Shown one piece after another: positions 1 to 64,000 of a stretch of 64,000 nt of DNA. This stretch comes from Chrysomallon squamiferum (lineage: Eukaryota > Animalia > Mollusca), in assembly GCA_012295275.1 (NCBI GenBank), contig CM022672.1, forward strand, positions 16,554,001-16,618,000, given 5' to 3'. A program made the position numbers and the translations under genes. The number at the start of each line of letters is the position of its first letter. Position 1 is the stretch's first letter. The notes under the pieces are model-generated. The model saw only the letters and a list, made by a program, of their open reading frames with translations, was not told the DNA's origin and did no database searches.

Positions 1-111
1 AGCTAAAAACACTGAAGAAGTTAAATTACTATGCATATTATGTAAAACATACATGCTGTCTCTGTTGCTGCACATGGCTTTAATTTGGCATTTATATTGT
101 GTTTGTTTCAG

Positions 112-6662
<6,551 letters not shown>

Positions 6663-9600
6663 TTGTAATGTAATTTATTTTTATCACAAGTATTTATTTA
6701 ATTACAGTACGAAATGGTTTTTACCTGATGCATTTACAATGTGGGGGGGCTGGCAATATGGTAGCATATATGAATGTGATGTTGATTTTAGTTAATGAAT
6801 ACATGTTGATAGACAAATCTTAGAGAGCTCTGTGGTATTAAATAAAAAATATATATATCTATGTATATGTAGATGCTGTTAGTGTCTTTGAATAATATGA
6901 CCACTGGTTGACAGCAAAGATTGTACACACATATCTGATATATAGCAAATATGTAATATGTAGACATTTGTGATAGTATTAGGGAAGTAATTATGCACCC
7001 AAAAGCAATTTAAAATTTGTATTATGAATTAATATTTATTGGTGAGTAAATTCTCTTTATTGATTCTTCAGTAGATATGGTTTTTAAATAAAAATTCTTG
7101 TCTAATTTTGTTTTGCTTTCCTTCACTGAGGAATAATAAGTGTTTTATGTAAGAAATATTATAATGTAAAATTACATTTCAGTTTTATGATTCTCATTAG
7201 TGAATAAAATAGTTTTTGTGAGAAGAATAATTTAGTGTTGTAGAAATTTGTTTCTGTGGTTCAGCTGAGCAGATTCTTCTTTGTTTTGGGGTCCTAATCT
7301 AGTTTGTACACTGTGGAGAAGGTAGTAATCCATTTTATTTTATATTTTTTGGATGGTATATCTTTTACTGCATATTAAAATCATTCATGTTTTCATTAGT
7401 GCAAGACAAAATCATATCTGATGTGTTAACATACTGTTTTCGTGGACTGAAAATAGCTGAAAAGCAGCAAGGCTTATTTTTATAAACAGTAAGTTTAAAT
7501 CGGATCATTTTTATTAATGACTGACTTGACAGGTGGATTCTTATGCAAAGCTTTTTGTTGTCTCAAAAATCTGTGACATTTTCAGTTTTACATGAACATT
7601 ATTATATATTTATTTAAATACTTTTAACATGAGGGCAGGCATTCTTTATCAGATATTTTAATTACTGAAAACTGATCACTGGATTATGGGTCTCATTATC
7701 ATTAAAATGTATATACTGATACTTTGAAAATAATGAATTGTCATGTCTTTTAACTAGTTTTTGGCTGTTTATATATGAATGTATGATAAAATATGTCTAT
7801 TGTATGCGTAACATGACATTTTGTAATTAATACTGTTGAAAATCTATTGTGTATTTTTTGTTAGTCAAGGTTTTGTGGTGCATATTATTTTTCTAAGATT
7901 TTGTTATTGAAACTTTCTGTTTAGGTTATTTATTAACAGAGGTTAAAATCTGAACTGATATACAAACAAAAACGTCTTGTTCTAAGTATTGTCAAATAAT
8001 AAAATTAAAGCAGGATTGCTTTGGTTTAAAGCCTCTTTATAAATGATAGTCCGTGAATAACTCATGTACCTGATAACTGTTTGCCCCAAAATAACTTCTT
8101 GTTTTTAATAAATACTAGCTCACAAACAACCTCTTGCTGCTAACAAATTCTGGCCTGTCAGTAATCTTTTGACTCTGATAAATTCTAGAACCAAATAACC
8201 ATTTCTTTTTGTTCTAATAAATGTCAAAAATAAGATGGTGATAACAAAGTGATGGTGTTAATGTCTATGTCATTACATGAATGGAGCATATTAATATTGA
8301 AACTGCCAAACATTTGTTGTTTAATCAGTCAGAATTAAAATTTTTAAGTTTTATTAACAGTTTGAAATTAAAGTTTAAATATGTTGTATTCTTTAAAAAA
8401 AAAAAAAAAAAAAAAATTAAAAATTGTTTAATGAACATCTGGTTTTTATTAGAATAAATATTGTATATAGTGAAAACTAAAGGTTTAAAACAAAACAGAA
8501 ATGGCAGATCATTTTTAAATACACGATAGAAAATATTTTCAAGAGGGAACCAAAAGGCTGTAAAATTTGTTTAAGACCTAAAAACATGGATTTTGCATTT
8601 TCTGTCATCAACATTGGTTATAGTAAGTCCACTCTTTGTTTTGTTTATACTGACAATATAATAACTACTGACAGGAAATCAGTTCCCATTCATTATCTCA
8701 ACAGTTAACAAATACTTTGTTACATCTTCAATATCTTTCTATCTTTCACAGCTAGAATTAAGAGCAAAAACAAACCCAATGATCATTCCTTTGGAAATTT
8801 TTGTAATACTAGTATTTGGACAAATTATTATGATTTTTTACTGGTTATTTATTTTTTTTTTTTTTTTTTTTTGGTTTTTTTCGTTTTATGGTTAAAATCT
8901 TTAAAATGTATATAAATTGTTTGCATGTATTTTTTCTGTAAAAATCTATTAACATTTGAGGAGAGATTTAAAGCAGTAGGTGTTGTACATTGTGTTTAAG
9001 TAATGATTATTTATTTACTTTGTCCATTTACATTTTCTTTGGTGGTTTTACTGAATCACATGAATAACAAGTTAAATTTAATATTGAAAATGTTTATATC
9101 TGTGATTTTTACCTGTGTTTTCACACAGCTTGTATTATTCCATTTGTCAATTTTAATTTTATTGTGGGGGAAAAAATACTGCCCTCCAAATTAATATGTG
9201 ATGTGTTTTATGTCTATTCTTGTTAATGCAATATAGGACATCATGTTAATAAATCTGTAATACTGAGCTCATTTGTTTTTTGTTCAAATTTTTTTGTTTG
9301 CGTGCATGTGTGTGTGTGTAAAACAGCTCTAGATTACATAGCTTATTGTTGTTTAAAAAATAACAAACATAGACTGAAAAACATATTAAAATGTAAACTT
9401 TCTAAAAGTGACCCCAACCTACTAACAGTGTTATAGAAATTAATTACAGTTTGACCATGATTCGAGAATACTTCTACAGTCAGAATATTAAAGAACAAGT
9501 ATGTAGGGTCAAATTCCACCATTTCATACAAGTGTCCCGAACTTCCTATCCGGACAGTAAGTTTTGATTACCGGCAATAGAGGTACGTTTTTGCGCGAAA

Positions 9601-10223
9601 ATAATCGTTAAGTTATGAGAAAAAAAAAAAAAAAAAAAAAAAAAAATGTCTTTCTTTCTTTTTTTCTTTTTCTTTTTTCATTCAAATTTATTGATATTGT
9701 TGTTGTTTTGCTTTCATTATAAAATACCCTGTCCGGTGATAAAGGAGCTTATTTCTTTCCTCAAACGGTCTCGAAGTAGCCATCTAGCCCTATCCAGCCC
9801 TGTTCGGCCCAACCAATCCTAAAAAAAAAAAAAAAAAAAAAAAAAAATTCATATAATAATAATATTAAAGTAAACTGTGGTTTCTGAAGAGACGTTACTG
9901 TGATATGTGGAAGTGCTGTATTTTTTATATATATTTCGTATCATATCGAAATAAACGTAACCTGTTGACCTTATATTTTAACACCTGAATAACTGGCCTT
10001 CGGGTTTGTTTATTTACAACAGCTAAATAAAATGATAACAAAACAAACTGATGTTCTGATAACATTTTATTGAACTTTGGCACCGTCATTTGAAATTTAA
10101 CATACCAGTAAAAATACAGTACTTTATGTCGTATCTGTTGTTTAGATAAAGCATAAAGTAGATAAACTAACATGTGCATAACGAATGTAATATATAATTA
10201 TTTCGGAATTGATTTTAAAATAA

Positions 10224-10264
<41 letters not shown>

Positions 10265-10742
10265 TAAATAAATAAACTAATAAATAAATAATAAAACAAA
10301 ACAAAACAAAATAAAATACAAAATTCTAATAAATAAATAAAATTACAGGCTTTAAAAAATATCTGGACTAGTCATTTATTCAAAGTGTAATACTGAAAAC
10401 TTAATTTAACGGACAGCATGAATGTAAAATGATGACATTGCAATTTTAGCAATTTTAACATATAATATATGAAATATTTAACTTAGAAGTTAACAGTTAC
10501 ATTCAGTAAGCAATCATACGAACACAAAATAAGCATTAGATGATATAATTTATCCTAGTATAGTAAAAATGATACAAAGATTAAGCCCCCACATTTTTTC
10601 CCTTCAAACGAAGTCCGTTAAAACGAAAGTACACCATTTAGATTCTGACCTTTCAGTGTAATTTTATTACTATAATAATAATTATCGAAAGTAACATAAA
10701 CAAATAAATACAAAATTTTAAAATTAGTGTATAAATATGCAT

Positions 10743-10792
<50 letters not shown>

Positions 10793-11109
10793 GCATAGCC
10801 TTTATAAAATATAAAAAGCAGCATTATTCTGTTCCTTTGTTAAACTTTCACTATATAACACTATTTATAGAAGTGTAATCGTTCCACTCATTCAGCCTGT
10901 ACTGGCTAACGTAAATATCTGCAGTCTGATTATCGATTTAGCAGCTGATCTAATATGCAAAGGTTACCAATCCGCAGTGCAATCTTCGCGTCTGTTTTGC
11001 TTCAGTTGTTAACGGGATATTATTGTCAGTAGGACAAACTAGAGGCGAGCTGTTGTGCAGTTATTTTCTTTCTTCTCGAGTTCATTTATCAAAAAAAAAA
11101 AAAAAAAAA

Positions 11110-12213
11110 ATGGTGTCCGAAAGAAATAAACACAGTGTAGTTTTAAAGGAAGATGAATTATCAAGAAAAATTTCTCATGAAATTACTACCAAGGGCGAAA
11201 TCGAGATACATGATTACGTGAATTTAAAGAAGTTGCCAGACTTTGCTGTTTTAAATGCTCAAGTGTCCACTCTGGTTAACCAGTGTTCGTGGTGGGAGCT
11301 ATACGGAGTCGACTGGCTAATAACAGTTCAAGGAATTCTTGGAGCTTTCATAGCCTACTGGCTTATGGGTCAAGAATCGATTTTCTCTTTTGGATGTGGA
11401 ATGGTAATTCTTGGAATATGTCATTCTGTTTTATCTACGAAAGCAGGACATCTTGCGGCCCATGGAGCTATATGTGCGTCATCTTCTTGGAATTATTTTT
11501 GGACAGTATTCTTTGTAGAGTTAATAGGAACTTTCTCGGCGGAGTCGGCTTTAGATATACATATCAAAAATCACCATCCTCATACTAATATTATAGGCTT
11601 GGGAGATTCAAGTACCTTCAGAATGCCAGTGATACCTTGTTTTCTATACATGTTTGTCGCACCTTTCAGTGTGCCGGTGCTTATCCCTATTGTCGGTGTG
11701 CAAAGTTTGTGGCGCAAATGGTCAAAATTAATAAGAATGTTGGTAATAGCTACACTGGGATTTTCAGCAAATGTATACTTCATGATGGCAATTTCTGGTC
11801 TTTCTTTTTGGCAGGCTTTTGTTTGCACTTTTGTCAGTAGGTCGATTATGGGACTGCCATATATACATGTCAACATTTTCCAGCACATTGGTTTGCCTAT
11901 GTATTCAAGAACCAACCGGCCTAAAAGAATATATCAAATGTCAACAGCAGTTCTTAATCTACCTCGTAATGTCATCCTGGATCGCGCTTTTGGCCATAGC
12001 ATCGTTAGCTGTCATGTTGAACATCATCTTTTCCCGCGTCTTAGCGACAACATGTGTCTTAAAATCAAACCGCTGGTGTCTTCATTTCTGAAAACGAACG
12101 GACTACCATACAACGAAGACACCTATTTAAATCGACTGAAGTTATTCGTCAGCAAATATGGGGAACTGATGGTTAATGCTCCACCAATAACACATTTTGT
12201 CGGCCTGCAATAA
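11110..12213 (+). CDS. FADS6: Fatty acid desaturase 6-like membrane desaturase, single-exon CDS, 367 aa
   Basis: First ATG at 11110 (the track ORF starts at an upstream TTG). Three His boxes HLAAH, HIKNHH and HVEHH, plus HPHTNIIGLGDSS, HVNIFQHIGLPMYS and HHLFPRLSDNMCLKIKP typical of FADS6. No cytochrome b5 domain. Confidence 0.92.
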   Translation: MVSERNKHSVVLKEDELSRKISHEITTKGEIEIHDYVNLKKLPDFAVLNAQVSTLVNQCSWWELYGVDWLITVQGILGAFIAYWLMGQESIFSFGCGMVILGICHSVLSTKAGHLAAHGAICASSSWNYFWTVFFVELIGTFSAESALDIHIKNHHPHTNIIGLGDSSTFRMPVIPCFLYMFVAPFSVPVLIPIVGVQSLWRKWSKLIRMLVIATLGFSANVYFMMAISGLSFWQAFVCTFVSRSIMGLPYIHVNIFQHIGLPMYSRTNRPKRIYQMSTAVLNLPRNVILDRAFGHSIVSCHVEHHLFPRLSDNMCLKIKPLVSSFLKTNGLPYNEDTYLNRLKLFVSKYGELMVNAPPITHFVGLQ

Positions 12214-13576
12214 AAATGCTTCAGACATTTAAAATTTACGCAAGACTGGGATATTAAAGACAAATTAAAACAAAGAAAAAACGAAAAAGCTTTAAAAAAC
12301 AAAACAATAAAAGAACAACAAAAACAAGATGTAATAAGGAAAGAACTGACAAATACAAAAGATTTACTTTATTATTTTTGTTTGTAACAAATTATTGAAA
12401 TCTATACAAAAAAATACCATATACATCGAATTACTATAAATATGCATGACATAATTTTTTAAATTTTATATTTAATTAAAGTTTGTTTAAATAATAAGAT
12501 ACATATTATATTGGTTTCATCATCTATTATATATTACCGAGATTTGTATGTATATTCTTGCATCATAATTTGTCATGATTAAATAATTTCACGTTCGCAT
12601 TGTTACGCAATCAATGTATTTAAAGTGCGGGTTCTGCAGTCTGTATTGTCTCTTCATAAAGTCACGTATTTTAAAACTAATTTCAGGCATTTAAAAGCCA
12701 CATTCTTAAATTACTTAAAAATTATCCATTATTTCTCTACCTACATGCAATTATATTTTTCAGAATAAATGTTTTATGTAAATTGTCGGCAATCACCGTG
12801 CCGTTTACGATAAGCAACCAGAAATCTTTACATTAATCTTTAATTACCATGATCTTTGATATATCATGCAATCGTGATTCACTAGGTATTAATACCGTCT
12901 CTTACTAATGCATAAAATAAAGCAAGAAAACTATAATGGTTAAAATACGTGTCGCCAAATATATAAAATACCCAACAATACACTCTGTTAATATACATTA
13001 TTTATTATTTTTGTTTTAATAATTCTGGTAAATGTCACGCGTTCATTGATCCACGCTTATTAGTATAAATGATCACGTTTATTTTTTAGTGTATGGTTTC
13101 AGTTAGGTTTAACATTTTGTTATAAACGCAATTAATACAATATCGTTAATTCTTGTACTATTTAAAATAAAATTAACATGCACTATTGTTGTTGTTGTTA
13201 ATTTTATTTATTGTTTTTTTTTTTGTTTTTTTGAATTAATGTACATATATATTTTTTATAAGTATTTTCGTTTCTTAGGAATATGAGCAATTGTTTTTGT
13301 GCATTACGCTGGGTTTTGTTGCTGTTGTTTTTTTATTTCATTTGCTAAATTATTTCAATACCAGAACATTTTAATTTGTGCTTCTTAAAACGTTTTATAT
13401 GAGAATAATATCAATACTTTTCCATCTGTTACAGATTTGCAGGAATCACACACACACACACACACACAAACAAACATGACAGAAAATAAATAATTATTAA
13501 TATGTGAATATATATAATAAATTAAGAAAAATTAAAATAAAAATAGAACAAAAATGATATGGAATGTTATTTAATA

Positions 13577-14932
13577 TTAAAGAATAAAAACTTTGCCCTG
13601 AACAACTAGAGATGAACCTGGTTTACAGGCTGGTGGTAATCTTGATATCATGGCTTTGGGCTTCTGATGTGTCTCAGACATATAACCCAAACACATACTG
13701 CTTGTTGTGTGACCCCATAAAATCTCAATGCTTCTTTTGTCTGAAATGTTTGTGGGCTCATCAGAAGTAATTCTATTTTCAACAACTAAGCCCAAGATGC
13801 CAGCATTTTTTTCCTGATCATTTTTCAGAAATTCAGATTTTAGAAAACAGTCGTCAAGCACATTTCTAAATGTTAGAATACCATCATCATTTTTCTGTAG
13901 TGCATCACCACATTGTTTAGAAAGAAGTGTTTTCATCAACTGCTCACCACAACCAGAGGTAGCTACAGCAACACCAGGCTTGTTATTTTCTAAACCATTA
14001 TGTGCCCAGCAGCCTGCACCATACACTGCTGCAGGTCCTAATCTTCCCATATGTTTCAGCCATATCCCACCACTAGATACAGCTGCTGCAACATTGCCTG
14101 CATGGTCAACACAAACAGCACCAACAGTGTCTTGAACATCAGTGATTTGTGCTTTTGTATTGTTAACATTAGACTTTTGTAAATTACAACATTCGCCCAC
14201 GTCCTGTACAGTGGTATTTTCTTCTTTAAGCAATGATGGATATTCAGATGTACAAGAATGATTTTCTTTGGAGGATGAACTCTTGTGAATATTTTGATAT
14301 AAAGTCATATTTTTTGATTCGTCAAAATCTATTTCTAAATTTTCTGCATTGACCACCTCTTTGAAACTGCTGTCTAGTTTGTTTTTCTTATTTACAATAC
14401 ATACTTCAACATTTTCTAATTTTCTTTTATATTTATTATATATTTTTCTGGCAGTGCCAGTGATTAAATATTCGTCATCTACGCATTGCAAGCCATTTTG
14501 GGATGCCCAGTAATATGCACCTTCTCCAACCATCACACTGGGAGGAATTCTTCCAAGGGAAAGAAGACCCTTGTTCTGCATCACTACAAGCTTGTGAGCT
14601 ACCTCCACAGGATTTTTAACTCCAGAAACACTACCTACTGCACCAAAAGAAAGTGATGCCCCATCCATGACTCCTGCATCACATTCAACCTGTCCTTCTA
14701 AAGTGAGATTGGAACCTAATCCAGCATTTGTACATGGACTGTCCTCCAGAGACTTGACTGCCTCTTTGACTGCTTCAAGTGCATTTCCCCCTGACCTTAG
14801 ACAATTCATTGCAATACTGCAGGCTAATCTACATGCAGCTAGATATTTATCTTTATTATTTACTGCATGATAGCCAGCTCCTGCATGCACAGCTATGAAT
14901 GATTTCTGCTCTGAATTATCTGAATTTAACAT
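13577..14932 (-). CDS. TASP1: Threonine aspartase 1 (Taspase-1), single-exon CDS, 451 aa
   Basis: Type-2 asparaginase/Ntn-hydrolase motifs FIAVHAGAG, LEDSPCTNAGLGSNL, ECDAGVMDG, autocleavage D|TVGAV (Thr codon 14128-14126), SSGG..KH.GRLG.AA.YGAGCWA, TSGCGEQL, WGHTTSSMCLGY. First ATG at 14932; the track's upstream GTG start lies in a pyrimidine tract/acceptor. Confidence 0.95.
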   Translation of the reverse strand: MLNSDNSEQKSFIAVHAGAGYHAVNNKDKYLAACRLACSIAMNCLRSGGNALEAVKEAVKSLEDSPCTNAGLGSNLTLEGQVECDAGVMDGASLSFGAVGSVSGVKNPVEVAHKLVVMQNKGLLSLGRIPPSVMVGEGAYYWASQNGLQCVDDEYLITGTARKIYNKYKRKLENVEVCIVNKKNKLDSSFKEVVNAENLEIDFDESKNMTLYQNIHKSSSSKENHSCTSEYPSLLKEENTTVQDVGECCNLQKSNVNNTKAQITDVQDTVGAVCVDHAGNVAAAVSSGGIWLKHMGRLGPAAVYGAGCWAHNGLENNKPGVAVATSGCGEQLMKTLLSKQCGDALQKNDDGILTFRNVLDDCFLKSEFLKNDQEKNAGILGLVVENRITSDEPTNISDKRSIEILWGHTTSSMCLGYMSETHQKPKAMISRLPPACKPGSSLVVQGKVFIL

Positions 14933-15533
14933 ATTTGTGCTAATGTCCTCTGACAATAAAACAAAGCTTGTCACAGTTCAATGAAAGTTGTCATAATAAA
15001 AATAAAAATAATAATAATAAAATTTTAAGTATTTTTTATGGCAATACAAAACCAACAGGAATGTGGGTTCTATTTTGCAAAGACGGTTTGACAGAATTTT
15101 TATTTAAATTGATATGAAAAAAAGAATTAAATATTCATTGACATGTAATCTTTAACTATATGACAAATAACTAAATATTTTAAACTGGAGAATCTAATAA
15201 ACATGCGAATAAAACTGGCATATTTCATAAACCAAACAATAAACAGTATATAAATATTCAAAACATATTGTTAACATAAAAATGCTATTAAAATTTAAAA
15301 TACACAACATGTAAAAATTAACAGATAACCTAACAGCTAATACATGATTGATTAAGAATGAAAATGAAAATAAACCTGAGGCAAGTCTGTTTCACTGAAT
15401 CAACTAAACACACACTGTGACATTGTCAAAGCCAAAACAGTTTAGTGGATTTAATTCCAGCAACAGAAAATTTATCTTTGTGAAATAGTCTTTTAGGTTT
15501 AATAGTTCTAGTTATCTTTCAAAAGGTTTTTTC

Positions 15534-17221
15534 CTAGTGCCTGATGTGATTAATATGTCCCTGAAAGAAAAATGTTTATTTATTAGTATCACTGTCATTT
15601 TTTAAATCTTTTTTAACAGTTATCTGAGTTATTTAGCTGGTAAAATATTACATCTGATCAAACTTTATTATATTCCAGTCCTGATGTCTTTTTAAAAATA
15701 TAACACACATAATTAAAATTAAAAAAAAAAATATATATATATATATATTTAAGTAAATAATTTTTAGTAAAGTTTAATAAATTGTTATGAAATGTGTACA
15801 GCCACTTTAAATTATGATGTTTCATGAATCAATTAAGTATATAGTTAAAAGCATTCAGTAATTATTTACCAATTCAAAATAAAACAAATACCATAAATAA
15901 ATATATTTCAGACCCTGCTGATCTAAAAAAATAATAATAATAAAAAAAATAAAAATAAAAACTAATAAACAAAAAATATTAATTTCAGTGAAATAAAACA
16001 GATTGAAGTAATACACCTACTGATTCCCCAGCCCTACATCTGTGACATTCTATCTGTACATTTCCTTGACTAGTCTGTAACAAAACAAAATTCTGGTCAG
16101 GTACTGCAGAGCTGGAAACTGAGTTGCCAATCTGCATAGGCTGAAAAACAAACAAAACGTAAGTGATAAATGCAGCCAGTTACAGAAAAATAGCCAGTTA
16201 CTTTGAAATGTGTAAGATAATAGCAACTAAGGATTTCTGCCAAAAAGAGTAGCAGAAAGATACATTACTAATTTGTGCCTCATTTACTTGATCTTTGAAG
16301 TAAGCAAATTTCAACAAATTTGTGTTTATCTGTAACACAAGTAACTGTCAATAAATACCAGTTAAAGTATTCATTTGGTCTCACATACAAAACGTTTCAT
16401 TCATTTATTTGCTAATAACATGATATACTATGATATTCTTGTGGATAACTTTAACATCATTTACCAGAAAGATATTTTAAAATTAATTAGAAAGACTGAG
16501 TATATCATTTGCAAACATTTACTAGTGCCTCAGCTCATCAAGGATTTTTCACATTTATTTTACAGAATGACATCATAAAAAGCATCCTTAATGCATACGT
16601 TCTACTATTTCTTTTTGTCTTAGCATAGGTTGGTTGCCAGAAATAAATAAAACATTAAACTGGAATTGTATAAAACCAGTCAAGGCTCTCAAGATATGAA
16701 AGGTTCACTTCGAAAAGATTTGATCCCCAAAATATTAGGATGTTAGAAAAAAATATTAACAATTCATTGAATGAATGATTAAAATACCTGAGGTACTTCT
16801 TCCTTTTTAACACCTATTTTGTTTATTACACATTCAGGTGGGAATGGTTCATTAGTTTTGACTACTTCTGCAGCAGGATGTGCAAACAAAGTGCTCGAGT
16901 TCGATATATACTGCCGTTTCTGAAATATATGTTATAATAAATAAATAAATAAATAGATAAATAATAATAAAAATAAATAAATAAAAGATAAAAAATTCGA
17001 AAGAAAAATCCGAAAAAAATATATCGTGTTAGCAGGCCAAATAAAAGACCTACCGTCGGTGATATCTTAAGTGTAAAATGGTAAACACTCGGCGCCAGCG
17101 CTCCTATCGAGCGTTTGGGCCTTGGCCACTAATTTTAACGAACCACTTTTAATTCATTTATGTAGACAACAGAAGCTTCGCATCTTCGAACATCAAGGTA
17201 TTTTCTTTTTCGTTCCAACAT
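15534..17221 (-). CDS. Small uncharacterised C10orf143-like protein (~122 aa) with C-terminal CxxC-x6-HxxH motif; not in the ORF track
   Basis: Minus-strand phase-0 exons: 17221-17144 (MLERKRKYLDVRRCEASVVYINELKV), 17065-17054 (ISPT), 16919-16788 (KRQYISNSS...KKEEVPQ), 16140-16021 (PMQIGNS...QIECHRCRAGES), 15560-15534 (GHINHIRH*). The last three have clear TTTCAG acceptors; the 16919-16788 and 16140-16021 exons end in GT donors. The C-terminus CHRCRAGESGHINH resembles the human C10orf143 end (CPRCIAGESGHFSH, from memory). The first two exons are less certain. Confidence 0.75.
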
Positions 17222-18065
17222 GTTGTCTGGGTAGTTATTCACGTAGCAACTTTCATATTTGAAACAAATTTAAGATAACAATACCAGTAGAGTAAGGACT
17301 TGACTGGTATCTTCTTTTGGCACGATAACTGCTGAAGCGCAATAACAGCCGCTACCAGTTTGTACCAGGGAGAAACGAAGGGACACATTAATTAAGAACA
17401 GATTAATCTTCACAGGACAACCTTTGATGAACTGTGTTCAGAAAATTATCATTAAATGTTGGCATGACTATAGCTGAAAATTATTAGAAGTTGCAGCCGG
17501 TTTTATAATAATAATAATAATAAAAATAAATAACTACTGTCACGAACAATGACACAGAACAGTACCTGCACACGTACCTTATTTTAACAAGAACATTGTG
17601 AACAACAATTTGACGAAGAAAACTGCTTGTGTTTGTGTATGTCTATATATGTATATAATAAAATGAAATACAATATACTACTAATAATTTAAAAAAATAA
17701 AGTAGCGTTTTTTGGGTGTTTTTATATTTTTTTGTTTTTGTTTTTTGTTGTTTACTTTTAGTTGTAACGCAATTGCATATTTAATTGCTATATGGACAAT
17801 ACAATTTAAATAAAAACTAGCCTGAATGCGGATCTTTTCTGTATGGATTAATCGAACACTAAGCAGCTTGCTAATTATATATACAAAGGCAAACCTAACA
17901 TAAAAGCAAAGGAATTACTTCTAGCTGTTTTGTTTTTGTTTGTATACATACATACATACATACATACACACATACATGCATACACATACATGCATACATA
18001 CATGCATTCATACATTCATATATCATTATATGTGTGTTTTATTTATTTATTTATTTATTTATTTA

Positions 18066-18113
<48 letters not shown>

Positions 18114-18480
18114 AAATTTCAAAGAACATTCTGTCAGAAAGGTGTTGCTTTTCTAGGCTTAATAATGATTTGCATCCATATTGTTCTCCCCTACTGGGCC
18201 TCAGATGTTTTTTTTTTCCCTCATTATATTACATTCGCCATGGCAGCAATATAAACTTCCGGCAGTTTTACAATCGAAACGTCAGTACATTAATGTAGAA
18301 TGGCTGTCTTATTTCTACAGTGATATACATGGTTTGTTAAAAGAATCTTATAAACATTAACTAATACAAGACTACTCCTCACTTTAATATGAGCAGGTAC
18401 GTTTGGGCGTAGAAAGTTACCCGATGCTGGTATTCTTTGAAAACGCCAAATAATTGCGGTGGGAGACCATGTGATTATAA
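17000..18480. promoter_or_regulatory. CpG-retaining divergent promoter region between the C10orf143-like/TASP1 unit (-) and TRPM (+)
   Basis: CpG clusters at about 17020-17620 and 18230-18470 contrast with CpG-poor gene bodies on both sides. ETS-like CTTCCGG near 18256; candidate non-coding TRPM exon donor CAG|GTACGT near 18397 and a small AG...GT segment at about 18649-18690. Confidence 0.55.
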
Positions 18481-19317
18481 TTAGTACTATTATTAATCTA
18501 AAAAAAAAAACACAGACACCAGAAAATAAATAAATAAATAAAATAAAATCAACAAATCCCCCACACCACAATACAAGCAGTTAAATATTTTACCTATGTT
18601 TGTTTATCACAATAATCATTATTTTTGTTGTGTTGTCTTATTTTTAGGGACATGCATTGAAGGATTGATGCAGTTTAGTTTAAACTCAAAGTAACTTAAG
18701 TAATTGTTGCCAATTAAAAAAATTAAAAGTGTTGATGATTTACAATACTTTTTGATAATTGTCTGATTATAAATGGTTTTAATATTACAGTGACACAATG
18801 GAACATAGATTATTATTTTTAAAATGTTGATAATCTGTTAATAAATATTTCATAAATATAATACTTATATTAATAATGATTATAGATAATGTTTTCTTAA
18901 TGGAAAATGTAGAAGAACACAGTGTTTAAAATAAAAAAATTAATAATAATGATGATAATAGTACATATAACTGACACTACTACCACCAGCACCATGATTA
19001 CTACAACTGCTACTGCTTTTGGCTGCTACTGTTGCTACTACAGTTATAATCTTTTTTCACAATAAATATTCAGCAAATAGTTTATGTATTAAACAGTTTT
19101 TGAAACAGAATTTTCACAGTGAAATAATCACAGAAATGAAATTTATTTTAAAACTACAACAACATTAAGAAAAAAACCCAAACAATTTCACATTTATATA
19201 TTAATTAAATATAAAAATTTCTTTTGTTTCTGAAAAGCTAGATGGTATTTAGTACAGTGGCATGAGATTATGAAGACCAACCAAATTTTTAAACAAATTA
19301 CATAAACTTGGCTGAAC

Positions 19318-20422
19318 ATGGCAACAGCTGGTAGAAGGATATTTCCGACAGAGGATATGAGTGGGCAGGCCCAGGGATATGGAGGGGTGCTTCAATCACG
19401 CCTATCTGATCTGGATGCCTCACCTAATTACAAAGTACGGTCCTTGACCCTAGAAGAGGCTCGGTATTCGGACATGAGGAAGAGGATAGGTCTGTCAAGG
19501 GTGCCTAAGGAAAGAAATGCTGTGGATGATTATGACAAAGTTAGTATAATTATTCACGCAGTAACTTTCATATTTGAAACAAATTTAAAGTTAGAGTAAT
19601 TTTAATATATGTCTAAGAAAAAGCTGAAATAAATTCTGACGTTTTTAAGAACTAGCTCAAATATGTTTTGATGATTTAATGATTATAGATCAATTTTCTT
19701 AATTTAGCTTAAATTATATTTTCATGTTTTGAAGAACTTGCTGAAATATATATATATTTTTTTTTTGGCGAAGAACTAGTTTGCATTCATTTTGATGTTT
19801 GAAGAATAAGAATAAATACATTTTGATGTATTGAAAATCCAACTAAAATATGTATTGATCTTTTGAAAAAAAAATTTAAAATAAATTTGAATGTTTTGAA
19901 GAACTAGGTAAAAATAAGTTTTGATGTTTTGAACAACTGGCTTAAATACATTTTAATGTTTCCAAAAAAATTATGATCTGGATTCAGATGTGATGAGAAC
20001 CAAAATTATGGAATATTTTAGAGATCCTGTTTAACAAATGTTAGCAGATAATAACTGAACTGAAATTCAGAGAAACTTACATTCTGAGGTCCTAAAAATA
20101 TATATATAAAATAAATAGTTATTTTAAAATGATTTTCTTTCTTTTTATTATTAATAATGTTTTGTTTAATTATTAACAATATGCATGTAATACTGACTAT
20201 TTCTAAATATATATTTTATAAGAAATCATATCAAGAAATACATTTATGCATATATATATAATTTTCTTTCTTTTTTCTTTAGAAAATTGAAGAACTTACA
20301 GTATTTGTTCGAAATCATTTTAAGATGAAAGAATGCAAAAAATTTGTACCTAAAGAAGGTCAGAAAGTAAAGAAGATAAAAGATTTAAAGTGGGTCAATT
20401 TTTTTGTTTTTAAAATAAGTTA

Positions 20423-20465
<43 letters not shown>

Positions 20466-20710
20466 TAATTAATTAATTAATTAATTAATTAATTTATTTA
20501 TTTAACCAGCTGTCACTGAAAGTCTGTAACAAAGTCACCAATTCACTTTAAAAAAAAACCAATATCCTATCCCCCTCAAAAAAAAAAAAAAAAATTATGT
20601 GTAACAATAACATCAAATAAAGCAATTGTACAGAAGTAATAGACTCAGTTTAAAGTTTCACTGTCTTGAGGTTATTTGGTTTTTATCCAAAAAACCCTGA
20701 AAATAAACAA

Positions 20711-20761
<51 letters not shown>

Positions 20762-23700
20762 TATTATTATTATTATTATTATAACTAGATAAAATACAAA
20801 TATATAATAATATTTAAAATTAACTAAATAAAATATAAAATAAAATAAAAAATTATTATTCAGAAATAATTATATATTTACTGTTGGGGGAAAAAAATCT
20901 ATTCAAAACTGCATAAACTGTAAATAGCATATATAACAAATATTATCATTTTGGTTTGCAAACTGTGATAATTAATGAATGTGATATTTTAATTCAAAGT
21001 AACTCAAAACATAAATAACTGTAATATGCTCAATTTATTTGAAAAAAATAATAATTAGTTTTGCACATCAAATAGACATTGTTTTTTACCTTGTATTGTA
21101 GATGTTACTGCGGTGAAGTGCTACGCATGCATGCTGGTGTCAGAGAGGAAAAACAAGATGTTGATGACATAAGAATGCCATTTTTAGTTCCACATGGTAA
21201 TAAACACTTTATATTTCAAAATACAATAACGTGTGGTTTAAAAGAGCATATCATAGCCCATCTTTTTAAATCTTCAAATATTTCTCTTTACTGTTTAAAA
21301 TTTATCTTTCACTGTCAGTGACAACTGATAATAAATTTGTTTATGGATATGTGTATTGTTAGTGTTTTATTATTTCTATTTTTCTTTCTTTCTTTTGTTT
21401 TCGCTATGTACTACTTTGACAATATTAAATAATTTAAAATTATTTCCACCACTTTGAACTTAAACCAAAATTTATTTTTCAGTTTGTATCCAAATGAATA
21501 TAATTTTTATTCTGTAGCTGAATATATGTGAAAAATCTCAAAAACCACAACAAAGAAACAAGAAAACAAAAACAAATTAAAGATAGAAAGAAAGAATGAA
21601 GGAAATTGTACTTGTAATTTTTAATTTTCAAAAACTTTTTTTTATTTCAGTGTAAATTCCAACAGGTTTTAAATAGTTATAATTTTCTTCTTCCTTAACA
21701 ATATTAATCAGTATTATTCAAAACTGAAATGATTAATTCAGATAACTTATTTTAAATGTTTCTATTGTTTCTATTGTTATAACAGAACTGGCCAGTATTG
21801 TTCATAACCAAGATGCTGAGCCTCCAGAGAAGTTGCCAAATGTACCGTGGAATGAACAAGAATGTTTGCAGAAATCAACAACCAATGCTTTTGGAAAAAT
21901 TGCTTTTGATATTGAGCAGATTGGAGGCAGGAAACCTGCAAAGGTATTAACATTTATTATCTTACTATAAATTTTAAAATTGTTTTCAATAGATCTATCA
22001 TTTTTGTAGTTGTAGTAGTAGTTAATATTTTATTATCATGTATCTGAGTGTCTGTGAAGTTTGATCATTTTTGTAGTAGAAGTTAAAATTTTATTTCAGT
22101 ATATTAGAGTATGTGATGAAGACAAGGTAGAGGATGTTATGAAACTGATGGAGCATTACTGGAGAATTATGGAGCCTCATCCACCAAATCTTGTTATATC
22201 TGTGGTTGGTGGTGCCAAGAACTTTAAACTCGAGGGCCGTCTCAGAGATACATTTTCAACAGGTTTGATAAAGGTGAATATCACTTTTAATTTACTTGTT
22301 ACTTTTTAAAATAATTTTTTATTTACTGTTTAATGCTTTTTTATCTCTCTCTCAATTTGATTTGCTTTTATATTCTTTTTTCTTATTTATAATATTTCTT
22401 TTTCATATTTAATTTACTTTTTAATTTAATTTTAAATTTTTTATTTCTAATCTCCTTTCTGAACTATATTTTTTAATTTTTAATTTGCTTTTATATAGTT
22501 CTTTCTTATTTTTAAAATTATTCATTTTCATATCTAATACACTTTCAAATTTCTTTTTTTTTTTCTTTTTTTTCTTATTTTTAATAGGCAATTATATATA
22601 TTTTTCTCATCTTTAATTAATTTCCTTTTTAAAAATTTTTTTTTTTTTTTTTTTTATTCTTACAGGCAGCAAAAACTACCTCAGCCTGGTTGATAAGTTC
22701 TGGGTTTAACATGGGTGTGATGAAAGGAGTGGGTCAGGCAGTGAATGAAGGCCAGGCCTTTCTCTGGGACAATGATAGAATGACTCATTTACTCAGATGT
22801 ATTGGAATTGCTCCATGGGGTTACATCCATGGCAGACACTATCTGGAAAGTCCAGACAAAAAGGTATGGATTAAACTATAAAAGTAGAATCATTGATGTT
22901 TATCTATTATGCACATTGTCTAAAATCAGCTGAATTCTAATTCCAATTTATTGTATCATTTCTTGTACAAGTCAACAATAAAGTACAAGGGCAAAAGAAC
23001 CAGAATGCTTGAATTTTTTATATTTTCCACTTATTTTGTCATGAAAATTTATATATAAAAAATTCAAATTTCTGCTTAAAATTTTTAATTGTAAATGTAG
23101 TTTTTCATTTAAAACTATTAATTTTAATATCCTCTTATCATAGTTTTTTTTCAAAACTTCTAATTCTCACATTTCTTTTCATTTTTACTAAAAAATATTC
23201 ATTTTTAATTTCCTCTTAATAATTTTATTTTTATTTTGAACTTTTGCATTCTAACTGAAATGTGTACATAAATTATTTAATTTTAATTTCCATTTAAAGA
23301 TTAAAAATAAAATTTTCAGGGTAAATTTAATGCTCATTACCGCAGCAGCAACATGATTCTTCATGGCCGACCAGTACCACTCAATCCTGATCATACTCAT
23401 TTCATATTTGTTGATGATGGAAAGCGCAACCGATATGGTGGTGTAGCAGATTTCCGTGCAAAGTTTGAAAAATTCATCTCAACACAAGAAAATGGTTTGT
23501 CACAATAATTGCAGTAAAATTTAATATTTCCAAAGATGAAAAGCAAAATGACTATTTAAAGAAAATAGAGGAAAATCAATTGAAATTTTCTATGTTAGAT
23601 ATTTTCATCTACTTTCCTTTATTTTTGTTTTTTTGAAACAGAAAATTGTTAATCTTCTGTAAATATTACTTAGATATTATTAATTTATCAGTGAGCTTTT

Positions 23701-25478
23701 CTCTATAAAGTTTTCTCACTAGAGTTATACATTAAGACTTAGTAATATGTTGCTTGGAATGTATCCAGGATTAATAGCAGAACTAAAGCAATATTTACTA
23801 ATTGACTCACTTTGAAAATTGAAATAATAGACTTTCCTTAAATACGGTAATGCTTTTGCAGAAGGTGGGAAGGGGATTCCAGTGGTGCTGGTGGTTGTAG
23901 AAGGTGGATATGATGCAATAACTGATGCCAGTCAGTCTCTAAAGGAAGGAATTCCAGTCGTGGTGTGTGCAGGGACTGGGAGAGCTGCAGATATTCTAGC
24001 CTATGCCTACACCCACACATATAAAAACAGAAAGTAAGGTTTTACTTTATTCAAAAAGTTACTGATTTTTACCTTTTTATATATTCCACACAGAAATTTA
24101 AGTTTTAATTTATTCAAAAAGGTATTGATTCTTATCTTTGTATATTATTTTCTCTTATTTTCATTGCACATAAAAAAAAAAAATTAAAAATTAAAAAAAT
24201 TTATTTATAATACATTATGCTTAGCCATAATTATATTAAATTTATTTTAAAAACAATATTAAAAATATTATGTTAAAATTAATCGGTAGGGCTTTGTATG
24301 TAAATAATGAATGGTTAAACATTATATAACAATGATTTTCTGTTTAGTGGAGTCCGAGACATGAAAGAAAGACACAAAGAAAATTTGGCAGGTAAAATCT
24401 GTGACGCCTATCAGAATAGCTTCAAGGATCCAGAGAAAGATCTGCAGACTTACCTTGATGTTGTTCTAAAATGTTGTGAACGTGAAGAACTGGTCAGTTT
24501 TCTTTCTTTCTTTTGTAAATACTGTTTAACATATTTAATTAGATATTGCATAACATAACAGAACAAAAAATCATTTACATGTTAATATGATTAAGGAAAA
24601 GAGAAATGTCATATTTAACAACAACTCAGATCAATTTTTGATGTACAGTTATACATGTGTCAGACATAGTTATATATTTATTTTTATTTTTTTTGCAGAT
24701 TATAATTTTCCACATGAACAAACATGAAGATCTGGATTTGGCCATCTTGTCTGTTCTGTTAAAAGGTAAAATGTTATTTATTATCACAGAGTAGGATTTT
24801 CTTTACCTGACTTTTTTTACTGGAATATATTGAACACAAACACCCACACACATGCACACACATGCACACACACACACACACACACACATGAAAAAAACTA
24901 AAACAAAACAAACAAAACAGATAGATATGAGTGTATGGCAGAATGTAGAGTTGGTCTTATTTTATTATTAACAAAAAAAAAAGGTCTTTGTTTTTGAAAA
25001 ATAAACTTTTCTTTTCAATAGCTAAGAAAAGTGGTCAGACAGGACAAGAACAAAGACTGGGTCAACTTAAACTTGCGTTAACATGGAATAGAGCTGACAT
25101 TGCTCAAGAGGAAATCTTTCGAGAAGATGTCAACTGGGAACCAAGTATGTCATATATATCAGCTGCATTTATAACAGCGATTCAACAATATTAATACTTA
25201 AGTTATATTTCCAGTTTTAACCTCTCTGTTTGAATATCCTCTAAGTTATAATAGAATCTCTAATGTATTATGTCACATTTTCATTTGTTCAATATGTATA
25301 TTGCTTGGTTATTAGCTGCTTTTACCACATAAATATTTTTGCTGTTAGATAACAAAACTCATGCAATGACTTCATTTTGGGTCGTCATACACAGATTATT
25401 ATTAATTATGGTAAGCATGTAATTACATATACATACATACATACATACATACATACATACATACATACATACATACAT

Positions 25479-25536
<58 letters not shown>

Positions 25537-28500
25537 TAACCAAATGAAATTGCGATCCTTTTCTGTACATTAGAAGTTGACTCAGTCTGTATTGACTTTT
25601 GAATGTGCAGGTGACTTGAATGAAGTGTTGACTATGGCTCTGGAACAGGACAAAGTTGATTTTGTGAAGCTTATTCTACAACAGGGTGTTATAATGAAAG
25701 AGTATCTAACAGTGGAAAGTCTTGTACGTCTTTATAATCCTGTAAGTCATAAAAACTGAACATTATTTAATCTTTGTTTTGTTTTTTTGTGTTTTTTTCA
25801 GCATCTAATTTGTTTATTATTATTATTGTTATAATTAATTTGAAGAAGTAATAACAGCAATATTTAGAATCTTTGTTGTTGTAGTACCTGTAGCTGAATA
25901 CTGTTGGTTATGGTAGTTTTGTCATAAAATATGTATCAGTTATTAGTATGGCACTCGAAGATGATTAGTGGAAGAAGTAATGGATCATATATAAGACTTA
26001 GTAAAAATGAAAACGATTTCAGCTCAAACCATTTAACATGGCAAATTCTGTTTTGTTTTTGTTGTTGTTGATTTTTAAAATTATTATTATTATTATTTAT
26101 TTTTCAATAATCCCTTAAAAAAAGAAGAATAATTCAAATTCTTTTTGTTGCAGGCTGAAAAGCATTCATTTCTTCATCTACTTCTTCACCAGAAACTGAG
26201 AAAAGAAAAAATTAATCTCATTGACATTAAGAAATTTCTGACTAAGCTTCTTGATAAATATGACGATGAAATTTCTGATGTGAAAAAGAAAAATGATAAT
26301 GAGATAGAAAGTGAAAATAATCGTGAACAAAAGACCAGCTTTAAAAAACCTTACAAACAGCTTCTTATATGGGCTGTTTTGATGAACAGGTTATTTTTGC
26401 ATTTTCAATTTATTATTATATATTTTTTCTTAATAAAAATGTTTGTTTTATGAATACTATATTATTTTGTTGGTGTTTGATGTGGTTCAGTACTCACCTC
26501 ACTTATTACTGTTTTAGGATCAAACATATCCCATTGGATTATTTCTCATTCCAGACCATGCTCCATTTTTGATGCAACCAAGGATTTAGATTTAGATTTA
26601 GAAACATGTCAGTACTACAATTGTTTTAAGAAAAAATACTCAGTACTATGTATAAAGACATTACATTCATAAATGTTTTGATAAGCAATGTTTAGTAGAA
26701 TGAAGCATGATGAAATATAAGGTATAGAACCAATTTCCATATAGTGAACTTTGTCATAATCCACAAACAAATGGCATCCATAGATAATCATTAAACTTTT
26801 GAGAATAATTAATTCAAAAAGATTAATCCATTAATTCTAAAATTATTGTACATTTGTTGGGCAATCTGTCTTTATAATATTTGAAAATGAGTTATACACA
26901 AAAAAGTTAGCTGAGCACTGATTGATGGAATGACAGAAGCAGATTTCATCCATAATATCATCATCATCATATAAAAATATAATGTTTTGTTATCTAAAAA
27001 TCATTTTAATATAAAAATGTATTGAAGGATTGCCAATCATTGCTTCATTTGTTCCTTTATTGATCAATCAACTGATTGACTGGTTGATTGATTCATTCAT
27101 TCATTTCTGTCTTATATCATTTGTGTTATTTTCAGAGTGCAGATGGCCAAGTTTTTCTGGGAGATGGGTGATGAGTGTATAACAAGTGCTTTAGCTGTCA
27201 CTCGACTGTGTGCTGGCCTTGCTAAAAAACTTCCCAAATACCAAACAACACTGAGAGAGGAATTCTTACAAACAAAGAAGTAAAACATCTGTTCAAAATA
27301 ACTATGGCAATTTTTTTAAATCTTAAATTTTATTTTTTGTATAATGCTAATTTGTTTATTGGTTTATGAGTCATCAACTGGATATGTCTGATGTTAAAAA
27401 CAAATAGTCATCTTGAATCCATTACTTAACATTAAAAATATTGTCTTGTTTTTATTCCATTGCTTTAAATAAAATAAATTAATTTTTTTTTCTGTAATCA
27501 GAAATAAAATACTGATATTATTTTATGGATAACAATAATTTATTTATTTATCATTTTTCTTAAAAATTGCCATTTATATGGATTTTATAAATACTTTTTT
27601 TTGTTGCTCATTATATGTTTTTCAAACATTTTAAACGTTTAAGTAACTAATTTAGGGAGTTTGAACAGCTGGCTATCAAAGTGTTAGATGAATGTCATCA
27701 TGTGGATCCAGACAAAGCTGTGATGCTGGTAGAACGAAAATCACCAACATGGAGTAAAATCAACTGTCTGCAACTGGCAGCTACAGCTAGTGACCAGGTA
27801 CATTCATTGTCTGGATAAGTTTTTATTTACTTCTGAACACATTTCATATCAGATGAATCTGACTGGCAGACAAGAATAGACAAATACAACCTAAAGTGTC
27901 CTTTTTGTATTTTCAAAATCTCCTGTAGTTTCGTAAAAAAAACTATTTATGTAGCTGGCTTCTTAATTATTGAGAAGAAAAAAAAAAAAATCCTTATTTT
28001 TGAATTTAAAAAGAAGAAAATGTTTTCTGATAGCCCTGTTTATATAGAAGGATTTTCATAGTTAATATCTAAAGTTCTGAAGAAAATCAGATTTTCTTAA
28101 CCATATTTACAGTATTCTGCTTGAACTCAAATAATTTATTTTCCTCTGTGTTGTTTAGCTAATTTTAGACATTATAGATGAGAAAATGTTGATTTTAAAT
28201 TAATGTAAATTTATAATTTTTTATATGTAGAGATTCTTGTCATCAGTTGCCTCTCAGAATGCGATCAACAGCACCTGGAAACATGGCATTCTCTCCACCT
28301 GGAAATTTGTAAGTTCAACTTTAAATAGTTCTGGGGCTGTTCTTATTTACTTCTAGTTCTAAATCCAGTTCTAAATCCAGTAGTTCATTTCTAGTTCATA
28401 TATTAAGTGAGTTTTTACTCTTGACTTTCTCAATGCATCATTTAATAACAACAGAAATCTTTTGTTTTTGATATTGGTGTGCAGAACTCTGATATAATGA

Positions 28501-31500
28501 GCAACAGGATCAGTATACAGCTAGTATTCCCATTGGGCCATCTGCCATTCCAGCTATCTTGTTTATTAAAGGATTACAGTCTATAGACACATGTAAAAGA
28601 TTCCTTGATGATAGTCAAATTTATTTATCATATGAGTAGTCCATTTCTTTCTTTTTTTGTAAGTTCTTCAACCATGTATATTTTGCCATGCAAATTATAG
28701 ATTTAAATTGTTTTATGTCTTTTGGTGTTAGAAAGAATTCATAAGTAATTTTTTTTCAAATTCCATAAAACAGTATATTATCTATTTTTATTCCATTAAT
28801 AGTTTAATTTCATTTTCAATGATATTTACACATAATATTGAAAGCCTGCTTCTTAATTGTTTCTTTCTTTTATTCAATATTTTCATTATTTTCTTTTATT
28901 TTCACTTTTATTGTTTATTTTTATTAAAATATTTTTAAAAATTGATCAGTTTATTAATAAATAAATAAATCAATATATTATTAATAAACAGATAAACAAA
29001 TTAATTTTTTTATTATATACATATTTATTTATTTTAATTATCAGGTTCTGTTGTCCACTCTGTTTCCTCCATTAATCTTTGCAATTGATGTCAGCTTACT
29101 GGGATCCAAGAAAATTTCATGTATTCAGAAAATACTGACATTTTACAAAGCTCCCATTACAAAATTTACCTATTACACGGTGAGCAGCATTATTTTATAT
29201 CACTGTTATTTTTAATGCAATTAGCAATAATAATGGTATATACATTTATTTTTTTGCTTAATATTTAATAAATATTTTGTTTTATTCTTGCTCTTCTTCT
29301 ATAAATAAAAAATATTATATGTCTTTATAGATGTATATATGTCATTATGCTTGAAAATCATTATTAGAATAAAAAACGTTGGGGGGCAGCTGTCCAAAGG
29401 GGAATTGTCCTGGGGGCGTTTGTCTGAGGGGCAATTGTCCTAGAATCCTATTTAGTTAATTTAGGATTTGTTACTATTAGTAATTACTCATTAGCAATTT
29501 TATTTATTTAGTTTTAGCAGCTCTGATTCTAATTTAGTTTCATTTGCAGTTCTTAAATCAACTCAATTTCATTTCTAGATAAATTCAATTTCAGTTCATT
29601 TCTGGTTTATTTTTTTGTTCTAGTTTTAGCTCTAATTCTACTAATTTTATTTTATTTATTTACTTACTTACTTATTTATTTCAGATTCTCTATATGATAT
29701 TTTTGGGTCTCTACACTTACATGGTTCTAGTGGACTACAAGCGCACACCTTCATCAGTAGAGTTTGTTTGTATTGTGTGGGTCCTGTCCTTTTTTGTGGG
29801 AGAGATACACACTGTAAGTATCTTCAGTTTTTATTATCCTAATTAATCATTGTACTGGTAAAAAGATACAATAATCAGTTCTCCACAGTTCACAATAGTG
29901 GACTGTTTCTCAGTCAAGATATGATGCCATTTTCTGTCTTCTACATGCTTTTGGGAATGCCCATATAAAACATCAGTGCTAAAATATTTTGATGTCTCAT
30001 AGAATTTGAGAAATGATAATTGGAATTCTCAAGTGAGTATTTTATTTAGACAGTTTAAAATTTTAACTTAACCCTCTTACAAAATAATGATATTATTTTT
30101 TTTATCTATAATTCCTTAATAATGTATTATTATATGTTATAACTTAGTATTGTTATGAAAAATTTATTAGGAGACTTACAACAATATGAACTTAAAACAT
30201 ATCTTTCTTTTCAGTTCCTTGCTTTCCCATATCCCACTGCCTGGGGTAAAATACGAGACTGGTATGGCTTCCTCAATCGTCTTGATTTCGTCAACTTGAT
30301 ATTTGTCTTTATTGGCTTTTTGCTGCGATGGTATCCTCCTTACTTTTTTCATGCCAAAATAATCTACTGCTTGAATGCGATAGTATTTTTCCTGAGAATT
30401 ATGAAACTTTACACAGCCAACAGCAGCCTTGGACCAAAACTCTACATGATCATGAAAATGGTAAGCCATTTACAGCTTTAGAGAGGATCACAAATCCTTC
30501 TTGGTGATCCAGTATGGCTATTTCTTGTCCCAGCAAGTTCCTCACAACATATTTATCAAAGGCCATTGTGTGTACATTAATGTCTTTTTGGCAGTTGAAT
30601 ATAAAAGATCATTTGTTGCTAATTAAAACAGGGTAACCCACCATATGATTGCAGTGGTTTTCAGATTTTTTTATTTATGTAGTTCTTAACTGTATGCCCA
30701 CTGATTTTATAATGTGGTGTTAAATATTTACTTTTCATTTATATATTTTTATTTTTATATTTACAATGTAATTTTCATTTCTTAAATTTAATGAATTTTC
30801 TAATAATAAGAAGAAAAGAAATATCCAAATATGTATGTATGTATATTCATGAATGCATGTGTGTTTTTGTGTGTGTTTGTCTGTATATATATATATATAA
30901 AACTATATAGAGACAGAATTATTTAATCCAGCAGTAACTATTCTCCTTAAAATGTATGTAGATGTTTCACTGACTGTTTCATAAACTGACTAATTAATTA
31001 AGTACTTTTGGTTTATTTCAGTTAGAAGAGTTGATTTCTTTCATTATGGTTCTCGTGATTTTCCTGCTGGCCTATGGAGTGTCCAGTCAGGGTCTTCTGT
31101 ATCCACAGCGCTCTCCCAGCTGGATCATAGTGAGAGACATTCTCTATTATCCATACTGGCAGCTGTATGGAGAACTCTTTCTGGAGGAGATAGAAAGTTA
31201 GTGTTTACATTTAACATTAGTTTACTGTTCCATCAGTTCTTTTATTAAATTAAAATATTAAATTTAATTCAAAAGGAATGCAAATTAAATAACCGTAATT
31301 CCTCTTTTATTCATTTTGTTCACTGACTGAAAAGAATAATCAGTTTGGGGATAAAAGTATCTTGGATTTGAGGATTTGTTTGATTCTGTGATTTAATGAG
31401 ATAGTTTAATATGAATGCAAATTTAAACAAAAAATCCATTTAAGTTTTATATACATACAGCCTTAGACAGTTGCATCTTTTTTTTTTTTTTTTTTAATTT

Positions 31501-34500
31501 TGTGCATGAAACAATCAAAAGCCTAAGCTAATACAACTACTGGAAAAGGTTTAGAACTGCGAAATTTTGAATACACAAACTGAACTGAAATATTACCATT
31601 TACTGTTGGATTGATATTAAGTGTCATATTTATTTAACTTCTAGTATATTTAATATTAGCTGATAAGAATTAATGTTCATAGTTAGTATATTCAATGCTT
31701 ATCATGTTTAATATTAATAAATATTCAATGCTTATCATATTTAATATTATTTTTTTAATCAGTATTTAATTATATTTAACATTAGTTTTTTTGTAATGTT
31801 TATGTTCAATTTTATCTGATAAAAATTGCTAATGGGCGTCTTTTACATCATATTTATTCATTAATTATTATTGTTTTTTAATTGTTATTATTACTATTAA
31901 TATAATCGTCAGAAACATCATCTTTATTATTATTATTATTATTATTATTAATTTTCTTGTAATATACAATTTTCGGTATCACTGCTTACATTTTATAAAT
32001 ACACTGATCAGGTATGCAACAATTATACATTCTTAACTATTTATTGTGGGAAATATTTTTTTTTATTTCTTTTTAATATCTGTCTATCTGATTATAGCAG
32101 ATACAGTGTGTCAGAGCTTGTTGTCAAATATGACAACAATCACACCTTTCAATAACACCTGTCGAACATACAGCTGGCTGGTACCTATATTACTAGCAGT
32201 TTACCTGATGATTGGAAACATTCTGCTACTTAATCTACTTATTGCCATATTCAGGTAAGAAATGAAGTAATACTTCAGTCTATCCATGTAGCTGTTACAG
32301 TGAAAGTAGTAATTGTGTTTTATATTTGAGATGTAATGAAAATAGTGTTATGATTTAAATACAAGAAAAATAAGTAATTTATTATTTAATCTAGTAAATA
32401 TTATTATGTATCTGAGATGTAATGAAAATAAGTAATTTATTTTAAGTATCAAAAGAATTGTTTTATATTTTAAAAAGTTTAAAAAAAAAATAATAATAAT
32501 GCATAATATTGTGATATTTTATTATTATAACTTAGTAATATTTTAATCTGTCCACTGAGCTGATTTATTACTTTGAAAATAGTAATATATTTTAAATATA
32601 ATGAATATACGAATATATTTTAAATATAATGAATATACGAATATATTTTAAATAAAGAGGAACTAGAAATGTTTTAAAAACATAATGAAAACATTATGAA
32701 ACATATTTTAATATAATTAAAGCACTAACATATTTCAAATACACTGAAAATAATAATATAATATATTGTGAATAAAAAAATAAATAAAAATAATAGTATT
32801 ATTATTATTATATAATAAGTGTAACGAAAATGTAAATATATTTTAAATATAATAAAAATAATAAATATATTTTAAATATAATGAATGTGAAAAAAACACT
32901 TTAAATACAGTGAAATAGTAACATATTTTGAATATAACAATGTCACATTTTAAATAAAATCATGGTACAGTCACTCAGATTCTTGCTTTAATAAAAGACT
33001 AGATAAAACTATTTTGTTTCAGTCACGTGTTTGACACAGTGGAGAAGAATGCTATTGAGATATGGAAGTATCAGATGTATTATCTTGTGATGGAGTATGA
33101 TGTTAAAACCAGTCTCTTTCCACCATTCAGCCTCTTTGTACACTGTTATTTGCTCATAAAATGGATCTTTAGAAAAACATGCTGCAAGAAGAAAGTGAAA
33201 GGTATCCTTCTTGTATACATTTCTTTTGAAAGTTGGACATAATTGAAAAATTATATTTAAATCAAACCCATCAATATCATTTAACACTCTGGATCTTTAC
33301 CTGCTTGTTCTTCGAGGCCCCTATTCACTAACTTCTGGACAGCCATCATAGATGCTGGATTAGAAAGATGATTCAAAATGAGTGTGATGACTGTCATAAG
33401 ATTACTAACTCTTAACATCAACAAATAAATTTGACTTCAATTCCACTTTACCATTACTACAGGCTGTAAATAAGTATGACCCAGTTTATCAGTACTACAG
33501 ACTGAAAGTGTTAAAAAATGAATGAATAAAAGAATATTTAACTAGTTGCTGGGCACTAGTTGCAATGGGAAACAGACCTAATGGTATGCTAGTGAGGAAT
33601 GCAAGATTCAAATGTTTTAAGTTGTGTACACATCCCACAAAATTATTAAATATGCAGACATTCACAAATTATTAAGAAGTTGCATCTGATAAATTTATTG
33701 TTATTTAGGTGTGCAGGATAAACAAAATCATTTGATGTATATTTGTTGATATTCAGGTTTACAGTATCATCTGATGTATGTTTGTTGGTATTTAGGTTCA
33801 CATTAGTATCATCTTATGTATGTTTGTTGTTATTTAGGTGTACAGTATTAACAGCAGCATCTAATGTATATTTGTTGATATTTAGGAGTACAGTATGAAC
33901 AGTATCATCTGATATATCTACAGCTGTTTGAGAAGGAAATGATGTCAAACTATCTGAGACGAATGAGATCTAGTGAACTCAATTCCATGGAAATGAAATT
34001 TAACAAACTTCAAAAAAGGTAAATTTATTTTTAATTTTGTTTCTTTGGGAAAGCAAAATATTAAGCTTTATAAAAATTGTCAGTTTCAGTTTGTTTCGTG
34101 AACTGAGTAAAATAACTTCCATTTTAGAAATTCCATGTCATTTAGTTTTACTTACTATAATAATTTAGAATTTGTATAACCAATCTTCTTGTTAATGCTT
34201 TAATACCTTTTGTTTTCTTGATTGTCATGACAATAATATTAAAAACAGCAATACCTTTCATGAAACTCCTCCTCTAAAATAACAACAACAACAATAAAAA
34301 TGATAAAGATGATCTTAACAACATATTACCATTACTAATTTATTTATTCATTTTTGTAACATTATTGCTGCAGTTAAGCATTCTTATTGTTATTCATTAT
34401 TACAAACATAATCATCCATAGGTATAACAACAACAACAACAACAACAACAATTATTATTATTGTTTTATTTATTATTTAATATTATTATTGCTTTTCAGT

Positions 34501-36163
34501 ATATTCTGATTGTTCTTCATCCTCATCACATGTAGTGTTATATTTTATTTTCTAATGTATTATTACCTAAGGGTTGATGATTTGACCAAACTGATAGAGG
34601 ATGAAGTGATAGCAGAAGGAGCCACCCCTCTTGCTGAGACTCTGAAGCCGGACACTTCTCCAATCAATACAGACAAAAAGGAAGATACCTGGCCAACAGC
34701 CAGGGAAGTCAAACGAATGGATGAGCGAATAAAAATTGAAGAGGAAGGCAAAAAGAAAGACGAGCATTTTGAGGTGTGTTACAAAATTTAAAAATTGATT
34801 TGTTAAAATTGAGAGAAATGATACTTATTCTGAGAAAAATACAGGTGGAAAATGGTAGTAGATGATATTATGATTTTCTTTTGTTTTTTTAATATTAAGA
34901 AGGTATATATATATTTAACTAACAACAATATAAAAAGTATAAATTCATTATTAATATAACATCCAAATTTGCAGATAGGCAATTAAAAAAACTAGTATAA
35001 CTAACAAATGGGTGTTTGTATGTAATTTTGTATATTTGTACATATTTATGTAAGTTAAAAAGCATCAGAAAATTATGTTTTTAGTCCATATAGCAATTTT
35101 AAGCTCTGGTGAAATGTTTTGATTATATGTATATACATTTAATTTTAATTCATCCAGGCTAAAGCAGTGGTACGTGATTGCATGTTTATCCGTTATAATT
35201 TCTTTTTACACTAGTTTATTTTATTATTAATTTTCATGCTGAATAACAATTACATTAAATACCGAGAAACTATTACATTAACATGAATTTCCCTTGTAAA
35301 GACACCAAAATAAATGTTATACTTTATTATATTGGATCAACTTCACAAGTGGTAAAAATATTGCTTTATGTTTTACATTTCTTTCTTTCTTGTTCAATAA
35401 TATAGACATAGTTATTTTTAGAGATCAAGATTACATAATAAACAACAACAACAAAAACAAAACAAACCTACAACTAAAATAAACATAAACAAATAATAAT
35501 TTAAAAAAAGACCAGTGACCTGAAACCACTAATATTTAATATACATCTACCAAACCATTCATTCAGCAGGCTTGGGACTGGAGATGCAGGCTAAATCTTC
35601 ACTTAAAATATAAAATAAAGAATGAAACTGTATTTAACATATGCAAAATAACACACTTTTAAAGCAGTTTCTGATTGATCTTTACAATTTCACTTAAAGT
35701 TATTAGAATGCCTGTATAGAACATGCTTTTCACAAACACACTGTTGTGTTTCTGCTCTTCTTTTAGATACGTTGATAAATGAAAAATGAAAGTAAACTGT
35801 AACAAATAGCAACTAGCAGCTTATTTTGAGAAGATCACATGAACACTGCAACACAACTCTCACTTGAACTGGTGTAATGGAAACTAAACTAAAGAATGTC
35901 TAATTCAAGATGCAGTGTAAAATGAAATATAAAATTAAAAAAACTGGATATACAAGTAAAAAAAAATAAGAAAGAAAAAAGAAAGGAAATACAATTAAGA
36001 AAATAATTTTTTTCAATTGTTTATATAATTTGGTGTGTGTGTGTGTGTGCGTGTGTGTGTGCGTGTGTGTGTTACAAATTATAAAACTAAAAATGGTGGT
36101 TATTCAAAGCTTTTTGGAATTCAGATATTGGTTACTGCATTTTTGTTTATTTATTTATTTATT

Positions 36164-36199
<36 letters not shown>

Positions 36200-38060
36200 T
36201 ATCAGTTTTAATTTATTTTTTAAATATATTAAAAAAAAAATAAAAATAAAGTGATGTTAAAATATATATTTTTTATTATATTACTTTGAATGATAATTTT
36301 ACATTAACCACACATTCCTCTGCCCTTTCACAATCACTGCATGCTTAGGTGAAGGAATTGTTATAAAAAATATGTTTTCAAATTATTATTATTATTTTTT
36401 ATTTAGTGTTAAACTATAACAAGACTTAACATACACACTCATTTTTTTGTAACAGAATTATTGTTTAATTTATTAACAACCATAACTGATACTGAAAAAA
36501 AAAAAAAGGTGAAAAAAAACATTGTAATAATATTTTGTGTTTAATCAGTATGTTATTTTGGATTACAAAATATGGCTTTAAGAAGCGATGTGAAATTATT
36601 TTACCAGTAATCAAAGACATGCTTTAATCATGTTTAAATATTTTTTTAACAGCATTTCAAATCAGAGATAATTCAAAAGATAAAAGTTACCTAGAGATGG
36701 TAAAAATAAATAAATTGATGATAATGGTGATAATAATAATAATAATGCTGCTGATGATAATATAATAAATAAATAAGCGTTATGATTAAATATGCTAAAA
36801 TGGAGGAACAGAAATGAGAATATAATAAAATACAGAAGCATTTTTTTAACTCTTTGGCCATATTTAAATTTCACAAAAGCCAGGGAATCTGATGTCTGTC
36901 AGCTCATTGTGAAATGGCTGGTACATCACATCTGCCTCATAATAACAGTGACAGTTGTGGCACTCTATAAAGCTTGTAGAGAAAAACACTGAGAAATGCA
37001 ATAAATGCCCTTGCTGTGAAAAATTACATGGAATGGGGTTTTTTTTTTTTTGGGGGGGGTCTTTACCTCTTTTATTACTCTTTAGTTTCAGAAATAAATG
37101 ATTATTAATTTCACTGAAATTTTATAGCTCATTTTATATTTTCTGAAAACTATTGCATTTCAGTTGACTCAGAAAACCTTATAATCAGAGATGAAGAAGC
37201 AAATACTTCTAAATTTGACAATTTTGTTGCAATAGGTTTGGGTAAAATACCAAACCATTGCAGGTTTTTTTTATATTTGTGTATGTACGCGTTTGTAAAT
37301 ACTATAATGTATCCTTTTGGTGGTTTTCTTTATTTTCAAAACTACATTAATTTAGTCTTCATGTAATTTTTAAATATATTAAAATGTTTTGCAGTGTATC
37401 TTTTCTATTTTGTTTTTAAAGGAAATTGTTGAGGATCTGGTTGACAGGGAAGCACGAAAGAAGAAGAAAAAGAAGAAAGAGAAGAAGAAGAAAAAGCGAT
37501 CAAGGAGCCAAGAACAAGGTTTGGATGAACAAACAGAAATGAAAAATTTAAACCTAGACATGGAGTCAACATTTAACATCAAGCCATCAGAAATGAACAA
37601 ACAGGTAGAGAGTGACTCCTCAGTTCAAGGAGAACACCTTACATTACCTCACCTTAGCAGACTTTCACCAAGGGACAGAACTCCAGATGCTCTGAGACCT
37701 AGCAGTCCAAATGTTTATGAGCCACATTCTCCAACTATTTTCAGCCATTCAGCTGAACGACAACAGAGAAGAAGAGCTTTTGCCATGGACAGTGATTCAG
37801 ACTCAGAACTTGAAATACCTTTCCAGGGCAGAGGAAGTTTTAGATACATACCTTCAAGCCCAAGACAGGATTCTGATTCCACTGATGAAAATAATCTCAG
37901 CAAAACACCAAGATCAAGTTTTGTTTTGAATCGCCGGATGAGACGACATCAACGTGATAAAATTGATGAGCTGGAACATCGACTACAGCAGATGGAGGAA
38001 GTCAACCAACAGTCTTTTCATCAGATAAAGTCCTTGATGAAATCTCAGAAGAAAAAGTAA
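19318..38060 (+). CDS. TRPM-subfamily (melastatin) transient receptor potential cation channel, 25 coding exons, ~1453 aa
   Basis: Phase-consistent exons: 19318-19539, 20283-20389, 21102-21196, 21786-21943, 22100-22273, 22666-22863, 23320-23494, 23862-24033, 24348-24492, 24699-24765, 25022-25144, 25611-25741, 26154-26389, 27136-27279, 27656-27797, 28231-28308, 29045-29179, 29685-29813, 30215-30460, 31022-31196, 32098-32254, 33023-33201, 33886-34018, 34572-34773, 37422-38060. Motifs: PNLVISVVGGAKNF, CIGIAPWG, LNPDHTHFIFVDDG, GTGRAAD, LALTWNRADIA, FYKAPITKF, pore PYWQLYGELFLEEI, NILLLNLLIAIFS, TRP box WKYQ. Confidence 0.93.
19600..19965. repeat. Degenerate ~31-bp minisatellite in TRPM coding intron 1
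   Basis: Recurring TTTGATGTTTTGAAGAACTAG...AAATATA-like units. Confidence 0.65.
25428..25536. repeat. Compound (ATAC)n(AC)n(AT)n microsatellite
   Basis: Directly visible. Confidence 0.9.
29381..29447. mobile_element. Short GC-rich fragment of a probable Helitron/Helentron-associated or MITE element
   Basis: Four 15-bp units GGGG(G)CAATTGTCC-like ending in CTAG, embedded in a very AT-rich intron. The family assignment is inference. Confidence 0.4.
30500..30730 (+). mobile_element. Degenerate SINE-like interspersed repeat; related fragments at ~26515-26565, ~28505-28640 and (reverse strand) ~57190-57280
   Basis: Shared blocks CC..T.GG.TATTTCT..T.CCAG and TGTCT...ATAAAAGAT.C.TTG.TG.TA among the copies. 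Resembles, from memory, an abundant gastropod SINE; not verified by search. Confidence 0.45.
32580..32960. repeat. AT-rich degenerate ~28-bp tandem repeat in a TRPM intron
   Basis: Repeated AATATATTTTAAATATAATGAA core, near-perfect at about 32586-32655. Confidence 0.6.
33683..33920 (+). repeat. Tandem 39-48 bp repeat spanning the acceptor of TRPM exon 23
   Basis: Five copies of TGTTG.TATTYAG|G...CAGTATCATCTGATGTAT with the acceptor G at 33708, 33756, 33795, 33837 and 33885. Confidence 0.9.
35158..35169 (+). CDS. Candidate 12-nt micro-exon (AKAV) in the last TRPM intron
   Basis: TTTTAATTCATCCAG|GCTAAAGCAGTG|GTACGT; phase 0/0 as the flanking exons require; TGCATG at 35179-35184. Confidence 0.5.
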
Positions 38061-39831
38061 AATGGGTTGAGTCCATTATCTGAACTTTTTTTTGTTTTGA
38101 TAAAGAATCACTTTTATAATTATGTACAGATATATTTAGTATTGTTTAATTCTTATGTTTTTAAAATTTGATTTTATGTATTTTGTTTCAGACAAAACCA
38201 TGTTGACTATTTATGGCGTGTTGCCAGTTATTTTTAAAAGCTGTTGTTAATTGTTATATTTTAATATAATAATTTTTTATTTTTAACATTTGTTAAAATG
38301 AAAATTAGAATCATATAGTTTATTTTTTTCTGAATGTGCATAAAAAATATTCCTAAAATTTTGTTATTTACATACATTTTCTTACATTTATTTTTATTAT
38401 TATTTTTGGGCATTAATATTTTGTGTCTTACTTTTTATTAATTTACCATAAATATATCAAGTTTAATTTTATAAAACTTTAATTTTTTCTCTTTAAACAG
38501 CTGTTTATATTTTATTGATGATTTTATTTTTAAAAATCTATGTTATTATTTCACTGAATGCTATTAGTGTTGTGTTTTTATCTTTAATATATTCTCATGA
38601 TATTACATGGCTATGAAGCTGAGTTTTTTTTTTTTTATTTTTGAAATAATATATTTTTTTATCTTTTGTTGCATTTGACAGAAAATTCAGTTCATATATA
38701 CATATTTAGATGTTTGCCTTTTTTTATTATAATGCAATGATATTTTGTCTTTTTGTTCTTAAAATATATGTATGCAATATATGTCTATGTATAGACACAC
38801 ACATGGACATACTAAAGAAAGTTACAGGTGTTTGTGTGTTACAGATTTGAGATTACACAGTAGGGTAATTTTACAAATGAGGGTAATCCATTTAAGGAAT
38901 TAATAATCAAGATTAAAAAAAAATGAGTGTCATCATTTTAATGAATCTAACCATAAAATGTGGAAGGTGTGTGTTTCTATATATAATTTGCTCAAGGATA
39001 TTGTTATTTTTAAAGAATTTATTTTAGGTCATACTTTATATTTAGTAAAGATTGGTCATGATGTACAATGTATAATAATCATTTGGAAGTACATAACATT
39101 TGTTTTGGCTGTTTTTTATAATCAAATGTAGACTGTTACTTGTGCATTTTTGTTTGTTTTCATTTCAATGTGAAGAAATTAATAATTTACAAATATCAAT
39201 TGCCATAAATAAATATAACAAAATGTATCCTTTTAAAACATGTTTTAATAATAGTATTTAAAACTTGATGTCTGTTTAAGATCTATTTATATATATTAAA
39301 TTTTGATGCAGGTTTTTTTTTACAGTTAATGTTGTAGCATTGTCTATACAAGCCTTAAATATTAGTGTTTTAAATTTTAGATTGGTTTTTGGTACAGAAC
39401 AGCAAAAATGATTGGATATCTTTCAGTTTTATGTTTTATTTTATCCAAAAATTGGATTCATTGTTTATTATTATATATCATAATGTTTTTATAATATTAT
39501 TTAATTAATTAATTTATTAATTTATTTATTTATCTAATAATTTGGCAAACTATATTCTGGACATTAACAGTAAAATAACATTACATTTCAACAAATAACA
39601 AGATTGTTAGGCTGCTAAATAGCAGATGGTAAAATGAAATCGAACGTGTATTGTTCTAGCATTAATATAATTTTTATTAAAGGATGAAAGGAAATTGCTA
39701 GATAAAAATTTAAGGGTATTTAATTTCTGTATAAGTAGTATTATAACTCTTTATACTGAATACTACTGCATCAACCCCAGAAAACCCCCCCAAAAAAATT
39801 ATAACTTCCATATTAGAAATTCAGAATATAC

Positions 39832-39864
<33 letters not shown>

Positions 39865-41935
39865 GCTATTATTATTTTGTTACTTTATAAAATCGAGAGT
39901 GATATAGATATTAAATATTGTTCAGGAGTACATCTGGATCTGTGAAGATAATGTACAGTATGTTTTTAATTTGTACTTTTTCACATTTATTTATAATCAT
40001 CATCACCATCATCATTATTATATAATCAAGTACCGAAGAAACTGTGATTGTTCATATATATACATACATATATATATATATATATGTATGTATGTGTGTA
40101 TATATAGATTTTGGTAACTGCATCCGTCCTAGAGATTTATTTTTTTAATGATTATAATAGATAACATATATGATGATCTTGCTACTTTACAAGAAAAATA
40201 TTTATACCTTATACAATGATGAATTTTAGTGTATTTTACTTATAAATTTACCACTGAAAACTGTTGTTTATAATGTTTTTAATAAAGTCAAAGAGAATAT
40301 ATATTTTCATGTTTTATTTTTTTTCATGTTATATTTTGCATATAGGCATTTATTTGATATATTTGGTTGTATGTGTATATCAGTATTATGTGTTTATTTA
40401 AGCATACATGTGTCAATTTGTTTGAGTGTTTAGCTGTATGTTTGTGTGGGTAACAAGGTGCACATACAAACATCCATACAGATCTTTTAATGTTTGATTT
40501 TATTCTTGATTTTTGAGTATATTTATACATGTATATATATACTTGCATCTATGTATGAATATATATATATATATATATGTACTCGTATATGTGTACATGT
40601 TTATTTTTGTGAAGATTTGTACATTTGTGTTTGTGTATGTATGCAAGTTTATGTTTGCTGGTAGTTCAGCAGATTTGAAAATGTAATTCCTGTTGAGGAT
40701 CCTGTGCAAACAAGTCCAAAACCTGAGCCTTGAACAGACCAGATATTTATCCTGCATTCTTCTTTTTTCCACATTTCAGTTACTGTTGCAGATGAAAGAG
40801 TAGGTCTGTCGCCAAAGCATACATTATTAAAGTTTGAAGATTTGCAATGTTGAATTTGTAAATATTTTGAATTACCAATAGTTCAGTGTTGTCTCCTTTA
40901 CAACTGTGGAAATATGGTTCAGAATTTATGCAGTTTCAGTACAGCCCGAGCCCTACAAAGAACTAATGTTGGATGTTTAAGACCAGAATACATTCACTTC
41001 TAATATTCTTTTGTTGGTGGAAGGTTTCAAGTTATGATCATCCAATGTCCTTTGTCCAGCTACTGGCATGAACTGACAATTAGAATGTTATGCAAGTAAA
41101 ATAATAATTCAGTACATATATTCTCCAAGACTTGTATGCATAATGTAAACCAAATCTAGTATGGTAAAGGATTGACTGATTATTCTTTATGCCCAGCAAC
41201 TGGCAGTGGTTGACCTACTGTACTATTTAATTTTTTCCAGTAAAATAACACAAAAATACATATATGGAATTGAGAGGGATAACAAATACAAAGCATGATT
41301 AATTATCTGATCTGGTCATTTATAACAAAAAAAAAACACCCACAAATTTAACAGGGAAAGAACATTTATTTTTAATGACATGAAGAAACCAATAACTATA
41401 CAACATTCATGACATAACATCTGAGCATATTTTGCTTCAGTTATATACAATTATTTTTTTGAATGGAAACTTTTTTTTTTCCTTTTTTTAATGACAAGAG
41501 GCAATGAATTCAAAAATGTCTAAAGTATAGATGATCACAGATATTTTAATGGATCCATTTTCAGCTGTCACTTTCACTTTCTGGTTGTGTCATTTAATAA
41601 TAAATTTAAGACAAAATTGAAGTAAGAGGCTGTTGTAGCTGGTAAATTTTTCACAAAGGAACCAAGGTGAACCACATGGTGCACTGAAGTCTTGGTTCTG
41701 TACTGCACCTTTTTCAGCAATCTTTGGTCTGAAGTCTTTTCTCTGAAGTAACCTGGTTTAAAGTGGATTACTTCTAGACTATTTTTAATTTTTTTATTGC
41801 TCTGAATTGCTACCTTTTACTGGTATGACACAGATGATAAAGCATTGCATGGCATGATTTGCAGGCAATCACAACCAACTTTGCATTAATGTTTAAAATG
41901 TTATAACAAAAAATCCTTAACAATAAACAAAACAA

Positions 41936-42632
41936 CTAGGTTTTTTCAAGCTCTCTGAATTTTTTGAAACGTTTCCATTCTCCAGTGGAATAGTTCATCT
42001 GGAAGTATGTGTCAGCAATCATCTGTTTTGTAACACCGTCAGCTGCAGTCACAACTTCATGGTCTTCACTAAGTTTTATATTTAGAATATCACCTTGTTG
42101 CGGACATGGATTATCTGAAAATAATAAAAACAATCCTATTGAATCCATAAAAATAAAATAATTATTTTATATTAATAAATAATCGTATTTTCATAATATT
42201 ATCCTTAAGTCCATGAAGATTAATATTCACACTAAATCCCTAAAGATAATATATCAATAAGCGTTCTAAAGGTTATTATTTAACATACATCTTCTATTTT
42301 GCATTACTGAAGTTGTTGTCTTCTTTTATTTGCATCTTTTTGCTTCCATACAAATGAAATATTTTAATTAAAAAAGACTTGATGTCATTCAGTGAAGTAG
42401 AAAACGTAACCGATACATTTTTAAAGACCCTGTTTCTGTATGTGACTCAGTAATGAAATTGCTTTATGTGAAAACAGATTTGCTAATTAATTTCTGTACC
42501 TCTTGATCCTGCCATAAATCCGAGAATCAGAGCTTTCTCAGGACGTGTAACTTTGTTCGAGGACTTGAACATCTCCTGTGCTTCCATCATTTGTTCCCGC
42601 TGAAAAATAAAAAGGAATGCTTGCTAAAACAT

Positions 42633-42671
<39 letters not shown>

Positions 42672-45600
42672 TAAAATGCCTCAGCCATTTTCAATGGATA
42701 TAATTACTTGATTTAACTTAGTAACTGATATATATACTGCGAAAAAAAAAAAAACATATCATTATCAATGTTTACTTTATTTCCTTTTTCATAACAAACA
42801 TTTAAACTGAAAACACAAAATTAAATTATAAAACATTAAATGTATCAAACAGTTAAAAATTTCCTCACTGTAAGTGAAAGTCCTTTCTTGGCAGGTGCAT
42901 TAAGTTGACTTGGCTGCTGTACTAACTGAGCAGGCTGTGACTGCTGCAGCGAAGTTGGCTGCTGCTGTCTAACTTGTGTCTGAAGCACCATCACCTGGGG
43001 ACGGTTTGGCTGTTGCTGCTGCTGCTGCTGCTGCTGCTGGGAAGCTGTCTGTTGAGGTTGCAGTAAAGCTGCCTGTGACTGGCTACCTAACTGACCAATG
43101 GTCATCCCTGTTCTTATCTGTGATTGACCAAGCTGCTGTTGTAACTGCTCCTGCAAATTCTGTCGTGCTTGTTGTGTTGTTGAAGAGGATAAAACTGTTG
43201 CTAAGTGAATTTAAAAAAAATAAAAAATAAAAAAATAAAAAAATAAAAAAATATATAATTTATTAATTAAAAAAACCAGTCAATTTTAAATGAAGACCTT
43301 TCAAAATGATAACTATAGCAAACACAGATTTTATCATTTCATGAAAATAAATCTGTTTTCTTAATATTATCCTGAAATTCCAGGGAACTATTCCACTCAC
43401 CATCTAAATGCAAACTCTGGTTTACGGACACCTACATAATGTTTCATAATACTTTCAAACAAACCTTGAGAGACTTTAGTTACTGTTGGCTGTGTCGGTA
43501 GTCTGTTGGTGGATGCTGGTACATATGCAGGTGTTGGTGTGGATAATGAAGCACCACTTGTTACCATCACTGGTGTTGGTATTTTCTACACAATAAAATA
43601 AAACCATCAAAATATATCACAGGACAGACGTAATTCCACTAAAACATAGCATTATTTTATTATCCTTATGAAATTTTGCCAAATAAAAAGAAAACCAATG
43701 TCATATAAAATATATATGTCATTTGAAATTGAAATGTAAACACTTTATCCAAACACATTTATAGGTTTCACGTTTAAATAAAAAAAAAATTTGCATACTA
43801 TTTCATTTACTTATTGCTGAGATATTAAAATCTTTTGAATGAAATATATGCTTTTTAAAATTTCTTTTAAAATTTTTGTTGGTCTTGCACTATTTTATTA
43901 ATTTAGAACTGAGATATAAACACGAATATCTCAATAGACATACTGGAGTTGCTGGGGCTAGAAGACCAGCTGCATAATCAGGTGTGTATGAAGGGTTGGC
44001 TGTCGTAGTCAAACCAGCAGCAATGGCAGCCTCCTTTTCTTTTTTATGTTGTTCAATAGCTTCCATTTCTAAATAAGGAAAAAAAGAAAAAAGATAACAA
44101 ACAAAAGAAAATCCTTTTCATATTCAAGCTTATAATAAAAAAGTTTTTTACAGCAATGCTTTGGAATTTTTACTTTATTTTTTTTTACAAAAAAATACAA
44201 GTTAAATTAAAGATTTTTTTTCCACAGCATATCAATAACAAACAATAAATTTAACTCACCTGCAACTTTTCTTCGTCTTTTGGCCTCTTTTGATCCAACA
44301 GGCTGCTCAGTAATATCAAGAAACTGGAAATATACCATTAACAAATGCTACTAATGCTTGTCAAAATGCTTCATGCTCCTTAAATTTGAAATGTCAGTGT
44401 AGACGTGCTGAATGTTTTAAGGACAGGACTCCTCTGCTGTTCTCCTTTATATTTACTGTGATATATCAGTGAGCAGTAATTTTTAACATAGAACAGGGTC
44501 TCCAAAAGAAATTTTGCAAGGCAATACAGTAGAAAGCACTTACTCTCAAGGGGGGAGAATGGATGTTGCATGATTAATGTGAGGCCCTTCTTAGCTCTTG
44601 GCCCCAGAACAAATCACAGGCCCTGGTTCTAGCATACTACTCACTAACTCAAACTACAATAATACCTTGAGAGTTCTGTCCAATACAGACTTAATGATTA
44701 GTAGCAATACATTTTTTATATGCAACTTCCCACATTCAAAGCTGAAAAAAACTAAAGTTATGAAAACAAATAAAGAAAAAAACTAAATTAATTAATTTTA
44801 TTTTCTTACTTTTATTTTGCCTCCATCTTTCCGTGCTAAGTTAGAACGAAGTGGGGTTCCAGACAAAGGTGTGCCTCCTAGACGGCCGATAGATGTACTT
44901 GGTGAACGAAAACCTGGACTGCTGGATGGACTTCGATTTGACAGAAATTTCATTGGTGCTGTAATTGAATTAAAAAACCCTTCAGACATATGAAGAAAAC
45001 ACGGCATATTAGCTAAGGTGGTTCTAGATTTTAGAAATCAGGATTGTGCATTTTCTTTAGAGGATATAATTTTTAAGATGAAATTAATCTCACTTATAAA
45101 AAAAAAAAAAGAAAAAAAAAAGAAAAGACCCAGCAATTTGGCAGCATAGTACATCTGCTGGATGCAAATGCAAAGATCCTGTCATTCTTAGAATTCAAAA
45201 AGGATAAATTAAATATAATCTAGATATAAATAAACTTCTTTCTTTCTAACATTGTACTGAAAAATGTTTATAATTAAGATTAGAGATGAATATGGGGAAA
45301 GGATAATTTAAAAAAATAAAAAATTAATTATACTAACTTTCATCATCCATTTTCTTTGCAAAACTTCTCATTTTGATGGGACCAGCATTAGGCTGATTTT
45401 TCTTATTAGCAGCCACATCGGAAGCTGAAAAACAAACAACATTTCACATTATTAAAATATGTAAATTAATTTGCAAGCTATTATCTAATGTGTTTTCAAA
45501 AGATAAACAATTTTTAATTTTTGAAAAAATTCTTCTTCTTCTTTTGTTTTAATAATGAATAGAAATGAAGACAAACAAAAAAAAAGGACCCATTGTAAAA

Positions 45601-46079
45601 TATCCTTTCAAATGTAGATAAGTTATAAAAAGAAAAACCCATTTGTATGAAGTTGATCACAAACATTACACATTAAAAAGGTTTTAGAATAAAATAAAAA
45701 ATTAACAGTAATGAATGATTTGAATATTTGGCAGAAATAGATGAAAATATATTACAAAAGAATGTATGTGTCTGTTATTATACATACATTTTTGAAGAAG
45801 TTCTGCTCTTAGTGTGGCAGATTTAGGTTTTCTTTTCAAAGCAAAATGTTTCACTGGTTGTGGCATTTGTCCAGCAGTGTTAGCAAATGCAGTCTTGTTT
45901 AAAAACTGACATTCCATAGGCAGCATCTGTACATCAGCAGTTTTACGAACTAAAATTAAACAGAAACTCAATAAAATAAATTTATAAGATTTTATTTTCT
46001 TTCTGAAAGGTGTTACAAGAAATCATAAAACTGGTATGCTAGTTTCAATTTAGTTAATTAATAAAATATTCAACACACA

Positions 46080-46118
<39 letters not shown>

Positions 46119-47131
46119 TTTGACTGTTGATCTTTTAAGCAGCATTTCATATTGAGAAACAATATTTTGTATTAGAGACATGTGAAGAACATTAACTTAC
46201 CCATTTTTTTAAGGTCAGCCAAAACCTCAGCATACGTACTGCTCGTCAGTTCAAGTTCCAGACTAAGGCATCCTGTTTCTGGAAATGTTCGTAGGATTTC
46301 ACCAACCATAGATACCCAAGGATCTGTATCCTGAATTGCCATATGCAAAATTTCATCTAGGTCTGGCTTCCACTAAAATGAAAACACAGACGGAAAAAAA
46401 TAAGCTATTTCACACAAAGAAAAGTATACCCATATACCTGAAGCACTGAAAGATCCAGTTATTTAATCTGGAGCAATACATGTAAGTTATGAACCTATTT
46501 TTTTTTTTTTTCATATAATGATATAGTCATGTTTATTACTTAATAAAATTTATATGTAATGTAACAGAAGATAAAAAATTAGAAAAATAGATTATATTAT
46601 GGCTTATGACGAGTTTGCCCACTATCTGTCAGCAATGGCAACAATATCCACCACCCATTTATTTACACTGGCTGCCATGCCATTATTTTTCAAATTTTGG
46701 GGTCAGTAGTTCACATTTTTTGTCCTTAAACAAAACAGATGTAGGTGACGAATGTTACTTTTACAAATTACCCCCTCCAGTGTTTTGAAGGGACACAATC
46801 TGATTCCTCTGAAATTTGCTGCTAACTCATGATGCCCATGTAATCAAGGCTACTGCATGGCTAAATTATTGTGCATGAATTTCAATGATCACTACAAATT
46901 TTTTAACATGCAACTGTATAATAATTATGTTATGCTAGATAAATAAATAATTTTTTTAAATATTATCTTTGTCCTTCGAAAACAGATGTGTGCCTGAACC
47001 GCAAAATGTAAAAAATAATTATTATTAACACTGCATTGCCAACTCAATGTCATATTCTCATAAATATTCATTATCACACTGCGTGGCAATCTTTTACTTT
47101 CAAACCAATAAAAACAAACTCTTATTTCACC

Positions 47132-47186
<55 letters not shown>

Positions 47187-48673
47187 ATATATACAGATAT
47201 ATAATATATACAGACATTTATATATATTATTTTGTAATTGCAAATAAAATAAACTTGTTAACAGTTAATGCAATTGATGCAATTATTTACAGGAGTATTT
47301 TTGACAAACAAATAATTTGAGCACTGTTCAAAGTACTTCTGCCGTGAAAATATTCTGTACTGTAACTATCCCTTCTATTAACTTGCACCAGTTGTGCTGA
47401 TTCCTGCCATCCCTTTTACATATGCTGGGGAGACCACTGTATACATATACATATATATATGTGTGTGTGTGTGGTTGATTTCAGCTGTTACTATTTTAAC
47501 AGCTTTGAATATTAATACATTCAGAATTTTGGAATCTTGGGTTTAGAAGACAAAATTAACAAAATCATCTTTAGTAAACATAATCAATGACTTATGGATT
47601 GTATTTGTAAAATATAGTAAACTGTGGAAATGATCTTAATTAGTTAAAAAAAAAAAAAAAAAAAAATACTATTCTTCAGTTTCCTAACAAATTATGCTTT
47701 TGTTCAGTGTGAATACTAATATTGTATGTAATGTAGCATATACAAATTGAATAATAATATAAGGAACATAATCTTGTTTTCTTTCACACAATGATTTTGG
47801 AAAAGATCTGTTTATCCTTCATTAATAGCAAAGGCTAGTCACATATTATATATACAAAATAACTTGAAGGTAAATAGCCCATTAACTGACCATGTTCACC
47901 AAAATAGAATGACACTTTTGACAGAAACTAATAAGTCAGCTTCATTTGAGGTTTCACTGTCATCATCATTATTATTATTACTGTTTATTATCATATACTT
48001 TATATAATCATTAAATCTTTAAATGCACATATGCTGCAAATGTGCTAAAACTACTGTAAACATTTACAATATCATGAATATCACTGTCATGACACTCCAC
48101 ACAACACAATGCACAAGCATTTACAAATAACGTATAACTTATGAATACAGCAGCTGAACATTGTCTATCTGACCAGTTAAATTCCTCAAAACATGTTTAA
48201 CTAGCTAAAAATTGCATGGTTCATCATCATAATGATTCGTAGATTCATAGTGACAGTCTCATAGATGTTTTTTCAAACTAATCTGATGCTGAAATAGTTG
48301 TGATTTATTAAGGATGCATGATATATATAATATAGTCACTGTATAATTATTTATAATAATACACCATATGATGTTGTCACGATTCATGATACCAGAGTAA
48401 TAGTACATTTATCAGTTTCCTAGTACAAGAAATTGAATAACAACACTGATAATAAAAATTAATAATTACTTGATCGATGTTTCGCCTCAGAATATGAAGA
48501 AATGACAACAATAATTTGACTTTGACATGAGGCTGAAGTGTGTGAAAACATTCTTCGATACTTCGTAATCTTTCCTGTGATAACTGTGAACAAATTGTTC
48601 TTCCTGACCATAAATCGTCTGTAGAACCTAACTTGTTATGTAGCCACAGTGCCGTTGAGTCACTGGAGGCCAT
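41936..48673 (-). CDS. NELFA: Negative elongation factor A (WHSC2), 11 exons, ~564 aa
   Basis: Exons 48673-48470, 46372-46201, 45949-45788, 45424-45338, 44958-44810, 44323-44260, 44068-43944, 43585-43465, 43200-42869, 42599-42500, 42114-41936. Motifs: TALWLHNKLGSTDDLWS, VKVKLLLSFLH, DTDPWV, LPMECQFLNK, KHFALKRKPKSATLRAELLQK, TPDYAAGL, KKGLSLTREQMMEAQEMF, NKVTRPEKALILGFMAGSRDNPCP. Confidence 0.96.
47134..47184. repeat. (CA)n microsatellite
   Basis: Directly visible; source of the THTHTH/CVCVCV ORFs. Confidence 0.9.
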
Positions 48674-49074
48674 ATTGAAAAAGAATCGGGCAAAACCCTA
48701 TCATTAATCCGATTGGCTGTAAATGACATTTTAAGCACAGTTTCCTGTATTCCAGAACGATGTCTTTTTTTGAGCGATTGTTAAAAAATTTCATTTTTTA
48801 TTTTTTATTTTTATTTTATTTTTTATATCGTTATGATATATATTTAAAGTTTTAAAATTTGAAATTGACATTTAGAATGCTGTCTAAAAATATTCTTGTT
48901 TATAAAAATAGAATTATCATAAGGTGTTAATGTTATCAATAATAATATTGTCATGTGCTGCATCTAAATATAGCAAAACATATTCAATTTTAATATTACA
49001 GGGGTGGCTGCACGTCAGTTTTAGTAGACACATAATTTTGCTTTTATAGCAACAAATATAATTCAGGAATAAAA
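48674..49074. promoter_or_regulatory. Compact bidirectional promoter shared by NELFA and IDUA
   Basis: Only 401 bp between head-to-head ATGs; CCGATTGGCT (CCAAT box on the - strand) at about 48709-48718, CACGTCA (CRE-like) at 49011-49017, local CpG retention. Confidence 0.7.
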
Positions 49075-51024
49075 ATGCCAGTCTTAATGTTTTGCTTTTT
49101 GATTATTATTTTGTGTTTCCAAAACCTATACCTGTGGAATGGGTTTGGAGCATCGGTAATCGCATTCAGCAGCGTCATGGATTCTTTCACCGTACATGTG
49201 GATTCTGACAGTCAGTCAGATGATATGAGACATTTCTGGAGAAGTACAGGCTTTTGGTTAGTGGATTATGTATAATTTAATACACTGTCTAATGGTTCAA
49301 GTTCACTGATTGTCATAGACCCGAGTTCAATTTGGTCTTCAGCTATACGAATCTGTTTTCTACAAGAAAAATCCTAATTTGTTTTAAACAATTTTTTATT
49401 TTGAAATATTTTATTACGGTTGTACATATGTATATTATTATAGAAGAAGATTTTAATGAATATTTTGTTAAAATGTGTGGTTCTGCTGCTAAACCGACTC
49501 ACACTGGATTTACAGATTTATGAACCAGGGGAGATAATTCGATCTTGACTAATGGTTAACAGTTATTTGTGTGTATGTGTGTGTGTACATTAATGTTGAT
49601 CCTTGGGTTTGTGGGTGTCTAGGTAAATATTTGTCATTAATAAATTAATTAATACACAATCCAGTAGATTTAAGGCCAATGATTTTCCATTGATAGCTAT
49701 TAATATTAAAATAAAATAAAAAAGGATGTTACTGAACATACATATTCATTCATTCATTCATTCTGAAAAGAAAATGAGAATCTCAAAAATGTTAACACTA
49801 TAAAGTATCATTTGATATTCTAATTTCTTTTCTTCTCTTCATGATATAAAACATTTATGAAAGAATAATCATTGTGTATTTAAATGACCATTTCAGTCCA
49901 CCAGACCCTCATCAGAAATCTTTTAAATTTGATTTGAGTGGAGACATGAAACAAAATCTTGCATACATTGGTTCTATCCCCCACAGTGGAATGCAGCAAG
50001 TTCGAATCCATTGGCTGCTGGACCTTGTCACTGTGATTAGGTAAGTTAGTTTTTTGTGAGTTTTTATCATTAAATGGTATATAATAAGTGTCATGTAATT
50101 ATTATATGTATTTATGTGTGTGTCTGTGTGTGTGTGTGTGTGTGTGTCTGTGTGTGTTTTTGTTTGTGTTATTATTTATTTATTTATTTATCTGTTTTTG
50201 TTTTTACTCATTATATATCAGGGCCTGACCTAATTTCTTTGTTCTGTTCAAATGAGTATTCCTTGCTCTTGTTGTTTTTGAAAACTTAATTCAAAATGAC
50301 AGCCGTAAAATCTAATTCAAATAATCATTTGTTATTGTTGACTTTTTTTAAATTTATTTTTTAAAATATATTTGTGTTTTGTTTAAATTTAGAATGAGAA
50401 CAACCTGAAAACCAGTCAGATAATTCAGTAAAACCAACAACAGTGATTAATCAATATAATCTAATTTTGATGCTTTTCATATTTTCCATTTATTTACATT
50501 AGGTTTTTTTTTTTTTTTCAGATGGAATGGCAGTTATCCAATATATAATTTTAGCAAACTTGACAGTCTCATAGACTTGCTGTATGCAAATGGTCTTCAG
50601 CCAGGATTTGAAGTGATGGGAAATCCTTCTGGAATTTTCTCTGATTTTGATAACAAAACTCAAGTACATTTGTGGAAGCATCTCATCACAGAAGTTGCCA
50701 ATAATTACATCAGTAAGGCTATATTTGATCATTTTTTATTTTTTTTTTTTTTTAACTTTGTACTCAGTTCCCAGTTGTGAATTTTGGACACAGGAAGAGA
50801 ATATTTTTTATTAAATACTTAGCACAACTTGATTCAATGACATTGGATTTAGCAGATAAAAATGTTGGCAGTATAATTCCACAGAAGGATTATATTCAAA
50901 TATTATGTTGTTTTTAATCTTAGATATATATGGGCTTGGAACAGTGATGTCCTGGAATTTTGAAACATGGAATGAACCTGACTGCAGAGATTTTGACAAA
51001 GTCAGAATGACAGTTCAAGGTATA

Positions 51025-51076
<52 letters not shown>

Positions 51077-54000
51077 GGTCTTCTTTTTCTTCTTCTTATT
51101 ATAGTTATTATTTGTATTATTGTTGTTGTTATTGTTATTTTAGATCACTGCACAGTTTGTGAATTTTATTTTTGCCATAATGGTTTAATTTTCTTTTTCT
51201 TTTACTATTTAATCTCTGGTCACCAGTTTTATATTTTTATTTTAAATAGACATATATTTTCTTGTAAATAAGATATTTAATTTAATAAAACACTTTTAAA
51301 ATTTTTGCATTTTACTTTGAAATAAACAATTTTATTACTAATTTATTTGTTTTTTTTCATCATTCAAAATTGATGTAAAAACTTAACACATACAAAATGT
51401 ACTTTTTAGAGCCAAAAATAAGTCTTAAATTTAAGTTTTAAAATTTAATTATATATTTATTATATTAAACACTTTTTGCATTGTAACCTTTTAAATGAAT
51501 TCTGTTTATCTCAAGATTTGTACTAAATTTTCAGGGTTTCTGAATTATTATGATGCCACATCAGAAGGTTTAATAGCAGCTGATCCAACTTTACACTTTG
51601 GGGGACCTGCAGATGGGTGTGTCCATAGAGCTTATGCAGAAGCATTGTATAAACATGTTGTCAGTGGCATTAATTATTTCACTGGCAAAAAAGACGTTAG
51701 AATTGATTTTATTTCACTTCACATGAAGGTGATTGATGAGATACTATCTTTACTTTTTTGAACTGAAGAAATAATTTCCAAATGTCAGTGGTTGATGCCA
51801 GTGGATACTATATTTTTCTTGTTGTATTGTTAGGTATAGATACAATCCTGCAGCTGTTTAGTGCAGTTGAAGGTAGTGCTGATTTTCAGAACAGTTATCT
51901 GCTAGTTATGTTTTTCCTTGAACTAGCACAACAACATTATGTTTTTAAAATATTGTACTTCATACGTTTTGAATTTTTTGTCAGTTTATTCTCAGTGTTA
52001 TTATTTTACTCTGATGTATTTTTTATTACAAATACAAGGTCTGATCATAATGGATTGTTCTTTTTTTTTAAAGGGGCATGGAAGTTCTAGAGTTATTCTT
52101 CTTGAGGAAACTGTTGCTTGGAAACACATTGTGAAGAATTACCCATCACTCTCTCACAAACCTTTTTACAATGAGTAATATTACATAGTTCATCAGTTCA
52201 TTGATTACTCTTGTTTTTGAATATTAGCTGTTTACTTTTTTTTTTATTCTAGGCTTTTATATTCATTCATGCTTAAAAATGCTCTGCTTTTAACATCAAA
52301 TTTCAAGAAAAAAAAAAGAATTAAAATATTAATATTATTTTTGATGTTATTATAGAATAATATACATAAAAACTGAATTTAATTGCATTCCAGTTTGTAC
52401 TTAATTAATCACTGAAGTATTAAGAAAAAAAAAGAAAAAAAGAAAAACCACAAAGTTCATTAAAAACAATAAGAAAGATTATTTCTGAAAATGTTTTTAG
52501 AACCATTTTGTTTATGCTGCATAGAAATTTGAAAAATATTATTTTTGAATTTTTCTAGTGAAGCTGATCCACTGGTTGGTTGGTCCAAGAATGAAATCTG
52601 GCGATCTGACTCAACTTATGCTGCTATGGTTGTCAAGGTAACAAGAAATAAATATTAAAAATATTTATGCAGAGATCCAAACAGGGATGGGATTGGATTC
52701 CACTTTGACATATAACCTTACTTTTAGCTGACTGATGTTATTTTCTTTATAATCAAACTTAGTTCATCTTGAAAGTTATAACAGTGGCATCCATACTCCA
52801 ATCAAACTCCTATATCAGCCTTTTATATAAGAACAAATCAAAATTTATATATCAAAACTGCCATTATATTTTGTCTCATTATCTGTGGAGTGTGTTATTT
52901 ATATATGTTGTAAATTTGTTATAAACAGATTGTTATGGATGTATTATCAGATAGTATTATTATATCATAACTTTTAAGTTGTTGTTGTTGTTATTATTAT
53001 CAACATCATCATCATCATCATCATTATTATTATTATTACTATTATTATTATTGTTATTATTATTATTAGTAGTAGTAGTAGTAATAGTGGTAGGGGAAGC
53101 AATAGAAGTAGATCTTTATATTGTTCTACTATTATTAGAAATTATCATTATTACTGCTCTTGTAATAATAATAGTATTGATTTTATTAATCTTATTGTTT
53201 TGTTGTTGTTGTTGTTGCTGCTGTTGTTATTATTATCATTATCATTGTTATTATAGATAATCACACAACATCAAAATCTTATCATTGCAAATTCAAAGCA
53301 GCCAATACAAAATTATACGTTGCTTAGCAATGATAATGGTTTCCTTAGCTACCATCCACATGAGTTCACACAACGTACACTACTAGCCAGGTTTCAAATG
53401 AACACAACTGTTCCACCTCATGTCCAGTTTATAAGAAAACCAGTCTACACTGTAATGGGTTTTCTGTCAAAACTTGGTGAGAGGCAGTTACAAGTTGAAA
53501 TTTCAGGTACTGCTTTTATCTTGCTCTCTGTGTATATAAAAAAAATTTGATTGCTATGTAAATTTTGTATGGCTTTAAGAATTTTTTTTACTTGTTTTAG
53601 TGTTTCTTTGGTTGTTCAAAATTATGTGGAAATACATTTTGTACAGTTTCATCTTAATGTTTATTAATTTCTTGTTAATATAAATCTTAAATGATATGAA
53701 CCTTGTTAACATGAACATTACATGATACAAACCTTATTAATGTGAAAATTAAATGATACAAACCTTATTAAGGTGAACATTAAATGATATAAATGTTGTT
53801 AATGTGAACTTTAAATGATACAGTTCTTGCTAACATGAAGATTAAATAACACAAATCTTATTAATGTGACCCTTTAATGATACAAATCTGATTAATGTGA
53901 ACCATAAATAATATGAATCTTGTTAATGTAAAACTCAAATGATATAAATCTCATTAATGTGAATCTTAAATGATACACATTTTGTTAAAATAAACCTTAA

Positions 54001-57000
54001 ATCATACAAATCTTGTTAATCTAAACCTTAAATGATACAAATCTTGTTAATCTAAACCTTGAATGATACAAATCTTGTTTATATGAACCTTAAATGATAC
54101 AAATCTTGTTAATATGAACCTTAAATGATACAAATCTTGTTAATCTAAACCTTGAATGATGCAAATCTTGTTTATATGAACCTTAAATGATACAAACAAA
54201 ATTACATACTTGATGTTTATTATTTTTTTTTTCTCTTGACATCAGCTGCAGCTAATAAAGATGACTTCAAAAAGACATGCAGAATAAAAAATCCCAGTGA
54301 TTAACTTGTTTTATCAACATCCTCATCATCATTAGTGTTGTTATTATTATTACAGATACCAGCGGAAAGCAAGTAAAAAATGACAGCCATTTTGGTGTGT
54401 TAGCCACTGTTCACCTGACTGATGGATCATCTGATGCAGACAGGTTATCTTTTTTTAATTTCTGTCTACAAATTTAGTTTAAATATGCTAACTAATTATG
54501 TTAATTAATTATTATTATCAGTTCTTTTCTTACTAAAGCAGAACACGTAAGAAGTAGTATCAGTTTTTTATCTCTCTCTCCACATTTAGTTTGAATATGT
54601 AATTAATGATAATTATTTTTATTATTTTAGCAAAAAAAAGATATAAGAAGCAATATTTCTTAATGCTATATGCAAATTTTGTTTGAATGTTTAAAATTAA
54701 TAAAAGTTTGATTGTATATTTTTAACTATATGAATTTTATATATTATTATTTTCTATCAGAAGATATTTGATTTTTGTAAATTAATTTTATGGTCACAGG
54801 TATTTGTGAAATAACAAAAGAAGGAAAAAGAATTTGATTTAATTATACTGTAAACATACTTACAGTTTGTGATTATTTTGCCAGTGATAAGTATGATTAG
54901 GAATAATACAGATAAGTAGAAATGAAACCTTGCTCGTTCTATGCAAATGGCTTCTCATTTGATTCCCAGAAAGAATTCTTAAATATACTCTTTTCCATAT
55001 CGTGAAAATACTTTATCACTGGTAGATACTGGAAATACAACCATATGGTTCACTGAACAATACTCACAATTCAACTTACAATTCCTGAGCCTTGCTATTT
55101 AACCACATAAGTTAATTCATTTTATTGAAACAATCTTGTTGGAGGCTAATTAGAGAAATAATTTTGTTTTAGTTGGCAGGTGGCCATTTTGATTTATAAC
55201 AGTAATGACACCAAACGTTTAAAACAGAATGCTGAAGTAACACTTAACTTGATTATGAATCCACCAAACAGTACAGGTGAATAAAACTACTTATATAAAT
55301 GCAAATATAAGAAAAAATAAATATTTGATTTCTTAATCAATATTTAAAAATATTCTTTTATTTTGAAGGAAGGTTATGAACAGATCGATTTTTATTTTAA
55401 CATATAAAGTTCTTTTTTAAGTTAAAATGTACTATAAAAAAAAAAGAAAGAAAAAGCGTTCTCTCTGGAAAATGGAACTGGTATTAAATTAATAGAATTT
55501 TATAGAAATTTATCTTTTTTCCATAGTGATAAATGTGTAATTGACAGCCTGAAAACAATTGATGAATTAATTAAATACTAACTTAAATCATGTAATTAAA
55601 AAAGACATCTATGATATGATGTACAAAATGAGAAGGAAAAGAAAAGTGTATAAATAAATAAATAAAAGAAAAAAGAAAAAATATCTTTACTGAAACAATA
55701 AATATATATATATATTTTTTTGATGAAGAAGAATTAGTTTACAAAATCATCAAAATACATGTAAATAATTCTGGATCAGACTGATTAATCTGCAGTTGTC
55801 AAACATTAAAAATTATTATGAAATGAAATATCTATATTTGTTCTTCAGAAATGATGATTGCCAGTTACACAGTTAATCAAGCAGATGTGAATCCATTTGC
55901 TATCTGGTTATCTCAGGGAAAACCAAATTACCCATCACGAAAACAGTTTGAAGAAATGAGAAAACATGAGGTATGCCAAACTTCATTTTTATCTTTCCTG
56001 GAACAACCTCCATTCAAAAGTAATTGGAAAGAATTTAGATATATATTAATGTAGAGAGAACGTTCTAAATTTTTAAAAATTATTTTTCAAAATCATTATC
56101 ATCATCATCATTATAACAGTTATTAAAAAGAAAAATAGAAAATAGAAAAGGTATTTTTTTCTGTTTTTATATATATATATATATATATATACATATAGAT
56201 ATATACAGTGGTACCTCAACTTACGAGTACCCCAACTTACGAGTTTTTCAAGTTTACTTGCCCAGTAGATTTTTTGCTTTGAGTATACAAGCCAAAATCC
56301 AAGTTATGAGCGAGTTTCAGATACACTGCCACTATTTGGTGCAATGAACAACATAACATCTGGCCAGCAACCTGCATGTCATTCATTTACTTCACGTGAT
56401 TACTGCAGAAGGATCTCTGTTGTGTTGTGCTCGTGTTTTGTGCAGTATCTCCAAATTTCTTTTTTCTGGTCATGGATCCTGAAGTGCAAAGAACAGTGCT
56501 GAGAAGAAAAGCAGATGATGTCCATTGAATTAAAGCTTGAATTCATAGAAAAACACAAGGGAAGTGTGCATGTAGTCGACTTGGCTAGGCAGTGAGAGCA
56601 TAGTACTTTTACGATATGTACCATACTGAAGCAGGAGGAGTTGATAAAGGCTATAACTGCAGCCAAAGGCATTAAAATAATTTGTCTGATCTCCAAGATA
56701 AATACACTTTACAAAACCAATTTATTTCTTTACATTCTCTTTATTTTATTTTTATACAATATTTGTCATTTATAAATACATTTTTCTTATTTAAATGAAT
56801 ACACAAAAAATTGGGGTGGTTTTTGAGGGCCTGGAACAAATCAATGGTATTTCAATTAATTTCAGTAGGGAAAATTGATTTGATATATGAGCAAATTGAG
56901 ATACGAGCTAGGTCATGGAACGAATTAAACTCGTAAGTCAAGGTACCACTGTATATATATATAATTTTTTTTTTTTTTTTTTTTTTAATAGAATCCACAC

Positions 57001-57725
57001 TTGTTTGATCTTCATCCTGTAAAACCAGGACATATTACGTTATCAAACCTTTCCATGGTGGAATCTGCTGTTACTCTTCTTCATATATGTGCCAAACCTA
57101 ATGGCCAACCTGATCAGGTTACTGCTTAAATTATTTCAGGAACAAAAGATGGAAAAAAATAAGAACAAATTTAATTTTGTATAATGTTAGTACCTGAAAA
57201 GAAAACCCACTCAGTCATTAGACTACTCTTTGCAGTAAGGAATGTTTGATGTGCACCTTCTTATAGACAGTAAAATACTTCAATATAATTAACCAAAACA
57301 TCTACAGTCATGTACATTAGACTGTTCATCTGTAAAACCTGGTACCATGCAATAAATTGAATAATTATTCAATGTATTAACATATTAATAAATACTGAAT
57401 ACAATTTTACTTTTACATGAATGAAAATTAAAGTTCATGAGAATGTAATCATGTGATTGTTATCTTTTGCTTGTTTTAGGTTCCAGACATAAACATCTCT
57501 AATATCACTACAGGGCAAGTTCTGATCACTTGGTCTGATAAATGTGTACATTCAAAGTAAGTTCTTGTTCTGATATTTTGGTTATAATATTTTACATTAG
57601 TACTAATGTTATTATGAAACTGTAATTATAAGTATCTTTGTTATAAAATTCTGTAGAGAGACATTTCTAGTCCTCTGATTGGATTGGGATATAGTATGTC
57701 TGGAGCACTGAACAAAAGCAATGAT

Positions 57726-57762
<37 letters not shown>

Positions 57763-58403
57763 GATATATATATGCTCACACACATACATACATATATATA
57801 TGTGTGTGTTGTGTGTGTGAGTGTGTGCATACCTACATATCTTTGTGAAGTGTAACATTCCTATTGCAGTCATATAATTTTTTTTATTTTACAGGTGTCT
57901 TTTAAGATATGAAGTAGAATTCAGTTCTAAGTCATCTAGTGGCCCCTACAAAAGAATCAATGATGAAGATTCATATTTTCCAGTCTTTGTTTATTCACCT
58001 TTTCCTGAAGGTAACTTTTCTCTAATTAACATGTTTAAGACTGATTCTGAATCAAAAGTTCTTTTGTACATCATGAGGCTAGGATTATGACCTCTCGTAC
58101 TAGCTGTTATTCTTTGTTATTTCACTAGAGTAATGAATGAAGATTTAATCTGTAAATTTTTCATTAATACTGGAATTTTAACATCAAACAGTATGATAAT
58201 AAATAATCTTAAAATTGATACGAAATTCTGTAGCATATTTTCGAAATACTCTAATGTTGCTCGCGTTCATTTATTCTTTTAAATTTCTACTCGTTTTCTT
58301 TAGAGTATTGCCTAAGTTTGATATTTTATAATGATTATTATTATTTATTTTGTCTGTTACGTTTCTTTTAAACATAGCTTTTCTTTTTAACAATAATACA
58401 AAA

Positions 58404-58448
<45 letters not shown>

Positions 58449-58559
58449 CCACCTTCGGATTCGTATGTACGCGGTTATTATCGTGTTAGAGCTGTTGATT
58501 ACTGGAAAAGAGCTGGCGAATTCTCTTTGCCACAGATGTACCCTGATGATTCCAAGTAA
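49075..58559 (+). CDS. IDUA: Alpha-L-iduronidase (GH39), 15 exons
   Basis: Exons 49075-49256, 49897-50040, 50522-50712, 50924-51019, 51535-51728, 52074-52174, 52559-52637, 53257-53506, 54356-54443, 55173-55276, 55849-55970, 56992-57117, 57480-57556, 57895-58010, 58447-58559. Hydrophobic signal peptide; [31 protein letters not shown] (acid/base Glu), [11 protein letters not shown] (nucleophile Glu, split across exons 6/7), [32 protein letters not shown]. Confidence 0.96.
52978..53256. repeat. Compound trinucleotide microsatellite (TTG/TTA/TCA/GTA) running up to the IDUA exon 8 acceptor
   Basis: Directly visible; it produces the spurious Leu/Val/Cys-run ORF 52979-53260. Confidence 0.85.
53670..54196. 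repeat. 31-bp minisatellite, ~17 copies, in IDUA intron 8
   Basis: Unit AATGATACAAATCTTGTTAAT(G/C/A)T(G/A)AACCTTA; near-perfect at about 54000-54196 and progressively more diverged toward 53670. Confidence 0.9.
56206..56951 (+). mobile_element. Internally deleted Tigger/pogo-type (Tc1/mariner superfamily) DNA transposon in IDUA intron 11
   Basis: 23-bp TIRs CAGTGGTACCTCAACTTACGAGT / ACTCGTAAGTCAAGGTACCACTG (2 mismatches), TA flanks inside a (TA)n run. Remnant CENP-B-type [41 protein letters not shown] at about 56515-56635. Confidence 0.92.
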
Positions 58560-60299
58560 CTAGTCTGATATATATTTCCACATTGTTAACATACATATGT
58601 TTTTATACATTTAATACATTTTATAAAATAAAATATATTTTTTCAAATTCGTACTTTCAGTCGTATTATTTCTCTTGATAGATATGCTTGCATTAAAAAA
58701 AAAAATAATAAAACAACTTTTTTTTTATATACAATCTCTTAATTGTTACGTTTTAAAGCTAGATATCATTCAGAATAACATTATATACAGATATCAGGTA
58801 TATTTTTCTAATGTAATAATGATGATACACACTGTCGTCATTTCATGGTTCTGTTATCGATTAAAAAGAAGCCATTAAAAAAAAATAATAATACTAAGTC
58901 ATCTTACAGTACATCATATACTATTTGTGACATGTGAAATTATATTTCCAGTCATGCCTTAGACGACTGCTTAAACACAGTTAAAACCACGGTCAGTGTT
59001 CAGATGAATGTAACAAAATAATAAATTAAATATAAACCACATGTATGAGATTGCGATTTATGTTGACGTTCTAGATCATTGTTTTATTATATATGTGTGT
59101 GCGTATGCGTGTATGTATGTGCGTTTGTGTTCACTCGTGCGTGCGCGTGAATAATATATATGCATATTTGTAGAATTTATATAGAAACTATGTTTTACTT
59201 CAGTCAACTTCACCTGGAAATACCAAATTATACCATCTAATTTTTATTCAACACTTGTTGCTTCATTGTTAACTAAGATAATTCCATATATTTATCATAT
59301 GTATTGTCTGAACAGATATTAAGTAGTACTAATTACTTCAGTTGAAACTTGTATTACCTGAATAAGATGAGCAACATTAAAGATTTTTTTACTTATTATT
59401 AATAAATCCTAATTGATTTTTGTTGTAGATTTATATAAGAAGTGCTTCTTATCAAAAAAATAAAAAATAGACAGAACAACATTAAATAATAATAGCTATG
59501 TAAAGTGCTGATTCGAGACCGATATTTTGAAAAAGGTTTCAAGACGAAATAAGATTCGTTATTAAGATAAAAAAAAAAAAAAAAAAGTCTGTCTGGAAAG
59601 AAATGGGATTTCTCTTCTATATTAGAACCCGCACATGAATTGAATAATAATAATAATAATAATAGTAGTAGTAGTAGTAGTAGTAGTAATAGTAGTAACA
59701 GTAATGTAGTAGTATAGTAGTAGTAGTAGTAACAAGATTGAAGAAGAAATAGAAGTAAAAAGAAAACAAGTAATAATGAAAACCGCAAACTAAAACAGCA
59801 GCTTCAAATTGTAGGTTTGAAATCTTGCAGTGAGACATGCTTCAGAAAGAACGTATCCCTGGATTCTAATTTACTGTTCATCGATGAACTTAGCCGTTTG
59901 ATGCCGGTAACGCCGTGAGCATATCAACCATTAGAAAACATTAAATACTGCCAAGTTAAACAACATACACTCGATATTTAAATGAAGAATATATCTAATT
60001 ACTTAATGCAAAAATCCGATTCAATATTTATATATATATTTTCTCTTATAAGCTAGAATATACGGTCAAACACATGCGTGCATACATACATGCAAACATA
60101 CATTCATACACATATGCACATATATTTCCCGAATGTATGTATTTATGTACATACTAATATATAGTAAAATTATCAACTGAAACCTAAAACTTCAGTTCTG
60201 GTCTGTTACTTTCAGTACTTGTTTGTAATAACAAAACGCAATCAGTTTTCTATTTACTTAATATTACCTTCCATACATCAGCAGACTACTTAGATCCAG

Positions 60300-60870
60300 T
60301 CAGTTTGCTGCTGTGTAAACTCATACCATTGGCTGATAGGTAGATAGCATCGACTGAAAAAGAAAACGAAAGAAAAGCCCACTAAAAATAATACATTCCC
60401 CCCCACCCGATATAAGTTAAGAACCCCCCCCCAAACTAACAGTATTCCATCTTCATTACTTTCAAAACATCGGAATATTGTTTTGCTTTTTGTTAACTTT
60501 TGTTCGCGATTTTCGATTTGAAATGGATTTCTTTACTACCTTTTGTTTCAAGTCACGTTTTTCATCAGTCCACTTGAAACACAAATTAAAATATGCGGCA
60601 CAAAAGAAAGCCGGATCCCAAAACATGCAGCCGATAAAAGCCACTTACATCTTTTACTTTGTTTATATTATAACTGCACTCCAAGTCATTTGTTATCCTG
60701 GAGTTATCTGTAATTGAAAATACTTCTCATTTATCGATGCGCAGTGTCTTTTAGTATATTTCAGCTTTAGTTTTTAATTAAACAAACAGCAGCACTGACG
60801 TGATCAGAGATGTTTACGTTGTCATTGTTACTGGCTCATAAAAGCTCTTGTCCAAGAAAGGTAAATGTTA
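60300..60870. promoter_or_regulatory. Possible promoter and non-coding first exon of a gene extending beyond the window
   Basis: CpG-retaining region with CCATTGGCTG (~60326), TGACGTGA (~60797) and a donor-like AAG|GTAAAT at 60860/60861. No coding exon was found downstream. Confidence 0.3.
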
Positions 60871-61051
60871 CATTGTGTTGTTGAGACAAAGAGAGAGAAA
60901 AAAGAGAAGACGACTTAAGTGTAAAAACGGAATGAAGGATGGATACACACTCACAGACAGAGAAACAGATTCGTTGAGAGAAAAGCAAAATTATATGCAT
61001 ACATAGAGAAAGAAGCAGATTCGTAGAGAAATTCAGTTAGATAAACATTCA

Positions 61052-61054
<3 letters not shown>

Positions 61055-61130
<76 letters not shown>
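61055..61130. repeat. (AG)n microsatellite
   Basis: About 76-bp perfect tract. Confidence 0.95.
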
Positions 61131-61136
<6 letters not shown>

Positions 61137-61447
61137 ATATATAGAATCAGAAACAGACATCAATCAAAGAATAACAGACAGAGAATCAAGTAGGCACAGA
61201 AAATAAAGGAAGAGAAAATCACAGATTTATGCATATTAAAAGATTTGTTTAAAAGCACATTCTGTTAATAAAAGGGCAAAGAAAAGTTTAAAATTAAAAA
61301 TAAAATTAACAAAATATACCAAAAATTAATAATAATTACAACAATTTAGAGAAATCACTTTTAAGGATCAGCATGGATCATTTAAATCTCATCTCGACAT
61401 AGTGAGTCACAGTTAACTTCTTTTTTTCAGTGATTTATTATTTATTC

Positions 61448-61450
<3 letters not shown>

Positions 61451-61527
<77 letters not shown>
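61451..61527. repeat. (TC)n microsatellite
   Basis: About 77-bp perfect tract. Confidence 0.95.
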
Positions 61528-61531
<4 letters not shown>

Positions 61532-61901
61532 GTCTCTTTATGTCTCTGTCTCTCTTTCTCTTGGAATTTTTCTATTTTAAAATCATAAAAAATTAAAGTC
61601 TTGTCGCGAAAAGCCTTCCGTTAATCGAATCTGCGCTTTCACCTGAAAAGCGGAAATTACTGCGAGGCATGTTCTCCATCTTGCATCTGTTTCTTATGTT
61701 ATCCTGAACAAACATTCAGACAAGTTTGAGATGAGCTCACAAAATTAATGCGAGTCAGCAAGGCGAAAAAAGCAAACAGAGATGTCATATTGTTATGACT
61801 ACACAATCTGGTCTGAAATACTGTTCTATGAAGCACTTGTATGACCTTTTTTTTTTGCTCATTCCAGCTTTTACTGAATATCAGGTCAAAAAAGATTATT
61901 G

Positions 61902-61950
<49 letters not shown>

Positions 61951-64000
61951 ACATAATGATTATTTCTTGCGGTTTATGAAAGCTTAGAAAGAGAACAGAA
62001 ACGTATTAAGTCTGAAGGCAAATAGCAGACATCTGACATTTAATATTGTTTAATACTTAGATATCTTGGGTTGCCATTAAGTAAATTAATAGTTCGTCCT
62101 TTCGTTCAGATATTTGGGCTGTCTTTCTTGAATAATTATCTCTTCTGTCTGATTATCAGTTTATCCATATAAGGAGGTGGATTAGTGAATGTCCAAGAGT
62201 TCTCAGTACACTTCGTGTCATCAACACGTGCACTCAAGATGTTTTAAGATAACAGACCAGAGGGAACTAGATAAGTGTGTATAATGGTTACATTGTTTCG
62301 TTTTTCCTTTTCGTCAGGTGATTGATTGCACACCATCACAACATCTCCTAAATTATTACACAACAACAAGATACAAAACAACAACAAACAAACAATAATA
62401 ATAAAAAAAAAACCTGCAACAACCTCCTCAAAAAGAAAAAAAAGAAAAACAACCCCAATATATATAAAACATTTTTTCATTAAATATTTATTTATTTATT
62501 TATTTATTTTAGAAAATTGTGAGATAAATTAATTTTTAAGTATTCCAATACCAAACTTTTAGTTTATTTTATTTCTTTTTGTTTATATATATTTTTTTTT
62601 TCGTACAATATTGCTTCTAAATTTAGAGTTATTAGACTTTTGTTAGCTTCGGGCTAGCCGATTTTTACTCTGACGTTTATTATTACTACAATCCAGAAAC
62701 CAACGCACTGATCCATAGTTAAAGGAAGAAAAAAGAAACAAAAAAGTGACATCCAGTATTTACTGAATCACCTTTTATGAAAGAGTTCATACTTAAATTG
62801 AAAAAAAATGAGAATAAAAAAAATAATCATAATAAAAAAATGATAATAATAATTACCCCCACACACACACAGAAAAAAAAACAAAGACAAAAAAACTAAA
62901 TGATTGATTTCGCCGTAATATTATTAATAAAAATCATTCTTGGATGAACGTAATATCCATAAATAAAGTGGTTTTTTTTTTTTGGTTTTTTAAACTTTTA
63001 GTATGAAAGATAAGTCCCATATAAAAACAGTAATTTAATAATGGAAGTAAATTATATTTGCAGGTAGATTTGTTTAAGTCATAACAAATGGAATCCATTT
63101 CTATGTCTTTTTTTAAAGAAATTTATTTCATTTAATATCAATTTATCAATCCACGAAAGATTATTTTTACTAAGTGACCTCTATTTTCTTTTTAGATTTC
63201 ATATAAACTAATAATATAATAACAATAGTAAATGAAGCTTTTATAAATTATAGTGATGTATATAAATTGAATCAGTTTAGAATCGCCTTTTCAGTCTTTT
63301 AAGAATATTTAAACGATCAGTATAAATTAGATGATAATTACATACTCCTCTTGTCTAAAAAAAGATCAGTTATCTATGTTTCAATATATATATATTATTT
63401 TATTATTATTTAATGATATCATTCTTATTTAGTTTCAAACAAAAATAGATATAAAAAAAGTAACAAAGATGTAATTTAATGTATTTTTAATTTTAATTTG
63501 TTTATAAATAATTGAAGATTTGAAGCTGTTTCAGTGCTTTGAAATGTATCATTTCTGTACTAATTCATCTTTTCTGTGTCACAGTGTAAAAAAAATCAAA
63601 AATTACATAAAGAGATTTAAAACCATATATAAATACCATAATTAGGTAAACTAAAATAAAAATTAAAAAAACACACAGGTAGAGACATCCAAGGCTTAAA
63701 ATTTAATAGGTCTGATATTAGATCAAAATGATTAACACGATCCTGTATAAGAACGAGAATTATCGCGAACATAAGCTGTCTGAGTGAACCCATATAAAAT
63801 AGTCACAGACAGACAGACAGACAGATTTAGTGACAGAAATACACAGACATAAAACAAATCCCAATAAAATAAAATAAAAATAAACATCAGTAAACATGAC
63901 AAAAGTGTATTGCAAAGACACATGTAAACCTAATGTTCGGATTACGGTATCTGTACACTGGTTGACTGTTTTCAGAGTCGTGTCTAACAGTGGTTCAGCT

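What the first reader, a model, noticed from the sequence alone, without database searches (positions are those of the whole stretch)
13577..17280. Candidate bicistronic or shared-promoter unit: a C10orf143-like ORF followed by an intronless Taspase-1 ORF
Seen: a spliced minus-strand gene for a ~122-aa protein ends with TAG at 15534. After 158 nt there is a donor-like CAG|GTTTAT (15376/15375). A strong acceptor TTTGTTTTATTGTCAG| (exon start 14949) then lies only 17 nt before the TASP1 ATG (14932). The ~600 bp between the ORFs and the TASP1 ORF itself are CpG-poor, while the other gene starts in the window lie in or near CpG-retaining patches; the nearest such patch on this strand is at about 17000-17600. 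All upstream coding donors are phase 0 and the TASP1 frame needs phase 1, so no fusion protein is predicted. Known: vertebrate TASP1 is multi-exon and cleaves MLL/KMT2A and TFIIA; C10orf143 is uncharacterised. Inference: TASP1 is expressed from the small gene's promoter, as a second cistron (175-nt spliced spacer with one 7-codon uORF at 15423) or an alternative last exon, possibly after a retrocopy landed in its 3' UTR. I know of no description of this pairing.
Basis: partly seen in the sequence, partly recalled or inferred. Interest (0 to 1): 0.85.

Follow-up and report, generated by a model that had tools for sequence, protein, structure and literature searches.

The report
Snail Taspase-1 retrogene borrowing neighbour's promoter
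In a snail genome an intron-free gene for the protease Taspase-1 starts 601 bases behind a small spliced gene and likely runs off that gene's promoter, which would be a mollusc example of an arrangement already known in flies and mammals, although no sequenced RNA piece yet links the two genes.

Summary
The anatomy is real. A four-exon gene on the minus strand (118 aa, not ~122; three joints seen in RNA) stops 601 nt before an intact, intronless Taspase-1 ORF. The animal is a gastropod near Gigantopelta. TASP1 looks like a retrogene: clams, mussels, scallop and abalone appear to have a coding intron that it lacks, and it is linked to FADS6 only in this lineage. The spacer is as CpG-poor as gene bodies, unlike all four promoter regions in the window, and the 14949 acceptor is strong. 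Contigs cross that acceptor unspliced in 3 of 4, small-gene contigs stop beside an ATTAAA, and 80 nt stay unbridged. Best reading (0.55): TASP1 is transcribed by read-through from the small gene's promoter. Main rival (0.35): its own CpG-poor promoter in the neighbour's 3' end. The C10orf143 label could not be tested. Closest known: mouse Taf9 in Ak6, and fly dicistronic loci. The scan noted similar pairs (other genes) in other genomes; this pair was not found in print. New member of a known kind.

The parts
17144..17285 (-). Small gene exon 1 (ATG at 17221, 26 codons; 5-codon uORF at 17256); transcription start near or just above 17285, in a CpG-retaining patch
   Evidence: RNA contigs of 4 of 4 runs end at 17256-17285; joint 17144>16919 in X1 and X3; CpG o/e 1.25
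17048..17056 (-). Second, stronger donor (intron would start at 17053) inside intron 1; use not shown
   Evidence: 8.4 bits against 6.8 for the used donor; one X1 contig ends exactly at 17054, a weak post-hoc hint
16788..16919 (-). Small gene exon 2 (44 codons, phase 0)
   Evidence: Joint 16788>16140 in X1, X3, X4
16021..16140 (-). Small gene exon 3 (40 codons, holds a CxxC motif)
   Evidence: Joints in X1, X3, X4; translation
15534..15560 (-). Small gene exon 4, coding part (8 codons and TAG)
   Evidence: Joint 16021>15560 in X1, X3, X4
15498..15503 (-). ATTAAA, candidate poly(A) signal of the small gene
   Evidence: small-gene contigs end at 15501, 15510, 15490
15410..15489 (-). 80 nt of the spacer covered by no RNA contig; holds the 7-codon uORF start (15423)
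14950..15375 (-). Predicted 426-nt intron (22% GC, 10 of the 11 spacer ATGs); seen only unspliced in RNA
   Evidence: Site scores; unspliced contigs across 14949 in X1, X2, X3 and across 15375 in X2
13577..14932 (-). Intronless Taspase-1 ORF, 451 aa, with the Asp268|Thr269 autocleavage site
   Evidence: Pfam Asparaginase_2 E 1e-50; PDB threonine aspartase 1 E 2.5e-97 against L-asparaginases E 5.5e-27; covered by RNA contigs in 4 of 4 runs
13392..16895 (.). Unbroken CpG-poor domain from small-gene exon 2 to the TASP1 3' end, inferred to be one methylated gene body
   Evidence: CpG positions
11110..12213 (+). Convergent intronless FADS6-like gene, used as control and synteny marker; CpG-retaining upstream region and body

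Best explanation
The intronless Taspase-1 gene is likely a retrogene that has no promoter of its own and is likely transcribed by read-through from the promoter of the small four-exon gene that ends 601 nt upstream. Shown: both genes are expressed, the small gene is spliced as annotated, and RNA runs unbroken from inside TASP1 up to 15216, with a further contig reaching 15409. Inferred: many small-gene transcripts end at the ATTAAA near 15500 and the rest run on to the TASP1 poly(A) site. Inferred: a slowly removed intron ending at 14949, most likely from donor 15375, strips 10 of 11 upstream AUGs and leaves a two-ORF mRNA on which TASP1 is translated at a low rate by reinitiation. Split of the 0.55: spliced dicistronic 0.30; unspliced 601-nt spacer 0.13; exon 1 spliced straight to 14949 (Taf9/Ak6-like, for example from donor 17053) 0.12.
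For: CpG-poor domain is unbroken from 16895 to 13392; spacer 2 CpG against 9.7 (P=0.0035) while 4 of 4 promoter regions keep CpG, including that of the intronless, tandem FADS6 gene. Acceptor 14949 beats 15 of 18 inferred acceptors and lies 17 nt from the ATG (chance about 0.4-0.9%); 15560-15376 would be a 185-nt exon; the 175 nt kept are 33% GC and the predicted intron 22% GC with 10 of 11 ATGs. The spacer is RNA, covered like the TASP1 ORF (mean 0.42 against 0.52) and unlike introns 2 and 3 (0.07, 0.00). The union of the runs also leaves a 38-nt hole inside the ORF, so holes occur. Gigantopelta TASP1 has at least 4 RefSeq accessions for one identical protein, so several mRNAs that differ outside the CDS. 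Retrogene signs.
Against: No contig bridges the two genes (80-nt hole) and no joint into 14949 appears in 4 of 4 runs, at 95% or 82% likeness. Small-gene contigs in 3 of 3 runs that hold exon 4 stop within 20 nt of each other beside ATTAAA 15503. Run X2 has the deepest spacer/TASP1 contig (8.5) but no contig for exons 2-4. Spacer coverage thins upstream (3 runs to 15071, 2 to 15124, 1 to 15409), as it would towards an internal start. In flies, loci that are only polycistronic have stop-to-start distances of -34 to 319 nt (PMC4528330, passages); the unspliced 601 nt is outside that. Reinitiation after a 118-codon ORF is inefficient and a junction 158 nt after a stop may trigger decay (own knowledge). 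In mammals only about 11% of expressed retrocopies use a neighbour's promoter (PMC4772013, passages).
Confidence: 0.55

Rival explanations
1. TASP1 has its own CpG-poor promoter in the 3' end of the small gene (about 15410-15500), with a short first exon, the 15375-14950 intron in its 5' UTR and one coding exon: an ordinary retrogene packed tightly behind a neighbour.
For: Small-gene contigs end at 15490-15510 by ATTAAA 15503, then an 80-nt hole, then a contig starting at 15409, 34 nt above the donor. X2 holds TASP1 and spacer but not exons 2-4. Most mammalian retrocopies gain new promoters (PMC4772013); amphioxus SYCP1 gained a new 5' UTR with introns (PMC5803294, abstract).
Against: No CpG retention at all in 14700-16020 (P 0.0001-0.0035 over four windows) while 4 of 4 promoter regions of the window keep it. 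Contigs are shallow, unstranded, from one study, and filtered, so holes and ends are weak evidence (tool text).
Confidence: 0.35
2. A worm-style operon: the small mRNA is cleaved at ATTAAA 15503 and the downstream RNA receives a spliced leader at the 14949 acceptor.
For: Strong acceptor 17 nt before the ATG after a poly(A) signal.
Against: No loose end at 14949 in 4 of 4 runs; no Rfam match at gathering level in 12000-19500. PMC3795323 (passage) set aside putative mollusc leaders as unproven; PMC7854359 (passages) finds no trans-splicing in annelids.
Confidence: 0.03
3. The read-through RNA is only a long, untranslated 3' UTR or nascent RNA, the splice signals are chance, and working Taspase-1 comes from another copy elsewhere in the genome.
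For: Only unspliced RNA was seen; the libraries also hold unspliced intron 1 in 3 of 4 runs. No genome was held to look for a parent copy.
Against: The ORF is intact over 451 aa with the catalytic site, and 62% identical to the Gigantopelta protein over 99% of its length, which implies long selection. Only one Gigantopelta entry is among the 120 of 834 hits listed.
Confidence: 0.07

Closest known systems
Mouse Taf9 retrogene in the Ak6 locus (PMC4772013 Fig. 2 legend, passages; human TAF9/AK6, PMC7749173, passages)
   Same: An intron-poor gene for a general transcription-related protein expressed with exons and regulatory region of an unrelated host gene; two unrelated proteins from one locus, no fusion.
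   Different: Carelli et al. describe retrocopies inside host introns with chimeric transcripts supported by CAGE. Here the ORF lies behind the host's stop codon and the shared transcript is inferred, not seen.
Drosophila dicistronic loci (159 pairs, 2.5% of genes; PMC4528330, passages)
   Same: Small ORF plus unrelated larger ORF; upstream monocistronic form ending at an early poly(A) site; distances up to more than 1 kb.
   Different: Those are backed by spanning cDNA or RNA-seq. Only-polycistronic fly loci have spacers of at most 319 nt. Tasp1 was not found in the 12 supplementary files searched; file 1 could not be searched.
Amphioxus SYCP1 retrogene replacement (PMC5803294, abstract and outline)
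   Same: Single coding exon in an invertebrate where most animals have many; co-option of a neighbour's promoter; introns in the 5' UTR.
   Different: SYCP1 uses a bidirectional head-to-head promoter and parent loss was shown; here the genes are head-to-tail and parent loss is untested.
Taspase-1 (threonine aspartase 1, Pfam Asparaginase_2)
   Same: Best matches in PDB and in the protein collection; Asp|Thr autocleavage motif in register. Substrates MLL and TFIIA per PMC4905357 (abstract start in listing).
   Different: No coding introns; a lineage-specific insert of about 70 aa before the cleavage site.

Membership tests
Taspase-1 | Closer to threonine aspartase 1 than to isoaspartyl peptidase/L-asparaginase | tested here: met
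   E 2.5e-97 against 5.5e-27 in PDB; named hits among the 120 listed are threonine aspartase 1 or unnamed/hypothetical
Taspase-1 | Asp|Thr autocleavage site with the Thr nucleophile | tested here: met
   Asp268-Thr269, invariant in 16 of 16 aligned sequences
Taspase-1 | Cleaves MLL/TFIIA | not testable with these tools
   No assay
Retrogene | No coding introns where relatives have them | tested here: met
   One 1356-nt ORF. RefSeq isoforms of Mytilus galloprovincialis, M. edulis, Mizuhopecten, Haliotis asinina and Mercenaria break at one point near residue 41 (5 species among the 14 pairs compared); intron inferred from proteins, not read on DNA
Retrogene | New genomic position | tested here: inconclusive
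   TASP1 and FADS6 share a contig length in Gigantopelta and 2 ENA assemblies, and differ in 14 of 14 chromosome-scale outgroups; FADS6 could be the gene that moved
Retrogene | Poly(A) remnant and target-site duplication | tested here: inconclusive
   No convincing flanking repeat among 10 direct-repeat families; not expected for an old insertion
Orphan retrogene | Parent copy lost | not testable with these tools
   No genome held
Dicistronic mRNA (FlyBase sense) | One processed mRNA spans both ORFs | tested here: inconclusive
   No bridging contig in 4 runs; 80-nt hole; depth 2-8
Dicistronic mRNA (FlyBase sense) | Two separate ORFs, no fusion protein | tested here: met
   Coding donors 17143, 16787, 16020 are phase 0; the 17-nt leader puts TASP1 out of that frame; no N-terminal match to the small protein in 138 stored proteins
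Dicistronic mRNA (FlyBase sense) | Both proteins translated from that mRNA | not testable with these tools
   Needs ribosome profiling or reporters
Host-gene (Taf9/Ak6-type) retrogene | Splice joint from host exon into the retrogene | tested here: inconclusive
   0 of 4 runs show a joint into 14949; contigs drop rare forms
SL-resolved operon | Leader joined at the downstream acceptor | tested here: not met
   No loose end at 14949; contigs unbroken there in 3 of 4 runs; shallow data
C10orf143 | Sequence similarity to the human 108-aa protein | tested here: inconclusive
   Single exons gave no Pfam match and no hit in a word search with exon 3; the sensitive profile search never ran. The resemblance of the C-terminal Cys/His motif is recalled, from no call

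The most novel reading that the evidence does not exclude
One snail lineage replaced its intron-containing Taspase-1 with a promoterless retrogene that is made only as the second cistron behind a spliced 118-codon ORF, its output set by poly(A)-site choice and a slow intron: a nuclear dicistronic mRNA in a mollusc, kept since the split from Gigantopelta.
Probability: 0.3. Interest if true: 0.6.

Novelty: new member of a known kind. Interest (0 to 1): 0.36.

Why it matters
If true, a conserved developmental protease depends on read-through and reinitiation behind a full-length multi-exon ORF. That would extend nuclear dicistronic expression to molluscs, where my one search found only mitochondrial and viral cases, and give a compact, datable case of a retrogene surviving without a promoter. 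It would also warn that annotation pipelines may fold such small upstream genes into a 5' UTR. The kind itself is known from flies and mammals, and one long-read experiment would settle it.

Tried and rejected
Homologues of the small protein: Pfam on single exons, word search with exon 3 (5 candidates, none scored), local searches of 80 metagenome loci (best E 0.66) and 138 stored proteins all blank; profile and Atlas searches gave no answer, so the C10orf143 label stays open. Metagenome scan for TASP1 loci (80 kept of 259): none carried the small gene; their organisms were not determined. A fusion protein was rejected on phase. The 80-nt hole alone, and the absence of exons 2-4 in X2, are not taken as proof of a break, since the tool filters records. 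Lowering likeness to 82% added only short low-identity pieces with loose ends, taken as foreign. Target-site duplication search: nothing convincing. Rfam: 4 matches, all below gathering, on a simple repeat. RefSeq accession order in Gigantopelta (TASP1 XP_041369355-358, FADS6 XP_041369649) is 291 or more apart and says nothing on adjacency. Earlier scan notes by sequence, genome and relatives: none.
Full report
Setting. The window is AT-rich animal DNA. No whole genome is held. Best protein hits are Gigantopelta aegis for TASP1 (62%) and FADS6 (73%), so the animal is a gastropod of that lineage. Gene order around the finding: FADS6-like (+, 11110-12213), TASP1 (-, 14932-13577), the small gene (-, about 17285-15500), then a TRPM-type channel gene on +.

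The two ORFs. TASP1 is one 451-aa ORF, far closer to solved Taspase-1 (E 2.5e-97) than to L-asparaginases (E 5.5e-27), with Asp268-Thr269 invariant in 16 of 16 aligned sequences. The small gene is real: four RNA runs of one study give joints 17144>16919 (2 of 4 runs), 16788>16140 (3 of 4) and 16021>15560 (3 of 4). With ATG 17221 this is 118 aa. I could not test the C10orf143 label: single exons gave nothing in Pfam or the word search and the sensitive searches gave no answer. Human C10orf143 is a broadly expressed 108-aa gene with decay-targeted isoforms (PMC6886504, passages); the likeness of the C-terminal motif is recalled only.

Sequence signals in the spacer. With rough matrices trained on 18 acceptors and 36 donors picked by hand from the window (mostly inferred, not RNA-checked; 2 of 20 acceptor picks dropped for lacking AG), the 14949 acceptor scores 12.3 bits, above 15 of 18 left-out true sites. 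Equal sites occur at 0.14-0.31 per kb, so one within 30 nt of the ATG has a chance near 0.4-0.9%. The 15375 donor is ordinary (6.8 bits, 1.1-1.4 per kb). The predicted intron is 22% GC and holds 10 of the 11 spacer ATGs; the 175 nt kept are 33% GC. The total ATG count (11) equals chance (12.1, sd 3.4), so the unspliced spacer shows no selection against upstream starts. This argues that a working TASP1 mRNA is spliced at 14949 or starts close to it.

CpG. The spacer has 2 CpG where promoter-like sequence would give 9.7 (P=0.0035; three other windows over 14700-16020 give 0.0001-0.0008). The four promoter regions (small gene, TRPM, NELF-A/IDUA, FADS6) have o/e 0.72-1.25, and 0 of 67 gene-body windows reach 0.72. 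The CpG-poor domain runs without a break from 16895 to 13392, ending in the TASP1 3' region. FADS6, also intronless and downstream of a same-strand gene, keeps CpG upstream and in its body (0.79 against 0.12 for TASP1). Reading this as methylation rests on the invertebrate pattern of methylated bodies and hypomethylated promoters (PMC11292947, passages on annelids); it is inference, from n=4.

RNA across the spacer. No joint into 14949 appears in any of 4 runs at 95% or 82% likeness. Contigs cross 14949 unspliced in X1 (14889-15124), X2 (14791-15216) and X3 (14816-15071), and X2 also crosses 15375 (15201-15409). Mean cover of the predicted intron is 0.42, against 0.52 for the TASP1 ORF, 0.07 and 0.00 for introns 2 and 3, and 0.00 for 17300-18226, so this is not general DNA carry-over. 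Intron 1 is also often covered (0.49), so slow introns or antisense RNA are present. Small-gene contigs end at 15501, 15510 and 15490, beside ATTAAA 15503, and 15410-15489 is uncovered; the union also misses 38 nt inside the ORF. Depths are 2-8, contigs are unstranded, drop rare forms and are filtered. The data show that the spacer is transcribed with TASP1; they cannot show where that RNA starts. One X1 contig ends exactly at 17054, the exon end of a strong unused donor, which hints at low-level use with an unknown acceptor.

Origin. RefSeq isoforms of Mytilus galloprovincialis, M. edulis, Mizuhopecten, Haliotis asinina and Mercenaria change or insert sequence at one point near residue 41 of the window protein (5 species among 14 pairs compared), which points to a coding intron that this gene lacks. 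TASP1 and FADS6 share a contig length in Gigantopelta (91,665,651) and in two ENA assemblies (195,218 and 375,179), but differ in 14 of 14 chromosome-scale outgroups (3 Haliotis, 2 Patella, Babylonia, Mercenaria, Mactra, Sinanodonta, 4 Mytilus, Owenia) and in 8 of 8 scaffold-level ones, read by eye. Contig length is a proxy for contig identity, and FADS6 might be the gene that moved. Together these favour retroposition before the split from Gigantopelta. Parent loss is untested. Gigantopelta TASP1 carries at least four accessions for one protein, so its mRNAs vary outside the CDS; I could not see those UTRs.

Mechanism. I put 0.55 on read-through from the small gene's promoter, with poly(A) choice near 15500 deciding how much RNA reaches TASP1 and a slow splice to 14949 making the translatable form. 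If that spliced form is decay-prone (junction 158 nt after a stop; own knowledge), its scarcity in shallow contigs would follow, but this is untested. An own CpG-poor promoter at 15410-15500 gets 0.35: it fits the RNA ends at least as well and fails only on CpG. A spliced-leader operon (0.03) and a silent read-through with another working copy (0.07) fit poorly.

Comparison and novelty. Retrocopies that use a host gene's promoter are known: 13 human and 14 mouse cases, with Taf9 in Ak6 as the example, and about 11% of expressed retrocopies piggyback (PMC4772013, passages; PMC7749173, passages). Flies have 159 dicistronic pairs (PMC4528330, passages). Amphioxus SYCP1 is an invertebrate retrogene replacement (PMC5803294, abstract). 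For this pair: the search for C10orf143 and TASP1 lists papers with more terms first and none of the 30 listed of 235 held both; taspase occurred in none of 25 listed of 1,537 papers on polycistronic terms and none of 40 listed of 699 on retrogene terms, which are partial views. A search on mollusc polycistrons (25 listed of 192) showed mitochondrial and viral cases by title; the one I opened was mitochondrial (PMC10635097, passages). Most subscription papers are outside the library, and file 1 of the FlyBase supplement could not be searched. The scan has noted like arrangements with other genes in other genomes; these are unchecked notes and add no support.

Verdict. Observation partly confirmed; interpretation partly supported; new member of a known kind; interest 0.36.

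Noticed in passing
window 16920-17143 (-): Intron 1 of the small gene is covered unspliced in 3 of 4 runs; its used donor is weaker than an unused one at 17053. Retention would stop the ORF after 28 codons. Antisense RNA from the divergent promoter is the alternative.
   Followed up: partly
window 14949-14926 (-): Any phase-0 coding donor joined to 14949 would read 7 codons and stop 4 nt after the TASP1 ATG, an overlapping start-stop of the kind that favours reinitiation; no such joint was seen.
   Followed up: no
window 14979, 15055-15056: RNA contigs of 3 of 3 covering runs differ from the window at these spacer positions, likely alleles; the 14979 change creates an ATTAAA on the minus strand about 30 nt above the acceptor.
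   Followed up: no
window 18294-19540 (+): TRPM-type gene has a non-coding first exon (to 18396) whose RNA contig runs on into 19242; it shares a CpG-retaining divergent promoter region with the small gene.
   Followed up: partly
window 11110-12213 (+): Intronless FADS6-like desaturase, CpG-retaining, convergent with TASP1; linkage to TASP1 seen only in this lineage.
   Followed up: yes
window 56194-56963: About 760-nt element with 35-nt terminal inverted repeats flanked by TA runs in an intron of the IDUA-like (GH39) gene; looks like a decayed Tc1/pogo-type DNA transposon (label recalled).
   Followed up: partly
window 48673 (-) and about 49075 (+): NELF-A and an IDUA-like gene lie head to head about 400 nt apart on a shared CpG-retaining patch.
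   Followed up: no
protein P0014 (ENA): A full-length TASP1 relative whose N-terminus reads like an intron acceptor just before the usual start, possibly another intronless TASP1 or a retained-intron transcript.
   Followed up: no
proteins P0002, P0121 (ENA): The insert before the autocleavage site ends in tandem five-residue acidic repeats that resemble the cleavage-site context.
   Followed up: no
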